A stretch of 64,000 nucleotides of DNA from an uncultured Candidatus Saccharibacteria bacterium (GTDB lineage Bacteria > Patescibacteriota > Minisyncoccia > Minisyncoccales > CAYVNG01), in the NCBI GenBank assembly GCA_964452875.1, contig CAYVNG010000002.1:1459-65458 (forward strand). The letters run 5' to 3'. Below the pieces are notes generated by a model. The model did not search any database, was not told the DNA's origin, and worked only from the letters and a program-made list of their open reading frames with translations. This document shows, one piece after another, positions 1-64,000 of this stretch. The translations under genes were made by a program, and so were the position numbers. Numbering within the stretch: position 1 is the first letter of the stretch; each line of letters begins with the position of its first letter.

Positions 1-739
1 TCTTGGCCGCGTCTTTTTCTTCCTTTCCAGCAGCATCCCTTTCCTTGGGTTTTTCTTCAGGAAAAGCGTTTTTGACAAGATCAAAATGGTTGATCAGTAT
101 TTCGGCTGCCTTGGCCATGGCCGTCTCCGGGCTCAAGGTCCCGTCGGTCTCGATGTCCATCTTCAGCCTGTCAAAGTCGGTTCTTTCCCCGACCCTCATA
201 TTCTCCACGCTGAAACTCACTTTTCGCACCGGGCTGTAAATGGCATCCAAGGGAATCTCCCCTATGGCCAGCTTTTCCTTTTTCCTCCTTTCCACCGGCT
301 CATAACCCATTCCTTTCCCGACAAGAATTTCCATTTCCAGCTGGGAAGATTTGGAAGTCAGAGTGCAGATCTTGGCGTCCTTGTTCATAAGCTCAACCTG
401 CGCAGGAAGCTTGAAATCGGAGCCTTTGACCTGCTTTTCCCCTTTTGCGGACAAGACTATGCTCTGGGGTTCTTCGCTCCAGACTTTGAATCTCAGCTGC
501 TTCAGATTGAGCAGTATGTTTATGACGTCCTCTTTGATCCCGGGAATAGTCGAAAATTCGTGCTGGACCCCCTTGATTTTGACACTAGTGACCGCGGCCC
601 CCTCAAGCGAGGAAAGCAGAACCCTTCTTATCGAATTCCCAACGGTGACGCCGTAGCCCGGGTAAAGGCCCTCTATCTCAAAGGAAGCTGAATTCCCTTC
701 CTTTTCCGTTATTTTCGGCTGTGATGGCAGTAATATCAT
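1..739 (-). CDS. rpoA: DNA-directed RNA polymerase alpha subunit (N-terminal domain plus linker; C-terminus runs off the left edge)
   Basis: Hand translation from ATG at 739: MILLPSQPKITEKEGNSASFEIEGLYPGYGVTVGNSIRRVLLSSLEGAAVTSVKIKGVQHEFSTIPGIKEDV...IYSPVRKVSFSVENMRVGER. The frame stays open to position 1. Absent from the ORF track because there is no stop in the window. Follows rpsD as in the alpha operon. Confidence 0.9.
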   Translation of the reverse strand, partial: MILLPSQPKITEKEGNSASFEIEGLYPGYGVTVGNSIRRVLLSSLEGAAVTSVKIKGVQHEFSTIPGIKEDVINILLNLKQLRFKVWSEEPQSIVLSAKGEKQVKGSDFKLPAQVELMNKDAKICTLTSKSSQLEMEILVGKGMGYEPVERRKKEKLAIGEIPLDAIYSPVRKVSFSVENMRVGERTDFDRLKMDIETDGTLSPETAMAKAAEILINHFDLVKNAFPEEKPKERDAAGKEEKDAAK

Positions 740-801
740 ATTTTTTGATTATAGTTTGCGGATCAATGCGGAAGAAAAGAGGCCGCACTGCAAATCCGCT
801 T

Positions 802-1431
802 TTACCTTGAAAAGAATTCAAAGATTGCGGAAATTTCTCCGGGAGGAGCGACTTCCTCCAGAGTCGGATTGCCGACAACCTGGGCTTCCACTTTGTCCTT
901 GTCGAGTTTAAGCCAAGAAGGCGGCGCGCTCTTTTTGGCCCCGGCTTTTATGGATTTGAAAATATTCCTCTTCTCCACTCCCGCATGGAGGCTGATCTTG
1001 TCTCCTTTTTTAAGGTCGTATGAAGGGATGTTCGTCACCCTGCCGTTCACCATGAAATACTTATGGGAGACCATCTGTCTTGCCTGGGGATGAGAAGGGG
1101 CCAGGCCCAGCCTGAAAATCGCGTTATCGAGCCTCTTCTCCATCTTCTGTATCAAAACTTCGGAAGGGTTGTCGATTGTCTTCCTTTTCTTCAGCGTGTC
1201 TTTTACATATTTCCCGAACTGGGTTTCGCTCAGGTTGTACCAGTTCTTTATCTTTTGCTTTTCCTGGAGCTCTTTTCCGTATTCAGACAATGGCTTGGGT
1301 CTCCTTTTCCCTTTGGACCCGGGAGGGTAGGATTTTTTGAGTATGGAGCATTTCGGAGAAAGGCATCTCTCCCCTTTTAAAAACAGCTTGGCTCCCATCC
1401 TTCTGCAGATTTTGCATTTTTTATCCGTCAT
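802..1431 (-). CDS. rpsD: 30S ribosomal protein S4
   Basis: 209-aa ORF with N-terminal Cys cluster CKICRRMG...CLSPKC and an S4 RNA-binding domain. Order rpsM-rpsK-rpsD-rpoA. Confidence 0.95.
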   Translation of the reverse strand: MTDKKCKICRRMGAKLFLKGERCLSPKCSILKKSYPPGSKGKRRPKPLSEYGKELQEKQKIKNWYNLSETQFGKYVKDTLKKRKTIDNPSEVLIQKMEKRLDNAIFRLGLAPSHPQARQMVSHKYFMVNGRVTNIPSYDLKKGDKISLHAGVEKRNIFKSIKAGAKKSAPPSWLKLDKDKVEAQVVGNPTLEEVAPPGEISAIFEFFSR

Positions 1432-1446
1432 TTTGCGTGTTCAAAA

Positions 1447-1896
1447 TTAAACCCTTCTCGGCTTGGGCGGCCTGCACCCGTTGTGCGGGATCGGCGTTAT
1501 ATCCTTTATAGCCGCCAGTTCCAATCCCTTGGCTGCCAAGGATCTCAAGGCCGAATCCCTTCCGGATCCGACCCCTTTTATAAAAACGTGGATTTTCCCC
1601 ACTCCTATTTTCTGGGCCGTCTGGACGATGGTTTCAGCCACCTTGGAAGCGGCGAAAGGAGTGGCTTTCTTCGACCCCTTGAACCCTATTTTTCCGGCCG
1701 AAGACCATCCCAGGACGTTCCCTTTCATGTCAGCCAAAGAAACCGTCGTATTGTTGTATGAGGAAGAAATGTAAACCTTGGCCTCCCTTATCTTGGGCGT
1801 CTCTATTTTCATTTCCTTCCCCGATTTTTTCTCCATCTTCTCGTTCTCTTTCAGGAGTTCTTCTTCTGTTTGTGAAGCTATTCTTTTTTTACCCAT
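1447..1896 (-). CDS. rpsK: 30S ribosomal protein S11
   Basis: 149-aa ORF. C-terminal ITPIPHNGCRPPKPRRV is the S11 signature. Lys-rich N-terminal extension. Confidence 0.95.
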   Translation of the reverse strand: MGKKRIASQTEEELLKENEKMEKKSGKEMKIETPKIREAKVYISSSYNNTTVSLADMKGNVLGWSSAGKIGFKGSKKATPFAASKVAETIVQTAQKIGVGKIHVFIKGVGSGRDSALRSLAAKGLELAAIKDITPIPHNGCRPPKPRRV

Positions 1897-1905
1897 AATT
1901 GTTTC

Positions 1906-2295
1906 CTATGTAGGAGTCGCTGCCGGTTTTCTTCCCGACCCGACCGTTTTTCTTACGTTTCCCCTGACGGTTCTGCTGTTGGTTTTCGTCCTCTGCCCCC
2001 TTGTCGGAAGGCCTTTGGCGTGCCTTGAACCGCGCCAGCTGCCCACATCCTTCAGCCTCTTTATGTTCCTCATCTTATCCCTTCTCAAATCCCCTTCGAT
2101 CCTGTATTTCTTCTCGATCTCGTCTCGCAGCAAGCCCAGCTCGTCCGGCTTCAGGTCTGACGCCCTGACAGTGGGATTGATCTTCGTATCGGACAGAATC
2201 TTCCTGCTCAAAGGGCGGCCTATTCCGTATATGTAGGTCAAAGCGATTTCTATTTGCTTGTTGTCCGGTATGTTTATCCCTGCGATCCTTGCCAT
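1906..2295 (-). CDS. rpsM: 30S ribosomal protein S13
   Basis: 129-aa ORF starting MARIAGINIPDNKQIEIALTYIYGIG, typical S13. Confidence 0.95.
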   Translation of the reverse strand: MARIAGINIPDNKQIEIALTYIYGIGRPLSRKILSDTKINPTVRASDLKPDELGLLRDEIEKKYRIEGDLRRDKMRNIKRLKDVGSWRGSRHAKGLPTRGQRTKTNSRTVRGNVRKTVGSGRKPAATPT

Positions 2296-2301
2296 ATGTT
2301 T

Positions 2302-2415
2302 TTAGCCCTGCCTCTGCTTATGCTTTGCAATTTTGCAGATCACATAAACTCGTCCTTTGCGTCGGACGATTTTGCAGTTCTTGCAAATTTTTTTTACTGA
2401 TGCCTGAACTTTCAT
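2302..2415 (-). CDS. rpmJ: 50S ribosomal protein L36
   Basis: Hand translation: [37 protein letters not shown], then TAA. Below the ORF-track size cutoff. Lies between infA and rpsM. Confidence 0.9.
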
Positions 2416-2445
2416 TCTGTTTTAAAAAAATACCCGCAGAGCCGA

Positions 2446-2673
2446 TCACTTCCCCCGATAGACTATCCTTCCCTTGGTCTGGTCGTAAGGCGTCATTTCC
2501 ACCTGAACCCTGTCCCCGGGGAGTATCTTTATGCGGTGTATCCTAAGTCTCCCTGCCAGATGGCCCAAGATGACGGAACCGTCTTCCATTTCCACCCTGA
2601 ACAAAGTTCCGGGAAGAGTTTCAACCACCCGGCCTGTTTTCTGTATTGTATTCGCTTTTTTGGAAAAATTCAT
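2446..2673 (-). CDS. infA: Translation initiation factor IF-1
   Basis: S1-like fold [51 protein letters not shown]. Start moved to the internal ATG (MNFSKK) at 2673; the track ORF extends to 2703. Confidence 0.9.
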
Positions 2674-2709
2674 CAAACAAAAATAAGATAACAAATAAAT
2701 CAATCCGCG

Positions 2710-5121
2710 TCAACCCCTTTCGGGCGGATTTCCAGAACCCCGCTTCTTTAAGCTCAATATGGTCTTGATGACCGTGTCCGGATTCAAGGACATGCTCTCT
2801 ATACCTTCTTTCATCAAAAACTGAGCGAAATCCGGGAAATCGGAGGGAGCTTGGCCGCAGATTCCGCAGTACTTCTTTTTCTTCCTGCAGATCCTGATCA
2901 CCTCCCTTATCATCTCTTTGACGGCCTCGTTCTTTTCATCCCCGATCGGAGCCAACTTGGCGTTGTCCCTGTCTATCCCCAAAACCAGCTGAGTCAGGTC
3001 GTTTGAGCCAATGCTCATTCCGTCGAAAATCTCTAGGAATTGCTCTGCCAGGATGACATTGGAAGGAATTTCGCACATGACGTACGTTTTAAGCTCCTTG
3101 CCCAGGCCGTACTTCCTTATGAGGCTAACCACCTTCTTTCCTTCCTCGGGCGTCCTGCAGAAAGGAACCATTGCCGAAACGTTTCTCAAGCCGAAGACCT
3201 CCCTGACCCTTTTAATGGCCCTGCATTCCATCTGGAAGGCGGGTTTGAAAGCTTCGTCATAATATCTTGAAGCTCCCCTCCAGCCGATCATGGGATTCGA
3301 TTCTTCAGGCTCGAATTTCTTCCCTCCGACCAGAGAGGCGTATTCGTTGGTCTTGAAGTCAGAGAACCTCACTATCACCTCGTTCGGCCAAAAAGCGGCC
3401 GCGATCTGGCCTATGCCTTCGGCGAGCTCTTTGACGAAAAACTCCTTTTTGTCCCTGTGCTCAGCCGTTATTTCCTCTATTTCTTTCCTCAGCTTCTTGT
3501 CCTTGATCTTGTTGAAATGGTAAAGGGCCAGGGGATGGACCCTTATCTTGTCTGCGATTATGAATTCCTCGCGGGCAAGCCCCACTCCCTGGACCGGAAG
3601 GAAAGATGTCTTGAAAGCGGAATCCGGCGCCCCTATGTTGACCATTATCTTCGTTTTCAGCTTTGGGACTTCTTTCAAATCATACCTGTTTATCTTGAAA
3701 GGGATTTTTCCCGAATAGATCTTCCCGTCCAGGCCCTGGGTGCAGTCCACGCTTATCGTCTCCCCGTTCCTGAGGGTTTCGAAAACGCCTTTCACCCCGA
3801 CGATGGCAGGCACCCCTAATTCCCTGCTGACGATGGCCGCATGAGCGGTCTTGCCACCTTCTTCGGTGACGATGGCAGAAGCCATGCTCATCACTGGGAC
3901 CCAGTCGGGATCGGTCATCTTGGTCACCAGAACTTCCCCTTCCCTGAACTGGTTTATCTTTGAAACGTCTTGGATTATCCTCACCCTTCCCATTCCTATC
4001 TTGTCTCCGACCGCCACCCCTTTGAGGATGGGCTTCTTTTTCGTCTTAATGACGTATTCTTCGTAAAATCTTCCGCTCTTGATGGCGTGCACCGTTTCCG
4101 GCCTTGACTGGACTATGAAAAGCTTTCCCGTCCTGCCGTCCTTGGCCCACTCAAGGTCCTGAGGCTGCCATCTCCCCGCCTCCTTGGAATAGTGATCCTC
4201 TATCCTGAGCGCCCAGTCGGCCAAAGTCAGGATCTCCTTGTCCGTCAAGGAAAACTTCATCTGCTGAGAATCAGACACGTTCTGCTCTTTCAGCCCTCCG
4301 GAAGCTCCGTAAACGTATTTCCTGCTTTTCCTTCCCAAGTTCTTTACGATTATGGCTTCTTTTCCTTCCTTCAAAGTCGGTTTGAAAACGTAGAATTGGT
4401 CCGGAGTTATCTTCCCTTTCACTATCATCTCTCCGATTCCCCAGATGGAGTTTATCAAAATGACGTTCTTGAATCCTGTTTCCGTGTCCAAAGTGAACAT
4501 GATCCCGGAAGAAGCCAAATCCGACCTCACCATTTTCATCACCCCAACTGACAAGGCTATTTTCAGATGGTCGAACTTCTTTTCCTCCCGGTAGGAAATG
4601 GCTCTGTCCGTGAACAAGGAAGCCATGCATTTTTTGACAGCTTCCAGCAACGCCTCGCCTCCTGACACGTTCAAATAGGTTTCGTGCTGTCCGGCAAAAG
4701 AAGCCGAAGGCAGGTCTTCTGCGGTCGCAGACGACCTTACTGCAACGTCCGCCTCTTTTTGCCTGTATTCTTCGGAAAGCTTCTTATAGCTCTTCAAAAT
4801 GTCCCTTTCCAAATCCTTGGGAAAACTTCCTTTGAGGATGAGGGATCTCGCCTTTTCACCGGTTTTCTGCAGGCTCTCCAAATTCCCCTTTTTCATCTCA
4901 GAAAACGCTTTTTCCAGTTCCTTTTCTATCTTATTGGCCTTCAAATAGTATCTGTATCCCCGGGCCGTCAATGCAAACCCGTCAGGGACGTTCACTCCTT
5001 TTTTGGCCATTGCAGAATACATCTCTCCCAAGGAAGCGTTTTTTCCTCCCACCAGCTTCACGTCCTTCAAAGAAAGGCTTTTGAACCAAAGGATGTTTTT
5101 CCGGGAATTGCTTTTTTTCAT
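2710..5121 (-). CDS. ppsA: Phosphoenolpyruvate synthase (pyruvate, water dikinase)
   Basis: 803 aa. N-terminal VKLVGGKNASLGEM, swivel His motif GGKTAHAAIVSRELGVPAIVG, C-terminal PEP-binding barrel with GSNDLTQ. Confidence 0.9.
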   Translation of the reverse strand: MKKSNSRKNILWFKSLSLKDVKLVGGKNASLGEMYSAMAKKGVNVPDGFALTARGYRYYLKANKIEKELEKAFSEMKKGNLESLQKTGEKARSLILKGSFPKDLERDILKSYKKLSEEYRQKEADVAVRSSATAEDLPSASFAGQHETYLNVSGGEALLEAVKKCMASLFTDRAISYREEKKFDHLKIALSVGVMKMVRSDLASSGIMFTLDTETGFKNVILINSIWGIGEMIVKGKITPDQFYVFKPTLKEGKEAIIVKNLGRKSRKYVYGASGGLKEQNVSDSQQMKFSLTDKEILTLADWALRIEDHYSKEAGRWQPQDLEWAKDGRTGKLFIVQSRPETVHAIKSGRFYEEYVIKTKKKPILKGVAVGDKIGMGRVRIIQDVSKINQFREGEVLVTKMTDPDWVPVMSMASAIVTEEGGKTAHAAIVSRELGVPAIVGVKGVFETLRNGETISVDCTQGLDGKIYSGKIPFKINRYDLKEVPKLKTKIMVNIGAPDSAFKTSFLPVQGVGLAREEFIIADKIRVHPLALYHFNKIKDKKLRKEIEEITAEHRDKKEFFVKELAEGIGQIAAAFWPNEVIVRFSDFKTNEYASLVGGKKFEPEESNPMIGWRGASRYYDEAFKPAFQMECRAIKRVREVFGLRNVSAMVPFCRTPEEGKKVVSLIRKYGLGKELKTYVMCEIPSNVILAEQFLEIFDGMSIGSNDLTQLVLGIDRDNAKLAPIGDEKNEAVKEMIREVIRICRKKKKYCGICGQAPSDFPDFAQFLMKEGIESMSLNPDTVIKTILSLKKRGSGNPPERG

Positions 5122-7736
5122 TGATTTTTGAGTTCGGCCTGCGCCAAAGCAAGCCTTGCTGCCGGAACCCTGAAAGGAGAGCAGCTCACGTAATTGAGCC
5201 CTGTCTTATGGAAAAAATAGATGGAATCGGGATCCCCTCCGTGCTCTCCGCAGACTCCGATTTCAATGTCTTTCCTTGCTTTTCTCCCTTCTTTATTGGC
5301 CGAGATGAACAGCTGCCCTACCCCTTCCTGGTCGACGCTCAAAAACGGATCCTTGTCGAATATCTTCGCTTCCAAATAAGAAGGAAGGAAGCTTCCGGCG
5401 TCGTCCCTGGAGATTCCCAGGGCGGTCTGGGTGAGGTCATTCGTTCCGAAGGAGAAGAACTCCGCCTCCTTTGCGATCTGGCCGGCCATCAGGGCCGCTC
5501 TCGGAGTCTCTATCATGGTCCCTATCTTGTACTTCAGCTTCAGGCCGTATTCCTGCTGGGTCTCTTCGCAGACTTTTTTGATCAGGTCTTTCAAAATTCT
5601 GAACTCTTTCAGATCGATCACCAGGGGGATCATTATTTCCGGGATGACCTTCACCCCTTTCTTCGCCAAACCGCAGGCCGCTTCCATTATGGCTTTCGCC
5701 TGGGTCTCGTAGATTTCAGGGTAGGTGATCCCTAGCCTGCATCCGCGGTGCCCGAGCATGGGATTGGTCTCCTTCAGGGATTCCGTCCTGGATTTAATAT
5801 CCCTATAAGGGATTCCGGAAATTTTTGAAAGGTCCTTCATTTCCTTTTCCCCTTTCGGCAAAAACTCGTGCAAAGGAGGATCCAGCAGCCTTATTATCAC
5901 GGGCAAGCCATGCATCTCCTTGAATATCTCTATAAAATCCCCCTTCTGCAAGGGAAGAATCTTCTTCAAAGCGCTTTCCCTTTCCTTTTTGTCGTTCCCG
6001 AGGATCATCTGCTGGAAGGCGTCCAATTTGCTCTCTTCGAAGAACATGTGCTCTGTCCTGCAAAGGCCTATGCCTTCGGCCCCGAACTCCCTGGCTTTCC
6101 TGGCGTCTCCGGGCGTGTCGGCATTGGCGTAAATTCCCATCTTCCTCACTTCATCGGCCCATTCCAAAATGCTGGCCAATTGACCGCCGCTTTTCGAGGC
6201 GATGGTCGGAACCTTGCCGGAAAACACCTCTCCGGTCGCGCCGTCTATTGAAATATAGCTCCCCTTTTTAAAAACTTTCCCGCCGGCCTTAAGCACCCCT
6301 TTTTTGTAGTCAACCTGCATTTTCTCGCACCCGACCACTGCCGGCTTGCCCATGGCCCTTGTGACCAAAGCCGCATGGCTGGTGAACCCGCCCCTGGCGG
6401 TCAGCACCCCTTCCGAGACAGCGATGCCGTGGATGTCCTCAGGGGAAGTCTCGACTCTGACTAAAATAACGCTTCTCCCTTCCTTGGAAATCTTCTGGGC
6501 TTCTTCAGGATCGAAGACTATTTCCCCGACCGCTGCTCCCGGAGAAGCTACCAGGCCCCTGGCCAGGCATTCTTTCTTGGCGCTCTGGTCGAACCTCGGC
6601 TTGAACAGCCCTTCAATGAGATTGGGGTCTATCCTCAGCAATGCTTCCTTCCTGGAAACGAGCCCTTCTTTGACCTGGTCCAATGCTATCTTGACTGCGG
6701 CCTGAATGCTCCTTTTGCCGGTCCTGGTCTGCAGCATCCACAGCTTTCCGTTTTCAACGGTGAACTCGATATCCTGCATGTCCCTGTAGTATTTTTCAAG
6801 AGATCCGGCTATTTTAGCCAGCTCCTTGTAAGAGGAAGCGAACTGATTCTTCATCTTTTCTATGGGTTCAGGAGTCCTGATGCCGGCCACCACGTCCTCT
6901 CCCTGGGCCCTGATGAGGAACTCCCCGTACAGCCTGTTTTCCCCGGTGGCCGGATTCCTGGTGAATCCCACCCCGCTGGCCGACCTGTCGTTCAAATTTC
7001 CGAAAACCATTGACTGGACGTTCACGGCCGTCCCCCATTCGTCGGGAATCCTGTTCAGCTTCCTGTAAGTGACTGCCCTGGGATTGTTCCAGGATTTGAA
7101 AACTGCGGATATCGCCATCCAGAGCTGCTCTGCAGGATCCTGGGGAATGCTTTTCCCGGTGAGCTTTTTTACCCTGATCTTCAGCTTCCCGGATATCTCT
7201 TCCCAGTCTTTGGCCGAAAGCTTGACATCCTCTTTCACCCCTTTTCTCTTTTTCACCGCTTCCAGCACTTCGTTCAAGTCGTCCTTGGAAGCTCCCATCA
7301 CCACGTCGGCGAACATGAAAATAAACCTCCAATATGAATTCCAGGCGAACCTGGGCTCTTTTTCAGCTAAGGCTTCGGCTATTTCATCTGTCATTCCCAG
7401 GTTCAAAACAGTGTCCATCATGCCTGGCATGGAAATCCTGGCGCCGGACCTTACTGAAACCAGCAACGGATTTTCCAAATCCCCGAAGCTGGATCCCTTT
7501 TCCTTTTCGACCTCTTTCAAGGCCTTTTCAACCTCCGCTTTCAGGCCGGAAGGGAAGGTATAATTGTTCTTGTAGAAATGGACGCAAGCTTCTGTGGAAA
7601 CTGTGAAGCCAGGCGGTATGGGAAGGCCGAGCCTGGCCATCTGAGCGAGTCCGGCTCCTTTTCCGCCCAAGACCTCTTTCATTTTCGAAGATCCTTCAGC
7701 TTTCCTCTGGCTGAAAACATAAACGTATTTTGGCAT
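5118..7736 (-). CDS. ppdK: Pyruvate, phosphate dikinase
   Basis: 872 aa. GGKGAGLAQM, swivel GGFTSHAALVTRAMGKPAVVG, CRTEHMFF, GTNDLTQ. Its stop overlaps the ppsA start in ATGA. Confidence 0.9.
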   Translation of the reverse strand: MPKYVYVFSQRKAEGSSKMKEVLGGKGAGLAQMARLGLPIPPGFTVSTEACVHFYKNNYTFPSGLKAEVEKALKEVEKEKGSSFGDLENPLLVSVRSGARISMPGMMDTVLNLGMTDEIAEALAEKEPRFAWNSYWRFIFMFADVVMGASKDDLNEVLEAVKKRKGVKEDVKLSAKDWEEISGKLKIRVKKLTGKSIPQDPAEQLWMAISAVFKSWNNPRAVTYRKLNRIPDEWGTAVNVQSMVFGNLNDRSASGVGFTRNPATGENRLYGEFLIRAQGEDVVAGIRTPEPIEKMKNQFASSYKELAKIAGSLEKYYRDMQDIEFTVENGKLWMLQTRTGKRSIQAAVKIALDQVKEGLVSRKEALLRIDPNLIEGLFKPRFDQSAKKECLARGLVASPGAAVGEIVFDPEEAQKISKEGRSVILVRVETSPEDIHGIAVSEGVLTARGGFTSHAALVTRAMGKPAVVGCEKMQVDYKKGVLKAGGKVFKKGSYISIDGATGEVFSGKVPTIASKSGGQLASILEWADEVRKMGIYANADTPGDARKAREFGAEGIGLCRTEHMFFEESKLDAFQQMILGNDKKERESALKKILPLQKGDFIEIFKEMHGLPVIIRLLDPPLHEFLPKGEKEMKDLSKISGIPYRDIKSRTESLKETNPMLGHRGCRLGITYPEIYETQAKAIMEAACGLAKKGVKVIPEIMIPLVIDLKEFRILKDLIKKVCEETQQEYGLKLKYKIGTMIETPRAALMAGQIAKEAEFFSFGTNDLTQTALGISRDDAGSFLPSYLEAKIFDKDPFLSVDQEGVGQLFISANKEGRKARKDIEIGVCGEHGGDPDSIYFFHKTGLNYVSCSPFRVPAARLALAQAELKNQ

Positions 7737-7739
7737 AAA

Positions 7740-9083
7740 TCATTTAATCAGATTCCTTATGGCCGTTACTGCTCTCTTCGGATCAGAATAGGCTGGAATG
7801 TGATTCATCTCTAAAATTTTCATCCCTGGCAAGGACAGCTTTCCTCCCGACAGGACGCAGACTATCGCTTTTCGAGGATGTTTTTTTGCGGCTTTAGCTA
7901 TCATTTTAGCACTTTTTTCCGTTTCAGTCATTATCTGCGGGGTCTGCATGACTATCAAGCCGTTGATGTCATCCTGGTCTAAAAGGCAGGCAACTGCGGC
8001 TCTGTATCTTTCAGCCGGAGCGTCGCCTAAAATATCCAAGGGGTTTGCCAAAGAAAAGAAAGGATGCATCGCCATTAAGGCCTTAATCCTCTCTTTTGTT
8101 TCGTCATTAAACTTAGAAATCATTATTCCGGAGTCAGTGCAGTAATCAGCCGCCAGAGCCCCGTATCCCCCTCCGTTCGTGACTATGGCAATGCCGTTCT
8201 TGATGCGAGGCTGCCAGGCCAACGCCTTGGCTGAATCGAAAACTTCTTCAAGGGTTTCGCATTCTATCAGCCCGGCCTGTTTGAATGCGGCTTTATAAAT
8301 GTCGTAGCTTCCGGCCAAGGATCCGGTGTGGGTGGAAACGGCTGTCTTTCCGGCCGTTGTTTTCCCGGCCTTCAAGACCAAAACCGGTTTTTCCATGGAA
8401 ATCTTTTTGGAAATTCTCAAGAACTCCCTGCCTTTTTCGATCCCTTCAAGGTAAAGGACGATCGCTTTGGTTTTCTGGTCGCGGCCGAACCAATCAAGAA
8501 AATCGTTCATGCCGAGCCCGGCACCGTTCCCGTATGAGACCAAGCCGGAAAATCCGTAGTTCTCCGACAAAGATCTGTCAATTATGGAATCCAGCAGAGC
8601 TCCTGACTGGGATATCACGGCTATCTCCCCATCTTTCGGAGAGACAGGGGCGAAGCTGGCGTTTAATCCTGATCCCGGCCTTATTATCCCCAAGCAATTC
8701 GGACCTATCAAAGGGATGTTGTTCTTTCCGGCCAGGTCTGAAATATCGTTCTGAAGTTTTTTTTCGCCTATTTCCGCAAATCCGCTGGATATGACGACGA
8801 TCCCTCCTGTTTGCTTCCGGCAGCATTCGGAAACGATTTTCAAAACCGATTTTGCCGGAACGGCTACGATTGCAAGGTCGACTCGTCCCGGAACGTCAAG
8901 CACGGAAGAGAATGTCTTCTCTCCCAAAACATTATTTCTGAAAGGGTTCACTGCAAAAACCTTCCTCCTTTCTTTTCCTTCCAGCGCATTTTTCATCAAG
9001 CCCCATCCTACCGACCCTTTTTCAGGTTTCGCCCCTATCACAGCCAGGCTTTTGGGATTGAATATTCTGCTTAAATCATTCAT
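7740..9083 (-). CDS. acdA: Acetate--CoA ligase (ADP-forming), alpha subunit
   Basis: 447 aa. N-terminal CoA-binding domain (PKSLAVIGA), succinyl-CoA-synthetase-like flavodoxin domains, phosphohistidine loop VSTHTGSLAG. Confidence 0.8.
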   Translation of the reverse strand: MNDLSRIFNPKSLAVIGAKPEKGSVGWGLMKNALEGKERRKVFAVNPFRNNVLGEKTFSSVLDVPGRVDLAIVAVPAKSVLKIVSECCRKQTGGIVVISSGFAEIGEKKLQNDISDLAGKNNIPLIGPNCLGIIRPGSGLNASFAPVSPKDGEIAVISQSGALLDSIIDRSLSENYGFSGLVSYGNGAGLGMNDFLDWFGRDQKTKAIVLYLEGIEKGREFLRISKKISMEKPVLVLKAGKTTAGKTAVSTHTGSLAGSYDIYKAAFKQAGLIECETLEEVFDSAKALAWQPRIKNGIAIVTNGGGYGALAADYCTDSGIMISKFNDETKERIKALMAMHPFFSLANPLDILGDAPAERYRAAVACLLDQDDINGLIVMQTPQIMTETEKSAKMIAKAAKKHPRKAIVCVLSGGKLSLPGMKILEMNHIPAYSDPKRAVTAIRNLIK

Positions 9084-9694
9084 GCCAAAAATTTGAAATC
9101 CACAATCTTCGCTTTTTTTTCATCGACCATCACCGGATTGAAATCGATCTCCTTTATGTTTTCCTCCTTTAGAGAAAGCTCGGAAAGCTTGAACAATATG
9201 TCGGCTAAAGCCTGGACGTTCATCCCCTTCCTTCCCCTGCAGCCTTGCAAAACCGGCCAGGCCTTCAGGGACTTCATCATTTCAAGGGCCTCTTTCCTGG
9301 TCACCGGAGCTATCCTGAAAGACACGTCTTTCAGGATTTCGACGAAGATGCCGCCGAGCCCGGCCATCAGAACCGGACCGAAAGCGGGATCCTTTTTCAT
9401 CCCCAAAGACATTTCCGTCCCTTTCACCTCTTCCTGAATCAATACCTTGCCCAGCTTGGAAATGGCTTCAAAAGCTTTTTTGAGCTCTTTTTCGTCCTTG
9501 ATGCCGGTTTTCACTCCTCCGACATCGCTCTTATGGAGAATATTCGGGGAAAAAACCTTAAGGACCAAAGGAAAACCTGTCTTCTTGCCGAAAACCATGG
9601 CCTCCTTCAAAGATTCTGCCATTTTCGTCTTCGCGACCGGAAACCCGTATTGTTTCAAAAGCTTGACGCTTTTTTCAAAACCGATCAAAGGCAT
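9080..9694 (-). CDS. acdB: Acetate--CoA ligase (ADP-forming), beta (ATP-grasp) subunit
   Basis: 204 aa ATP-grasp-like (VLKVFSPNILHKSDVGGVKTGI). 4-nt overlap with the downstream alpha subunit gene. Confidence 0.75.
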   Translation of the reverse strand: MPLIGFEKSVKLLKQYGFPVAKTKMAESLKEAMVFGKKTGFPLVLKVFSPNILHKSDVGGVKTGIKDEKELKKAFEAISKLGKVLIQEEVKGTEMSLGMKKDPAFGPVLMAGLGGIFVEILKDVSFRIAPVTRKEALEMMKSLKAWPVLQGCRGRKGMNVQALADILFKLSELSLKEENIKEIDFNPVMVDEKKAKIVDFKFLA

Positions 9695-9738
9695 TGTAAA
9701 TAAATTCGCCCGAGCTGGCCGGGCATAGATCTTTTGCT

Positions 9739-10746
9739 TTATATTTTTTTCCCGATGAATGCGGCAAGTTCAGCCAGCCTGCAGGCGTATCCGTATTCGT
9801 TGTCATACCAGGCAAGGATCTTGATAAGATTCTTGTTGGCCATGGTGGAAGATGAATCCACGATTGAAGAATAGCTGTTCCCTTTGTAATCGGAAGAAAC
9901 GAGTTCCTTGTCTTCCACTCCCAGTATGCCCCTCATATCCTTCTCTTCTGAAGCTTTCTTGAGGACGTAGTTCAGCTCTTCGGCCGAAGTATCCTTTTCC
10001 AGCTCGCAGACAAGGTCGATGATGGAGACAGTGGAAGTGGGAACTCTCAAAGCCAATCCGTCCAGCTTCCCCTGCAGGCCGGGTATGGCCTTTCCGATCG
10101 CTTTCGCCGCTCCGGTCGTCGTCGGGATTATGTTCAAGGCGGCCGCCCTGGCGCGCCTCAGGTCGCTGTGAGCCAAATCCAGAATCCTCTGGTCGTTCGT
10201 GTAGCTGTGGACCGTGGTCATGAATCCCTTCCTTATCCCGTATTTCTCGTGGATGACCTTGGCCACCGGGGCCAAGCAGTTGGTGGTGCAAGAGCCCATG
10301 TCTATGATTCTGTCTTTTGCCGGGTCGAATCTCTCGGCATTGATCCCAAGCAAGAACGTCGGTATTTCCTGGTCTTTGGCAGGAGCGGAAATGACCACGT
10401 ATTTGGCCCCGGCCGCTATGTGCTTTCCAGCCCCTTTAATATCCCTGAAAGCTCCTGTGCATTCAAGGACGATGTCTATTCCCATTTCCTTCCAGGGAAG
10501 ATCGGCCGGGTCTTTTTCCGCAAACACCCTGACTTTTGCCCCTTCGACTTCAAGGCTGTCGGGCTTGGCTTTCACTTCTTTGTCATAGATCCCGTAGATC
10601 GAATCGTACTTCAAAAGGTGGGCCAAGACTTTTGGTTCGGCAAGATCGTTGACGGCCGCCACCTCAAGATCGGACACGGTGTCCATTATCTTCCGGAAAA
10701 CCGGGCGGCCTATCCTTCCTAATCCGTTGATCGCTATTTTGATCAT
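9739..10746 (-). CDS. gap: Glyceraldehyde-3-phosphate dehydrogenase
   Basis: 335 aa. NAD-binding INGLGRIGR and catalytic SCTTNCLAP. Confidence 0.95.
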   Translation of the reverse strand: MIKIAINGLGRIGRPVFRKIMDTVSDLEVAAVNDLAEPKVLAHLLKYDSIYGIYDKEVKAKPDSLEVEGAKVRVFAEKDPADLPWKEMGIDIVLECTGAFRDIKGAGKHIAAGAKYVVISAPAKDQEIPTFLLGINAERFDPAKDRIIDMGSCTTNCLAPVAKVIHEKYGIRKGFMTTVHSYTNDQRILDLAHSDLRRARAAALNIIPTTTGAAKAIGKAIPGLQGKLDGLALRVPTSTVSIIDLVCELEKDTSAEELNYVLKKASEEKDMRGILGVEDKELVSSDYKGNSYSSIVDSSSTMANKNLIKILAWYDNEYGYACRLAELAAFIGKKI

Positions 10747-10764
10747 AGTGTTTTTTTATTCGAA

Positions 10765-11004
10765 TTATTCTTTGATGCTTAAAAGCTCGGAAATTTTAGC
10801 CTTGTCGAAGCCGATTATCATCTGGCCGTCGATTTCGACGACGGGAACTCCCATCTGGCCGGTCCTTTCGACCATGTCGTTCCTGGCCTCTTCGTCTTCG
10901 GCAACGTTGATTTCCTGGAATTCAATGCCGTGCTTGGTCAGAAAGCATTTTACGGTCACGCAGTAGGGGCAAACCGGAGTGGAATATACTTTTACTTTTG
11001 CCAT
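10765..11004 (-). CDS. Glutaredoxin-like protein (NrdH/YruB-like)
   Basis: 79 aa. Begins KVYSTPVCPYC with a CPYC redox motif on a thioredoxin fold. Confidence 0.85.
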   Translation of the reverse strand: MAKVKVYSTPVCPYCVTVKCFLTKHGIEFQEINVAEDEEARNDMVERTGQMGVPVVEIDGQMIIGFDKAKISELLSIKE

Positions 11005-11109
11005 GGAATTTTTAAATTATCCGTTTCCAATATTCTAACACATTTTTCGAAAACTTCCCCATAACCGTTCTTTAAGAATATCAGAATAAAATAGTTCGAA
11101 CAAGGACTC

Positions 11110-11135
11110 AAAAAACGGGGCTATCCCCGTTTTTT
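11110..11135 (-). terminator. Intrinsic terminator hairpin (bidirectional shape)
   Basis: AAAAAACGGGG-CTAT-CCCCGTTTTTT, just downstream of the stop of the 11156-12115 gene. Confidence 0.7.
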
Positions 11136-11155
11136 GCTTGAGAAACCGCAAATAA

Positions 11156-12115
11156 TTATCCGCACCCTCCTCTGCTGGAATCGCCTTCACCCTGGCCGAA
11201 ACCGGCAGATGGGACGGAAGTAGAAAGGGTCTGCTGGCATTCCTCGGGCTGTTCGACAAAGGCCGAACAGACCGCGTTCTTGATGCTTTCAGGGTCCCTG
11301 CTCACGCTGACCACCTTGCCGTTTATAACCAAGGTCGGGGAGCCCTGCACCCCGTATTCTTCGTTAAGCCCGGAATGCACCTCGAACAGCGGGTAAGTGC
11401 CCTGCCTCCAGGTGGACTGGTCGTTGTATTTTTCCGTTATCTTGAATTCCTGGTCAGCGGCGGCGACGCACGCCCCTATTTTATTGACGTCTATCTCGGC
11501 CGTCTGGAAGCACTCTTCTGCGCTGCCAGAGACGACAAAGCAGGACAGGTAAGAGGAATATTTGCCCGCTTCCTCTTTCTGGATGCAGTATTGGTTCAGG
11601 TTTTCATCTATCTCCTTTTTGCCGTGCATTATGTAATCCACGAAATAGACGGCCATGTCAGCCTTATTCTTCAAAAGGTCGTAAACGGGCAAGAACCCCT
11701 TTTCGGCCTGAAGCCCGTATGGGCAGTAGCTCATAACGAAGAGCTTCACGTCCGGAACTTCGGCTTCAACCGCTTCCTCTTCGTTGCTTTCTTCGATTTC
11801 CTCTTCCATGTTTATGGGCGGATCCGGGAAAAGGAAAGCGCCGTCCTTGGTCACGTATGAAGTGAAGTCATTGGCTCCCAAGGTGAGAACGAACTTGTAC
11901 AGCCCTTTTTCTTCGGCCACTTCCTTCAAAGTGGCTTCTGACCCCTCTGCCACCAGATAGGCGTTGATGTAACTGATGGCTTTTTCAGCCGCTTCCTGGG
12001 CGGTAAGGACGTTTTTTTCCTTCCCAAAAATGGCGGTGAAAACCAAAGCGCCTGCGACGATAAGGGCTGCTGCAATTAAGGCAACTGGCAAATTATTCTT
12101 TATCTTTTGAAGCAT
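11156..12115 (-). CDS. Membrane-anchored thioredoxin-fold (DsbA-like) protein
   Basis: 319 aa. N-terminal TM helix, then FVMSYCPYGLQ (CxxG/CPYG-type motif) and further conserved Cys. Family assignment made by eye. Confidence 0.6.
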   Translation of the reverse strand: MLQKIKNNLPVALIAAALIVAGALVFTAIFGKEKNVLTAQEAAEKAISYINAYLVAEGSEATLKEVAEEKGLYKFVLTLGANDFTSYVTKDGAFLFPDPPINMEEEIEESNEEEAVEAEVPDVKLFVMSYCPYGLQAEKGFLPVYDLLKNKADMAVYFVDYIMHGKKEIDENLNQYCIQKEEAGKYSSYLSCFVVSGSAEECFQTAEIDVNKIGACVAAADQEFKITEKYNDQSTWRQGTYPLFEVHSGLNEEYGVQGSPTLVINGKVVSVSRDPESIKNAVCSAFVEQPEECQQTLSTSVPSAGFGQGEGDSSRGGCG

Positions 12116-13307
12116 ATTTTTTTATCATTGACATTAATTTTATCTGCCTGAATTTCCCCAATTCTCCGTTTTTGCATCCGGATTCCGAAAATTTTCCCGC
12201 CTTTCTCGTTTTCCTGAGTCCTGATATCAGGACAGGGACGGGCTCAAGACAGTGCCTTTTCAGAAGGCAGCAGGTCGCGTGGTCGCCGGTCACCGCAACC
12301 GAAACGTTTTTTAATCCTAGCAGAGGCTTTATGCTTTTGTCAATTTTCTCGATGAACTTCCTTTTTGCTTTAAAGTCCCCGTCTTCAGCGAAATTATCAG
12401 TCGGCTTTATGTGGCAGAATACGAAATCGTATTTCTTCAAGGCTGCTTTGGCGGCCGAGAATTTCGCTTTAAGATCAGTATCCGGAAGCCCGGTGGCTCC
12501 TTTGACTTCAATGACCTCCATTCCAAGGATGCGTCCTATCCCCTTGTACAGCCCTCCGCCGGCTATGCATACTGCTTTCAATTTATGAAGCTCCTTGAAG
12601 CTCGGGGTTTTCCTCATTTGACCGGCTCCCCTGACTAAAAGGTAATTGGCTTCAAGCTTCCCCTGCTTCCTTCTCAATCTGTTAAGGCTGCAGTTCTTCA
12701 AAATATCGTGCGTCTTTCCAAGATATGAATTAAGGGCTTTGGCGGTGAATCTGGCTTCCTTGCTTTTGTCCAAAGGGACGATCGGAGAAATACTGGCTCC
12801 TGTCTCGTGCGGATCCCCGTCTGAAATGCAAGGAGAAAGGTTCTTTCCCCGCATAACCAAGCCGGCCCTGTGGCCGTAAGACTTCTTGATTACGAATCTC
12901 ACCCCGTCAATGGAAATCCCCTGGAGCATCTTGACTAAGGCTCCTGTTTCCTTCATTCTTCCAGCCCTCCTGTCAACCACCTTGAGGGATTCGTCCACTG
13001 TCCCGAAATTGGCTCTGAAAGCAATATCTCCTTCCTTGAGTTTTATCCCGATGCCGGCGACCTCATAAGGGCCCCTGCCTAAATAGTAGAGTTTAGGGTC
13101 ATACCCCAAAAGGGCCAGATGGGCCGTGTCAGAGCACGGATATTCCTGGGATTTGAGCAAAAAAGGAAGAACAAGCCCGCGAACCCCGCTTCCGGCCAGA
13201 AGGTCAAGGTTCGGAGTCTCAGCTGCTTCAAGAGGAGTCTTGTTTCCGAGCTGCGGGACAGGAGAATCGGCAAGTCCGTCCGCCACGACAAGGATTATTT
13301 TCTTCAT
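12093..13307 (-). CDS. apgM: Cofactor-independent phosphoglycerate mutase, archaeal type
   Basis: 404 aa. N-terminal ILVVADGLADSP...TPLEAAETPNLD, C-terminal VTGDHATCC. Alkaline-phosphatase-superfamily ApgM pattern. Confidence 0.85.
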   Translation of the reverse strand: MKKIILVVADGLADSPVPQLGNKTPLEAAETPNLDLLAGSGVRGLVLPFLLKSQEYPCSDTAHLALLGYDPKLYYLGRGPYEVAGIGIKLKEGDIAFRANFGTVDESLKVVDRRAGRMKETGALVKMLQGISIDGVRFVIKKSYGHRAGLVMRGKNLSPCISDGDPHETGASISPIVPLDKSKEARFTAKALNSYLGKTHDILKNCSLNRLRRKQGKLEANYLLVRGAGQMRKTPSFKELHKLKAVCIAGGGLYKGIGRILGMEVIEVKGATGLPDTDLKAKFSAAKAALKKYDFVFCHIKPTDNFAEDGDFKAKRKFIEKIDKSIKPLLGLKNVSVAVTGDHATCCLLKRHCLEPVPVLISGLRKTRKAGKFSESGCKNGELGKFRQIKLMSMIKKYASKDKE

Positions 13308-14554
13308 TGGTTTGAAATCTCCTTTTCTATTTCCATGAGCCTGTTGTATTTGGCGACCCTTTCTCCCCTGGCCGGAGCCCCGGATTTGATGAAGTCAGCG
13401 CCAATGCCGACCGACAAATCAGCTATGAAGTCGTCGCAGGTTTCTCCGGATCTGTGGGAAACCATGACTTTCCAACCGAAAGATTTGGCGAGATTCGCCG
13501 CCATGACTGATTCGGTGACCGTTCCGATCTGATTCACTTTCAATAATAGGCCGGAACAGGCTTTTTCCCCGAAGGCGGTCTTGATCCTTTCCGGATTCGT
13601 CACCAAAAGATCGTCCCCTATGACCAAAAATCTGCCTTTGCTTTTTTCTGCCATCATTGAAAATCCCTGCCAGTCATTTTCTTCAAAAGGATCCTCAAAC
13701 GAGATTATCGGGTATTTAAAAGCCAAGCCCAGGTAGTATTCAAGAAGCTTTTCTTTGGAATATGCCTTGCCGTTGATATGATATTTGCCGTTCCTGAAAA
13801 TTTGGGAAGCTGCGCAGTCCAGAGCTATCGTCATCTTTCCCTTGTATCCTGCGCTTTCGAACGCGGCCATGATCAGATCCAGGGCCTCTTTCGGGTCTTT
13901 CAGCGAAGGGGCGAATCCCCCTTCGTCCCCGACGTTCGCGCCCGATTCAGAATATCTTTCTTTGATGATTTTTTTCAGGCAATGGTATGTCTCAGAAGAC
14001 ATCTGCATCATTTTGGAAAACCCCTTTGCTTTGGGCACTATCATGAACTCCTGGATGTCGAGGTCGTTTCCGGCATGGGCCCCGCCGTTTATGATGTTCA
14101 GGCTGGGAACCGGAAGTTTCAAAGGCCCTGACCCTGCAAGATTGGAAATATGCCTGTAAAGGGGGATGTTTTTCGAAGCCGCCCCTGCTCGGCACACGGC
14201 AAGGGAAGCGCCGAGGAGCGCGTTTGCCCCCAGCCTTGATTTATTCTTCGTTCCGTCGATCCTGATCAAAATCCCGTCTATTTTCCCCTGGTCTGCAGGA
14301 TCAAGCCCCTCGATCTTCGGCCCGATTATCTCATTGACGTTCCTTGCCGCTTTCAGCACCCCTTTGCCCGAATACCTCTTTTCATTGTCCCGCAGTTCCA
14401 CCGCCTCATATTCGCCAGTGGAGGCTCCGGAAGGCACCCCGGCGGAAAATTCCTTTCCGGCGGCAAAGACCTTCACTTCCAGAGTCGGATTCCCTCTTGA
14501 ATCCAGTATCTCCCTGGCTGAAACCTTTTCTATCGCAAATCTTTTTTTGATCAT
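13304..14554 (-). CDS. eno: Enolase
   Basis: 416 aa. ILDSRGNPTLEV and SHRSGETCD signatures. ATGA-type overlaps with both neighbours. Confidence 0.95.
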   Translation of the reverse strand: MIKKRFAIEKVSAREILDSRGNPTLEVKVFAAGKEFSAGVPSGASTGEYEAVELRDNEKRYSGKGVLKAARNVNEIIGPKIEGLDPADQGKIDGILIRIDGTKNKSRLGANALLGASLAVCRAGAASKNIPLYRHISNLAGSGPLKLPVPSLNIINGGAHAGNDLDIQEFMIVPKAKGFSKMMQMSSETYHCLKKIIKERYSESGANVGDEGGFAPSLKDPKEALDLIMAAFESAGYKGKMTIALDCAASQIFRNGKYHINGKAYSKEKLLEYYLGLAFKYPIISFEDPFEENDWQGFSMMAEKSKGRFLVIGDDLLVTNPERIKTAFGEKACSGLLLKVNQIGTVTESVMAANLAKSFGWKVMVSHRSGETCDDFIADLSVGIGADFIKSGAPARGERVAKYNRLMEIEKEISNQ

Positions 14555-15474
14555 AATTTTTCGAGGTATGAGATGGCTGACAACGCAGCTTTCGCCCCTT
14601 CGCCGCAGGCCACCGATATCTGTTTGTATCTGACGTCGCTGGCGTCCCCGGCGGCGAAAAGACCGGCGGTTTCGGTTTCGCAGGTTTTAGGATCGATCTT
14701 TATCTCGTCGCATTCGGAAAACTCCACCAATCCTTTTACAAAAGAAGTGGCCGGCATCAGCCCGACTTCGATGAAAACCCCGTCCACTTCAAGCTCATAG
14801 GTTTTTCCGCTTTCCATTTCCTGGAGGACGACGGATTTCACGACGCTTTTCCCTTTAATCTCCTTGAGCAGGGTGGAAACTGCGACTTCCGCTTTTCCGG
14901 TCTTTTCCAGCAGAATCTGGTTAGCCTTGTCTGCTCGGACCTTAGGAGAGCATTCAAACACGTATATTTTCTTTGCCCATGAACTCAAGGACAATGATGT
15001 TTCAAAGGCTGAATTTCCCCCTCCGATCACGGCCACAACCTTGTCTTTAAAAAAGGGGCCGTCGCAGATAGCGCAGTAACTCACCCCTTTGCCGGTGAAT
15101 TCCTTTTCGCCAGGAACTTCAAGCGGCCTGGGATCGGCTCCCGAAGCTATTATCATCGATTTCGCCTTGAAGATTTTTTTAGATCCGGTCTTAACGAAAA
15201 AAAGGCCTTCTTTCTTTTCGATCTTCGTGACCGAATCAGCTTCGAAAGGAAAATTGAAGGAAGCGAGATGGTCCTTCAGTTTTTCCGCCAGATCTGATCC
15301 TTTTATCTCGAAAAATCCCGGGTAGTTCTCGATTTTCACCGCCTTTTTGTTTATCTGCCCTCCGAAGTCCTTCGTTATCATCAAGGCGTTGAGGTTCTGG
15401 CGGGCAGCATAAATGCCGGCGGTTATGCCGGCAGGCCCCCCGCCGACTATGATCAAGTCGAAAATATTATCCAT
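14551..15474 (-). CDS. trxB: Thioredoxin-disulfide reductase-like flavoprotein
   Basis: 307 aa. FAD motif IIVGGGPAGITAG, redox-active CAICDG, second dinucleotide motif VIGGGNSA. Confidence 0.8.
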   Translation of the reverse strand: MDNIFDLIIVGGGPAGITAGIYAARQNLNALMITKDFGGQINKKAVKIENYPGFFEIKGSDLAEKLKDHLASFNFPFEADSVTKIEKKEGLFFVKTGSKKIFKAKSMIIASGADPRPLEVPGEKEFTGKGVSYCAICDGPFFKDKVVAVIGGGNSAFETSLSLSSWAKKIYVFECSPKVRADKANQILLEKTGKAEVAVSTLLKEIKGKSVVKSVVLQEMESGKTYELEVDGVFIEVGLMPATSFVKGLVEFSECDEIKIDPKTCETETAGLFAAGDASDVRYKQISVACGEGAKAALSAISYLEKL

Positions 15475-16699
15475 TTTTTCTTAAGAAGGAGGGGAATTCC
15501 CATTTTTTTTCCTCAGCCAGAATTTCCTTTTCTTCCTTTTCTTCCTCTTTTTTGACGGCCAAGGCGTTCTTCCTTTTGGTCTTTGCGGCCCGGACATTGC
15601 CGGGTTCTTCCTCTTTGGTCGGCTGTTCTTCCTGCTTTTGTTTTGAAATCTTTTTCTTCTTTGACGACTTTTTCTTTTCCTGAACCTTGTTTTCCATTTT
15701 TTTGTCGAAAATTTCCGGATTCTTGGTGGCCAGCAGCGTTATGCCTATTTTCCCCTCTTCTTCGCCGGGCATCGAAACCCCGAAGATTATCTTCGCTTTC
15801 CGGTTGGAAGCAAAAACCAGCCCGCTTATCTGGTCGACTTCAGACATTTTAAGGTCCCTGCCCGCTTCAATGTTAAAGAGTATCCTGTCTGCCTTCTGGA
15901 ACTCCTGCTCCTGAAGCACGTTCTGGACGACTTCTCCGGCTGCTTTGGCCGCCCTTTCTTCGCCGATTGCCACTGCCCTGTTCAGAAAACAGCTTTTCCC
16001 CCTGCCGTCAAGAACGGTTTTGAAATCCGCCCAGTCTATATTGATCAGCCCGGCCCTGTAGATCATATCCATCAGCCCTTCCAGGTTGAAAGCCATTTTC
16101 CTGTTGATCGTCGAAAGGGCCTCCTTTAAGGGAACGGATTTGCTTGCAATCTGGAATATCCTGTCGTTCGGGATGGTGCTGAAAGCGCTGAGATCGGCCT
16201 TCATTTTCCTTAAAGAATTCCTGGCAACGGTCTTTTTCTTCTCCCCTTCGAAGTCAAAAGGAAAGGTGAATATTCCCAATATGCTTTTTTTAAGGGTTCT
16301 GGCTATTTCGGCTATGACGGGCGAAGCTCCAGAACCCGTCCCTCCTCCCAAAGAGGCTATGAGGATGCAGAAATCAGATCCTTCAAGGATGCTTTTTATC
16401 TTTTCCTTGGCTTCCCTGGCCGCTTTCTCTCCCAATTCGACGTTCATTCCGCATCCCAGTCCTCCGGTCAAAGACTGCCCTATCTTCAGGATTTTGCATT
16501 CCTTGGGAATCTTTCTCAAAGCCTGCTCGTCCGTGTTGACGGCTATGAAGTCTATATTCCTGAGGATTTTGCTCTTGGCGATTTCGGAAACTATGGAGCT
16601 TCCTCCTCCGCCCACCCCGATGACCTTTATTTTCGTCCTCGGAGACTTGAACCCTTCCTTCTTTGCCGGCTTTGAAATTTTTGTTTTTCTTTTTGTCAT
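15467..16699 (-). CDS. ftsZ: Cell division protein FtsZ
   Basis: 410 aa. GVGGGGS and tubulin signature GGGTGSGASPVIA. Lys/Glu-rich linker and C-terminal peptide WEFPSFLRK. Confidence 0.95.
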   Translation of the reverse strand: MTKRKTKISKPAKKEGFKSPRTKIKVIGVGGGGSSIVSEIAKSKILRNIDFIAVNTDEQALRKIPKECKILKIGQSLTGGLGCGMNVELGEKAAREAKEKIKSILEGSDFCILIASLGGGTGSGASPVIAEIARTLKKSILGIFTFPFDFEGEKKKTVARNSLRKMKADLSAFSTIPNDRIFQIASKSVPLKEALSTINRKMAFNLEGLMDMIYRAGLINIDWADFKTVLDGRGKSCFLNRAVAIGEERAAKAAGEVVQNVLQEQEFQKADRILFNIEAGRDLKMSEVDQISGLVFASNRKAKIIFGVSMPGEEEGKIGITLLATKNPEIFDKKMENKVQEKKKSSKKKKISKQKQEEQPTKEEEPGNVRAAKTKRKNALAVKKEEEKEEKEILAEEKKWEFPSFLRKNG

Positions 16700-16711
16700 G
16701 AATTTCCCTTT

Positions 16712-17743
16712 TTATTCTATTTTAATACTTTCGGCCCAAGGGTCAACCAAAATCCCCCCGCCGATGACTTCGTCCTTTGAATAAAAGACTGCGGACTGGC
16801 CGGGAGTCAAGGCTTTCTGGCCGGATTTAAAAACGATCCTCAGGCATCCTTTTGGAAGCCTTTCCAGGATTGCTTGAACTGGCTCTTTCCTGTATCTCAC
16901 CTTCACAAAAGCCTTAAAGGGGAATCGAGGAGCAGATCCGGAGATCCAATTTACATCGCAGACCTTAGCCTCCTTGGAATACAAATCCCTTTCATCGCCC
17001 GTCACTATCAGGGCATTGTTCTCCAAATCCTTTTTAAAGACGTAATAAGGGCCTTTGGGGAGGCCTATCCCTTTTCTCTGGCCTATGGTGTAAAGCCAAA
17101 GGCCTTTGTGCCTGCCCAAGATCTTCCCGCCCCTGTCCTTTATCTCCCCTTCCTTCACCGGCAGATGATCTGAAAGGAACCGGCAGAGGGTTCCTGGAAC
17201 AAAGCATATCTCCTGCGACGATTTCTGTCCCGAGAAAGGCAGATTGAGCTCCTTTGCCATGGCCCTTGCTTCTTTCTTCGTATAGTTCCCGAGAGGGAAA
17301 ATGACTTTTTCCAGTTTCTTTTTGGAAAGCCTCCAAAGGAAATAGGACTGATCCTTGTCTTTGTCTTTCCCTTTAAACAGCCTTCCGTTCAAGGTCCTGG
17401 CATAATGCCCGGTGGCCATGAATTCACCTGACCTGAAAGGCGCCTTGAATTTTATTTCTTCGTTGCAGACCACGCACGGATTCGGCGTCATTCCTTTTTT
17501 TTGGCCTTTCAAAAAAGGATTGATCACTTTCCTTTGGAATTCCTTCCTTAAATCGACGGCTGAGAAAGGGATAGCTAGCGCTTTGGCAGCCGCCCTAGCT
17601 TCCTTCTCCTGGATAGAAGGCTTCTGGAGTCTGAAAAACATTCCTTTGACATTAAAACCAGCCCTTTTCAACAGGGCTGCGGCGACAGAGCTGTCCACTC
17701 CCCCGGACATCGCTATTGTTATCCGGCCGGTTTTCGTTTTCAT
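16712..17743 (-). CDS. mnmA: tRNA-specific 2-thiouridylase
   Basis: 343 aa. PP-loop AMSGGVDSS, catalytic Cys context PNPCVVCN. Confidence 0.9.
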   Translation of the reverse strand: MKTKTGRITIAMSGGVDSSVAAALLKRAGFNVKGMFFRLQKPSIQEKEARAAAKALAIPFSAVDLRKEFQRKVINPFLKGQKKGMTPNPCVVCNEEIKFKAPFRSGEFMATGHYARTLNGRLFKGKDKDKDQSYFLWRLSKKKLEKVIFPLGNYTKKEARAMAKELNLPFSGQKSSQEICFVPGTLCRFLSDHLPVKEGEIKDRGGKILGRHKGLWLYTIGQRKGIGLPKGPYYVFKKDLENNALIVTGDERDLYSKEAKVCDVNWISGSAPRFPFKAFVKVRYRKEPVQAILERLPKGCLRIVFKSGQKALTPGQSAVFYSKDEVIGGGILVDPWAESIKIE

Positions 17744-17744
17744 A

Positions 17745-18269
17745 TCAAGAATACCTGTCAGCCACGTTCGAAGCGGCGAAGGATTCAGGCTTTATGCAGG
17801 GCTCGAATCCAGAGCCCCGGATAAGGCCGACCACTTCCCTTATCATATCCTTGGTCTTGCCGTTTTCGCCGACATCGGCGTGGATGTATCTGAACTGGTA
17901 ATCTAAATTTGCATGAGATTTCTTGGCGCGGTCGGATATTTTTTCCTTCATCAGCAGGGCAAGCTGGCAGGAAAGCAGGACTTCTTCCAGGATCCTTTCT
18001 TTCCAGCTGAAAAATCTCCTCCGCTGGTAATTCACCCGTTTCAGGAAAAACCTCCCTCCTTTCCCCTGCCTCAAGACGACGACGGCTATGGGGAAATTCG
18101 GATGCTCCTCTGACGAGGAATCGCAGCCGACGATGACGTCGTAAAACTTTTCAGGAAACTCTTCCATATAGGAGATTATCTCTCCCACCGCGGCTTCCAG
18201 CGCCAAATTCCCCTTTGTGGGATTGAAAAAATCACCTTCCAAAATCTCGTTGCTGAAAATCTGACTCAT
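17745..18269 (-). CDS. RNase H-like YkuK/DUF458-family protein (tentative)
   Basis: 174 aa. Pattern VIVGCDSS...FPIAVVVLRQGKGGRFF resembles DUF458. Assignment made from memory of the family. Confidence 0.45.
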   Translation of the reverse strand: MSQIFSNEILEGDFFNPTKGNLALEAAVGEIISYMEEFPEKFYDVIVGCDSSSEEHPNFPIAVVVLRQGKGGRFFLKRVNYQRRRFFSWKERILEEVLLSCQLALLMKEKISDRAKKSHANLDYQFRYIHADVGENGKTKDMIREVVGLIRGSGFEPCIKPESFAASNVADRYS

Positions 18270-18302
18270 GATTACCTAGCCTATATTATGTAATCTGAAA
18301 AA

Positions 18303-19067
18303 TCAAACCCTAGAAACGGCATCGACTATCTTTATGAACTCGGCCGGTTTCAAGGAAGCTCCGCCGACCAAAAGGCCGCTGAATCCCGCTTCCTTCACGT
18401 AGCCTTGGGCGTTTTCTGCGCCTACGCTGCCGCCGTAAAGTATGTCAACTTTTGCGGAAGCTTTCTTGCCGTAGATCTTCTCGAATATCCTTCTCAGCAA
18501 AAGACACATGCTCTGGGCTTCCTGGACAGGGCAGGCGTTCCCTGTGCCCACTGCCCAAACAGGCTCGTAAGCCAGGACCACTTTTTCAGCCTCTTTTCTC
18601 TTTACCCCTTTCGTCACTTCCTTGATCTTTTCTTCAAGGACCTGTTTCGTTATTCCTTCCTTCCTCTGGTTCATGGTTTCGCCGACGCAGATAACGGGGA
18701 TGAGGCCGGCGGCCAAGGCGGTTTTGACTTTCTTATTGACCATCCCGTCGGTTTCAGAAAAAAAGGCCCGCCTTTCAGAATGTCCCAGGATGACGTATTT
18801 GCATCTGAGGCTTTTAAGCATCAAAGCCGACACTTCTCCCGTGAAAGCCCCTCTCTCCTGCCAGAAGCAGTTCTGGGCTCCGGCTTTGATCCTGCCTTCC
18901 TTTTTTGGGAAAATCCCTGCCAAAAAAGCGAAAGGAGGGCAGATTGCGACTTCCGCCTTTTTCAGGCTGCTCCCTTTGATTCCTTTGGACAGAAGCCTGA
19001 AGTTGCGTACGGCTTCCGCAAAGGAGTCGGGATTGCACTTCCAGTTCCCTATCACCAGTTTTTTCAT
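18303..19067 (-). CDS. tpiA: Triosephosphate isomerase
   Basis: 254 aa. GNWKCN, ILGHSERR, AYEPVWAVGTG. Confidence 0.95.
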   Translation of the reverse strand: MKKLVIGNWKCNPDSFAEAVRNFRLLSKGIKGSSLKKAEVAICPPFAFLAGIFPKKEGRIKAGAQNCFWQERGAFTGEVSALMLKSLRCKYVILGHSERRAFFSETDGMVNKKVKTALAAGLIPVICVGETMNQRKEGITKQVLEEKIKEVTKGVKRKEAEKVVLAYEPVWAVGTGNACPVQEAQSMCLLLRRIFEKIYGKKASAKVDILYGGSVGAENAQGYVKEAGFSGLLVGGASLKPAEFIKIVDAVSRV

Positions 19068-19678
19068 GTTTTTTTCCTTTTTATTTGCTTATAAACGAAA
19101 AATATCAGCGAAGCCAGCACCAGAAAAAAGATCAGCCAGTCGAACTTCCTGAAATAAGATTCAAGGCCGTCCCAGTTCTCCCCCATTACAACGCCGGCGT
19201 AAGCAAGGACGAAAGACCAGGGCAAAGAACCCAGGAAGGTGTACAAGGAAAACTTCCCCAAAGGCATTTTCGCGCATCCGGCCGGAAGGGAAATGAAGGT
19301 TCTCACCAAAAGGACCATCCTTGAAAAGAATATCCCGAAACCGCCGTATTTCAGAAACCATTTTTCCGCCCTTTCCAGGTCTCCGGGGAAAACGAAGAAA
19401 TATTTCCCGTATTTAAGGATTATTTTCCTCCCTCCTAAAGAACCTATGAAATAAGCGGCCAAAGATCCGATGAGATTGCCTAGCGTCCCCCAGAGCACTA
19501 CCTGCCAAAGCAGAAAAGATCCTTTGAAAGCCAGGTATCCCGAAAACGGCATGATGATCTCCGAAGGAATGGGAATGCAGGCCGATTCCAGGGCCATCAA
19601 AACGGTTATCCCCAGATAGCCTGATCTGGAGATCGTTTCCACGACCAAGGATGAAATCGATGATAGGATTTCGTACAT
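19064..19678 (-). CDS. DedA/SNARE-associated family membrane protein
   Basis: 204 aa, multi-TM. Motif IPIPSEIIMPFSGYL typical of DedA. Confidence 0.75.
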   Translation of the reverse strand: MYEILSSISSLVVETISRSGYLGITVLMALESACIPIPSEIIMPFSGYLAFKGSFLLWQVVLWGTLGNLIGSLAAYFIGSLGGRKIILKYGKYFFVFPGDLERAEKWFLKYGGFGIFFSRMVLLVRTFISLPAGCAKMPLGKFSLYTFLGSLPWSFVLAYAGVVMGENWDGLESYFRKFDWLIFFLVLASLIFFVYKQIKRKKT

Positions 19679-19681
19679 TTA

Positions 19682-20722
19682 TTAAGATATCTGTTTTCGC
19701 AAGTATGCGGCCGCCTTTTCAGGCTCGATGGTTGATATTTCCATTCCCGCTCCGAGTTCGAACCCCGCCCATATCGATGTTTTCGGCAGGATGGTCCAGT
19801 GCCAATGGTAATATCCGTATTCCTTATTGTCGCAGGGGGCGCTATGAAGATAGAAATTGTAAGCAGGATCTCCTAATCCCTTATAAAGGGAATAGAGGGC
19901 TTTTTTGAAAGCTTCAGCCAGGCTCTCTTTCTCCTTTTCTGAAATCCTTTCAAAATACGGGGACGGCTTCTTCGGGGAGATTATTATCTCGAACGCAGAC
20001 TTGGAGGCGAAAGGGCAGAGAACCAAAAAGTCCTTGTTTTCGAAAACGATCCTCTTTTTCGATTTTCTTTCCCATTCGTCCATCAGAAAATAGATGTTTT
20101 TCTTGTGCTTCCGGTAATAGGCTTTGGCGTTAGAAATCGCCTTTTCCAGATCCGTGTCTATCAAAGGGGTGGTGATGATCTGGGAATGAGGATGGGATAT
20201 GGAAGCTCCAGCTTCTTTGCCGTGGTTATGGAATATTGATATGTACCTGACAGAGGGCTTTTCCATCAGCTCAAGATATCTTTGTTGATAGACGTCAATC
20301 ACTTCTTTTATCCTCTCTATGGAAAGCAGGGCCAAGGACCTGTCATGGTCCCTGGTGACCACCACTTCGTGGTATCCTGCAGCATCCATGGATTTGTAGA
20401 ATTCCCCTTCGGACCTGGTCCTGGGATTTGAAATAGGAGCAAAGGCGGGATACTTGTTTTTGATGGCCAGAGTGGTCCAGTTTTCTGGAAAACGTCCTTT
20501 TTCTTTTATGGATATCTTTTCTCCGGAAGAAATGATGAGAGTCGCCTCGTTTTCCGAACCAAGCTTGCAGAAAGGGCAAGGGCTTTTCAGAACCTCTTTT
20601 TCCTTCCTGCGATTCTGCCTGAACATCTCCGGACGCTTAGCCCTTCCGGTGGCGATGACCACCCAGTCTTTGGACATTACGTTGTATCTAAGCTCGGAAA
20701 GAAGTTTTTTTTCACCTGCCAT
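19682..20722 (-). CDS. galT: Galactose-1-phosphate uridylyltransferase (HIT-like)
   Basis: 346 aa. Zinc site CPFC and active site HPHSQI. Confidence 0.8.
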   Translation of the reverse strand: MAGEKKLLSELRYNVMSKDWVVIATGRAKRPEMFRQNRRKEKEVLKSPCPFCKLGSENEATLIISSGEKISIKEKGRFPENWTTLAIKNKYPAFAPISNPRTRSEGEFYKSMDAAGYHEVVVTRDHDRSLALLSIERIKEVIDVYQQRYLELMEKPSVRYISIFHNHGKEAGASISHPHSQIITTPLIDTDLEKAISNAKAYYRKHKKNIYFLMDEWERKSKKRIVFENKDFLVLCPFASKSAFEIIISPKKPSPYFERISEKEKESLAEAFKKALYSLYKGLGDPAYNFYLHSAPCDNKEYGYYHWHWTILPKTSIWAGFELGAGMEISTIEPEKAAAYLRKQIS

Positions 20723-21446
20723 ACCTTTTTCTGATCATATTCCACCTTATCTTAAACAGATCTCTCAGCATCTCAAGCATGTTTTTAAACTTGACCTTGC
20801 TGTCAGGGTCGTTTTTCCAGAAGACCGGCATCTCCTTTATCTTGTATCCGCGCTTCTTGGCGATGACCAAAAGCTCGGGATCAAAAGCAAAATGGTTTAT
20901 CCTGGTGGCAGGAAAAATATCCAAGGCCGCTCTTTCAGTGAACCCCTTGAACCCGCATTGGCTGTCTAAAATCCCGTGTGTTCCGCAGATTATCTGGGTC
21001 AGAATCCTAAAAACATCGCCGAGGATTCTTCTGTAAAAAGGCTGTGGGGGATCCAAGACCGCGCCCTTCACGTCCCTTGAGCCTATGACCAAGTCGTAGC
21101 CTTCCTTGAAATACGGCCACATTTTTTCCACCTGCTCTATGGGAGTGGAATTGTCCGCGTCCGTGAATATCCTGTATCCGCCTTTGGCTTCTTCCATGCC
21201 GGTTTTGACGGCATATCCTTTGCCCAGGCTTTTCCCGCGGTCGACGAGCTTCAGATTCTTAACTTCTTTTTGCATGTTCTTTACCAGTCCTGCCGTATTG
21301 TCAGTGGATCCGCTGGCGACCACTATGATTTCGTAAGGATAATTCTGCGAGCTGAGATATTTATCAATCGCATCCAGGCTTGAAGGCAACCTTTTTTCCT
21401 CGTTGAACGCCGGAATTACGACTGAAAGATGAATTTTGTTTTCCAT
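20712..21446 (-). CDS. Family 2 glycosyltransferase (polyprenyl-phosphate sugar synthase-like)
   Basis: 244 aa. LSVVIPAFNEE and FTDADNS (DxD) motifs. Confidence 0.8.
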   Translation of the reverse strand: MENKIHLSVVIPAFNEEKRLPSSLDAIDKYLSSQNYPYEIIVVASGSTDNTAGLVKNMQKEVKNLKLVDRGKSLGKGYAVKTGMEEAKGGYRIFTDADNSTPIEQVEKMWPYFKEGYDLVIGSRDVKGAVLDPPQPFYRRILGDVFRILTQIICGTHGILDSQCGFKGFTERAALDIFPATRINHFAFDPELLVIAKKRGYKIKEMPVFWKNDPDSKVKFKNMLEMLRDLFKIRWNMIRKRYGR

Positions 21447-21465
21447 TTTTTTATTCTACCACGTA

Positions 21466-22233
21466 TTAACGGCGGATGTTAAGGGTTTTTATCTCTGTCA
21501 GAACGCGGGGGCCTTTCTCGGTCACGGCCACCATGTGCTCGAAGTGGGCGGACAAGGAATTGTCCGCGGTCACGAAGGAAAACCCGTCTTTCCCTTCCTT
21601 CATTTCTCCATTGCCCATGGAAACGATGGGCTCCAGACAAAGGACCATTCCTTCCTTTATCTTCTCCCCCTTGCCCCTCTGGCCGTAATTCAAAACTTTC
21701 GGGTCTTCCTGAAGGTCTTTGCCTATGCCGTGACCGCACAGATCTTTCACGACGCTGAATCCCTGGGATTCCACGAACCTTTGGATGGTGTTGCCCACGT
21801 CCCCGATGGTGTTCCCCGCCTTTGTTTTCTTGATCCCTCTTTTCAGGGCTTTTTTGGTGACTCTTAAAAGCCTCAGCGCTTCCGGGTCAGCTTTTCCAAT
21901 AGGAAAGGTAATGGCCATGTCGGAATTGTACCCCTTGTAGCTTAGCCCGGCGTCTATGGTCAGAATATCCCCTTCCTTCAAAATCCTGGCTGAAGGGATG
22001 GCATGGACGATCTCCTCATTGATTGACGTGCAAATCGCGGCCGGAAACCCGTCATATCCTTTAAAGCACGGTTTTCCTTCTTGTTTTAAAATAAGGCTCT
22101 CTGCGAGCCTGTCTAATTCGATGGTTTTCATTCCGGGTCGGGCGGCCTTCTTGAGATCTTCCATCACGCGAGCCAGCCTTTTTCCCGCCTCCCTCATTGT
22201 CGCTATCTCCTCTTTTGTCTTTATTGACGTCAT
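21466..22233 (-). CDS. map: Methionine aminopeptidase, type I
   Basis: 255 aa with the pita-bread fold pattern (CHGIG-like LCGHGIG). Sits after adk as in the spc operon. Confidence 0.9.
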   Translation of the reverse strand: MTSIKTKEEIATMREAGKRLARVMEDLKKAARPGMKTIELDRLAESLILKQEGKPCFKGYDGFPAAICTSINEEIVHAIPSARILKEGDILTIDAGLSYKGYNSDMAITFPIGKADPEALRLLRVTKKALKRGIKKTKAGNTIGDVGNTIQRFVESQGFSVVKDLCGHGIGKDLQEDPKVLNYGQRGKGEKIKEGMVLCLEPIVSMGNGEMKEGKDGFSFVTADNSLSAHFEHMVAVTEKGPRVLTEIKTLNIRR

Positions 22234-22931
22234 TTGATGGCCTTTGATATCTTTTCGAAAATATCCGACACCGAACCCTTCCCCGATACGTTCTTCACCT
22301 GGAGCTTCAGTTTTCTGAAGTAAGAGATCAAGGGAAACGTCCTTTGGCGGTATTCCTTGAGCCTGACGACGATGGTTTCAGGGTCGTCGAGCCCCTTTCT
22401 TTTCAAAAGATTGGAACCGTCCAATGGGCACTTGGTGAGTTTCAAAGTCTCCTTGGTATAAAGGACCGGATGCCTCATCAGTTGGCAAATCCTCCTATGG
22501 CTGTTCCTGAAAATCGAATCTTCCGGGCTGAGGCTTATCAGAACAATTTTGATGTTCTTCTTTCCGAAAAGCCTGATCAAAAAAGGCATCAGGACTTCCC
22601 CCTCGAAAAGGGTGCGCGGGGATCCTGCCAGAACGATTGATTCTCCTGTGTCAAAGAGATTCTTTATCTTCTCCTTGACCAGCTGGGATACGAAAGGAGG
22701 GCTGCACAGTATCCCCGTCTCCCAGAGTTTCCTTTCGTCCTTAAGAAAATATTTCTTGGATCCGACCTTCACGAAATCTCCTTCTTTCGGATTTCTGAAG
22801 GATTCTTCCAAAACCTTGCTTGTCTCCAGATAGTAAAAGCTGAACTTTTCCGCCAACAGAGAAGCCTGAGTCCCTTTGCCCGCCCCCGGAGGGCCCATCA
22901 GAATGACTGTCTTTTTTTCAGAATGTTTCAT
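22230..22931 (-). CDS. adk: Adenylate kinase
   Basis: 233 aa. P-loop GPPGAGKGTQ. Long, atypical lid region with only scattered Cys. Confidence 0.85.
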   Translation of the reverse strand: MKHSEKKTVILMGPPGAGKGTQASLLAEKFSFYYLETSKVLEESFRNPKEGDFVKVGSKKYFLKDERKLWETGILCSPPFVSQLVKEKIKNLFDTGESIVLAGSPRTLFEGEVLMPFLIRLFGKKNIKIVLISLSPEDSIFRNSHRRICQLMRHPVLYTKETLKLTKCPLDGSNLLKRKGLDDPETIVVRLKEYRQRTFPLISYFRKLKLQVKNVSGKGSVSDIFEKISKAIK

Positions 22932-24195
22932 ATTCCCTCATTTGCAGCTGGGCTTTAATCTGCCTTAATGTTTCCAGGACCACGGAAACTATGATAAGCA
23001 GAGCCGTTCCTCCGACGAAGAATCCGAAAACGCTTATCCCGGTGATCCCTTCGACGATGGAAGGCATGACGGCGATGGTGGCCAAAAACAAGGCTCCGAC
23101 CAAAAGGACCCTATTTAAAATATATGTTATGAAGCTGGCGGTTGAAGTTCCCGGCCTTATCCCGGGCACGAACCCGCCCATCTTCTGAAGGTTGGTGGAT
23201 ATGGCTTTGGGGTCAAATGTGACTGCGGTATAGAAGTATGTGAAAAGGCAAACCAGGACGAAATAGAATACGCCGTAGACCCAGGGGTCGGCAAAAAAGT
23301 CAGACACGGACTGGGCGGCAGCACCGACAGCTCCTCCTGCCCCGCTCAAGAAGCTGGCTATCATCCCAGGGAAAAGCATGATTGATAATGCGAAAATGAT
23401 CGGAATCACTCCGGCCGGGTTGATATTCAAAGGCAGATAAGTGGAAACCCCTCCGTACATTTTAGTCCCTCTAACCCTTTTGGCGTAGGAGACCGGTATG
23501 TTCCTCCTCCCTTCGTTTATCAATACCACCGAAGCTATTATGGCCAGAGACATCGCGGCGAACAAAAAATAAGAAGGAATATCTGTGGCATCCCAGTTCA
23601 CTATGATTTCCCTCATGTTCACCGGGATCCTCGCCACGATTCCAGCAAAAATCAAAAGGGAAACTCCGTTGCCTATCCCTTTTTCCGATATTAATTCCCC
23701 GACCCACATTAAAAACACGGCGCCGGCGGCAACAGTGACTATGGTCGAAATCATCTCCGAGGCGGAGATGCTGCCGATCGCCCCTTGGCGCTGCAGAAGA
23801 GCCAGCATCCCGTACCCCTGGAGAAAAGCCAAAGGAATCGTCAAAATCCTTCCGTACTGGTTGAAGCGCTGGCGCCCGGCTTCCCCTTCTTCCTTGTAAA
23901 TGCGCTCAAGTTGGGGGAATATCATTGTCAAAAGCTGCATGATGATCACCGCCGTGATGTACGGGCTCATGCCGAGCATCACTATGGAAAGGTTTTCAAG
24001 CGTCCCTCCGGTAAACATATTCAAAAGCCCGAACACCTGGAACTGGTTCAAAAAATCTTTGAGATTTTCGATGTCCATGCCCGGGATGGGAATATTGGCC
24101 ATCAGCCTGAAAACGGCCAGCATGGCCAGGACGAAAAGTATTTTCTTCCTCAAATCCGGGATTCGGAATATTTGGGTCAATTTTTGGATCCACAT
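22918..24195 (-). CDS. secY: Preprotein translocase subunit SecY
   Basis: 425 aa, 10-TM pattern. Follows rplO. Confidence 0.95.
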   Translation of the reverse strand: MWIQKLTQIFRIPDLRKKILFVLAMLAVFRLMANIPIPGMDIENLKDFLNQFQVFGLLNMFTGGTLENLSIVMLGMSPYITAVIIMQLLTMIFPQLERIYKEEGEAGRQRFNQYGRILTIPLAFLQGYGMLALLQRQGAIGSISASEMISTIVTVAAGAVFLMWVGELISEKGIGNGVSLLIFAGIVARIPVNMREIIVNWDATDIPSYFLFAAMSLAIIASVVLINEGRRNIPVSYAKRVRGTKMYGGVSTYLPLNINPAGVIPIIFALSIMLFPGMIASFLSGAGGAVGAAAQSVSDFFADPWVYGVFYFVLVCLFTYFYTAVTFDPKAISTNLQKMGGFVPGIRPGTSTASFITYILNRVLLVGALFLATIAVMPSIVEGITGISVFGFFVGGTALLIIVSVVLETLRQIKAQLQMREYETF

Positions 24196-24199
24196 ATCG

Positions 24200-24631
24200 T
24201 TATTTCACAGTGCCACCCGCTTTTTCAACGGCTTCCTTGGCGGACTTGGAATACAGGCAATTTTCAACGTCCAGCTTCTTTTCAATCTTGCCCGAAGACA
24301 AAATCTTGACACTGGGGGTTCTTCCGTCGATCCTTCTTATGATCTTCTTCTCAACCAATATTTCCGGGCTGACTTTTTCCCCTGATTCGAATTTTTTCTG
24401 CAGGTCTTCCAGCCTGACAATGGCTCTTGCCGGAAATTTCGGCTTGAAGCTGTACCCCCTCAGTTTGGAGTATTTTTTGATTAGCTCGCGTATGGACGGC
24501 TGCATTTTCCTCCCTGCTCTGGATTTCTGCCCTTTTATCCCTTTTCCAGAATAGGTCCCTCTCTTTCCTCCCCGCCCCACGCGCCTGGATTTCCTTGATT
24601 TGTGATCAGGCCTTAGTTCGTGCAACTGCAT
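24200..24631 (-). CDS. rplO: 50S ribosomal protein L15
   Basis: 143 aa. GRGGKRGTYSGKGIKGQKSRAG. Confidence 0.95.
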   Translation of the reverse strand: MQLHELRPDHKSRKSRRVGRGGKRGTYSGKGIKGQKSRAGRKMQPSIRELIKKYSKLRGYSFKPKFPARAIVRLEDLQKKFESGEKVSPEILVEKKIIRRIDGRTPSVKILSSGKIEKKLDVENCLYSKSAKEAVEKAGGTVK

Positions 24632-25118
24632 GTTTGTTTTTTATTTCTTTTACCTTCAGCTTCTTTAAAGCTTCGATGGTGGCTCTGGCGTTGTTCAGTT
24701 TGTTCCCTGTCCTGCTCAAAACTTTGGAAGAGATGTTTTTTATCCCGCCCAAAGAGCAAATAACCCTCACCGTTCCTCCGGCCACCAGCCCCCTTCCTTT
24801 CCCCTGGGGCCTCAAGAGGATGCGGGCCGCTCCCGCTTTCGCCGAAACTTCGAACGGTATGGTTTCCTCGACGATCGGGAACTCGACCAGGTTCTTTTTC
24901 GAAAGCCTGGTCGCTTTTTCGACCGCGGCGGCCACGTCCTGGCCCGTCCCCATCCCTATGCCGACTTTTCCCTTCTTGTCTCCGCTGATTATGACGGCCC
25001 GAAACCCGATTTTCCTTCCGCCTGCCCTTGTATGGGAAACCCTGGCCAAGTCCAATAATCTGGATTCAAAATCGTCCTTTGGCCTTCTCTCAGTTCTTCT
25101 GTTGGAATTGAATGGCAT
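24606..25118 (-). CDS. rpsE: 30S ribosomal protein S5
   Basis: 170 aa. RVSHTRAGGRKIGFRAVIISGD. The 3' end overlaps the rplO start by 26 nt, leaving no room for rpmD. Confidence 0.95.
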   Translation of the reverse strand: MPFNSNRRTERRPKDDFESRLLDLARVSHTRAGGRKIGFRAVIISGDKKGKVGIGMGTGQDVAAAVEKATRLSKKNLVEFPIVEETIPFEVSAKAGAARILLRPQGKGRGLVAGGTVRVICSLGGIKNISSKVLSRTGNKLNNARATIEALKKLKVKEIKNKHAVARTKA

Positions 25119-25136
25119 GAATTTGGTTTTTCAAAA

Positions 25137-25487
25137 TTAAAATTCGATCCCTCCCTGCCTGGCTCCTTCGGCCAAAGCTTTGACCTTGCCGTGGTAAGCG
25201 TAACCGCCCCTGTCAAAAACCGCTTTGGCGATCTTTTTTCCCTTGGCTTTCTCGGCTATCAGTTTTCCGGTCTCAAAGGCCTTTTCCTGCGGGTTTTTCC
25301 CCGTCTTTGTTTCCTTGTCGCTGGCAGAAGCCAGAATTTTGTTCTTCCCGTCGTCTATCAGCTGGGCGTACATATGGATATTGGATTTGAACACGCAAAG
25401 ACGCGGCCTTTCGGCGGTGCCGGAAACCATCGATCTGATCCTTTTGTGCCTTATCTGCCTTTTTTGGTTTTTATTCTTTGCCTTCAT
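25137..25487 (-). CDS. rplR: 50S ribosomal protein L18
   Basis: 116 aa. RPRLCVFKSNIHMYAQLID...FDRGGYAYHGKVKALAEGAR. Confidence 0.95.
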   Translation of the reverse strand: MKAKNKNQKRQIRHKRIRSMVSGTAERPRLCVFKSNIHMYAQLIDDGKNKILASASDKETKTGKNPQEKAFETGKLIAEKAKGKKIAKAVFDRGGYAYHGKVKALAEGARQGGIEF

Positions 25488-25489
25488 AT

Positions 25490-26068
25490 TTATTTGGTTG
25501 CGGTCGCTATCGCTTTCTTGCCGGCCTTCCTTCTTATGACCTCGTCTGAATATTTTATCCCTTTACCTTTGTATGGCTCAGGCTTCCTGACGTCCCTCAC
25601 CTTGGCCGAGAACTCTCCGACCTCCTGTTTTCCCGGACCGGATATGGAAATGACGCTTTTTTCGATGGAAACGGAGATCTTCTCTGGTATCTGCATCTTC
25701 ACCGGATGGCTGAAGCCGACTTCCAGTATCAGGTCTTTGCCTTCCACTCTCGCCCTGTATCCGACCCCCACCATTTCAAGCTTTTTTTCATATCCGGAAA
25801 CCACTCCCTTCACCATGCAGGCGATTATTGCTCCGGCCGTCCCCCAGAGGGACTTGGTCTGCTTATCAAGCGATACTGCGTCTTTCTTCCCTTCCTTCAG
25901 CTCTAAGGGCCTGACATGAATCTCGCCTTCCGCGATGTCAACGTCAATAAGCCTGTGAAGATCGAAGGAAAGCTCCCCTTTCGGGCCTTTTACAAGGATT
26001 TTCCCTGCCTCCTTCGTCACCTGGACTCCCTGCGGTATTTTTATTGTTTTTTTTCCTACTCTAGACAT
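25490..26068 (-). CDS. rplF: 50S ribosomal protein L6
   Basis: 192 aa. MSRVGKKTIKIPQGV. Confidence 0.95.
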   Translation of the reverse strand: MSRVGKKTIKIPQGVQVTKEAGKILVKGPKGELSFDLHRLIDVDIAEGEIHVRPLELKEGKKDAVSLDKQTKSLWGTAGAIIACMVKGVVSGYEKKLEMVGVGYRARVEGKDLILEVGFSHPVKMQIPEKISVSIEKSVISISGPGKQEVGEFSAKVRDVRKPEPYKGKGIKYSDEVIRRKAGKKAIATATK

Positions 26069-26072
26069 GATT

Positions 26073-26462
26073 TTACCAGACTTCGCAAATTATTTCTCCT
26101 CCTACCCTTTTCTTTCTGGCTTCTTCTCCGGCCATCAACCCTTTCGAAGTCGAAATCACGGAAATGCCGTATCCGGCCTTGATCTTCCTTATCTCCTGGC
26201 ATCCCTTGTATATCCTCTGGCTCGGCTTGGACACCTTTTTTATCCCTGATATGGCCGGAGCTCCTTCCTGGTATTTCAGTACGATTTCCAGCTTCTTCTT
26301 GTTCTTCCTTCCTTTCTTTTCCGCCTCCTTAAGAAATCCGTTCTCCTTTAAAACCCTGGCCACTTCGAATTTCAAATCGGAATACGGAATGCTGACCGTT
26401 TCCTTTTTCGCCATCTGGGCGTTCCTTATTTGCGTTAGCATGCTTGAAATTGTGTCGCTCAT
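26073..26462 (-). CDS. rpsH: 30S ribosomal protein S8
   Basis: 129 aa. DTISSMLTQIRNA. Confidence 0.95.
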   Translation of the reverse strand: MSDTISSMLTQIRNAQMAKKETVSIPYSDLKFEVARVLKENGFLKEAEKKGRKNKKKLEIVLKYQEGAPAISGIKKVSKPSQRIYKGCQEIRKIKAGYGISVISTSKGLMAGEEARKKRVGGEIICEVW

Positions 26463-26466
26463 GTTT

Positions 26467-26652
26467 TTACCAAGATGATTTTTTAATCCCGGGTATTATT
26501 CCTTTATTGGCCATCTCCCTGAAGCATATTCGGCAAAGCCCGAAATCTCTCATGTACCCCCTTCTCCTGCCGCATCGAAAGCAGCGCCTTACCGTTCGGC
26601 TCATGTACTTCGGTTTTCTCAGTGATTTTGCAATCTGTGATTTTTTCGCCAT
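26467..26652 (-). CDS. rpsN: 30S ribosomal protein S14, zinc-binding type Z
   Basis: 61 aa. [23 protein letters not shown]. Confidence 0.95.
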
Positions 26653-26665
26653 TTTTTTATCCTGG

Positions 26666-27226
26666 TTATTTCGGTTTTATGGGAAATCCCATCAAAGTCA
26701 GCATTTCCAATCCTTCTTCCCTGTTTTTCGCTGTGGTGGACACTGTGATTTCCAACCCGAAGATTGATTTCGCTTTTTCCGGGGAAACTTCCGGGAAAAC
26801 GATGTGCTCTTTGACTCCGATGGTCAAATTTCCCCTTTCGTCAACCGCCTTCCTGTCTATGCCCCTGAAATCCCTGGTCCTGGGAAGGGCGATGGAAATG
26901 AGCCTTTCAAGGAAATCGTACATCATTCGCTTCCTCAGAGTCACCTTTGAACCGATGATCGTCCCCTGCCTCAGTTTGAAGGCGGATATGGCCTTTTTGG
27001 CCTTCGTCTTCACCGGCCTTTGGCCGGCAATCAGTCCCAAATCCTGAACGATGGAATCCACAGTCTTATCCAACTCCTGTCCGCCAAGGGCGGCCGTCGT
27101 CCTTCCGAAACCCGTGTTCAAAACCACTTTCTCGATTTTGGGAACCTGAAAACTGTTCTTGTATCCGAACTTCTTTTTCATCTCCGGAATCACTTCTTTT
27201 TGGTATTTTTCGTTTAAATGGCTCAT
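26666..27226 (-). CDS. rplE: 50S ribosomal protein L5
   Basis: Start set at the internal ATG ([12 protein letters not shown]) that forms an ATGA overlap with the rplX stop. The track ORF extends to 27241. Confidence 0.9.
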
Positions 27227-27540
27227 GCTTCCTGTCCGCATTTTTTGCAGATCCTTATTTTCACCTTATTTTTCCCGGAAACCTCGATTTTGTATCCTAC
27301 TCTCGTCGCTTTTCCGCAGCTCTTGCAGATTATTTTTGCGTTGGAGGCGCTGATCGGAGCGGGGAACTGCACTACCTGCCCTTTTTCTCCGGACTTCTTG
27401 GGGCGGACGTGTTTTTTCCTCATGTTAACCCCTTCGGCGGTTATCTTCCCAGCCGGCTTCATCACTTCCAGCACTTTGGATTTTCTTCCCCTGTCCTTTC
27501 CGGATATTATTAAAATTTGATCGCCTTTTTTGATCTTCAT
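27223..27540 (-). CDS. rplX: 50S ribosomal protein L24
   Basis: 105 aa. KIKKGDQILIISGKDRG (KOW motif). C-terminal CxxC...CxxC extension. Confidence 0.9.
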   Translation of the reverse strand: MKIKKGDQILIISGKDRGRKSKVLEVMKPAGKITAEGVNMRKKHVRPKKSGEKGQVVQFPAPISASNAKIICKSCGKATRVGYKIEVSGKNKVKIRICKKCGQEA

Positions 27541-27911
27541 TATATTAATTCTTCAGCTAAGCTCGCTATCTTTTCAAAGCCTTTCTCCCTTAATTCCCTG
27601 GGGATCGGACCGGTGATCCTGTTCCCCTTGGGCTCCTTGGTCTTTCCTTCCAGCACCACCGCGCTGTTCTCGTCGAACCTTATGTAAGTGCCGTCGCTCC
27701 TGCGGAACGGCTTTTTCTGCCTGACCACGACCGCCCTCACCACTTCGTGCTTTTTGACTATCTTCCTGGGTTCGGCCGATTTGACCGCAACAACGACAAT
27801 ATCGCCTATCTGGGCGTATCTCTTTTTCGTCCCGCCTAAAATCCCGAAGCACATCGCTTGCTTGGCTCCCGTATTGTCGGTTATGTTCAATATTGTTCTT
27901 GCCTGGATCAT
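27540..27911 (-). CDS. rplN: 50S ribosomal protein L14
   Basis: 123 aa. MIQARTILNITDNTGAK. Confidence 0.95.
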   Translation of the reverse strand: MIQARTILNITDNTGAKQAMCFGILGGTKKRYAQIGDIVVVAVKSAEPRKIVKKHEVVRAVVVRQKKPFRRSDGTYIRFDENSAVVLEGKTKEPKGNRITGPIPRELREKGFEKIASLAEELI

Positions 27912-27926
27912 TTTCGCAAAATTACG

Positions 27927-28205
27927 TTATTCCTCTTCCTTTGGCTCGGCTTCATCTTCCTGCTTTTTGGCTTCGGTTATCTTTTCTGTCACCTTCCATT
28001 TTTTTTCCTTGCTCAATGGCCTGCATTCCTCTATCACCACCCTGTCTCCTTCAAGAAAGGCTTCCTCGGCGTGGGCTTTGTATTTCTTGTGGGACTTGAC
28101 CATTTTTTTGTATTTGGGATGCTCTTTCCTGCTTTCAACCAAAACCACCACGGTTTTCTGCATTTTATTGGAAATAATTGTTCCGGTCAATTTCCTTTTT
28201 GGCAT
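27927..28205 (-). CDS. rpsQ: 30S ribosomal protein S17
   Basis: 92 aa. [17 protein letters not shown]. Acidic C-terminal tail. Confidence 0.9.
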
Positions 28206-28207
28206 GT

Positions 28208-28387
28208 TTATTGCTTCAGCAGCGTTAAGATTTTGGCGATGTCCTTTCTCACTCCTCTCAATTCCCTTACATTCTTCACCTTTCCGGCGGACAAGTCAAA
28301 TCTCAAAGATCTCAATCTCTCCCTTTTCTCCATCAAAAGACTCTTTAACTCCTCTTTCGGTTTTTGGCGGATTTCCTGGGTTTTCAT
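28208..28387 (-). CDS. rpmC: 50S ribosomal protein L29
   Basis: Hand translation: [59 protein letters not shown], then TAA. ATGA overlap with the rplP stop. Below the ORF-track cutoff. Confidence 0.9.
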
Positions 28388-28806
28388 AATGAGGATTGTC
28401 TTTTTACGAATTTTGCCTTGACGGAAATCTTGTCCGACGCTTTTCTGAAAGCCTCTTTGGCCACTTCTTCTGTAACCCCTTCAAGCTCGAAAAGTATCCT
28501 CCCCGGCTTGACGGCTACGGCATAGTGGTCAACGCCTCCTTTCCCTCCTCCCATGGGAACTTCAGTCCCTTTCTGCGTGATGGGCTTGTCCGGAAATACT
28601 CTCGTCCAAAGCTTCCCTCCCTTTTTCAGATACCTGATGATCGCCCTCCTGGCGGCTTCAATCTGCCTTGCGCTAATCCATTCAGTTTCCATGCTCTTCA
28701 ATCCGAAAGAACCGAAAGCCAGCTCAAGCCCCCTGGTGGCCAGGCCCTTGTTCCTTCTCCTTCCCTTATGCCATTTTCGGTGTTTTACTTTCTTCGGGTA
28801 AAGCAT
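28384..28806 (-). CDS. rplP: 50S ribosomal protein L16
   Basis: 140 aa. [16 protein letters not shown]. Confidence 0.95.
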
Positions 28807-28810
28807 GATT

Positions 28811-29458
28811 TTAATCGAATTTTTCTCCTTTGTAAATCCAAATTTTGATTCCGATCGTGCCGTACGAACATCTAGCCGGTACGAATCCGTATTCTATGTC
28901 CGCCCTCAATGTCTGGCGGGGCAATTTTCCCTTCAAAAGCCACTCCCTTCTGGCTATTTCCGACCCTCCGAGCCTTCCGGAAACTTCTATCCTGGCCCCT
29001 TTCACGTCTCTGGTGGCCATTATTTTTTCCATGGCCTGCTTGATCGTTTTCCTGTGGGGCATCCTTCTTATAAGCCTTTGGGCGATCCATTCTCCGACCA
29101 GTTTGGGACTTGCCCAGACGTCTTTTATGCCCTTGATCTCAATCTTTATTTCAACTGTTTTTTTGCCTTTTCCGAACATCTTCCTTTCCAGAAGCTTCTT
29201 TATCTCTTCCACTCCGGCTCCCCCTCTCCCGATTATTATCCCCGGCCTTCCGGTGCTGATTATGACGTTTATTTTCCCTGAAGACCTTTCGATCTCCACC
29301 TTTTCGATGCTGGCATCCTTGAACTTTTCTTCAAGCAGATCCCTTATTAAAAGGTCCTCTTTGAGGTACTTGGGAAGATTTTTGCCGTAAAATCCCCTCG
29401 AATCCCAGTCCGATATGTTTTTTATCCTGAACGCTTTTGGGTGTACTTTGTGGGACAT
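28811..29458 (-). CDS. rpsC: 30S ribosomal protein S3
   Basis: 215 aa. KH domain [10 protein letters not shown]. Confidence 0.95.
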
Positions 29459-29467
29459 AGTCGAATG

Positions 29468-29857
29468 TTATTTGCCTTTTTTCAAATCAGTTTTCTTGGC
29501 TGCAACTTTCGCCTTCGGCTTTTTAGCCTCTTTCAAAATAAGGGTTATATGCGAAGTCTTCTTCTGGATGGGAGCGCCCTGGCCCCTGGCCCTGGCCCTC
29601 CATCGTTTCGCTTTCGGCCCTTCGTCAACCGTTATCTTGGAAATGTAAAACCCGGAAGAGTCGCCCATCTTGAAATTGTTCTTGGCGTTAGCCACGGCCT
29701 GATTTAAAAGCTTCAATAACGGCAGAGACCCTTTTTTTACGGCAAAGCCCAAGATCGCCCGGGACTGCTCGACCGATTTTCCCCTGACCAAATCAGCAAT
29801 CAATCTCACTTTCCTTGGCGCTATCCTTAAATAATTCAATTGGGCTTTGATTTCCAT
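29468..29857 (-). CDS. rplV: 50S ribosomal protein L22
   Basis: 129 aa. LRIAPRKVRLIADLVRGK. Confidence 0.95.
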   Translation of the reverse strand: MEIKAQLNYLRIAPRKVRLIADLVRGKSVEQSRAILGFAVKKGSLPLLKLLNQAVANAKNNFKMGDSSGFYISKITVDEGPKAKRWRARARGQGAPIQKKTSHITLILKEAKKPKAKVAAKKTDLKKGK

Positions 29858-29863
29858 GTTTTT

Positions 29864-30220
29864 TTATTTTCCAGCCGGGGCTTTAGCAGGAGCTTTTGCC
29901 GGAGCATTCGCCGGGGCAGCTGCAGAAGGCGTTCCTTCAGCGCCCTTTTCCATTTCTCTCTGCATCTTTCCTCCGTGCTTCCCGAATTTCGTGGTATGCG
30001 AAAACTCTCCTAATTTATGGCCGACCATCTCCTCTGCGATATAGACCGGTACGTGGTCTTTCCCGTTATGGACGCCGAAAGTGAACCCGACCATTTCGGG
30101 AGTGACGGTGCTCTCCCTTCTCCATGTCTTAATGACGGTCTTGGAGCCGGGCTGCATCTTCCTCACCTTTTCGGCAAGCTTTTCGTCGACATATGGGCCT
30201 TTTTTAAGCGATCGTGCCAT
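29864..30220 (-). CDS. rpsS: 30S ribosomal protein S19 with a C-terminal Ala/Pro/Lys extension
   Basis: 118 aa. SLKKGPYVD...[13 protein letters not shown] core, followed by ...[19 protein letters not shown]. Confidence 0.95.
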
Positions 30221-30224
30221 GTTT

Positions 30225-31052
30225 TTATTTGTTCTTCTTTCTTCTTGCGATGATTAATTTGTCGCTTCTCTTGTTTCTCCTTGTCCTCACTCCATAAGCG
30301 GGTTTTCCCCATTTGGTCTTGGGTCCTGCCATCCCTCTGCCGGTTCTTCCTTCTCCTCCTCCGTGCGGATGGTCGTTTACGCTCATGGCCGTTCCTCTGA
30401 CAGAAGGCCTTATGCCCCTGTATCTGCTTTTGCCTGCTTTCCCGAGAAAAATGTATTTATGCTCGGGCCTGGAGATCACTCCGATGGTGGCGAAGCATTC
30501 GTCCTTCACCTTCCTCACTTCCGTGGAAGGAAGGATCAAATGGACGTATCCGCCTTCCTGGGCCAGCACTTTGGCTGAAGATCCGGCCCCTTTGGCCATT
30601 TTTCCTCCTCTGCCAGGATCCAGCTCGATATTGCAGACCATAGTGCCGACAGGAATATTCTTCAGCATCATCCTGTTTCCTGGCCTGACCTGCTCCTTTT
30701 CTCCGCAGATAACCTCGTCTCCGATTTTAATATCCTGGGGAGCGAGCCTGTATCTTTTTCCCCCGTCATTGTATTCCAGCAGCATTATGAAAGAAGTTCT
30801 GAAAGGGTCGTACTCAAGCGCGGCAACCTTGGCCGGAACGTCCATCTTTTCCTGACCGAAATCTATGATCCGGTAAAGCTTTTTGGCTCCACCTCCCTGG
30901 TGCCTTACTGTTATCCTGCCCGTATTCCCCCTGCCCCCGTTCCTTTTAACCGAAACCAGCAGATTTTTTTCCGGCTTTTTCTTGGTAAGAGCTGAAAAAT
31001 CTTCCATCATCATCCCTCTTCTTCCCGGCGTTATGGGTTTGTATTTCTTCAT
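30225..31052 (-). CDS. rplB: 50S ribosomal protein L2
   Basis: Start set at [13 protein letters not shown] (ATGA overlap with the rplW stop). The track ORF extends to 31121. HPHGGGEGR motif present. Confidence 0.95.
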
Positions 31053-31444
31053 CTGGGTAATATTTCTATTTTCTGCCCCTTCTTCAGCCTGACTACGGCT
31101 TTCTTGTATCCTTTCTTCCAACCCTGCCTTTTGCCCATCCTTTTTCTTTTCGGAGGCACGTTGACGATCTTCACCGCCACGACCTCGACTCCGTACAGGT
31201 CTTCAACCGCTTTTCCGATTTCGGATTTAGCAGCCGAAGGCAGGACTTTGAAAGCGTAATGGCCCTCGTTGGCAGAATCAGTCGCCTTCTCTGTTACGTG
31301 CGGGGAAGCGAGTATCCTCCAGGCGACGCTCTTTGTCCCTCTCGGGGACGAAGGCGCCTTGGTGGCGTCAATTTTCGCTTCCTTTTTCGCGGAAGGCTTC
31401 TTTACGGGACCGTCCTTTTTCTTTTTTAATCCCAAATCAATCAT
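31049..31444 (-). CDS. rplW: 50S ribosomal protein L23 (Lys-rich N-terminal extension)
   Basis: 131 aa. Core ILASPHVTEKA...YAFKV...VNVPPKRKR. Confidence 0.9.
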   Translation of the reverse strand: MIDLGLKKKKDGPVKKPSAKKEAKIDATKAPSSPRGTKSVAWRILASPHVTEKATDSANEGHYAFKVLPSAAKSEIGKAVEDLYGVEVVAVKIVNVPPKRKRMGKRQGWKKGYKKAVVRLKKGQKIEILPR

Positions 31445-32070
31445 TTGCTTGAAAAAATATTCTCTATTACTTTAATGCTTTCTTTGGGCAAAATCAAATA
31501 TCTAAAAGAGGCTGCCTGGAGAGCATTCAGATTTTTGGCCTCCGTTATGCTGAATCCCTCGATGTTCCTTACAGCCAAGACTATCTTTTTTTCGTATTTC
31601 GGGACCACCAACAAACCTTTTCCCTTACAGGGCAGGCTCAAAAGCTTCTTTGCCATGGTTTTGGTCTTTCCGTCCTCGGAAACGAGCTTATCCAGAATGA
31701 TCAAAAACCCTTCTTTCGCCTTCGAGGAAAGAACTTGAAAAAGGGCCTTTCTTCTCATCTCTTTGTTTATCTTCTTTTTGAAATTCTTCTCTTTTACCGG
31801 GCCGAAAGTGACCCCTCCTCCTATCCATAAGGGAGAACGGATCGATCCGTGCCTCGCCCTTCCTGTCCCTTTCTGCTTCCAGGGCTTCTTTCCTCCTCCT
31901 CTCACTTCTCCCCTGTCTTTGGCGCGGGCTGTTCCCTGCCTCAGATTCGCCATTTGGGAAACGATCACCTGGAAAAGAAGATCTTTATTCGGTTCCAACC
32001 CGAAAACTCCGGACGGCAGTCTGGTTTGGGTTAACTTCTTTCCTTGCTGATCGTACGTGTCTGCCAACAT
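31441..32070 (-). CDS. rplD: 50S ribosomal protein L4
   Basis: 209 aa. GGGKKPWKQKGTGRARHGSIRSPLW. Confidence 0.95.
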   Translation of the reverse strand: MLADTYDQQGKKLTQTRLPSGVFGLEPNKDLLFQVIVSQMANLRQGTARAKDRGEVRGGGKKPWKQKGTGRARHGSIRSPLWIGGGVTFGPVKEKNFKKKINKEMRRKALFQVLSSKAKEGFLIILDKLVSEDGKTKTMAKKLLSLPCKGKGLLVVPKYEKKIVLAVRNIEGFSITEAKNLNALQAASFRYLILPKESIKVIENIFSSK

Positions 32071-32074
32071 ATGC

Positions 32075-32668
32075 TTATTTGCCTCTTATCTCCAATAATG
32101 AATTTTTTGTTCCCGGAACCGCGCCCTTTATCGCCATAATGCCGTTTTCTAAATCGATCTTCGCTATCTTCAGGTATCCGACTGTCACTCTGGAGCCTCC
32201 GAGGCGGCCCGGCATTTTCTTCCCCTTGATGACCCTTTGAGGTGTGGTGCTTCCGGCAGATCCTATGGTCCTTTGCTCGTGCTTCACCCCGTGGGTGGCG
32301 TTCCTTCCCGAAAATCCCCATCTTTTCACTGCACCCTGGAACCCCTTCCCTTTGCTCTGCCCTGATATTTTCACCTTGTCGCCTTCCTGGAAAAGGGAAA
32401 CGTCGAATTTATCTCCCATCTTGATGTCTTTCACCTCTCCCCTGAATTCCCTTATTATTTTGAACGGCTTGGATTTCTGGTTTTTCTTGACCCTTTTTTC
32501 TTCAATCCTGGCTTGGCCCATCTGGACCGCTTCGTAGCCTGACTTCTCCTTCGTTTTTATCTCCAAAACCTCGCAGGGGGAAACCTCGATCAAGGTGACG
32601 GGAACATTCTTCCCGTCTTTGTCAAAAACCTGCGACATTCCTATTTTCCTTCCTAAGGCGAATTTCAT
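32075..32668 (-). CDS. rplC: 50S ribosomal protein L3
   Basis: 197 aa. GKGFQGAVKRWGF. Confidence 0.95.
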   Translation of the reverse strand: MKFALGRKIGMSQVFDKDGKNVPVTLIEVSPCEVLEIKTKEKSGYEAVQMGQARIEEKRVKKNQKSKPFKIIREFRGEVKDIKMGDKFDVSLFQEGDKVKISGQSKGKGFQGAVKRWGFSGRNATHGVKHEQRTIGSAGSTTPQRVIKGKKMPGRLGGSRVTVGYLKIAKIDLENGIMAIKGAVPGTKNSLLEIRGK

Positions 32669-32800
32669 ATGCTTGAGAAAAGCAATTGAAAACCGGGCAT
32701 AGCCCGGCTTCCCTTTCCATGGCTATTTGATGCTACTTTCTTTTTAAATTAATTTTGAATTATCGGACATGCGATGATTTTCAGGCAAAGCCTGGCAACT

Positions 32801-33139
32801 TTACATTTTTATCTCGATGTCCACTCCGGCAGGCAGATTCAGATTGCTCAAAGCGTCAATGGTCTTGGGGACGGGATTGGTTATCTCAATGAGCCTTTTA
32901 TGGGTCCTCATTTCGAACTGTTCCCTGCTGTCCTTGTGCACGAACGAAGAACGGTTGACCGTGAATTTTTTCGTTTCCGTAGGCAAAGGGACAGGCCCGG
33001 ACAATTCCCCGCCGTATCGCAAAACAGTCTCAACGATCTGTCTGGCGCTGCTGTCTATCACTTTATGGTCGTAAGACCTAAGCTTTATCTTTATCTTAGG
33101 TATCACTTTTTCCTCTTTTTCTGCTTTTTTAACTGCCAT
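32801..33139 (-). CDS. rpsJ: 30S ribosomal protein S10
   Basis: 112 aa. [13 protein letters not shown]...[35 protein letters not shown]. Confidence 0.95.
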
Positions 33140-33205
33140 TGTATAAAAGAACGTTATGACGGAAATCCAAGGAGAACCCTGTTTAGAAGGTTCTCCCCTG
33201 ATTTC

Positions 33206-34405
33206 CTATTTTACGATTTTCGTCACCACTCCGGCCCCGACAGTTTTTCCGCCCTCTCTGATGGCGAATTTCTGCTTCTCTTCCATGGCGATCGGAGCTA
33301 TCAATTTCACTTTCAGATTGACCGTGTCTCCGGGCATGACCATCTCCGTTCCCTCCGGCAAAGTCACGTCAGCTGTAACGTCAGTCGTCCTGAAATAGAA
33401 CTGGGGCTTGTACCCGGTGAAGAATGGCGTATGCCTTCCTCCTTCTTCCTTTGTCAGAATATAGACTTCCCCGTCGAATTCGGTGTGGGGGGTGATGGAT
33501 CCGGGTTTGGCCAGAATTTGGCCTCTCTCCACGTCCTCCTTCTTCAACCCCCTCAGAAGAATACCCACGTTGTCGCCGGCCATTCCCTCGTCAAGTATCT
33601 TGTTGAACATTTCTATGCTGATGACGGTCGTCTTCAGGGTTGGTTTGAGCCCTACCAATTCCGCGTCCTCGTTGGCATGGACGACTCCTCTTTCAATCCT
33701 TCCAGTGGCTACCGTCCCTCTTCCGGCTATAGAGAATACGTCTTCTATGGCCATCAGGAAAGGCTTTTCCTTTTCCCTTGCCGGCTCTGGAATATGCTCG
33801 TCAACCGCCTTCAAAAGCTCTCCTATGGCTTTTGCGGCTTCATCGTCCGGGGAAGTGGCTTCCAAGGCTTTGAGGGCCGAGCCCCTGATTATGGGTATTT
33901 CGTCTCCGGGATAATTGTATTTCTTCAAAAGCTCCCTCACTTCAGATTCGACCAGATTTATCATTTCAGGATCGTCAACCATGTCGCATTTATTCAGAAA
34001 TACGACAAAAGCCGGCAGTCCTACCTGCCTTGCCAGAAGAACGTGCTCCCTGGTCTGAGGCATTGGCCCGTCTGAGGCTGAAACAACCAAAATGGCTCCG
34101 TCCATCTGGGCTGCTCCCGTGATCATGTTCTTGATATAGTCGGCGTGCCCGGGGCAGTCGATGAAGGCATAGTGCCTCTTGTCGGTCGAGAATTCCAAGT
34201 GGGAAATGTTGATCGTCAGTCCTCTTGCTTTTTCCTCGGGCGCTGAATCGATTTCAGCCACCGACTTCTTTGAACCGGACCACCCTTTCATGGCGGCATA
34301 GTTCAGGATGGCTGCCGACAAAGTGGTCTTGCCGTGATCGACGTGTCCGATCGTTCCTACGTTGAGATGGGGCTTTCCCCTTTCGAATTTTGCTTTTTCG
34401 GCCAT
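33206..34405 (-). CDS. tuf: Elongation factor Tu
   Basis: 399 aa. [21 protein letters not shown]. Confidence 0.97.
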
Positions 34406-34504
34406 GTTTTTGGTTTTAACATTTGGTCGTCAACCGTTTAAACTGCTCATGCCCTTTAAACGCTGTAAAGATCAAATGTCTGTTTTTTATTTACGCTGGT
34501 GTTT

Positions 34505-34533
34505 ATTCTATATATTTTTAAAAATATTGTCAA
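34505..34533 (-). promoter_or_regulatory. Sigma-70-type promoter for tuf
   Basis: Minus strand reads TTGACA-(17 nt)-TAGAAT. Starts 10 nt after the stop of the upstream small ORF. Implies a ~95-nt tuf leader. Confidence 0.65.
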
Positions 34534-34542
34534 CCTTTTGGC

Positions 34543-34791
34543 TCAGAACGGCAGATCATCTATCTTCAACTCTTCTTTCTGGAGTTCCAATGGAAGGCTC
34601 CCTTTGACCAGTTCGGCTTTCGGTTCCTGCAGCATGGTCGGGAATGAGACCTGGCCAGGAAAATCGTTTTTCTTTAAAGTGCGCTTGTACTCCACGAAAT
34701 TCATGACCACCGCCACCGGCCTGCCTTCTTCCACTATTATCAGCTTCCCGGACTCTCCGTTGATAAGCTGTTTTATTTCTTCAAAGCTCAT
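34543..34791 (-). CDS. Small hypothetical protein, PhD/YefM-antitoxin-like N-terminus, acidic C-terminal ...KIDDLPF tail
   Basis: 82-aa ORF between fusA and tuf. GKLIIVEEGRPVAVVMNFVEYKR resembles the Phd/YefM fold pattern. Family call made by eye only. Confidence 0.5.
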   Translation of the reverse strand: MSFEEIKQLINGESGKLIIVEEGRPVAVVMNFVEYKRTLKKNDFPGQVSFPTMLQEPKAELVKGSLPLELQKEELKIDDLPF

Positions 34792-34831
34792 GTTTATTTG
34801 ATTATATCAATTAATCGAACGCAATCAAGCC

Positions 34832-36967
34832 TTATTTCCTCTTCCCTTCCACTATCTCCTGGGCGATGTTGGCTGGAACGGCTTCATAATGGTTGAATTC
34901 CATGGTGAAAGTGCCCCTTCCTTCAGTCAGCGACCGCAAAGCCGTCGCATATCCGAACATCTCCGACAAGGGAACCTTGGCCGAAACTACTTTCATATTG
35001 AATCTGTCGCTCGTATCTTCTATTTTCCCTCTCCTTGAAGAAAGGTCCCCTATGGTATCTCCGAAAAATTCTTCCGGAATTATGACTTCTGTATTCATTA
35101 TCGGCTCAAGCAGAACGGGCTTGGCCTTCCTGGCTCCGGCCTGAAAGGCCATGGAAGCTGCGATTTTGAAAGCCATTTCCGAAGAATCAACGTCGTGGAA
35201 AGATCCGTCGTAAAGGGTGACCGCCAGATCAACGACAGGGTATCCTGCCACCACGCCCTTGTCTAAGGCTTCCTTGACTCCCTTTTCCACGGCCGGAATG
35301 AATTCCTGAGGAATGATTCCTCCCTTGATTTCATTGATGAACTCGAATCCCTTGCCTCTTTCTTTGGGTTCCAATTTCAGCCAGACATGGCCGTACTGGC
35401 CCCTTCCTCCGGACTGCTTTATGTACTTGCCTTCGGCTTCCGCTTCCTGGGTGACCGTTTCCTTGTAGGCGACCTGGGGTTTTCCGACGTTCCCTTCGAC
35501 GTTGAACTCCCTCTTCATTCTGTCCACGATTATGTCCAGATGCAGCTCGCCCATCCCGGAAATGACGGTTTCCCCTGTCTCCTGGTCGCTTTTTATCCTG
35601 AAAGTCGGATCCTCTTCTGCCAGCTTCTTCATGGCCAGACCCATTTTCTCCTGGTCAGCCTTGGTTTTAGGCTCAATCCTGATGGAAATGACAGGCTCGG
35701 GAAAAACGATCTGCTCGAGCAGTATTAAATGATTTTCGTCGCACAAAGTATTGCCGGTGGTCGTGTTCTTCAGCCCGACGGTAGCCGCTATGTCCCCGCA
35801 GAACAATTCTTCCACTTCCTCCCTGGCGGCCGCATGCATCCTCAGTATCCTCCCTATTCTTTCTTTCTCGCCCGTGTTCACGTTAAGGACGTAAGAACCT
35901 TTTTGCAAAGTCCCGGAATACACTCTGAAATAAGTCAAAGTGCCGACAAAAGGGTCGGTCGCTATTTTGAAGGCCAAAGCGGAAAAAGGCTCTCCGTCGT
36001 CGGCCTTCCTGAAAGCCGGCTCTCCTGTTTTAGGGTCTATCCCCTGGATCGCAGGCAGGTCCACCGGACTGGGAAGATATTCTATCACCGCGTCAAGCAA
36101 AGGCTGGATTCCCTTGTTCCTCAAGGCGGTTCCGCAGAAAACCGGCACCAATTTGTATCCTATGGTGGCTTTTCTCAGAACTTTTCTCAGATCTTGGTTC
36201 GAGACCTCTTTCCCGGCAAGGTATTCTTCCAGCATCTGCTCATCTTCAGCCGCGATCTTTTCAACCAGCCTTTCTCTCCATTCTTTGGCTTTGTCTTTCA
36301 TGTCTTCGGGAATTTCCCCTTCTTTCACTTCCTGTCCTAAATCGCCCTCAAAGCTGAGCATTTTCATGTCCAGAAGGTTTATTATCCCATTGAAAGAGCT
36401 CTCTCTCCCGACAGGGATCTGGAGGGCGACGGCATTTGGCGAAAGTTTTTTCAGGATCGAGTTGAAGCTTTTCTCAAAATCGGCTCCCATCCTGTCGAGC
36501 TTGTTTATGAAGCAGATCCTTGGAACGTGGAATTTGTCAGCCTGCCTCCAGACGGTTTCTGACTGAGGCTCGACTCCGGCTACTCCGTCGAAAACGACGA
36601 CCGCTCCGTCAAGGACCCTCAAAGATCTCTGGACCTCGACAGTGAAGTCGATATGCCCGGGAGTGTCGATGATGTTTATCCTGTGTATTCCCTCAAAAAT
36701 TGACCGGGACTGGAAAGACTCGTTGTCCTTTTGCAAATATCCCTCCGGCTTCCAAAAGCAGGTGGTGGCGGCCGAAGTGATGGTGATCCCCCTTTCCCTT
36801 TCTTGGACCATCCAATCCATGACGGCCTGGCCTTCGTGGACCTCTCCTATCTTATGGGAAATTCCCGTGTAAAACAAAATGCGCTCGCTGACGGTTGTCT
36901 TGCCTGCGTCAATATGGGCGATGATTCCTATATTCCTTACTTTTTCAATTGGATGTTTTCTGGGCAT
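34832..36967 (-). CDS. fusA: Elongation factor G
   Basis: 711 aa. [17 protein letters not shown], and domain IV/V patterns. Confidence 0.97.
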
Positions 36968-36987
36968 AAAAAAACAGCGGACGGTTA

Positions 36988-37452
36988 TTACCAGGAAAAG
37001 TGGGCGAAAGCCCTGTTTGCCTCGGCCATCCTGTGGGTGTCTTCTTTCTTTTTAACGGCCGGCCCTGCGTTTCCGGCAGCGGCAATGAGCTCTTCGGCCA
37101 GCTTCTCTTTCATCGCTTTGCCTTTCTTGCTCCTGGCTGCGTCAAGTATCCATCTCAAAGCCAATCCCGTCTTCCTGTTCCCCTTCACTTCCCTGGGAAC
37201 CTGGTAAGTGGCTCCTCCCACCCTTTTGGGCTTCACTTCGAGCATGGGAGCCACGTTGTTCACGGCGGCGTTGAAAACCTCGACCGGATCTTTCTTGCTC
37301 TTTTCCTTTATGATTTCGAAGCTGTCGTAGACTATTTTCCTGGCAACGCTCTTCTTTCCCATCTTCATCACCTGATTGACAAGCTTTTCAACCAGAACAT
37401 CCCCGTAAACGGGATCGGGTTCTGTATTTCTTGTTTTTATCTTCTTTGCCAT
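36988..37452 (-). CDS. rpsG: 30S ribosomal protein S7
   Basis: 154 aa. C-terminal [14 protein letters not shown]. Confidence 0.95.
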
Positions 37453-37456
37453 TTTT

Positions 37457-37870
37457 TTATTTCGTCGGCTTCTTTGCCCCGTATTTTGATCTCTGGTCTT
37501 TCCTTCCTTCCACTCCGGCCGTGTCCAAAACGCCTCTCACTATATGGTATCTCACTCCGGGCAGGTCTTTCACCCTTCCCCCCCTCAGCACCACTACCGA
37601 GTGCTCCTGGAGGTTATGCCCTTCTCCGGGGATGTAGGCCGTGACTTCCATGCCGTTGGTCAGCCTCACTCTGGCTACTTTCCTTAAGGCGGAATTAGGC
37701 TTCTTGGGCGTGGTGGTGAACACTTTCTGACAGACCCCTCTTTTAAAAGGAGAAAGATATCGCATCGGCCTGTTTTTGATCACGTTGAACCCGAAAGCCA
37801 AAGCCGGCGTCTTTGAAGCCTTTTTCGTCTTTTTCCTTCCTTTTTTAATTAGTTGTCGGATCGTTGGCAT
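37457..37870 (-). CDS. rpsL: 30S ribosomal protein S12
   Basis: 137 aa. [12 protein letters not shown]...[16 protein letters not shown]. Confidence 0.97.
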
Positions 37871-38006
37871 GGTTGAAATAAAAAAAATTTTCTCATCGCG
37901 GCATAAAATCGTTTCAGCGGTTATACCGTTTTTAAATCTCTAGTATTTTAGCATCTAAGCTATAAATTAGCAACAAACAGGAAATATGTCAACCCTGTTT
38001 CCCTTT

Positions 38007-38630
38007 TTAAATTACTGAAGGCTGCCCGGTTATGAAAAAATATGCGTATCGGCTCAGGTATCCTAGAAGCTCGAGCCCGAAGGTGAAAAGGAAAATCAAC
38101 AGGATGAGGAAGCCGTGCTGCTTTATGAAAAGCCTGAAACTCTGGAATCTTTCCGGCAGAAAACTAAAGAGGATATGGGATCCGTCCAAAGGAGGAATGG
38201 GGACAAGGTTGAAAAAGGCCCATAAAACGTTGTAAAAGACGACTATGGCGAAAAGTTCGGCCATGGCTCCGGGAAGTATCATAAACCTCACGGCAAAACC
38301 GAATATCAAGGCAAGGAGCAAGTTGGCAGCAGGACCAGCGATGGAAACCTTGAGGTTCCCCCATTTCTTGTCCCTGAAATTGAAAGGATTGACGGGAACC
38401 GGCTTTGCCATCCCGAAAACTACCCCCCATCCTGTAATCGCCCTGATGGCGAAAGTGAAAATCGGAAGGAATATGGTCCCGAAAGGATCAATGTGTTTCA
38501 AAGGATTCAAGGTGAGGCGGCCTTCGTTCTTTGCCGTCGGATCCCCCAGATGCAAAGCCATGCCGCCGTGGGCGACTTCATGTATGACTATCGAGAAGAA
38601 CAGAACGATCAGTGATGTCACAAGCGCCAT
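38007..38630 (-). CDS. Site-2 protease family (peptidase M50) membrane metalloprotease
   Basis: 207 aa, multi-TM. HEVAHG zinc motif, LNPLKHIDPFGT, PIPPLDGSH. Confidence 0.85.
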   Translation of the reverse strand: MALVTSLIVLFFSIVIHEVAHGGMALHLGDPTAKNEGRLTLNPLKHIDPFGTIFLPIFTFAIRAITGWGVVFGMAKPVPVNPFNFRDKKWGNLKVSIAGPAANLLLALIFGFAVRFMILPGAMAELFAIVVFYNVLWAFFNLVPIPPLDGSHILFSFLPERFQSFRLFIKQHGFLILLIFLFTFGLELLGYLSRYAYFFITGQPSVI

Positions 38631-38721
38631 TTTTGTATTTTTCCCGGAAGGGGGTTGATTTAATTTCGATTTTCCTTTATTATATCATTGTCCGTATTTT
38701 TTAAAAGCATTGAAAAAAAAC

Positions 38722-38910
38722 ATGAGCAGAATCTGCCAAATTTGCCAAAAAAGGGGGAGAATGACCGGCAGCAGGAAAAAGCTGATGAGCAGATACAATC
38801 CCACCAACAAGACGAGGAAGCATCCGAACCTCCAGTGGGTCACTTTGACTTCCGGCCAAAGAGTTAAGGCCTGCGCTAAATGCATAAAGCGCCTCGGGAG
38901 AAAAAAATAG
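38722..38910 (+). CDS. rpmB: 50S ribosomal protein L28 (Cys-containing variant)
   Basis: MSRICQICQKRGRMTGSRKK...PNLQWV...CAKCIKRL. Start set at ATG 38722; the track uses an upstream TTG at 38710. Confidence 0.85.
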   Translation: MSRICQICQKRGRMTGSRKKLMSRYNPTNKTRKHPNLQWVTLTSGQRVKACAKCIKRLGRKK

Positions 38911-38921
38911 TTCATAACAAT

Positions 38922-38993
38922 CGGGGTGTAGTATAACGGCCATTATTTGCCCTTGGGGTGGGTAAGAACCGGGTTCAACTCCCGGCACCCCGA
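38922..38993 (+). tRNA. tRNA-Pro (anticodon GGG)
   Basis: Hand-folded cloverleaf. Acceptor CGGGGTG/CACCCCG, anticodon stem TGCCC/GGGTA with loop TTGGGGT, T arm CCGGG-TTCAACT-CCCGG, discriminator A. CCA is not encoded. Confidence 0.85.
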
Positions 38994-39001
38994 CAAACGA
39001 A

Positions 39002-39033
39002 CCAAAAAACAGCAGTCATCTGCTGTTTTTTGG
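39002..39033. terminator. Bidirectional intrinsic terminator
   Basis: Perfect palindrome CCAAAAAACAGCAG-TCAT-CTGCTGTTTTTTGG. Serves rpmB/tRNA-Pro on the plus strand and the candidate sRNA on the minus strand. Confidence 0.8.
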
Positions 39034-39172
39034 TTGCCCTGCTTTTTTTCTCGAGAATTCTTCTGGAAAATATTTCTTGTGGGTGCCCGCATTGCGCCGC
39101 CACGGCGGAACAAGATATAAGGCTCCCGTTTTGATATTTTGTCCCAGAATCTCAAGAAGATCAAACAGGGCT
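39002..39172 (-). ncRNA. Candidate structured small RNA (~170 nt, rod-like; class unknown, 6S-like architecture is only a hypothesis)
   Basis: Bounded by an extended -10 promoter and the terminator above. The 5' arm (39144-39171) pairs with the 3' arm (39036-39066): GCCCUGUUU/AAGCAGGGC, CUUGAGA/UCUCGAG, UUCUGG/CCAGAA, AAAAUAU/AUAUUUU. The apex is GC-rich. The only ORF has no SD. Confidence 0.45.
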
Positions 39173-39178
39173 GATTCC

Positions 39179-39187
39179 ATTATACCA
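39179..39187 (-). promoter_or_regulatory. Extended -10 promoter element (TGGTATAAT)
   Basis: Minus strand reads TGG-TATAAT, 22 nt downstream of the ndk stop. A TTGACC lies upstream but at only 11-nt spacing, so no canonical -35. Confidence 0.5.
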
Positions 39188-39208
39188 CACGGAGCGGTCA
39201 AGCAAAAA

Positions 39209-39796
39209 CTAGAACATTATGTCCTCTTCCGCCCTCTTGTAGTCGTGTATGTCTTCCGGAGAGAACCAAAACTGTATCTCATGAGTGGATTCCTGCTCTG
39301 TCTCGGAAGCGTGGATGATATTGTGAATCGCCCTTTTATCCCTGTTGGCCGCGGTTGCGTCGTCAACCGAAAAGTCCCCCCTGATGGTCCCCATTTCGGC
39401 CTGGGAAGGCATGGTCGGGCCGGCTATCTTCCTGACCATGTCCCTGGCATGAATCCCCTTGACCACCATTTTAACCACCGGGCCCGAAGTCATATAGGAA
39501 ATGAGCCAGGATCTGACCTGCTTTCCTATTTCCAAAGGATCGTCTGAACCGAATTCATCTTTAACGTCGATACCGTAGTCCTGGTAGTTCTTCATCGTCT
39601 TTCCACCGATTTTCCTGATCCATTCCTCGTCTTTCGGGTAATGCTCGTCTATCTGATCTGGCTTGGCATGGACCATTCCAAGAGCTATTATCTTGAGCCC
39701 CCTCATTTCTATTCTGGAGATTATTTCCCCGACCAGCCCCCTTTTCACTCCGTCGGGCTTTACCAAAACCAATGTTTTTTCTTCGCTCGGGTGCAT
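39209..39796 (-). CDS. ndk: Nucleoside diphosphate kinase (long form with insertion)
   Basis: TLVLVKPDGVKRGLVGEIISRIE...HASET (active-site His context). Start set at MHPSEEKT; the track ORF extends to 39844. Confidence 0.85.
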   Translation of the reverse strand: MHPSEEKTLVLVKPDGVKRGLVGEIISRIEMRGLKIIALGMVHAKPDQIDEHYPKDEEWIRKIGGKTMKNYQDYGIDVKDEFGSDDPLEIGKQVRSWLISYMTSGPVVKMVVKGIHARDMVRKIAGPTMPSQAEMGTIRGDFSVDDATAANRDKRAIHNIIHASETEQESTHEIQFWFSPEDIHDYKRAEEDIMF

Positions 39797-39898
39797 ATTG
39801 GAAGATCGCACAGACGGGAACGCGGATCCTTCAGGATCCCTCATCCCTGCATATGCCTATCTGGTTAAATTTCCTTCTTTATACCATCCTCGGCCTTC

Positions 39899-40762
39899 CT
39901 AATCAAGCCAGACTTCCTTTCCGTCGCTTGCGAACCTGACATCCCCCTGCAGATCGGTCCTCAAAACATCAATGCCTTCCAAAGCTTCAAGGGCGTCTTG
40001 ACTGGGATGGCCGTACGAATTGTCCTTGCCGCAGGAGATCACCGCGAACTCCGGGGAAACCGCTTCGACGAATTCCCTGCTTGTCGAGGTCCTGCTTCCG
40101 TGGTGCCCCGCCTTCAAGACGTCGGAATCGACTTCCGCCCCGAGCGAAATAATCTGCTTTTCCGCTGACTGGTAAGCGTCCCCTGTGAAAATGAAGGAAA
40201 TGTCCTTGTAAACGAGCCTGGCGATTATCGAGGTATTGTTGCTGTCCTCCATTTCCATTCCTTCCTGGCTTTCAAAAGGATGGAGAACGTAAAGGAATTC
40301 ATAAGGCTGGCCGAATCCTATCTTCAATCCTGATTCTGCGATATGCAGATTCGCCCCCTCCTCTCTTATCAGCTTCAGCCACTCTCTATAATCGGCGGTA
40401 TCCCTGACAACGCCGGTCCACAAGACGTTCTCCACCTCGTAACTCTTCAGAACTTCAATAAGGCCGGCCATATGGTCTTTTTCAGGATGAGTGAGGATGA
40501 CAAGGTCGATCGTCCTGTCCCAGAAAGGCATTTCTTCTGCCAGCTTCTCGAGCAAAGAAGAGTCCGGTCCGCCGTCAATCAGAACTTGGCGGCCTTCAGG
40601 AGTTTTAATGAAGGCTGCGTCTCCCTGTCCGACGTCGAAAAAAACGACCTCCAGTTTCCCGGGCCGGGCCAGATCAAAAGCCGCGGCTGAAACGAAGACA
40701 TCTAAAAAAAGAAGAAATCCCAGGATAATTAAAGATTTTCTTTCAGGCATATGGCGCTTCAT
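39899..40762 (-). CDS. ComEC/Rec2-type metallo-beta-lactamase domain protein, membrane anchored
   Basis: 287 aa. N-terminal TM helix, VVFFDVGQGDAAFI and LTHPEKDH metal motifs, SYGHP near the C-terminus. Confidence 0.8.
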   Translation of the reverse strand: MKRHMPERKSLIILGFLLFLDVFVSAAAFDLARPGKLEVVFFDVGQGDAAFIKTPEGRQVLIDGGPDSSLLEKLAEEMPFWDRTIDLVILTHPEKDHMAGLIEVLKSYEVENVLWTGVVRDTADYREWLKLIREEGANLHIAESGLKIGFGQPYEFLYVLHPFESQEGMEMEDSNNTSIIARLVYKDISFIFTGDAYQSAEKQIISLGAEVDSDVLKAGHHGSRTSTSREFVEAVSPEFAVISCGKDNSYGHPSQDALEALEGIDVLRTDLQGDVRFASDGKEVWLD

Positions 40763-40801
40763 TCATATTATGGAAAAAAGAAGGATTTGTTAAGCAAAAC
40801 A

Positions 40802-40831
40802 AAAGCCGCCCCGTTTGAACGGAGCGGCTTT
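40802..40831 (-). terminator. Intrinsic terminator hairpin
   Basis: AAAGCCGCCCCGT-TTGA-ACGGAGCGGCTTT. On the minus strand it is followed by TTTGTTTTGC. Lies just after the stop of the zinc-ribbon ORF. Confidence 0.65.
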
Positions 40832-40857
40832 CACAAAGATTTCCGGAAATCCTTGTC

Positions 40858-41019
40858 TTACTTTTTTCCCAGAATCCTGAACATCTTCGTTCCGCATACA
40901 GGGCAGGTTCCGGTCGAAGCTCTCCTTTCCACTCCGCCCTTTCCTTTCATGGCGACTTCTTTCTCGCCCTGCATTTCCTGCTTCTTTTTGCATTTTACGC
41001 AATAGCCTACTGTGGCCAT
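40858..41019 (-). CDS. Small zinc-ribbon protein (DUF5679-like)
   Basis: Hand translation: MATVGYCVKCKKKQEMQGEKEVAMKGKGGVERRASTGTCPVCGTKMFRILGKK, then TAA. CxxC...CxxC pattern, 53 aa, below the ORF-track cutoff. Confidence 0.65.
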   Translation of the reverse strand: MATVGYCVKCKKKQEMQGEKEVAMKGKGGVERRASTGTCPVCGTKMFRILGKK

Positions 41020-41172
41020 ATTTTGTTCAAGCCAAGTGACTGGCAGATTGCAGCACTTTGGCCGTTATTTCCCGATTGAACTTTTCGGCCTTTAGCCTGC
41101 CTGACGGCAAGACTTAATTGATCCTATTGCATCCATGATAGCTCATTTCGGATAAAAATGGTAGGGGGCAGC

Positions 41173-41922
41173 CTAAAAGGACTTCAAGAGGGCCATTATG
41201 GACATCCCGGCCAGGAAGGCGGAAAAATGAAGCAATGATTTTCTCTTGCTCCCTTCATATTTGATTTCCGGTATCAAATCGGAAGCCGAAATGTAAATGA
41301 AGCTGCCGGCGGCGAAAGGAAGGAGGAAAACGATCGAACTTCCCATGTTGTCGGCAAGGAAAAAACCGAGCAAGCCTCCGAGTATTGCCGTAGCCGCGGA
41401 AACGAAATTAAGGATCAAGGCCTTCCCTTTTTTGAATCCCCCGTAAACAAGAACGCCGAAATCCCCTATCTCCTGGGGAATCTCGTGGAAGGCCACTGCC
41501 AGAACCGTGGATATGGCCGCCGGGAAGGAAACGAAGAAGGAAGCAGCTATTATAAATCCGTCGATGAAGTTGTGCACGGCGTCGGAAAACAGGATGAGCA
41601 TGGAAAACGGCTTCACCTCGCTTCTGTTCGCCTTGTGCTCATGCCAACCCGCAAAATGCGCGAAGATGAAAAAGACGATGAAACCGGCAGCCAGAAAAAG
41701 GAAAACCTTGAACAAGGACCTTTCGTCTCCCCCTATTTCTTCGACGGCCTCGGGTATCAGATGGAAAAAAGCGCTTCCCAGCAGGGCTCCGGCCGAAAAG
41801 GCCACCAAGACCAAAAGAAGGCTGGCCATCGCCTTTTCTTTGAGAAAAAGTATCAATGTCCCGGCAAAAGACACCAGGCTGACCAGGAAAGTGGAAACGA
41901 TTATCCAAAAAAGGATGTTCAT
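41173..41922 (-). CDS. ZIP family divalent metal transporter (ZupT-like)
   Basis: 249 aa, multi-TM. HNFIDGF and HEIPQEIGDFGVL motifs. Confidence 0.85.
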   Translation of the reverse strand: MNILFWIIVSTFLVSLVSFAGTLILFLKEKAMASLLLVLVAFSAGALLGSAFFHLIPEAVEEIGGDERSLFKVFLFLAAGFIVFFIFAHFAGWHEHKANRSEVKPFSMLILFSDAVHNFIDGFIIAASFFVSFPAAISTVLAVAFHEIPQEIGDFGVLVYGGFKKGKALILNFVSAATAILGGLLGFFLADNMGSSIVFLLPFAAGSFIYISASDLIPEIKYEGSKRKSLLHFSAFLAGMSIMALLKSF

Positions 41923-42497
41923 AAATGTTTCATTATTTTCTTAAAATCGCTTTTCATCAGCCTTTTCAAATTCGGATTATAGGTCGCGGCCGCCGGATGG
42001 TACAAAGGGATCAATTTCACCTTGGCCTTGCCGAACCTGGCTTCGTATGCCCTGGCTCTGGCTTTTGAGATGCCGCAGAACTCCAACCCGCACCTTTCGA
42101 ACACGTGCCTCGCTGAAAAGTTTCCGAGAAGGAGGATCGCTTTCGGCTTTATCAGCCTTATCTGGCGGTCGAGGAAAGGAGCGCAAGATTTGATCTCCCT
42201 TCTTTCCGGATTGCGGTTCCCAGGCGGCCTGTCCTTCAGGATGTTGGTGATATATACGTTCTTCCTTTCCATCCTGACCGATTCCATGAGCTCGTCCAGA
42301 ATCTTCCCCGCTCTTCCCTGGAAAGGCTTTCCTGATTCAGCTTCCTTCAATCCGGGAGCTTCCCCGACTATCAATATTTTGGCTTTCAGGTTTCCCTCTC
42401 CCGCGACCGGCAGATAGCATTTCTTTTCCCTTTCTTTCCTCAATGAGCATCTTTTGCAATCCAAGACGTCTTCTTTGATCTTTTTAAAAGAATCCAT
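41919..42497 (-). CDS. Uracil-DNA glycosylase, family 4
   Basis: 192 aa. CKRCSL Fe-S Cys, GEAPGLKEAESGKPFQGRAG motif. Confidence 0.85.
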   Translation of the reverse strand: MDSFKKIKEDVLDCKRCSLRKEREKKCYLPVAGEGNLKAKILIVGEAPGLKEAESGKPFQGRAGKILDELMESVRMERKNVYITNILKDRPPGNRNPERREIKSCAPFLDRQIRLIKPKAILLLGNFSARHVFERCGLEFCGISKARARAYEARFGKAKVKLIPLYHPAAATYNPNLKRLMKSDFKKIMKHL

Positions 42498-43418
42498 TCA
42501 AGCAGCAAAAAAACCGTTGATTACGAGGTCGATCGCCTCTTTTTCGGACAGCCCCCTCATTCTCAGATAGTCAAGCTGCTCTGAAGATATCCTTCCTATG
42601 GCCGCCTCATGGGTCAGCTGGGCTTTGCTGTTCCTGCAGTCCAGCTGCGGAGCCATTTTCAATACGGGCTGGTCTTTACCTTTTCCAGGATCAACCAGCA
42701 GTCCCTGGCAGTCCAAATGCCCCACGGATTCGGCTTGAGCGGAAATGATCGATCTGGCCAGGATCTTTGATCCTTCCCTGGCAACGATCTTCAGATTTAT
42801 CTGCCCTGAAGACCCCTTCCCTTTCAAGAAAACCGAATCCTCCATTTCAGCCCGGATCAGCCTGCAGTCTGCCGCCAGTTTGAGGATGCAGGACGCCTTT
42901 TCGGCAAGCTCCACTTTCGTAATAACCTTGATATCTTTCGGGCTGGAAATCATCTTGTAAGAATATTCCAGTTTGGCTTCCTTGCCTAGAATGAAGTCGT
43001 ATTCCGGCCAAACAACGTTTTTACTGCCCCAGGAATGGACGTGGTCGTACTGCAGGAAGGCCTTGTCTTTCAGAATGATCTTCCCCTGGGCCTTGTGGAT
43101 TCCGCCCTTAGACGGCTGCAAACTGGAGCAGGTACCTTGCAGCTTTACTTGCAGCCCTTTTTCAACCACCAAAAGATTCTGCATCTCCTGCTTAATCTTG
43201 TCGGAGGAGATGGAAACGCAGGAAAAAATAGGGGAATCTGTCTGTTCTTTTACCCAGATGAAATATCCTTCTTTGGGCTTTCCTTTGAAATATTCCCTCG
43301 CCCAGGGAATATTTTCCCAGGCGTCAGCGCTCTTCAAAACCTCCGCCCCTTTTGAAGGGCAGAGATTCTTCAGCTCATGGTCAATCTGCCAGTAATTAGC
43401 ACTTTTTGCACCTTTCAT
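42498..43418 (-). CDS. Fe-S cluster assembly scaffold protein, SufB/SufD family (short form)
   Basis: 306 aa. C-terminal THEAAIGRISSEQLDYLRMRGLSEKEAIDLVINGF is the SufBD signature region. Confidence 0.8.
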   Translation of the reverse strand: MKGAKSANYWQIDHELKNLCPSKGAEVLKSADAWENIPWAREYFKGKPKEGYFIWVKEQTDSPIFSCVSISSDKIKQEMQNLLVVEKGLQVKLQGTCSSLQPSKGGIHKAQGKIILKDKAFLQYDHVHSWGSKNVVWPEYDFILGKEAKLEYSYKMISSPKDIKVITKVELAEKASCILKLAADCRLIRAEMEDSVFLKGKGSSGQINLKIVAREGSKILARSIISAQAESVGHLDCQGLLVDPGKGKDQPVLKMAPQLDCRNSKAQLTHEAAIGRISSEQLDYLRMRGLSEKEAIDLVINGFFAA

Positions 43419-44091
43419 AGCCGTATCTTTTAATCGTTCTCAACACTTTATTGAAATTTCCCTGGCTGCAGATGATCCTGCCGTCCACCATCACGTTGGT
43501 GACCTTGGGCTTGAGGAATTTCATGATCTCGCCGGAATGGGTTATCAAAAGCACGGAAGCGCCCTTTTCAACCAGCTCCTTTTTTATCATCCTCGCCACG
43601 ATTCCGATCCTTTTGATATCCAGCCCGGAATCTATCTCGTCGAAAACCACAAGCTTGGGGTTAAGGGAAACTATCTGGAGCATTTCAACCATCTTCTTTT
43701 CCCCTCCGGAAAAATCTACATTGACCTCCCTTTCTGCCAGATTGAAAAAAGGATTCTCTTTTTTCATTTTTTTCTTGGAAATTCTGTCTATGAGTCTAGA
43801 AACCCGCACTCCTTTTATGGCCGGCGGATTCTGCCAGGCTAAAGCCAGGCCGAGTTTTGACCTCTTTTCCGGAGAAAGCCTTGTTATCTTCTTTCCATCG
43901 AACAATATTTCCCCGCCGGTCACCTTATATTTTTCGCTTCCAAGAAGCACTTTGGCCAAAGTGCTTTTCCCGGAAGCATTGGGCCCGAGCAAGGCCTGCA
44001 CCTCCCCTTTCTTGATGCGAAGTTCGACCCCTTTCAGGATCTCCTTGCCGTTGGATTCCGCTTTCAGTTTTTTTATTTCAAGCCCTGACAT
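43396..44091 (-). CDS. sufC: Fe-S cluster assembly ATPase SufC
   Basis: 231 aa. Walker A GPNASGKST, ABC signature FSGGEKK, Walker B VVFDEIDSGLD. Confidence 0.9.
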   Translation of the reverse strand: MSGLEIKKLKAESNGKEILKGVELRIKKGEVQALLGPNASGKSTLAKVLLGSEKYKVTGGEILFDGKKITRLSPEKRSKLGLALAWQNPPAIKGVRVSRLIDRISKKKMKKENPFFNLAEREVNVDFSGGEKKMVEMLQIVSLNPKLVVFDEIDSGLDIKRIGIVARMIKKELVEKGASVLLITHSGEIMKFLKPKVTNVMVDGRIICSQGNFNKVLRTIKRYGYERCKKC

Positions 44092-44296
44092 TTTTATCCA
44101 AAGCGTTTATCCCAGCCAGGATTTTTTCCAGGTCCAGGCCGTAAACTTTGCAGACCTCCCCTAATTTCAGTTTTCCCATCTCGAACTTAGCGAAAGGACA
44201 GGTCAGGCAGGGCATCTTATTCTTTAATAAAACATCCTCCGCCCCTTTTCTTTTGATTATTTCCGCCAGAACCGTGTCTTTTGTTATCTTCTTCAT
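44078..44296 (-). CDS. DUF1858-like small redox-disulfide domain protein
   Basis: 72 aa. MPCLTCPFAKFEMGKLKLGEVCKVYGLD. CxxC motif. Overlaps the sufC start. Confidence 0.6.
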   Translation of the reverse strand: MKKITKDTVLAEIIKRKGAEDVLLKNKMPCLTCPFAKFEMGKLKLGEVCKVYGLDLEKILAGINALDKNVRA

Positions 44297-44300
44297 AGCT

Positions 44301-45440
44301 CTAAAAAACGTTTGCCAGATAATAGGCGCCTAAGGAAAACAGGGTTGCTGCCTCAGCGAAAGTGATCCAAGTCACGAATCTGCCTGAAGCCATCCATATC
44401 GACATTTTGAAAACGGCGATCATGAAAACGATAATCTCGTCTATCATATAGAAAATGACGTAGAGGACGATGTAAAAAAGGTATTTAAAAAGCGGAAAGC
44501 CGGCCTCTGCCATAATGCTTGCGAACGTCAAGGGCACGGCCGCAGAGCAAGGGAACTCCACGACGGTCACCACAACGGCGAACAAAAGGACGGCAATGAT
44601 CAGGAAAACTACCCCTTTCTGGCCCAGAAAAGAACTCTGCAGTTTTCCGGCGAGCTTTGAAATCGTGCCTTGTCCTTTTTCAGTCTGGCAGGCCGGGCCG
44701 TATTTCCTGAATTTCAAGAACTCCCTGAGGAAAAAAGCGCCTCCTCCTATCCCCAGCAGCCCGATTATCAGTTCCATAGCTCCCAGATAAGAAACCAAAG
44801 CGAAGAAAAGCCTGTACCAAAGCAGTATCAAAAGCCCGTAGACCAAGGACGTGACTACGATAAACGTTCCTCCGAAAAGGATTATCTTCTTCCTGGAGCG
44901 GAGGACTATCACTAAACCCAGGATCAAGACGAGCGCGCCCAAGGAACAGACATTGAACCCGTCCAGCAGGCCGAGCAGCACAGCCAAAGCAGGGAAAGAA
45001 TAATTCCCAGGATCGATCTCTCCGACAAAGGGCAGGCTGATCTTTTTCGAAAAAAATCCTTCTTCGCCCTCGATCATCCTCTGGATCGCCTCTTCTATTT
45101 CCCTGCCCCTGTTTTGGTCGTTGTCGAACCCGACAACGACTTCTTTTCCGATGAAAGTCAAAGGGACTGACCCTATATATTCTTCAATGCCGCATTCATA
45201 GCACATGTTTTCCAGTATCTCTCTGCTTCCAACATCAGCGACATCATGCCTGTAAATCGAAATTCCCGGATATTTTTCCTCAATTGCATCCAGGAAGCTC
45301 TCTTCGGCTGCGCAGTGCGAGCAAATCTTGCTGTAAAAGAAATGAACGCCGAGCTCCTCTTTGGAATAAGCGGCGGTAAATATCGAAAACAAAAAAAACA
45401 AAACGAAAAATCCTATTGTGATTCTCTTCATTCTTTTCAA
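44301..45440 (-). CDS. Membrane thiol-disulfide protein: N-terminal thioredoxin-like domain fused to a CcdA/DsbD-like transmembrane domain
   Basis: 379 aa. Signal/TM, then KICSHCAAEESF (CxxC), then a multi-TM region with LLDGFNVCSLGAL and EFPCSAAVP. Confidence 0.65.
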   Translation of the reverse strand: MKRMKRITIGFFVLFFLFSIFTAAYSKEELGVHFFYSKICSHCAAEESFLDAIEEKYPGISIYRHDVADVGSREILENMCYECGIEEYIGSVPLTFIGKEVVVGFDNDQNRGREIEEAIQRMIEGEEGFFSKKISLPFVGEIDPGNYSFPALAVLLGLLDGFNVCSLGALVLILGLVIVLRSRKKIILFGGTFIVVTSLVYGLLILLWYRLFFALVSYLGAMELIIGLLGIGGGAFFLREFLKFRKYGPACQTEKGQGTISKLAGKLQSSFLGQKGVVFLIIAVLLFAVVVTVVEFPCSAAVPLTFASIMAEAGFPLFKYLFYIVLYVIFYMIDEIIVFMIAVFKMSIWMASGRFVTWITFAEAATLFSLGAYYLANVF

Positions 45441-45904
45441 CCGAATAATTTTATTTTCATCCTTTTGAAAAAGCCCGTTCTTTCAAGCATCAAAATCCCG
45501 TTCAGATGGTCTATTTCCTGCTGGAGGCATATTGCCAGCAGGCCGGAAGCCTCGACTTCGAACTTCTCCATTTTTTTGTCATGGGCCTCCACTTTCACCT
45601 CTTTCGCCCTTCTTATGTTAAGGTATTTTCCCGGAACGCTCAAGCACCCCTCTTCCGAGACTTCCCTGCCTTTTTTCCATACGATCTTCGGATTGATGAA
45701 AACCATTGGGCCTGAACCCACGTCCACCACCGCCAGCTGTTTCAGAAATCCGACCTGGGAAGCGGCCAGCCCGACCCCCTGGCTCTTGTACATCGTCTCG
45801 AACATGTCATCGATGAGCTTCAATATTTCCGGGGTGATTTCCTTAATAGGCTCGCATTTTTTCCTTAAAACCGGGTCCGGGTATCGCCTTATCTCTAAAA
45901 TCAT
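45437..45904 (-). CDS. def: Peptide deformylase
   Basis: 155 aa. GVGLAASQVG, EGCLSVPG, QQEIDHLNG motifs. Confidence 0.92.
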   Translation of the reverse strand: MILEIRRYPDPVLRKKCEPIKEITPEILKLIDDMFETMYKSQGVGLAASQVGFLKQLAVVDVGSGPMVFINPKIVWKKGREVSEEGCLSVPGKYLNIRRAKEVKVEAHDKKMEKFEVEASGLLAICLQQEIDHLNGILMLERTGFFKRMKIKLFG

Positions 45905-45909
45905 CTCTG

Positions 45910-46239
45910 TCAGCTCGCTATAAGTTTTATCCCTATTTCCGAAACTTTGCCTCCCCCGAAGAAAAGGATCATGGCGAATATTGACCAGGCCGCCAGGTTG
46001 AGAAGGTCTGATATGAAGCCGATCGGCAGGAGCTTTTGAAATTCCCCGCTTATCATGTCCTGGATGGCCTCCATCTGGTTTTTATCTTCCCCCTGGACGA
46101 TAGATCCCTCCTCGCTCGATGAAAAAATCGCGGGAGCCCCTTTTTGGCCGGTGAAAATTTGGTAGGAACCGTATATCCCCCAGAAAATTACCAACAAGCC
46201 CGCAACTGTCAGAACCCAGCCTGCGATTTTCTTTTGCAT
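45910..46239 (-). CDS. Hypothetical small membrane protein
   Basis: 109-aa ORF with two predicted TM helices flanking a polar loop. 5-nt spacing to def. Confidence 0.5.
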   Translation of the reverse strand: MQKKIAGWVLTVAGLLVIFWGIYGSYQIFTGQKGAPAIFSSSEEGSIVQGEDKNQMEAIQDMISGEFQKLLPIGFISDLLNLAAWSIFAMILFFGGGKVSEIGIKLIAS

Positions 46240-46240
46240 A

Positions 46241-46342
46241 TTATTTCAATATTTGGAACATTAATATCCCGATGCAGACAAACAACACGACCAACAGTCC
46301 GTATGTCCTTTTGGTGAGCTTTTTTTCTGTGCTGATTTCCAT
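46241..46342 (-). CDS. Possible 33-aa single-TM peptide
   Basis: Hand translation: MEISTEKKLTKRTYGLLVVLFVCIGILMFQILK, then TAA. The stop abuts the next ATG. No homology support. Confidence 0.25.
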   Translation of the reverse strand: MEISTEKKLTKRTYGLLVVLFVCIGILMFQILK

Positions 46343-46374
46343 AAGATTGTTTTATTTTTATTGAACGACCTTTC

Positions 46375-47130
46375 TTACATTATAGCTTCAAGTGCGGCTC
46401 CCGCCAAACAAAGCAGGCCGAAGACAAGAGTGAATCTGGAAAAATTAGTCCTCTGGGAAAGACCTATCAAAAGGCGGAGGAAAAATAATCCTGCAAGGAA
46501 ACTGAAAAGCAGGGCCGGCCAGGAGAAAGGAATGAAGCTGGCGTCATTCGCGACCAGAAAAGCGGTGGAAGCCAGGACGGCCGGAGCCGACATCATATAT
46601 GAAAGCCTCAAGACCTCCTGAGGGGAAAGCTTCCCCAAGCTCAAGGCGAATACGGTGGATCCTGACCTGGACAGCCCGGGGATCACCGAAAGCCCCTGCA
46701 GGAATCCGGCGGCCAAGGCCAATTTGTCCAAGCTCCAGAAGGTTCCTGCCTCCTCTCTTCTTTTTTTCTGAAAAAAAGAAGTGGCTAAAAGCCCCAGCCC
46801 GGTTATGGCCAGGAGGCCGGCGCCGACTGCTGCTTCCCCGATCGTTTCATAAAAAAGGAATCCGAACGGCAAAGATATCAAGGTGGATATGGAAAGGAAC
46901 CGGAAAAGAGGCTTGTTTTTCATGGACAAAACTTCCAGCCAGTCTTTCCTGAAATAGACCAGAACCGCCAGAAGCGTCCCCAAATGCAGAAAAAGGGCGA
47001 AATCAACCGCATCAACCCCTTTTAAAACAAGGCTGATGAAAACGGCGACCATCCCTTCGCTGGAAATGGGAAGCCATTCGAATATCCCCTGCAGTATCCC
47101 GGATATCGCGCTGTTGAAAAAATTTACCAT
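46375..47130 (-). CDS. uppP: Undecaprenyl-diphosphatase
   Basis: 251 aa. GIFEWLPISSEGM and PGLSRSGST motifs. Confidence 0.9.
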   Translation of the reverse strand: MVNFFNSAISGILQGIFEWLPISSEGMVAVFISLVLKGVDAVDFALFLHLGTLLAVLVYFRKDWLEVLSMKNKPLFRFLSISTLISLPFGFLFYETIGEAAVGAGLLAITGLGLLATSFFQKKRREEAGTFWSLDKLALAAGFLQGLSVIPGLSRSGSTVFALSLGKLSPQEVLRLSYMMSAPAVLASTAFLVANDASFIPFSWPALLFSFLAGLFFLRLLIGLSQRTNFSRFTLVFGLLCLAGAALEAIM

Positions 47131-48044
47131 AAATATTCCTTGATGTTGTTCAAATGGTCATCGTAAGTTTTTGCGCAGTGGATCTGGCCCTTGCTGTCAT
47201 GAAGGTAATAAAGGTAATCTGTCTTTTCCGGGTTGAGGGCCGAGTCCAAGGCGGCCTGTCCCGGACTGCAGATGGGGAAAGGAGGATATCCTTTATGAAG
47301 GTAGGTGTTGTATTCAGAATCGATTTCCTTGTCTTCAGACCTGACCTTGGGCCACCAGCCGTCTTCGTTTCCGACGACATACTGAAGGGTGGCGTCAAGC
47401 TGCAAAGGCATGCCCTTTTCCTCCCTGTTTTTGATTATCCCGGCCACCAGAGGCATTTCAGACTCGCTCGCCGCTTCCCTCTGCACCAGGGAAGCCAAAA
47501 TGACGATGCCGGCGTCTTCTTTGAACGATTCCTTAAAGTGCAGAATGAATTCTTTTTCGAGCCTTTCGGCCGCTTCCTCGCCCGTCCAGCCAGACGGGAA
47601 CAGATAAGTGTCTGGAAAAAGGTACCCCTCTTTCGCCCTTGCTAAAAATCCTTGCATTTCCTGATCCGTCCATTCAAGCTCTTTTTTTAGCTTTTCCGCC
47701 ACTTCCTCTTTTCTCAGCCCTTCGGGAATGAAAATCCATTTCTGGGATGGGGATTCAATGAAACTTTTGGCCAGGGAAAAAACGGACATGCTTTTTGAAA
47801 TCAAATACCCGCCGGGAGTAATCTGCCTGTCCCAGCCGGTGATCTTCAGAACCATTCTGAAGAGCTTGGGATTCCTTAAAAATCCGCCAATACCGAGATT
47901 TTCAGCCAATTCGGAAACTGAAAATCCGTTCCTGACTACGAAAACCTCCTTGCCCGCCCTGAAGTCAGGCGGAAAAAACTGGAAAGCGAGGATGAAGACC
48001 AGGACCGCCGGTATTGTTAAGGATAAAGCCAGTTTTCTTTTCAT
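47124..48044 (-). CDS. mltG: Endolytic murein transglycosylase MltG (YceG-like)
   Basis: 306 aa. N-terminal TM, ILASLVQREA, YNTYLHKGYPPFPICSPG. Confidence 0.88.
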   Translation of the reverse strand: MKRKLALSLTIPAVLVFILAFQFFPPDFRAGKEVFVVRNGFSVSELAENLGIGGFLRNPKLFRMVLKITGWDRQITPGGYLISKSMSVFSLAKSFIESPSQKWIFIPEGLRKEEVAEKLKKELEWTDQEMQGFLARAKEGYLFPDTYLFPSGWTGEEAAERLEKEFILHFKESFKEDAGIVILASLVQREAASESEMPLVAGIIKNREEKGMPLQLDATLQYVVGNEDGWWPKVRSEDKEIDSEYNTYLHKGYPPFPICSPGQAALDSALNPEKTDYLYYLHDSKGQIHCAKTYDDHLNNIKEYLW

Positions 48045-48074
48045 GTTATGGATGATTTTTCAAGCAGGCGAGCA

Positions 48075-48254
48075 TCAGTTCCTTTTCTCTATCGCCTCGA
48101 CAGGACAGATATTCTCCCCTCCGCACTTCTCCAGCTTCTTGGAATCCTTGACTTCTGCCTTCCCTTCGCTGTTCATTAAGATCCCTTCCGGGCAGGTTGC
48201 GACGCAAGCGCCGCATCCTATGCATTTTTTCTTATTGACTTTGTATGAAGGCAT
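48075..48254 (-). CDS. 4Fe-4S ferredoxin (single cluster)
   Basis: Hand translation: MPSYKVNKKKCIGCGACVATCPEGILMNSEGKAEVKDSKKLEKCGGENICPVEAIEKRN, then TGA. CxxCxxCxxxCP motif, 59 aa, below the ORF-track cutoff. Confidence 0.8.
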   Translation of the reverse strand: MPSYKVNKKKCIGCGACVATCPEGILMNSEGKAEVKDSKKLEKCGGENICPVEAIEKRN

Positions 48255-48260
48255 AATTCG

Positions 48261-48590
48261 TTAGGAGTTCTTTCCTTCCACTTCTTTTCTTCCTTCCTGG
48301 AGCTCTTTCTCCTGCTCTTCGTCTTCCTTCAAAAGAAGGGCCTCGAATTCACCCACATGGGTCTTTTCTTCTTTGGCTATGTCCAAAAGTATCTCCTTTA
48401 TCTTTTCGCTTCTGGTGAGGGAAGCCATTTGTTCGTAAAGGCTCACTGCATCGAGCTCGGCTATCATTCCAACCCTCAGAATCTCTTTTTCCAGCTCTTT
48501 CTGACTCACTTTTTCCAAATTGACGGGTATTGAAGACATCATGGTTTTTAAAAATTGAATTAATTGTTTGCCAGTCGACCTTTCAGCCAT
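48261..48590 (-). CDS. Ferritin-like/rubrerythrin-superfamily small protein (EncFtn-like motif)
   Basis: 109 aa. IAELDAVSLYEQMA ... IAKEEKTHVGEFEALL (ExxH di-iron-type motif). Start uncertain: 48590, or 48542 at MMSSIP. Confidence 0.6.
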   Translation of the reverse strand: MAERSTGKQLIQFLKTMMSSIPVNLEKVSQKELEKEILRVGMIAELDAVSLYEQMASLTRSEKIKEILLDIAKEEKTHVGEFEALLLKEDEEQEKELQEGRKEVEGKNS

Positions 48591-49222
48591 CTGACTTTTC
48601 CGAACTGGTCTTTTTCGATTTGATATCCTATTTTTGCGTTTTGAAGCGCCTCTTTCACCGCTTTTTCCTGCAAAGGGTCGAACTCCATATAAAAGACCCC
48701 TTTTCCTTTCAGATGGTCTCCCACCTCGCTCAAAAACCTTTTTATCTCGTCTGTCCCGTCTTTCCCTCCGAAAAGCGATATTGCCGGATCCCTTTTCAAG
48801 ACGTCATCTTCCACTTCTTTGATTCTGGCTTCGGCCACGTAAGGAGGATTGGAAAGGATGACGTCGTATTTTTTCCCTTTGAGGCCGGAAAACAGATCTG
48901 ACTCCACTATCCTGTACCTTTCGCTCAAGATTCCATTCTCCTTGAGATTTTTTTCCGTTTCAGAAAGAGCTTCAGGGGATATGTCAGCGAAATCAACCGA
49001 TGAGTTTCCGACTCTTTTCAGGAAGGATATCCCGATGCATCCTGAACCGGCAAAAAGATCCAGAATTTTGAGATTCCCTTTTCTCTGCCTGTTTTCGCCT
49101 ATCGCCTTTCCTGCCCAGAATTCTGTTTCAATCCTCGGCCGGAAAGACTTTTGAGTGCGTATTTCGCACCCTAAAAAGTTGGTTCTTTCTGCCATACCGC
49201 AAATCATTTTTGATGATATCAC
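48560..49222 (-). CDS. prmC: N5-glutamine (release-factor) methyltransferase, PrmC/HemK-like, lacking the usual N-terminal domain
   Basis: 220 aa. SAM motif ILDLFAGSGCIG and catalytic SNPPYV. Start codon uncertain. Confidence 0.75.
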   Translation of the reverse strand: MISSKMICGMAERTNFLGCEIRTQKSFRPRIETEFWAGKAIGENRQRKGNLKILDLFAGSGCIGISFLKRVGNSSVDFADISPEALSETEKNLKENGILSERYRIVESDLFSGLKGKKYDVILSNPPYVAEARIKEVEDDVLKRDPAISLFGGKDGTDEIKRFLSEVGDHLKGKGVFYMEFDPLQEKAVKEALQNAKIGYQIEKDQFGKVRWLKGRLANN

Positions 49223-49245
49223 AGTCTTGAAATTTTTAAAACAAA

Positions 49246-49273
49246 GTCCTGCAGGGATTCGGCCCTGCAGGAC
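49246..49273 (-). terminator. Intrinsic terminator hairpin
   Basis: 11-bp perfect stem GTCCTGCAGGG-ATTCGG-CCCTGCAGGAC. On the minus strand it is followed by TTTGTTTT. Lies downstream of the SIMPL-domain gene. Confidence 0.7.
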
Positions 49274-49290
49274 GGACGCCCTCGAAACCC

Positions 49291-50106
49291 TCAGTTTATC
49301 TCGTAGGTGATGTACACGTTGACTGATATCTTATTCTCCCCTGTTTCGATCTGCGGGGACACTGATTCTTCTGACCCTCCGTAGCCGACGGCCGATTTGT
49401 CATAGCTGTAATATATCGGCACGTATCCGCTCTCGCTGAATCCGACGATGCCGCCCAGATTCACTCCAAGCTGAGAGGCAAGCTCCCTTGCCTTTTCCTT
49501 GGCCTGGGCTATGGCATCCTCCCTGGCCTGATCCTTGAACTCTTCTTCCTGATCGACCGTGAACTGGAGGCTGCCGACCTGGTTGGATCCTTCTTCAGTC
49601 GCTTTCTGAATGATCTCTCCCACCTTTTCCAGGTTTCTTATCTTCACTTCAAGAGACTGGGTGACTTCGTATCCTGCAAGGACCCTTTCTCCTTCAGGAT
49701 AGTAGCTGGAAAGCTCTTCTGACTTCTTCCATTCGTATCTGGGGGAAATGTTGAAGCCGATGGTCTTCAAATCCTTTTCTTCGACTCCAAGGTCTTTTAT
49801 GGCCTGGATTATCCCGTTCATCTTCTCGGTATTTTCAGAGAGGGCTTCCTGGACGGTCTTCTTTTCCGTAACCACTGAAAAGACGGAAACGGCCAGATCA
49901 GGCTTGGCGTAAACTTCGCCAGTTCCCGTGACCTGGATCGTCCTCTGGTATTCGACTTGCTGGCCTATATATTTCCCTTCTTTTACTTTGTTGGAAATAT
50001 CCACCCCGACCCAAACGACCGAAAAAATCAGAAGAGAAACCAGCGACGCTGCCGCGACGACGGCTAAGTTCCTGTTTTTGGTTATTTTCTCGATTATTTG
50101 TTCCAT
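49291..50106 (-). CDS. SIMPL/DUF541 domain secreted protein
   Basis: 271 aa. N-terminal TM helix. Pattern TGTGEVYAKPDLA...GYEVTQSLEVKIRN...ISVNVYITYEI is typical of SIMPL. Confidence 0.7.
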   Translation of the reverse strand: MEQIIEKITKNRNLAVVAAASLVSLLIFSVVWVGVDISNKVKEGKYIGQQVEYQRTIQVTGTGEVYAKPDLAVSVFSVVTEKKTVQEALSENTEKMNGIIQAIKDLGVEEKDLKTIGFNISPRYEWKKSEELSSYYPEGERVLAGYEVTQSLEVKIRNLEKVGEIIQKATEEGSNQVGSLQFTVDQEEEFKDQAREDAIAQAKEKARELASQLGVNLGGIVGFSESGYVPIYYSYDKSAVGYGGSEESVSPQIETGENKISVNVYITYEIN

Positions 50107-50129
50107 TTTATTTCATTTGTTTTAATTTT

Positions 50130-50570
50130 TCAGTTGCAGCCCGCGTCGGCCGAACCGCAAGCCGTGCTCGTGGTGTTCGCCAGGCCGCTTGAATCTATGC
50201 AGTAATACTGGCTGGCGTCCGCGACCAGCTGTACGCTCAGACAATAGCTGTCGGAATCCGCATAGCACCATTTGATCGCTCCGCCCTGGCTTATGACATC
50301 TGCCTGGACGACGCTCTGCTGGACGGAATATGCATCGTCTCCTCCGATAGTGGAAGTGTCAGAACAGAGGCTGGCGTAGCTTCCGTCATCGCTGTCTATG
50401 AGCACGGCGATGGTCCTGAGCTGGGAGACATCCTGCTTTATCCTCACGTCCCTGGCCTTGGCCGTAGCTCCGGACATGGAAATCATGGTCAGGGAGGCTA
50501 AAATCCCGATGATCGAGATTACCACCAAAAGCTCAACGAGCGTGAATCCAACGGGTTTTGGACGTTTCAT
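50130..50570 (-). CDS. Type IV pilin-like protein (prepilin-type N-terminal methylation domain)
   Basis: 146 aa. MKRPKPVG/FTLVELLVVISIIGILA prepilin signal and hydrophobic helix. C-terminal Cys pairs. Confidence 0.85.
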   Translation of the reverse strand: MKRPKPVGFTLVELLVVISIIGILASLTMISMSGATAKARDVRIKQDVSQLRTIAVLIDSDDGSYASLCSDTSTIGGDDAYSVQQSVVQADVISQGGAIKWCYADSDSYCLSVQLVADASQYYCIDSSGLANTTSTACGSADAGCN

Positions 50571-50630
50571 ATCTTCAGGTTTTTATTCCACCACAGCCTT
50601 CAAATTTCAAAAAGAGGGCATCCATAACGG

Positions 50631-51161
50631 TCAAACCAGCTTTTTCCAGTTCCTTTCGTAACGGCTGAATTTTTTTTCGAATTCCTCTTTGGGAGTAATT
50701 GCTATGCCGAGCCTTTTGAATTCTTCCTTCAGCTTTCCAAGCTGCTTTTCTTCCTGTCCCGGCCGGCAGATTTTCTCAAGCTCAATTATATATCCGTACC
50801 CTTTGGTCTTGTCCAGGCAGACGCCGATCCCCTTCCATCTGAATTCCTCCCTTTCCCTGAACCATTTTATTTTCGGCCCGAATCCCAAAGAAGAAAACAA
50901 AGCGGAGAGCTTTTCAAAATCGTCTCTGGCAAATCTGATTTCGATTTCCTCTCTGGCTTCGTCGTGCATTTTCCCTTTTTTCAGCCAGATCTTTGAAAAA
51001 TACCTGTTTTTTTGTATTCTCAGATCTTCTTTCGACTCCAAATAGTGGGTTTCCTGGGAATCGCGCCTCAAAAAACGGGCGTTCTTTCTGAAAAAGGAAA
51101 GCAGGCCTTGATATTGCCCCTTTGAAATGAAGCTCCTGATTTCGACTTCGACTTTCTTCAT
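50631..51161 (-). CDS. CYTH domain protein (class IV adenylyl cyclase / triphosphatase family)
   Basis: 176 aa. N-terminal EVEIR (ExExK-like) strand plus a charged beta-barrel pattern. Confidence 0.65.
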   Translation of the reverse strand: MKKVEVEIRSFISKGQYQGLLSFFRKNARFLRRDSQETHYLESKEDLRIQKNRYFSKIWLKKGKMHDEAREEIEIRFARDDFEKLSALFSSLGFGPKIKWFREREEFRWKGIGVCLDKTKGYGYIIELEKICRPGQEEKQLGKLKEEFKRLGIAITPKEEFEKKFSRYERNWKKLV

Positions 51162-52879
51162 GGTTCTGTTTGATGATATTCGGCTTTTCCGAACCCGGAA
51201 ACTATGTCTTGGACTGTTTTTCCGGGCAGGGAAAGCAAAACCTTGTCTTCAAGATAGCCATAGATCCTGCTGAAACCGTTCAAAGCATGGCAGACAGAGT
51301 CGGTCCTCACGTACTTTTCAGAACCGTTCCAGACGATTCCGCCTTTGGCCCTTTCAAAGTTTTCTGAAACATGGGAATTTTCATCGAAAATACCGTGCTG
51401 GATTATCCACCTCATATCTTCGACAACGGCCGCCTTGTACTGTTCGCAAAAGCTTTCCCCTTCTTCAAGGCAGAATCTGTAAAGATCTGCCATCACTTCT
51501 CCTATCCATCCCATTCCGCTGGTGGAATAGGCTCCCTGCCATCCTCCCCTGTATTCGAGGTTTTCTGAATCAGTGTTCTGATTTTCCAGTATCAGGCTGC
51601 TCAGTTCGAAAATGACGGATTTATATCTGTCGTCCCCGCTCACTTTATAGAAATCGATCAGGGACATCACTATCCACGCATTGGATATGGGGTTCTTTTC
51701 CCTATACTCGTCTTCTATGTATCCTTTTTCCGCTTCGTATTTTGCTGCGTGCCTGTCGGCTATCTTTTTTGAAGCTTCATAGTATTTCTGGTCTTTTGTC
51801 TCCGCATACAGCTTTGACAGGGCGGAAAGGACTTGTCCGTTGTAAAGGAATGATTCCAGCTTCCCTTTGACCCAGGATTCCCCGTTGTACCTCACGTAAG
51901 GCACCATGCTCCCGTTGTCCCTCTGCATGGTCAGCAGCCAATCCCCGGCGATGACGGCCGAGTCAAGGTATTTCTGCTCTCCCGTGACTTCGTGCATCCT
52001 TAATAAGGTGAAAATGCTCAAGGCGGCAGTCCCGACAACGAACCTTTGCTCTTTTTCTCCTGTCTTTAAAGAACAGGAATAATGGAAAGCTCCGTATCTT
52101 TCGTCGCCAGGGCCGGTGTTCTGCATCGACATTAAAAACTCCCCCCATCGCGGAAGGTTTTCCAGAATGCTTTCGTCCTTTTCAAGGTCGTAAATGTAAA
52201 GGAAAGTGTATATTATGGAGGCCGAATAAACGGCGTGGACCTCCTCTTCGAAAGAGTCGCTCAGGACATAGTATCTTTTATGGAAGCCGTGGCTCAAGGG
52301 ATCTTCCATCCTGTAAAGGAAATCCTTTCCCTCTTTGATGGCTTTTGATATGAGATCTTTGTCCATCTTGCGTATCGCAACCATATCATTGCTGAGCTCC
52401 CTTGGGCCGTCTTCCGTCTCTATGAAAGCGAACTGGTCGGGAGGGCTGAGCAGTCTTATCAAAATTCTTGAAGAAGAGACGTCTTCTTCAGGCAAACTCT
52501 CTGAATCAAAAATGCTTTCGGAAGCGGATATTAAGGCAAGGCCCAAATTCTCTCCTTTTCCCTGCCCTGCTATTATTTTTTCATTCCCCAAATAAAGTTC
52601 GACAGCAACATTCCAATCTCCGCTGATTTCCAGGTTTTTTGGAATCTCTTTTCCTATTCCTTCCAGTTTTCCGAATATTACGCTCCTGACGAACTTAATT
52701 GCAGAATCCATGAAGGATTCAAGGCTGTCTTGATCCTCTTCTTGCACGCTTTTAAGGCTCACTGCGGGACAAGGCCCCAAAGCAGCCGTCTTCAAAGACC
52801 ACAAGCTCCATGCGGAAACGGCCGCAGAAGCGATCAGGACTATCGACATGTATCTCAGGTTTATCTTTCCTTCCCACAT
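51158..52879 (-). CDS. Hypothetical exported protein with a probable (alpha/alpha)6-toroid C-terminal domain
   Basis: 573 aa. N-terminal TM/signal. C-terminal repeats of aromatic/Gly-rich helices (GTAALSIF, YNGQVLSALSKLY, GGWQGAYSTSGMGWIGE). Fold call made by eye. ATGA overlap with the CYTH gene. Confidence 0.4.
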   Translation of the reverse strand: MWEGKINLRYMSIVLIASAAVSAWSLWSLKTAALGPCPAVSLKSVQEEDQDSLESFMDSAIKFVRSVIFGKLEGIGKEIPKNLEISGDWNVAVELYLGNEKIIAGQGKGENLGLALISASESIFDSESLPEEDVSSSRILIRLLSPPDQFAFIETEDGPRELSNDMVAIRKMDKDLISKAIKEGKDFLYRMEDPLSHGFHKRYYVLSDSFEEEVHAVYSASIIYTFLYIYDLEKDESILENLPRWGEFLMSMQNTGPGDERYGAFHYSCSLKTGEKEQRFVVGTAALSIFTLLRMHEVTGEQKYLDSAVIAGDWLLTMQRDNGSMVPYVRYNGESWVKGKLESFLYNGQVLSALSKLYAETKDQKYYEASKKIADRHAAKYEAEKGYIEDEYREKNPISNAWIVMSLIDFYKVSGDDRYKSVIFELSSLILENQNTDSENLEYRGGWQGAYSTSGMGWIGEVMADLYRFCLEEGESFCEQYKAAVVEDMRWIIQHGIFDENSHVSENFERAKGGIVWNGSEKYVRTDSVCHALNGFSRIYGYLEDKVLLSLPGKTVQDIVSGFGKAEYHQTEP

Positions 52880-52894
52880 ATGTATTCTAAGAGT

Positions 52895-53527
52895 TTAATA
52901 GAAATTCCTTAAAACCGGAAGGGTGAGGGCCATGGCTGCCAAAGAATAGGCCAAAAACAAAAGCAAAAGCCTTTTGGGATCCCTTTTCCTGGCGCTCCTT
53001 GTCATCAAGACCGAGACTGCAACGACCAAGATCGTTTTGAAAACCAGGACCAAAAAAGGCAAAAGAGAGAATTCTTCCATGAAAGGGAACGCCCAGACAA
53101 AGAGCAAGGAAGCGAAGCTGGAAAAAGGGGATTCGTACAGTATTCTTGCTTCCGTTTTCTGATCCGGCCAGAAAAGCCCTTTTTTCACCTGACTGACGTA
53201 TATCTGCGGCTTCCCGAAAAAGAGGTACTGCTCTCCGAAATACGTTTCTTCATCCATCAGATCCCCTTGCAGCCATGCATTTTCCCCTTCTCTGATTTCC
53301 CCCCTGGTGTATCCGCCTTTATCTGTCACTATGACCAAATTGTCCGCAGGAGCCGTTCCCTCGATATTCTCTGCATAAAAATACTCGAGCTTTCCTCCGG
53401 CTGTCTGGATGATCTTTTCCGACACTTCCGCCCTGAAAACGTAAGAAGATTGGTCGGGGTCTATATTCACCGCTAATAAAGGAAAAGCCGCTGTTGCGGC
53501 CAGTAATATGAACAATGTTTTCTCCAT
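52895..53527 (-). CDS. Hypothetical membrane protein (signal peptide, soluble domain, 3 C-terminal TM helices)
   Basis: 210-aa ORF. Compact spacing to its neighbours. No recognised motif. Confidence 0.5.
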   Translation of the reverse strand: MEKTLFILLAATAAFPLLAVNIDPDQSSYVFRAEVSEKIIQTAGGKLEYFYAENIEGTAPADNLVIVTDKGGYTRGEIREGENAWLQGDLMDEETYFGEQYLFFGKPQIYVSQVKKGLFWPDQKTEARILYESPFSSFASLLFVWAFPFMEEFSLLPFLVLVFKTILVVAVSVLMTRSARKRDPKRLLLLFLAYSLAAMALTLPVLRNFY

Positions 53528-53537
53528 GTATCTCTCT

Positions 53538-53738
53538 TTATCCTTCCGGCCTGGCAGGGATCAGAAAAGCCAGAATCAGATAGAGCAACATCCCTGTCCC
53601 GTGGAAAAAGGCCAGGATAACGAAAATAATCCGCACCGCCGTGGCATCGACGTTTAGGTATTCCCCTATCCCGCCGGCAACCCCGGCGATCATTCTCTTA
53701 TCTCTGGAACGGTATATTTTTCTCGGCTGTTCTTCCAT
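53538..53738 (-). CDS. PspC domain protein
   Basis: 66 aa. KRMIAGVAGGIGEYLNVDATAVRIIFVIL. Confidence 0.85.
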   Translation of the reverse strand: MEEQPRKIYRSRDKRMIAGVAGGIGEYLNVDATAVRIIFVILAFFHGTGMLLYLILAFLIPARPEG

Positions 53739-53836
53739 ATATTTTCACACTTTACCATAAAAATTGCCGGAAACCAAAGGTGGTTATTCCGTCATGATAT
53801 AACAAAAGCCGACAGGATTGAACTATCCTCCAAAGA

Positions 53837-53866
53837 TTGTTTTACTCGCATATTTTGTGGTATATT
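53837..53866 (+). promoter_or_regulatory. Putative promoter (TTGTTT-18 nt-TGGTATATT)
   Basis: Extended -10 TGg-TATATT at 53858-53866. Weak -35 TTGTTT at 53837-53842. Confidence 0.4.
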
Positions 53867-54150
53867 GAAAATAGTCGTAAAAATATATGGAACAACAATC
53901 ACCCCCTAAAAAATCCCAATTTTTTTCCTTTTTTGACAAGACAGCCCGCAAAGACGAAAAAGCGAGTTTCCGAAGGCAAAAACGCCAGAAAATGGGGAGT
54001 TATAGCGGAAGGCGGATTCACCAGCACAGGACTGGAAGCGCTTGATAAAGACAAGACGGCAAATCCCGCCTGTATTAAACGCTTCGACCAGGAAAAACCC
54101 ATTTGTTGCGACAGACTTGCTTTCAAAAAATAGCCGTCAGACCAAAGCCA

Positions 54151-54178
54151 TTGACTTTTTGCGGAAATCTGCTAATAT
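54151..54178 (+). promoter_or_regulatory. Sigma-70-type promoter for the CxxC-x17-CxxC gene
   Basis: TTGACT-(16 nt)-TGC-TAATAT. About 100 nt upstream of the ATG at 54283. Confidence 0.6.
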
Positions 54179-54282
54179 AGGAGCAGAATCGTAAGTCGAA
54201 AACCTTAGTTCCGCCTTCAAACGAAGGCGATAAGCGAAGCGACTTGGGATTTGAAAGGTCGCTTTTTGATTTCAAAACAAAC

Positions 54283-54465
54283 ATGACATTCGACAATCAA
54301 GACTCTCAAGGGGATTTCCCCAAAAGAGAAATGGTTAAAGGAAACTGGAATTGCAGCGAATGCGGAAAAGAGATAACAGAGCTCCCGTTCGAACCGGCTC
54401 AAGACAGACCGGTTTACTGCAAAGACTGCTGGTCAAAGAAAAGAAGCCAGAAATTCAGCCGATAA
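54283..54465 (+). CDS. CxxC-x17-CxxC zinc-ribbon domain protein
   Basis: MTFDNQDSQGDFPKREMVKGNWNCSECGKEITELPFEPAQDRPVYCKDCWSKKRSQKFSR. Exactly 17 residues between the CSEC and CKDC pairs. Start set at ATG 54283; the track uses TTG 54244. Confidence 0.75.
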   Translation: MTFDNQDSQGDFPKREMVKGNWNCSECGKEITELPFEPAQDRPVYCKDCWSKKRSQKFSR

Positions 54466-54473
54466 CCGTTTCA

Positions 54474-54509
54474 AACAAAACTCCGATGCCTAAGCATCGG
54501 AGTTTTGTT
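54474..54509. terminator. Bidirectional intrinsic terminator between convergent genes
   Basis: AACAAAACTCCGATGC-CTAA-GCATCGGAGTTTTGTT. Confidence 0.8.
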
Positions 54510-54510
54510 T

Positions 54511-54939
54511 TCAGAAATACCCTTTCGGTTTCAGCTTGGAGTAAAGGCGGTTGAACCTTTCTTCGTCAAGATATGATCCGTTCTTCGCCCTGTTTTTTAT
54601 CTTTTTTGCGAGCAGATAAAATCTCTCAAGCTTATGGAATTTTTCGTTTTTTGCGTATTTCTTCAGGATCTTTCCGTCTTTTTTATCTACGGCTTCAAGG
54701 AACTTGTCTATGGTTATGGCCGGCCTTATCAAGGGAACTCTCTTTTCCAGGGATTCTGAAACTATCTTTTCTGGATAAAAATATCCGAGGAAGAATATGA
54801 TGGCTCTCGCCCTGTTGGCGTCTTCCCAGGAAGGGTTTTTGCTGTCGAGCACGATTTGATATTCCTGCCACAGTCTTTCTATGCTTTTCGCCATCTTCTT
54901 AACGTCGAGCAAATATGTCTCTTTGAGGAGGTCTTTCAT
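54511..54939 (-). CDS. Hypothetical protein (142 aa), translationally coupled to the swivel-domain gene
   Basis: ORF with an ATGA overlap to the upstream gene. Helical, Lys-rich. No motif recognised. Confidence 0.55.
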   Translation of the reverse strand: MKDLLKETYLLDVKKMAKSIERLWQEYQIVLDSKNPSWEDANRARAIIFFLGYFYPEKIVSESLEKRVPLIRPAITIDKFLEAVDKKDGKILKKYAKNEKFHKLERFYLLAKKIKNRAKNGSYLDEERFNRLYSKLKPKGYF

Positions 54940-55232
54940 TTCATTTTCCGGATTGTTTTTCTTTCAAAGTCGACGGCGACCCTGTCCCCTGTCTTGAATC
55001 TTTTGGCGGCCTCCTTGACCCCCATTAAAATCGGAATGCCGAATTCCCTGGCAACGATGGCCGCATGGCAAAGCCTGTTGTCGACTTCGACGACGATCCC
55101 CTTTATATTCCTTATGACAAGGACCAGGTCGGGATGGGTCTCCTTTGAGATCAATATCGTCTCGGATTTTATCTTTGGATAGTCTCTCCTGCTCCTTACC
55201 ACCGTGGCCTTCCCTTGGATGACCTTGTTCAT
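54936..55232 (-). CDS. Stand-alone PEP-utilising-enzyme mobile (phosphohistidine swivel) domain protein
   Basis: 98 aa. ...IVVEVDNRLCHAAIVAREFGIPILMGV... aligns with the swivel motifs of the ppsA/ppdK genes in this window (GGKTAHAAIVSRELGVPAIVG). The His is conserved. Confidence 0.75.
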   Translation of the reverse strand: MNKVIQGKATVVRSRRDYPKIKSETILISKETHPDLVLVIRNIKGIVVEVDNRLCHAAIVAREFGIPILMGVKEAAKRFKTGDRVAVDFERKTIRKMK

Positions 55233-55285
55233 GGCCTTATTCTCAGATTTTACCAGAAAACCGGGTTCCTGACGACAAAAAACGA

Positions 55286-55307
55286 AAGGCGCCCTTTAAG
55301 GCGCCTT
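55286..55307 (-). terminator. Intrinsic terminator/attenuator hairpin in the leader of the swivel-domain operon
   Basis: AAGGCGCC-(6-nt loop)-GGCGCCTT. On the minus strand it is followed by TCGTTTTTT. Lies 54 nt upstream of the ATG at 55232. Confidence 0.65.
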
Positions 55308-55461
55308 CATTTTTCTACTCTTTTGGCTTGTCTGGCATTAAAATTGGGTTCCTTCAATACTTAAAAGGAGAAAAATACGATCCTTTTTATTGATTTTGGA
55401 GCCCTTTTTAAGGAAGGGGCAAAAGGAGACCGATCCAATTGCGATAATCCTTCATAAAGTG

Positions 55462-55490
55462 ATTATAGCGCGGCAAAAGCATGCTGTCAA
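55462..55490 (-). promoter_or_regulatory. Perfect consensus sigma-70 promoter (TTGACA-17 nt-TATAAT) with no ORF directly behind it
   Basis: Minus strand reads TTGACA gcatgcttttgccgcgc TATAAT. Begins 11 nt after the GerMN gene stop. Confidence 0.7.
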
Positions 55491-55500
55491 TAATGGCATT

Positions 55501-56289
55501 TCATGGTTGAAAAAGCTCTTCCGGGAGGAAGCGGACTGCCTCGACCCCGGAAAACTGCTTGGCAGTCAGCTCTATCTGGAACCAGAGCACGCCCACCCTG
55601 CAGGAACCACCTCCTGTCCTGTTGTTGGGATCGTCGAATTCAAGGGTCAAGACCCCGTCGGCTAAAGAAGCGCCTTGCAAGGAAAGCCCTTCCAAGGGAA
55701 ACTCGGTCGAGAATCCCGCGCTCTTCTCTTCGGCTGTCAGGTTTCCCTTGAGGAGAAGGTTGATCGTGTCCTGGATCGGCGTATTGGTGAAAGGGATATT
55801 TCTTTCCAGAGGCATCACTCCCTGCCTGCTGCAAAGGATATTCCCCTCCTGGTCTTCGTCTAGGCCGGAGTTGTAATAATAAAGGAGAACCTGCCTCATT
55901 TCTTCTTCCCTTAGGAAATTGATGCTGGATACATTCAAAAGACCGTCTTTTTCCAGCCCTTTGGCTTCGACTCTGTCTCCGGAAGCTATTTCTATTTCAG
56001 AGCACTCAAGCTCTTGTCCGTTCACAAAACAGGAAGTTCCCTCTCTAAAGGAGAGCTTGACGCTCAAAGCAGGAGAGCCCGGCTCTTCGTAAATCAAATA
56101 AGGAACTCCCGGCTCCAGCCCCGGGTTGTCCAAAACAAGATTGCCTGTTTCCGAAAAATTATCTTCCAAAGCTTCTGGCTCTCCTCCGAAAAGGAAATAA
56201 GCGGCCACTGCCCCGAAAAGAACCAGACTGATCGTTAATAAAATTGTTTTTTTCATGTTTTTGAAGATGGCTTTTTCGCCCTGTTTCAA
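55501..56289 (-). CDS. GerMN domain protein (membrane-anchored)
   Basis: 262 aa. N-terminal TM. C-terminal VLLYYYN...PIQDTINLLLKGNLTAEEKSAGFSTEFP...LTLEFD...IELTAKQFSGVEAVRF matches the GerMN pattern. Confidence 0.65.
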   Translation of the reverse strand: MKQGEKAIFKNMKKTILLTISLVLFGAVAAYFLFGGEPEALEDNFSETGNLVLDNPGLEPGVPYLIYEEPGSPALSVKLSFREGTSCFVNGQELECSEIEIASGDRVEAKGLEKDGLLNVSSINFLREEEMRQVLLYYYNSGLDEDQEGNILCSRQGVMPLERNIPFTNTPIQDTINLLLKGNLTAEEKSAGFSTEFPLEGLSLQGASLADGVLTLEFDDPNNRTGGGSCRVGVLWFQIELTAKQFSGVEAVRFLPEELFQP

Positions 56290-56733
56290 TCATTCTCTTA
56301 TCTTGGGCGAGTCGAGCCACAAGCCGGACACTTTCATCTCCCCTTTGATTTCTTCGAAAATTACTAGCACCGACACGTCTTCCTCGTTGCTGAAATCAGC
56401 TTTGTAATAGACGTACTGATAGAATCCTTCTTCTTCCTGCCTGTAAAATTCCTTCGAAACGTATTCTCCTACCTTGGCAATGACCATATCCCTGTTTTCC
56501 AGGAAAAGGCTGTTTGGTATGCTGCTTTTCATTGTCTCGCTGAATGTTTCTGAAAATTGCGAATAGTCCCCGTTGTTGAAAGATTGCAGTATTTTTTCTG
56601 CTACTGGATCTGCATATTCCCTGACCTTCGCTTGTTCGTCCGGCTCTGCAGTATTCTGGTTCAAAATCAAAAAAACAGCAGCGACGAAGGCGAGAGAGGA
56701 AAGGAGGATTAAGATTTTATTCTTTTTTTTCAT
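56290..56733 (-). CDS. Hypothetical exported protein (DUF3887-like, tentative)
   Basis: 147 aa. N-terminal TM/signal. The stop abuts the next gene's start. Confidence 0.45.
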   Translation of the reverse strand: MKKKNKILILLSSLAFVAAVFLILNQNTAEPDEQAKVREYADPVAEKILQSFNNGDYSQFSETFSETMKSSIPNSLFLENRDMVIAKVGEYVSKEFYRQEEEGFYQYVYYKADFSNEEDVSVLVIFEEIKGEMKVSGLWLDSPKIRE

Positions 56734-56809
56734 GGCTCTTTCTTATTCTAGCCCAAAAGAAGACAAAGGCAAATTGCCGCCCTTTTGATTGAACTTCTTA
56801 ACTTGGCTT

Positions 56810-56980
56810 TTATCCCTGCTTTTTCAGCACCGTGAACAAGGCGAACAGGAAAAAGCCGACTCCCAATCCGCCGAACATTCCGGCGGGAAGATTGTCGAAA
56901 ACGAACCCCAGCCCGAATCCCAGGAACAGTCCCGCTGGGATGAAGAGGCCGGCGCCGTTTTCCTTTTTTTGTTCTTCCAT
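56810..56980 (-). CDS. Small Gly-rich two-TM membrane protein
   Basis: MEEQKKENGAGLFIPAGLFLGFGLGFVFDNLPAGMFGGLGVGFFLFALFTVLKKQG. Start moved to the internal ATG at 56980. Confidence 0.45.
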   Translation of the reverse strand: MEEQKKENGAGLFIPAGLFLGFGLGFVFDNLPAGMFGGLGVGFFLFALFTVLKKQG

Positions 56981-56984
56981 GTCT

Positions 56985-57143
56985 TTATTTCTTAATAAAA
57001 GCAAAAATGATGTTTATTGAAGGAACGAGGAGCAGAAAGACGAAAAAAGGAAAGTTGTCGGTCTGGTACCTTGATAAGAAATAGGAAAGCGAAACTATCT
57101 GGGCCAAGCTCAATATCACTGCCGAAAATTTAAGGACTTTCAT
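56985..57143 (-). CDS. Possible 52-aa two-TM peptide
   Basis: Hand translation: MKVLKFSAVILSLAQIVSLSYFLSRYQTDNFPFFVFLLLVPSINIIFAFIKK, then TAA. Packed tightly between its neighbours. Confidence 0.35.
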   Translation of the reverse strand: MKVLKFSAVILSLAQIVSLSYFLSRYQTDNFPFFVFLLLVPSINIIFAFIKK

Positions 57144-57146
57144 ATA

Positions 57147-57899
57147 TTATATCTTGAACAGGTTCTTTATCCAGCCGAATATGCCGTTCGATTTTTTTTC
57201 GCTTTCCGCCAGCTGCTGCAGCCTTTCCTGCTCTTGCTTCATCTTCTGAATCTGCTCTTCCAATATGTTTTTGACTTCTTCACCGCATTGGCAGTTCTCC
57301 AGCAGCCGGGTCATTTCCTGGATCCTATCCTGGTTCTTGCCCACTTCCTGCTGTATTGCTCCGGCAGCTTCTTCCTCCCCTCCGAAGAAAAACCTTGAGA
57401 TCATGCTCCTCTGCTGGATCTTTTCTTCAGCCTTTACGGTAGCCTGGACTGAATTATTGAATTCCCTGGCGATCTGGGACACTTGAGGGCCTATGCCTTC
57501 GGCCAGATCTTCAGTGGCAAGCAGGGCATGGACGGCCTCCCTGACCACGTTCTGATTTTGATAGACTTTCTGCTGGATTTCTCCCATTCTCTCCATCTCC
57601 TGCTCCATTTCTCCTGCCTTCTGCTCTATGATTTCCTTAACCCCGTTTATCGTCTGAGCTTTCCTGATCTGCCCGAGTTCAAACAACTGGTTGCTGGTTT
57701 CCCCGAAAGCTGCATTTCCCTCCCCTGATTGGGACTGCTCACTTGTTTGAAGCTGCTGTTCTTGCCCTTGGTTCTGTACTTCTTGCTGAACCTGGGCTTG
57801 TAAGCCCTGGCCGGATACTTCGGCTTCAGAATCGGCTGCCGCAGGCAGGCAGAAAAGAAGCACAGCCATGACCGGAACGATCGCCTTTTTTATATTCAT
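57147..57899 (-). CDS. Secreted Gln/Glu-rich coiled-coil protein, unknown function
   Basis: 250 aa. Signal peptide MNIKKAIVPVMAVLLFCLPAAA. Long Q/E-rich helical region. Amphipathic C-terminus GIFGWIKNLFKI. Confidence 0.55.
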   Translation of the reverse strand: MNIKKAIVPVMAVLLFCLPAAADSEAEVSGQGLQAQVQQEVQNQGQEQQLQTSEQSQSGEGNAAFGETSNQLFELGQIRKAQTINGVKEIIEQKAGEMEQEMERMGEIQQKVYQNQNVVREAVHALLATEDLAEGIGPQVSQIAREFNNSVQATVKAEEKIQQRSMISRFFFGGEEEAAGAIQQEVGKNQDRIQEMTRLLENCQCGEEVKNILEEQIQKMKQEQERLQQLAESEKKSNGIFGWIKNLFKI

Positions 57900-57969
57900 A
57901 GATATTAATCAATCGCTTAGCGGTGTTTTAAATGACCTTTGTTATATTTTATCAAAAATTTCTGATCGT

Positions 57970-58407
57970 TCAATCTTGCGGGTTAAAAACGGCCTTGTCT
58001 CCAATTTTTATTCCAGCCTTGGCTGCAGCTCCGGATCCTATCTCCAATACGTACATGGCTTTTATGCCGGGATCGATGCTGAGGCATGGATCCTCTTTGC
58101 AAGGCTGAGCGCCTTCCTTCAAGAAAACGGCTTTCTTGTCCTTGTCCAGCCAGATTATATCCAAAGGAATCAGGGTGTTTTTCATCCAGAAAGGGTGGTA
58201 TCCCTCTTCCTCGAAAAGGAAAAGCATGCCGCTTTCGTCGGCTAAATTCTCCCTGAACATGAGCCCTTTGCTTCTTTCTTCCTGGGTCGAAGCCGTCTCG
58301 ACTGAAAAACAGCTGTCGCCAAAACAGACTTGGACTGGCAGAGAAGACCTGTTTTGCATAAGCATAATTGCCAAAAAAATAATAACAGCGACTGCGGCTT
58401 TCTTCAT
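57970..58407 (-). CDS. DUF192 domain protein
   Basis: 145 aa. RSKGLMFRENLADESGMLFLF...FWMKNTLIPLDIIWLD...YVLEI. Confidence 0.8.
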   Translation of the reverse strand: MKKAAVAVIIFLAIMLMQNRSSLPVQVCFGDSCFSVETASTQEERSKGLMFRENLADESGMLFLFEEEGYHPFWMKNTLIPLDIIWLDKDKKAVFLKEGAQPCKEDPCLSIDPGIKAMYVLEIGSGAAAKAGIKIGDKAVFNPQD

Positions 58408-58413
58408 GGCCTG

Positions 58414-59055
58414 CTAGGCGATTTTCTTCTCTTTCCTGTAAACGAGATAAGAATAGACAACGATGAAGATGGCCGCAAAAAAAACCGGGATGATCGAAAA
58501 AACCAAAGCGTTTTCCGGAAAAAACACCCCGAGGAAAACGATGGCTCCGCTTATTTTGAACAGCTTCCCTCCAAGCTTGTGGGTTTTTTCCCACACAAGG
58601 TCGCTGCTCAGGGTCCACGGCGTTCTTATCCCGACGAACCAGTTCTTTTTGGCGTTCTCGACCAGGATCCCGCAAAAGTAAAAAAGTATTCCTAAGCCCG
58701 GCACCATCATCCTTCCCATATTGAATTCGTATCCGAGATTCCAAAGAATCGAAAGGAGATGGATGTAAAGCAGGAAAACCACTGTCAGAACTATGAAACG
58801 GTCGAAATGCTTCCTGAATTTTTCTATGTTTTCCCTCAAGGGGTCTATCTTCGGGATGAGGATGAAAAGCAAGAGCATCCCTATTGCGGCCAGGGGCATC
58901 AAAAAAGCCCCCCAGAACTTCCCCATGTATCCGTCAACCTCGTTCTGGAAGTTCCAGTGCGAAGCCATCTGGCTTGGCAATTGCGGATAGAGGAAAACAC
59001 CAGCGACAAAGGAAGCGACAATGAAGAAAATCGCTACGATTATGGTTTTTTTCAT
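58414..59055 (-). CDS. SdpI/DUF1648 family membrane protein
   Basis: 213 aa. YPQLPSQMASHWNFQNEVDGY (DUF1648) followed by an SdpI-like multi-TM domain. Confidence 0.75.
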   Translation of the reverse strand: MKKTIIVAIFFIVASFVAGVFLYPQLPSQMASHWNFQNEVDGYMGKFWGAFLMPLAAIGMLLLFILIPKIDPLRENIEKFRKHFDRFIVLTVVFLLYIHLLSILWNLGYEFNMGRMMVPGLGILFYFCGILVENAKKNWFVGIRTPWTLSSDLVWEKTHKLGGKLFKISGAIVFLGVFFPENALVFSIIPVFFAAIFIVVYSYLVYRKEKKIA

Positions 59056-59060
59056 GTTGT

Positions 59061-59585
59061 TTAAAAACTTATGGGAATCCGCAATTCGTCGTCATTCTCC
59101 GGCAACCCGGAAGGATTGTCCTTCTGGAGCACAAGCGTCCCCTTTCCGGCTCCAGGATCGCTGAAAAGGAGTTCGGCTTCGAAGGGGACGAAGTCTTCGG
59201 TCATCCAGTCGTCCTTTGCCTGGGCGATGGCCTGGGCGATCACGTTCCCATCCTTGTCCAAAAGCTTGACCGGAAAACTGGCTTCAAAAAACCAGAATCC
59301 CCTTGCTGAACCTTCGAGCTTCAACGGGCTGGATACTGTTTGATTCGGCCTGGGGCTGGCGACCGTTATCAAGTCGATCTTTTCCAACTCGTTCCCTATG
59401 TCTTCGACGAAACTGATCCCGTCCGGCCCCTTGCACTGCCTGGGATAAGATTCCATCACCGGGTATCCTGCCTTGACGCACTCTTCAAAGCTGGTAACGG
59501 CTTTTTCTTCCCTGCTGCCCAAAAAGAAGGCGCAGGCTGCTGCGCAGACCAGAAAAAATACTAAGATTATTTTCTTCATGTTCAT
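59061..59585 (-). CDS. Exported protein with a small Cys module and a Gmad2 immunoglobulin-like domain
   Basis: 174 aa. Signal peptide. FEECVKAGYPVMESYPRQCKGPDG module. PLKLEGSARGFWFFEASFPVKLLDKDGNVI...LVLQKDNPSGLPEN matches Gmad2. Confidence 0.7.
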   Translation of the reverse strand: MNMKKIILVFFLVCAAACAFFLGSREEKAVTSFEECVKAGYPVMESYPRQCKGPDGISFVEDIGNELEKIDLITVASPRPNQTVSSPLKLEGSARGFWFFEASFPVKLLDKDGNVIAQAIAQAKDDWMTEDFVPFEAELLFSDPGAGKGTLVLQKDNPSGLPENDDELRIPISF

Positions 59586-60005
59586 TTATTCTTTAACACT
59601 TTCTCTTTTAATGATCCTCCAGTGGAAAAGGTACAAAGGCAGGCCGATGAGCATGAAAGCCAGATTATTCGAAGCTTCCCTGTGCCGCTGGGAAGCGAGA
59701 TAATCTATCTTTGCTTCTGCCTCCTGCCATTCTTCGTAATCTTCCAGCCACTGGGCCAGGGCCGCTTTCTCCTCCTCTTGCAGCCCTTCTTCTGCCTGAT
59801 ACTCTTCCACCTTGGATACAGAGACAGGGAAGGAGGAATAGTATCCGTATTCCTGCCTTATCCTTTCCGGTTCGTCAGCCCTGGTGAAGACGAAAGTCTT
59901 GAGCGCCATGTCAACGAACTTGACAGAACCTATGGTGAGCAGGACGAGGCCTATCAACGCGAAAAGGTAGAGGTAGACCGTCCTGATCAAAGAATGTTTT
60001 TCCAT
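59586..60005 (-). CDS. Hypothetical two-TM membrane protein with an acidic loop
   Basis: 139-aa ORF. The stop abuts the start of the downstream gene. Confidence 0.5.
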   Translation of the reverse strand: MEKHSLIRTVYLYLFALIGLVLLTIGSVKFVDMALKTFVFTRADEPERIRQEYGYYSSFPVSVSKVEEYQAEEGLQEEEKAALAQWLEDYEEWQEAEAKIDYLASQRHREASNNLAFMLIGLPLYLFHWRIIKRESVKE

Positions 60006-60100
60006 TTGTTCTTAAAAAAATTGCTTTTGTGACCTTTTAAGCTTGAATTTCTTTATTCCATTATACCAGGAAAACAGCGGAAAAACATCTTAACAAAGCA

Positions 60101-60124
60101 AAAACCGGCTTTTGGCCGGTTTTT
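60101..60124. terminator. Bidirectional-shaped intrinsic terminator after the RRM gene
   Basis: AAAACCGGC-TTTTG-GCCGGTTTT. Confidence 0.7.
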
Positions 60125-60142
60125 GCGTCTTGGATGCTCAGG

Positions 60143-60424
60143 TTATTCGTTCCTGAAACCGCCTCTCGGGCGGGGCTCCAAAGGACGAGCTTCGTTCACG
60201 GTGACTTTTCTTCCGTCAATCTCTTTGCCGTTGAACATCTCGGTCGCTTTTGCAGCCTCATCGTCGTTGGACATTTCGACGAAACCGAATCCTTTCGAGC
60301 GTCCGGAGAATTTGTCGGTGATGACCACCGCAGATTCAACCGATCCGGCTTCAGAAAAGATCTCCTTTAAGGTTGCGTCGGTGGTGTCGTAAGACAACCC
60401 TCCAACGAATAGTTTTTTTGCCAT
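60143..60424 (-). CDS. RRM-type RNA-binding protein
   Basis: 93 aa. RNP2 KLFVGGL, RNP1 KGFGFVEM. Short Arg/Gly C-terminal tail. Confidence 0.92.
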   Translation of the reverse strand: MAKKLFVGGLSYDTTDATLKEIFSEAGSVESAVVITDKFSGRSKGFGFVEMSNDDEAAKATEMFNGKEIDGRKVTVNEARPLEPRPRGGFRNE

Positions 60425-60429
60425 TGATG

Positions 60430-60507
60430 TTTCTTTACATAATTAGCGTTAGTAAGCCGACCTGTCTTTTTTTCTTTCTGATTAACATAAAAACTTATGT
60501 AAAGAAA
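60430..60507 (-). promoter_or_regulatory. Structured 5' UTR of the RRM gene (13-bp long-range helix covering the -18 to -6 region)
   Basis: 60430-60442 and 60495-60507 form a perfect 13-bp inverted repeat (RNA UUUCUUUACAUAA / UUAUGUAAAGAAA). A competing local hairpin ACAUAA-GUUU-UUAUGU lies at 60485-60500. Confidence 0.5.
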
Positions 60508-60532
60508 GAGAAACAAGAAACTTACTGCTAAC

Positions 60533-60560
60533 ATAATAAACCTTTCCTCAAAAAAGTCAA
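60533..60560 (-). promoter_or_regulatory. Sigma-70-type promoter for the RRM gene
   Basis: Minus strand reads TTGACT-(16 nt)-TATTAT. Implies a ~100-nt leader. Confidence 0.55.
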
Positions 60561-60564
60561 GCCC

Positions 60565-60774
60565 TTACAGGGAGAAAAGTTCTTTTACTTCAACTCCCAG
60601 CTCCTTGGCCAGACTCAAGGCCAGCCTCAGGGAAGGGTTGTACTTTCCCTGCTCCAAAAAAACTATCGTCTCCCTCCTCACTTTGACGAGGTCGGCAAGC
60701 TCCTCCTGGGTGAGGCCTTTTTTGTTCCTGAATTCCCTGAGGCTTGATTTAATCCTGGCCGCCTTTTCTGGCAT
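60565..60774 (-). CDS. XRE-family helix-turn-helix transcriptional regulator
   Basis: 69 aa. [39 protein letters not shown]. Confidence 0.88.
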
Positions 60775-61135
60775 ATATTTTGAATAAAACTGAGTAAAAC
60801 AACGCTAAAAAACAGGCCGAATAGAGCAGGGTGTTGCCGATCGCCTTGAATTGGGAGCCTTCTTGGCCCAAAACGAAAAGGATTATGCCGGAGATCACGG
60901 CGATGAAAGAGTATACCATAATAGCCAGATAAGAGGCTTTTCCGGTTATATTGTAATCCCTTTCGTCAGCCACCACTCCCTCCACTTTTCTCCTCAAAGC
61001 CAACAGAATGGCAAAGCAGGCAGTGACAAGAATGACCGGCACCTGCCAATTTCCCATGCTTACGGAAGCTCCGACTACCGAGCCTACGGCAATGCCGGCT
61101 ATTATTTTACAAACAAAAAATTTTCTTTTGGTCAT
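60749..61135 (-). CDS. DUF2178-like four-TM membrane protein (usual partner of small XRE regulators)
   Basis: 128 aa, four hydrophobic helices. Overlaps the XRE gene start by 26 nt. Confidence 0.6.
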
Positions 61136-61166
61136 GTCGTTATGTTATTTTTTTCTAACTATCTTT

Positions 61167-61195
61167 ATGTTATATAAATCACACATCGTTGTCAA
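61167..61195 (-). promoter_or_regulatory. Putative promoter for the DUF2178-XRE pair
   Basis: Minus strand reads TTGACA-(17 nt)-TAACAT. Confidence 0.45.
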
Positions 61196-61209
61196 AGGGG
61201 GAATAAAAG

Positions 61210-61240
61210 GAGACCGCATGGTTTGAACCAAAACGGTCTC
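61210..61240 (-). terminator. Terminator hairpin after the 157-aa Cys-rich gene
   Basis: GAGACCG...CGGTCTC 7-bp stem with inner GGTT/AACC pairing. On the minus strand it is followed by CTTTTATTC. Confidence 0.55.
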
Positions 61241-61250
61241 TCAGTGGCAG

Positions 61251-61724
61251 CTAAGATCTCGCTGTCACTTCCCTTCCGATGAGGTTTCCGCAGATCTCGC
61301 AGTAGAAATTCGTCCCCTTGGATCCGGATAAAGCCGAATCGATGGTGTCGAATTTCTGCATGCCCACCTTGCTTGCGGTGGTCTTCACCCATCCGCACGA
61401 GCATCGATCTTCCCTGTCAGGCGGGCCAAAGAGACCGCTGTAGATGCCATGGCAGAAATAGGCGGATTCCTTGATGATTCTGCCGTCTCCCCTCTTGGAG
61501 GTTGCGACCGCTGACCTGAATCCTTCGCTTCCCTTAGGAAGCGGCACCTCGATGAAAGGGGCTCCGCTCTCAGACTTCAGATCTTCAAGCCTGGCGGCAA
61601 TGTCTCCCTGTTCCCTCAGCCTTTCTCTGATCGAAACGGCTCTCATCTCCATTCCCGCTCTGCCGATGATCTCGAATAGGCTGCTTCTTGGAACGACCAA
61701 TTCGGAATGAACATCTATTCTCAT
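61251..61724 (-). CDS. Hypothetical Cys-rich protein (157 aa)
   Basis: Start set at ATG 61724 (MRIDVHSEL), preceded by AAGGAGGTG. The track ORF runs further upstream to 61892. C-terminal CH...CSC...CEIC pattern. No family recognised. Confidence 0.55.
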   Translation of the reverse strand: MRIDVHSELVVPRSSLFEIIGRAGMEMRAVSIRERLREQGDIAARLEDLKSESGAPFIEVPLPKGSEGFRSAVATSKRGDGRIIKESAYFCHGIYSGLFGPPDREDRCSCGWVKTTASKVGMQKFDTIDSALSGSKGTNFYCEICGNLIGREVTARS

Positions 61725-61742
61725 AGTCACCTCCTTATGCAG

Positions 61743-61771
61743 AAGATAGAAGATCAGGGCGCTAAAGTCAA
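61743..61771 (-). promoter_or_regulatory. Putative promoter for the 157-aa gene
   Basis: Minus strand reads TTGACT-(17 nt)-TATCTT, just after the upstream terminator. Confidence 0.5.
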
Positions 61772-61781
61772 CCTCCATAAA

Positions 61782-61815
61782 AAAGGCTTTGAGCGAACGA
61801 ATCGCCAAAGCCTTT
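61782..61815 (-). terminator. Intrinsic terminator after the 140-aa gene
   Basis: AAAGGCTTTG...CAAAGCCTTT 10-bp stem with inner GCGA/TCGC pairing. On the minus strand it is followed by TTTTTAT. Confidence 0.7.
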
Positions 61816-61822
61816 CCCGCTC

Positions 61823-62245
61823 TTAGAAAAGCGGTGCGCTGTGCATTCTCATTTGCGAAACCGCTATCCGGCTTTCGCGCCCTTCCACCCACTTTCTGAC
61901 AAGAGGATCCTCTCTCTGCAGAAAATCGGCTTCAAGAGCGTCCTGGACCGCTTCCCAAAGCGCTCCGAAGATGCGAGGGGCCCTATGGATCCCGTGCTCC
62001 CTGAATACGGTCTGAATGCATCCCCAGTCTTTCTCGCATCCCGGGCACATCCTGTAATGAATGCATTTGACTCTCTTTTTGCCTTTCACCAGGCTGTCAT
62101 CCTCGAGCTTGACGGAATGCAGGTGCACTTTTCCCTTCTTGATTGTAGAACCGCATTCGCAGCATTCATGATCTTTCTTCGCTTTCCTCCATTCCGTTTC
62201 GGAATAAATCACCCATTTTTCCGGGCCGTATCTATCCCAATACAC
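61823..62245 (-). CDS. Hypothetical Cys-rich protein (140 aa)
   Basis: GTG start preceded by AAAGGAGG at 6-nt spacing. CCECG ... CPGC motifs. No family recognised. Confidence 0.55.
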   Translation of the reverse strand: MYWDRYGPEKWVIYSETEWRKAKKDHECCECGSTIKKGKVHLHSVKLEDDSLVKGKKRVKCIHYRMCPGCEKDWGCIQTVFREHGIHRAPRIFGALWEAVQDALEADFLQREDPLVRKWVEGRESRIAVSQMRMHSAPLF

Positions 62246-62295
62246 GGAGAGCCTCCTTTCTCTGTTTCCAGAGCCTATCTAATCTGTCTATATCC

Positions 62296-62324
62296 ATGCT
62301 ATTCTTGCCACCCAGGAAAATCAA
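62296..62324 (-). promoter_or_regulatory. Putative promoter for the 140-aa gene
   Basis: Minus strand reads TTGATT-(17 nt)-TAGCAT. Confidence 0.4.
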
Positions 62325-62331
62325 GACAGAT

Positions 62332-62357
62332 AAGGGCACTGGTTTCCCAGTGCCCTT
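62332..62357 (-). terminator. Strong hairpin after the 77-aa zinc-ribbon gene
   Basis: 11-bp perfect stem AAGGGCACTGG-TTTC-CCAGTGCCCTT (GAAA tetraloop on the minus strand). The downstream T-tract is interrupted (ATCTGTCTTGATTTT). Confidence 0.55.
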
Positions 62358-62363
62358 AAAGCG

Positions 62364-62597
62364 TCAGTCCTCGTGCGGTCCGACTTTTGCCTCTTGAAAG
62401 CGGGAAGCGGTGATGAATTCAACCGTTCTTGCGCATTTCTGGCAAAAAGTGAACCTTTCACCTTTGCCGTTCCTGCCCATCCGCAGCTTAGATTTGCAGT
62501 CAGGGCACTTCTTGACGCGCGCCAGACTCGTCATTCCTTCGTCGCCGAGATCTTCCAGGCCCAGCTTCTTAAAAGCGCGTTTCTGCAGGATGTTCAT
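62364..62597 (-). CDS. Hypothetical zinc-ribbon protein (77 aa)
   Basis: ATG preceded by AAGGAGGTG. CPDC-x16-CQKC. Confidence 0.6.
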   Translation of the reverse strand: MNILQKRAFKKLGLEDLGDEGMTSLARVKKCPDCKSKLRMGRNGKGERFTFCQKCARTVEFITASRFQEAKVGPHED

Positions 62598-62615
62598 GCT
62601 CCACCTCCTTTTGAG

Positions 62616-62644
62616 ATACTAGGATATTGCCATCGGCTTGTAAA
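62616..62644 (-). promoter_or_regulatory. Putative promoter for the 77-aa gene
   Basis: Minus strand reads TTTACA-(17 nt)-TAGTAT, starting 12 nt after the SDR stop. Confidence 0.45.
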
Positions 62645-62655
62645 CCAGGAAACTG

Positions 62656-63414
62656 TCAGCAAGCCAGCCAGCCGCCGTCAATCACAACGGTGGAACCCGT
62701 CATGTATGAAGCGTCGTCTGAGGCCAAGAACGCCACCAGGTTGGAGACCTCTTCTGGCTTTCCGAAACGCTTCATCGGAACCCTCATCAGGGTCGACTCG
62801 ATCGTTTTGGAATCATTCTTCAAAGGATCGACCATCGGAGTCTCAATTATTCCCGGAGAAACAGCGTTAACTCTGATGTTGTAAGGGGCAAGCTCCAAGG
62901 CCATGGCCTCGGTCATTGCCACTATCCCGCCTTTGGACGCGCAGTAATGGGTTAAGTTCTGGAAACCTACGCCCACCTGGCCCATTGCCACGGAAGCGAT
63001 ATTGACGATAGATCCCGACTTCTGCTTTACCATTTCCCTGGCTGCAGCCTGGGCGCACAGAAAATACCCTTTCAGGTTTACATCAATCGTCCTGGACCAG
63101 TCTTCCTCTTCCATTTCCAGGAACGGAAAGAACTGGGCGATGCCGGCGTTGTTCACGAGAATATCCAGCCTCCCCCATTTCTCAATTGCAGCCCTGACCA
63201 TCTGGTCGACTTCCTCTTTCTTGGTGACGTCGCATTTCACGGCCAAGGCTTCGCCTTTACCTTTTATGATCTCCTCTGCCACCTTTTCGCAATCTTCCTT
63301 TGAGATGTCAGCGACAACTACTTTGGCTCCGGCTTTTGATAAGGCCAAAGCGTGGGTTTTGCCCATTCCTCTTCTTGCCCCGGTGATTATCGCAACTTTT
63401 CCCTTTAAGTCCAT
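62656..63414 (-). CDS. Short-chain dehydrogenase/reductase (FabG-like)
   Basis: 252 aa. TGARRGMG cofactor motif, NNAG, catalytic YxxxK (YCASK). Confidence 0.88.
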   Translation of the reverse strand: MDLKGKVAIITGARRGMGKTHALALSKAGAKVVVADISKEDCEKVAEEIIKGKGEALAVKCDVTKKEEVDQMVRAAIEKWGRLDILVNNAGIAQFFPFLEMEEEDWSRTIDVNLKGYFLCAQAAAREMVKQKSGSIVNIASVAMGQVGVGFQNLTHYCASKGGIVAMTEAMALELAPYNIRVNAVSPGIIETPMVDPLKNDSKTIESTLMRVPMKRFGKPEEVSNLVAFLASDDASYMTGSTVVIDGGWLAC

Positions 63415-63531
63415 GATTTTTTAAAATTAAATTATTTTTCAGATGACCTTTCAAGAATATCGCTGAACGTTTTCTTCGCATCTAATTTTACCACTTCTCA
63501 CTCTTTTTTGAAACCTTTTTTCCGCGCGCCT

Positions 63532-64000
63532 TTATTCGGTACCTACAAGAATATTCCCGCATACAGCTTCCGCTTCCTCTACGGCTGACAGAACGTCGTC
63601 TATCTCCGGCTCGACAGCAATGAGCTTGCCCCCGTTTTCAAGGGTCAGGGTAACGACCCTGTCGTGCGTTTGGAAAACTTTTTCGACGGCGCAGTCGCCG
63701 ATGGCGATCAAAGCCATCTCCCAGGTGCTGTCCGTTTCCTGGATAAAGGTCCTATTGTCGGGCGTCGAACACTGGGGCGGATTCGATTCCATTACGGAAA
63801 ATCCGGCAGCCACGCATTCGTCAAAACTATTGATCTCGCTGAGCAGCTGCTGGCATCTTTCACGGCTCGCTGTGTCGCTTTTGGGCAGGCAGTCTCGGAG
63901 CTGGGATGCAATGTCGCTGTCTATGTATTCTCCCAGAACCGCTCCGGTTATCAGCCATTTGTCTCCAAAATCGCTCACCGACAGTTTTATATCCCTTCTT
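63532..64000 (-). CDS. Hypothetical protein carrying the same small Cys module as the 59061-59585 protein (N-terminus probably beyond the right edge)
   Basis: The track ORF starts at GTG 63978, but the frame stays open to 64000. Contains FDECVAAGFSVMESNPPQCSTPDN. Confidence 0.5.
   Translation of the reverse strand, partial: RRDIKLSVSDFGDKWLITGAVLGEYIDSDIASQLRDCLPKSDTASRERCQQLLSEINSFDECVAAGFSVMESNPPQCSTPDNRTFIQETDSTWEMALIAIGDCAVEKVFQTHDRVVTLTLENGGKLIAVEPEIDDVLSAVEEAEAVCGNILVGTE

Follow-up and report, generated by a model that had tools for sequence, protein, structure and literature searches.

The transcription unit that follows ndk in the 64,000-nucleotide stretch of DNA analysed here (hereafter the window) is very probably the ssrS gene of a Parcubacteria/Paceibacteria-type Patescibacteria bacterium, and its product a compact, divergent homologue of 6S RNA. 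6S RNA is a widespread bacterial RNA that imitates an open promoter and restrains RNA polymerase. The rod architecture of the RNA and its invariant sequence blocks are those of the Rfam 6S/SsrS family. An earlier note on this DNA had described an independently transcribed structured RNA at this place and had raised 6S RNA as a tentative idea. The analysis below supports both the description and the idea, while some of the pairings proposed in that note had to be revised.

The ndk gene occupies positions 39209-39844 on the minus strand (Pfam NDK match, E = 2.9e-36), its TAG stop codon lying at 39211-39209. After a gap of 21 nt, inspection of the sequence showed an extended -10 element, TGGTATAAT, on the same strand (39187-39179), with the TG at 39187-39186 and the hexamer TATAAT at 39184-39179. 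The transcription start of the rod RNA is predicted at about 39173-39171 (minus strand). The rod ends at C39036, and two A's separate this 3' end from an intrinsic terminator at 39033-39002, which is a perfect palindrome with a 14-bp stem and a 4-nt loop. The extended -10 element and the terminator were thus located on the minus strand exactly where the earlier note had placed them. Beyond the palindrome, at a spacing of seven bases, lies a tRNA-Pro(GGG) gene on the plus strand (38922-38994; 49.5 bits in a local Rfam scan), convergent with the 6S unit. The palindrome is flanked by an A-run and, at its opposite end, by a T-run; it ends the 6S unit and can therefore also terminate the tRNA-Pro transcript read from the plus strand. 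With the terminator counted in, the primary transcript is expected to reach about 165-170 nt, and the rod by itself measures 136 nt.

In the MFE fold of the minus-strand RNA, the two halves of the 136-nt rod pair with each other from G39171-C39036 inward. The closing stem, GCCCUGUUU/AAGCAGGGC (39171-39163 with 39044-39036), is found in the MFE fold and by covariation. Next comes a middle helix (39158-39150 with 39056-39048), which is present in the MFE fold of the window copy; in relatives it is seen only in per-sequence folds, because MAFFT left this helix out of register. The bubble-proximal helix, UUCUGGG/UCCAGAA (39149-39143 with 39067-39061), is again found both in the MFE fold and by covariation, and its 5' strand (39149-39143) corresponds to the P2 or 'downstream' helix of 6S RNA. 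The central bubble then opens. Its 5' strand, ACAAAAUAUCAAAAC (39142-39128), is A/U-rich and aligns to the 5' bubble of Rfam 6S. Its 3' strand, ACAAGAAAUAUUU (39080-39068), opens with AC (39080-39079) and has a median length of 13 nt in the family. On the apical side of the bubble, comparative data define a helix of eight positions with an A-A mismatch, GGG-A-GCCU/GGGC-A-CCC (GGGAGCCU/GGGCACCC; 39127-39120 with 39088-39081). This helix leads to an asymmetric internal loop, UAUAUCU/UGC (39119-39113 and 39091-39089), which is conserved and specific to the family, and finally to a variable apical hairpin with a CGUG loop (39113-39092), all six pairs of which covary.

The stability of this fold was compared with that of shuffled sequences. 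For the rod alone (39034-39175) the folding energy is -54.4 kcal/mol, compared with -34.2 +/- 3.6 kcal/mol for dinucleotide shuffles (z = -5.6), and none of the 200 shuffles was as good; for the rod together with the terminator the z-score is -9.5. The rod with an asymmetric loop that had been described from the letters is therefore far better folded than expected by chance. The individual arm pairings of the earlier note fared less evenly. The pairings GCCCUGUUU/AAGCAGGGC, UCUUGAGA/UCUCGAGA and UUCUGG/CCAGAA are all present in the MFE fold. The pairing given as AAAAUAU/AUAUUUU appeared in the shorter form AAUAU/AUAUU, and these five A-U pairs, which partly close the central bubble in the MFE fold, are specific to the window copy; in relatives the same region is an open bubble, its 5' strand being about 15 nt and its 3' strand about 13 nt long. 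The apical pairing UCUUGU/ACAAGA is not the conserved one, since the comparative data support the GGGAGCCU/GGGCACCC helix instead.

Homologues of the element are found at more than 120 Patescibacteria genome and metagenome loci. A protein search with Ndk, restricted to one genome per species, yielded 40 Patescibacteria loci, among which the closest Ndk relative is a Candidatus Nealsonbacteria MAG (77% Ndk identity). In the closest relatives a homologous element stands directly 3' of ndk, each time with a TTGACT-16/17-TAnAAT promoter. The family shares the core GGGA-GYC-YUAUAUC-[hairpin]-UGC-GRC-A-CCCAC, and the invariant part of it extends as GGG-A-GYC...GRC-A-CCCAC(CUGG). An IUPAC pattern of the core, run against metagenome contigs, matched at least 119 stretches. 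Two covariance models were built, R1 from 15 W-like sequences and the broader R2 from 83 sequences. The sole copy that R1 finds in the window is at 39030-39177 on the minus strand (133.4 bits, E = 4e-28), and R2 gives this copy 117.8 bits. In 94 sources R1 detected 83 copies at E <= 0.001, and both models together place a copy within 4 kb of ndk in 25 of the 40 species loci. The rod length of 136 nt in the window is close to the family median of 134 nt. The hairpin between the conserved halves varies freely in sequence and in length (14-44 nt across loci), and it is still a hairpin in the simple short forms; the apical loops of the family are variable and of the YNNG type.

The substitutions among these homologues follow the proposed base pairs. 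In an alignment of 83 homologues, 91.8% of the cells are standard pairs, in contrast to 63.3 +/- 0.7% with shuffled partners and to 36-55% when the partners are slid by 1-3 columns. Compensatory changes on both sides were found in 28 of 32 base pairs, as expected for the structured RNA claimed at the outset, and the covariation score is 0.674 versus 0.192 for shuffles (the same 83 homologues). It is worth noting that this alignment was fitted to the covariance model, so that these values are biased toward its structure. A second alignment of nine sequences, made with MAFFT and evaluated with RNAalifold independently of the model, showed compensatory changes in 17 of 27 pairs. Considered helix by helix, compensatory changes affect all eight pairs of the closing stem (helix 1; 93% of its cells paired), all seven of the bubble-proximal helix (helix 3) and all six of the apical hairpin. 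All 83 homologues share the GGG of the apical helix, and the pairs that follow it covary. Among 56 diverse sequences UAUAUC is invariant or nearly so, and UGCGG...ACCCAC and GGGA..C are invariant. The 5' bubble strand is A/U-rich throughout the family, with a median length of 15 nt, and starts with a conserved A-C-A/U-A.

The strand of the RNA can be assigned from the same alignment. G-U pairs account for about 300 of the 2430 paired cells, summed over the 83 homologues. Read from the opposite strand, these positions would turn into A/C mismatches, so it is the RNA of the ndk strand that folds. Promoters and terminators are found on this strand too. An RNA read from the plus strand was considered and rejected: its fold of the rod is weaker (-50.7 versus -54.4 kcal/mol on the minus strand), and it is contradicted by the G-U pairs and by the orientation of the promoter.

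The identification as 6S RNA comes from permissive Rfam scans of 40 short homologous loci. RF00013 (6S/SsrS) is the only Rfam family that recurs on the element, in seven of the 40 members and each time on the expected strand and across the expected stretch. The best match, at locus L156, reaches 43.8 bits, with an E-value of 7.5e-8 in a local search and of 1.3e-5 when 54 kb were searched. The other six matches, all on the right strand, score 27.1 bits (L072), 25.2 bits (L108), 24.1 bits (L063), 22.1 bits (L061), 21.9 bits (L142) and 20.8 bits (L118). No family member reaches the RF00013 gathering cut-off of 46.4 bits, L156 coming nearest; this cut-off is an operational rule of annotation and not a biological property. 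The alignment of L156 spans the whole model (positions 1-187), the closing stem included. L156 has the same core pattern as the window copy and is detected by R1 with 44.3 bits. Since it thus shares the core and the R1 family with the window copy and matches RF00013 from end to end, the chain from the window copy through the family to 6S RNA is solid.

The conserved blocks of the family coincide with those of the Rfam model. The Rfam 6S consensus reads '...CCgAaaauuuuuauaauaGGGagcccucuuU...agagggcaCCCACCUggaAca...', in which upper-case letters mark the most conserved positions. The invariant GGGAG.C and CACCCACCU of the family align to its upper-case GGG and CCCACCU. The apical 5' block GGG-A-GCCU matches 'GGGagccc', and the 3' block UGCGG...ACCCAC matches 'gggcaCCCACCUgg'. 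In addition, the two unpaired A's of the family fall on unpaired positions of the model, the covarying G.C helix also aligns, and the A/U-rich strand aligns to the 5' bubble of RF00013. The window copy itself keeps GGGAGCC...GGCACCCAC, but has CAAGAA in place of CCUGGA.

The window copy gave no RF00013 match even at E <= 10 in a local permissive scan of 38850-39350. The same scan returned no SRP, tmRNA or RNase P matches, in agreement with the earlier reading of the letters. SRP RNA (4.5S) was also considered as a candidate and rejected, as neither the window region nor any of the 40 homologous loci gave an SRP match at E <= 10. Domain IV of SRP RNA has a GNRA tetraloop together with conserved symmetric and asymmetric loops, whereas the apical loops of this family are of the variable YNNG type. 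At gathering thresholds, a scan of the whole window gave no Rfam matches; this silence means little, since the tRNA-Pro gene, which scores 49.5 bits locally, was missed as well. The scan of nine related loci at gathering thresholds gave tRNAs only. Finally, neither R1 nor R2 detected ssrS at the E. coli K-12 ssrS locus (L160), although the filters had been switched off. The E. coli gene (NC_000913, 3055983-3056165) is 183 nt long and lies between zapA and fau. Its RNA follows the general plan of the present family; it differs in this greater length, in the neighbours of its gene and in being undetected by either model. Its sequence departs from the GGGAGCC/CACCCACC blocks.

A comparison with 6S/SsrS (RF00013) as a whole shows likenesses and differences. 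Both have a closing stem, a central bubble and an apical stem-loop, with the blocks GGG-A-G.C / G.C-A-CCCACCU(GG) on the apical side of the bubble, an A/U-rich 5' bubble strand, and a promoter and a terminator of their own. Described 6S RNAs are about 160-200 nt long (PMC8414754, PMC8876501), whereas the rod of this family is about 134-136 nt; length is a typical feature of 6S RNA, however, and not a defining one. The apical arm is short and carries the UAUAUC/UGC loop at the point where the helix of the consensus continues. The Patescibacteria gene also differs in being syntenic with ndk and tRNA-Pro(GGG), a neighbourhood which, to our knowledge, is not among the previously known 6S gene contexts. 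The 6S RNA of Aquifex aeolicus, at about 160 nt, is among the shortest described. It resembles the present family in being compact and in belonging to a small genome, but it is longer. Another 6S-like rod, the Ms1 RNA of actinobacteria, binds the polymerase core and not the holoenzyme (PMC9130861). Ms1 is about twice as long and is devoid of the 6S sequence blocks, and nothing in the window points to it.

Some of these differences could be taken to mean that the RNA is a lineage-specific structured sRNA with another job, for example as the scaffold of a ribonucleoprotein recognising UAUAUC/UGC, its likeness to 6S RNA being convergent or the RNA being derived from 6S with a new function. The UAUAUC/UGC loop is the most conserved family-specific feature and the 6S consensus lacks it, known 6S RNAs are all longer, the reciprocal searches against E. 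coli ssrS failed, and the window copy found no Rfam match. Against this interpretation, the match of L156 to RF00013 is full-length with an E-value of 7.5e-8, RF00013 recurs in seven members while no second Rfam family recurs on the element, and the invariant blocks of the family fall on the invariant blocks of 6S at the same structural position. We therefore regard a job other than that of 6S RNA as unlikely, although it is the best of the alternatives.

The close association with ndk raises another interpretation, namely that the element is a cis-acting part of the 3' untranslated region of the ndk mRNA, a stabiliser or a processing signal, and not a separate gene. Among the matches listed, 80 of 125 pattern-bearing loci have ndk immediately before the element in the same orientation, and this synteny persists even where the Ndk proteins are only 30-45% identical; tRNA-Pro(GGG) is found within 1.5 kb downstream in 28 of the 125. 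In the window, moreover, no terminator is present between the ndk stop and the 6S promoter. Since the gap between them leaves no room for one, read-through from ndk probably adds to the 6S pool. The linkage to ndk is strong but not obligatory, because, beside the 80 loci that adjoin ndk, at least 28 loci (28 among the matches listed) are without ndk despite at least 1 kb of upstream sequence, and in L022 and L027 the RNA and ndk are on opposite strands.

The signals of transcription also speak against an untranslated element. The closing stem is preceded by a TAnnnT hexamer in 64 of 80 homologues, at a distance of 3-12 nt that is most often 7 nt (mode, n = 34), so that the position of the -10 element is fixed at about 7 nt from the stem. 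A TG extension accompanies the hexamer in 26 of these 64 homologues and a recognisable -35 element in 19. The rods of the homologues are followed by hairpin-plus-U terminators or by a U-run straight after the closing stem. In some loci, such as L009, a terminator stands between ndk and the 6S promoter. Judged from these signals, the unit is a stand-alone gene that carries both an extended -10 promoter and a strong terminator, and the independent transcription unit assumed in the earlier note appears to be correct. An element belonging to the ndk mRNA is very improbable.

Hardly any weight can be given to the idea that the element encodes the 61-aa (or 54-aa) peptide of the open reading frame at 39016-39201. 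This frame, which begins with TTG, does exist, but the three frames are stop-free in only 7, 9 or 11 of 97 unique homologues, and the core lengths (49, 50, 53, 54 nt and so on) show differences that are not multiples of 3. The substitutions track base-pair covariation. The frame itself has no Pfam match and no Shine-Dalgarno sequence, and its stop codon lies inside the terminator. With no frame kept across the 97 homologues, the view that it is not a coding sequence, expressed before any comparison was made, is well justified. A REP- or MITE-like palindromic or mobile repeat that happens to fold can likewise be dismissed, for although the element is a long imperfect, intergenic inverted repeat, it has no second copy in the 64 kb and is therefore not a repeat family, it occurs once per related locus in a syntenic position that has been kept, and its copies show compensatory substitutions and not copy-to-copy identity.

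If the unit is ssrS, the mechanism of its product may be outlined by analogy with the biology of 6S RNA (PMC8876501, PMC8414754). The rod would mimic an open promoter and occupy the active-site channel of the RNA polymerase holoenzyme with the housekeeping sigma factor, the 3' bubble strand and the CCCAC(CUGG) junction providing a '-10-like' contact. The polymerase would be sequestered in this way when nucleotides are scarce. Upon a rise in NTPs, it would copy the 5' bubble strand and the bubble-proximal helix into a short product RNA. In the window this product RNA is predicted to read 5'-GUCCCAGAAUCUCA and to start opposite C39141, a position chosen because a pyrimidine is conserved there. 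Synthesis of the product RNA would unzip the bubble-proximal helix, upon which the RNA would refold and the polymerase would be freed.

The 3' strand of the bubble is of interest with respect to this release step. In E. coli 6S RNA, release is driven by a hairpin that arises while the product RNA is being made, and in B. subtilis 6S-1, which is about 190 nt long and has long arms, the 3' bubble hairpin is pre-formed in the free RNA (PMC8876501). Of 97 unique relatives, 60 have a small hairpin on the 3' bubble strand that starts right behind CCCAC; it is absent from the window copy. Its two sides covary between lineages (for example CCUAGA/UCUAGG, CUUGGC/GCCAAA, GUGGCA/UGCCAC and CUGAGC/GCUCGG). 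Some lineages have this hairpin apart from the adjacent helix, like the pre-formed one of B. subtilis 6S-1. The W-like subgroup differs in that the 3' half of the hairpin is at the same time the 3' strand of the bubble-proximal helix; since this strand is common to both, the hairpin could form there only once the bubble-proximal helix opens. Within this subgroup (L009, L066 and L101 are examples), CCUGGA of the 3' bubble strand can pair with UCCGG/UCUAG of the bubble-proximal helix, on its 3' strand, which resembles the hairpin of E. coli. With CAAGAA in place of CCUGGA, the window copy does not have this option.

The short apical arm deserves attention in the same context, as it may perhaps be too short for the '-35-like' contact. 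A truncated B. subtilis 6S-1 consisting of the bubble and two short arms binds the polymerase, its affinity being about 10-fold lower, and goes through the whole 6S cycle in vitro (PMC8876501). Since the truncated RNA still completes the cycle in vitro, a natural 6S RNA with shortened arms is plausible. One could go further and speculate that 6S RNA in Patescibacteria is naturally minimal (about 135 nt), the long arm of the '-35-like' contact being replaced by a short arm with the UAUAUC/UGC loop, which would act as a new contact to the polymerase or sigma factor or as a kink, and that adjacency to ndk couples the supply of NTPs to the NTP-triggered release of the polymerase. We offer this extended proposal as a tentative one and consider it doubtful as a whole.

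The 6S RNA family is already well known, and the Patescibacteria form is a new member or sub-family of it. The presence of 6S RNA in Patescibacteria is useful for annotation and as a natural minimal 6S RNA, and it is not surprising. In the literature searched, we found no paper linking 6S RNA with Patescibacteria, the candidate phyla radiation (CPR) or Parcubacteria. Because the Rfam cut-off misses the whole sub-family, the genomes that carry it are annotated without ssrS, and adding Patescibacteria sequences to the 6S seed would mend this gap. Structural studies would gain a minimal model from a natural 6S RNA of about 135 nt, and such an RNA would test in nature the in-vitro finding that short arms suffice. 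CPR bacteria have tiny genomes and few recognisable regulators. If 6S RNA is conserved in them, these bacteria would retain a global, nutrient-linked brake on the housekeeping RNA polymerase.

In the window, ndk lies on the minus strand (39209-39844; Pfam NDK) among other minus-strand genes, namely those for a DUF5679 zinc-ribbon-like protein of 53 aa (40858-41019), a metallo-beta-lactamase-fold protein (39899-40762; Pfam Lactamase_B) and a peptidase M50 family protein (38007-38630). Ndk proteins are usually about 140-150 aa long. The length of the Ndk protein encoded here is 195-211 aa, and the Pfam NDK profile matched it in two stretches, the best of which covered residues 112-199 and profile positions 58-135. 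Taken together, the length and the split match imply that roughly 40-50 additional residues are inserted midway through the domain. Since the Ndk proteins of the relatives can be aligned with that of the window across the full 195 aa, the insertion is conserved within this lineage.

The 6S-like gene, a compact ssrS-type RNA gene downstream of ndk, is convergent with the gene of tRNA-Pro(GGG) (38922-38994). A perfect palindromic terminator (39002-39033), bordered by an A-run and, at its opposite end, by a T-run, is found 7 nt from the end of the tRNA gene. Because of these flanking runs and this short distance from a convergent gene, the palindrome looks like a bidirectional terminator common to the two genes.

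The scan of the entire window (1-64000) against Rfam at the gathering thresholds gave no matches. In a local Rfam scan, the same tRNA-Pro (matched at 38922-38993) scored 49.5 bits against a cut-off of 29 bits. The lack of matches across the entire window is therefore not a reliable negative in this case.

The surroundings of the 6S-like gene were also compared among homologous loci of related Patescibacteria, each numbered in its own coordinates. A second, putative transcription unit was located directly 3' of the 6S gene in L005 (4796-5510), L007 (4829-5440) and part of L113. Immediately past the 6S gene, it has a strong promoter, TTGACA-17-TATAAT. The sequence of about 650 nt that comes after this promoter is GC-rich and poor in ORFs, with boxA-like GTTCTTTAC at the start and a hairpin-plus-T terminator at the end. 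The unit showed no match to Rfam, tRNA, tmRNA or rRNA, and was not found in the window. It may represent a large unclassified non-coding RNA. In L002-L004, a unit of other sequence occupies a similar place, and the contigs stop shortly beyond it.

In the closest genome, a Candidatus Nealsonbacteria MAG (L001), nested palindromic repeats with units such as TCGGAT occupy about 270 nt (4586-4850) between ndk and the 6S promoter, and the closing stem of the 6S RNA has an additional hairpin (around 4985-5025) inserted in its 3' strand. At L145, a partial tmRNA match to the 3' end of the model (3969-4013, E = 0.0011) was observed at the contig edge, at a distance of about 1.4 kb from the 6S-like gene of that locus. 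L022 (1469-1604) and L027 (4956-5090) represent two species in which the 6S-like gene adjoins ndk on the opposite strand. This preserved adjacency with opposed strands shows that the linkage between ndk and the 6S gene survives inversion.
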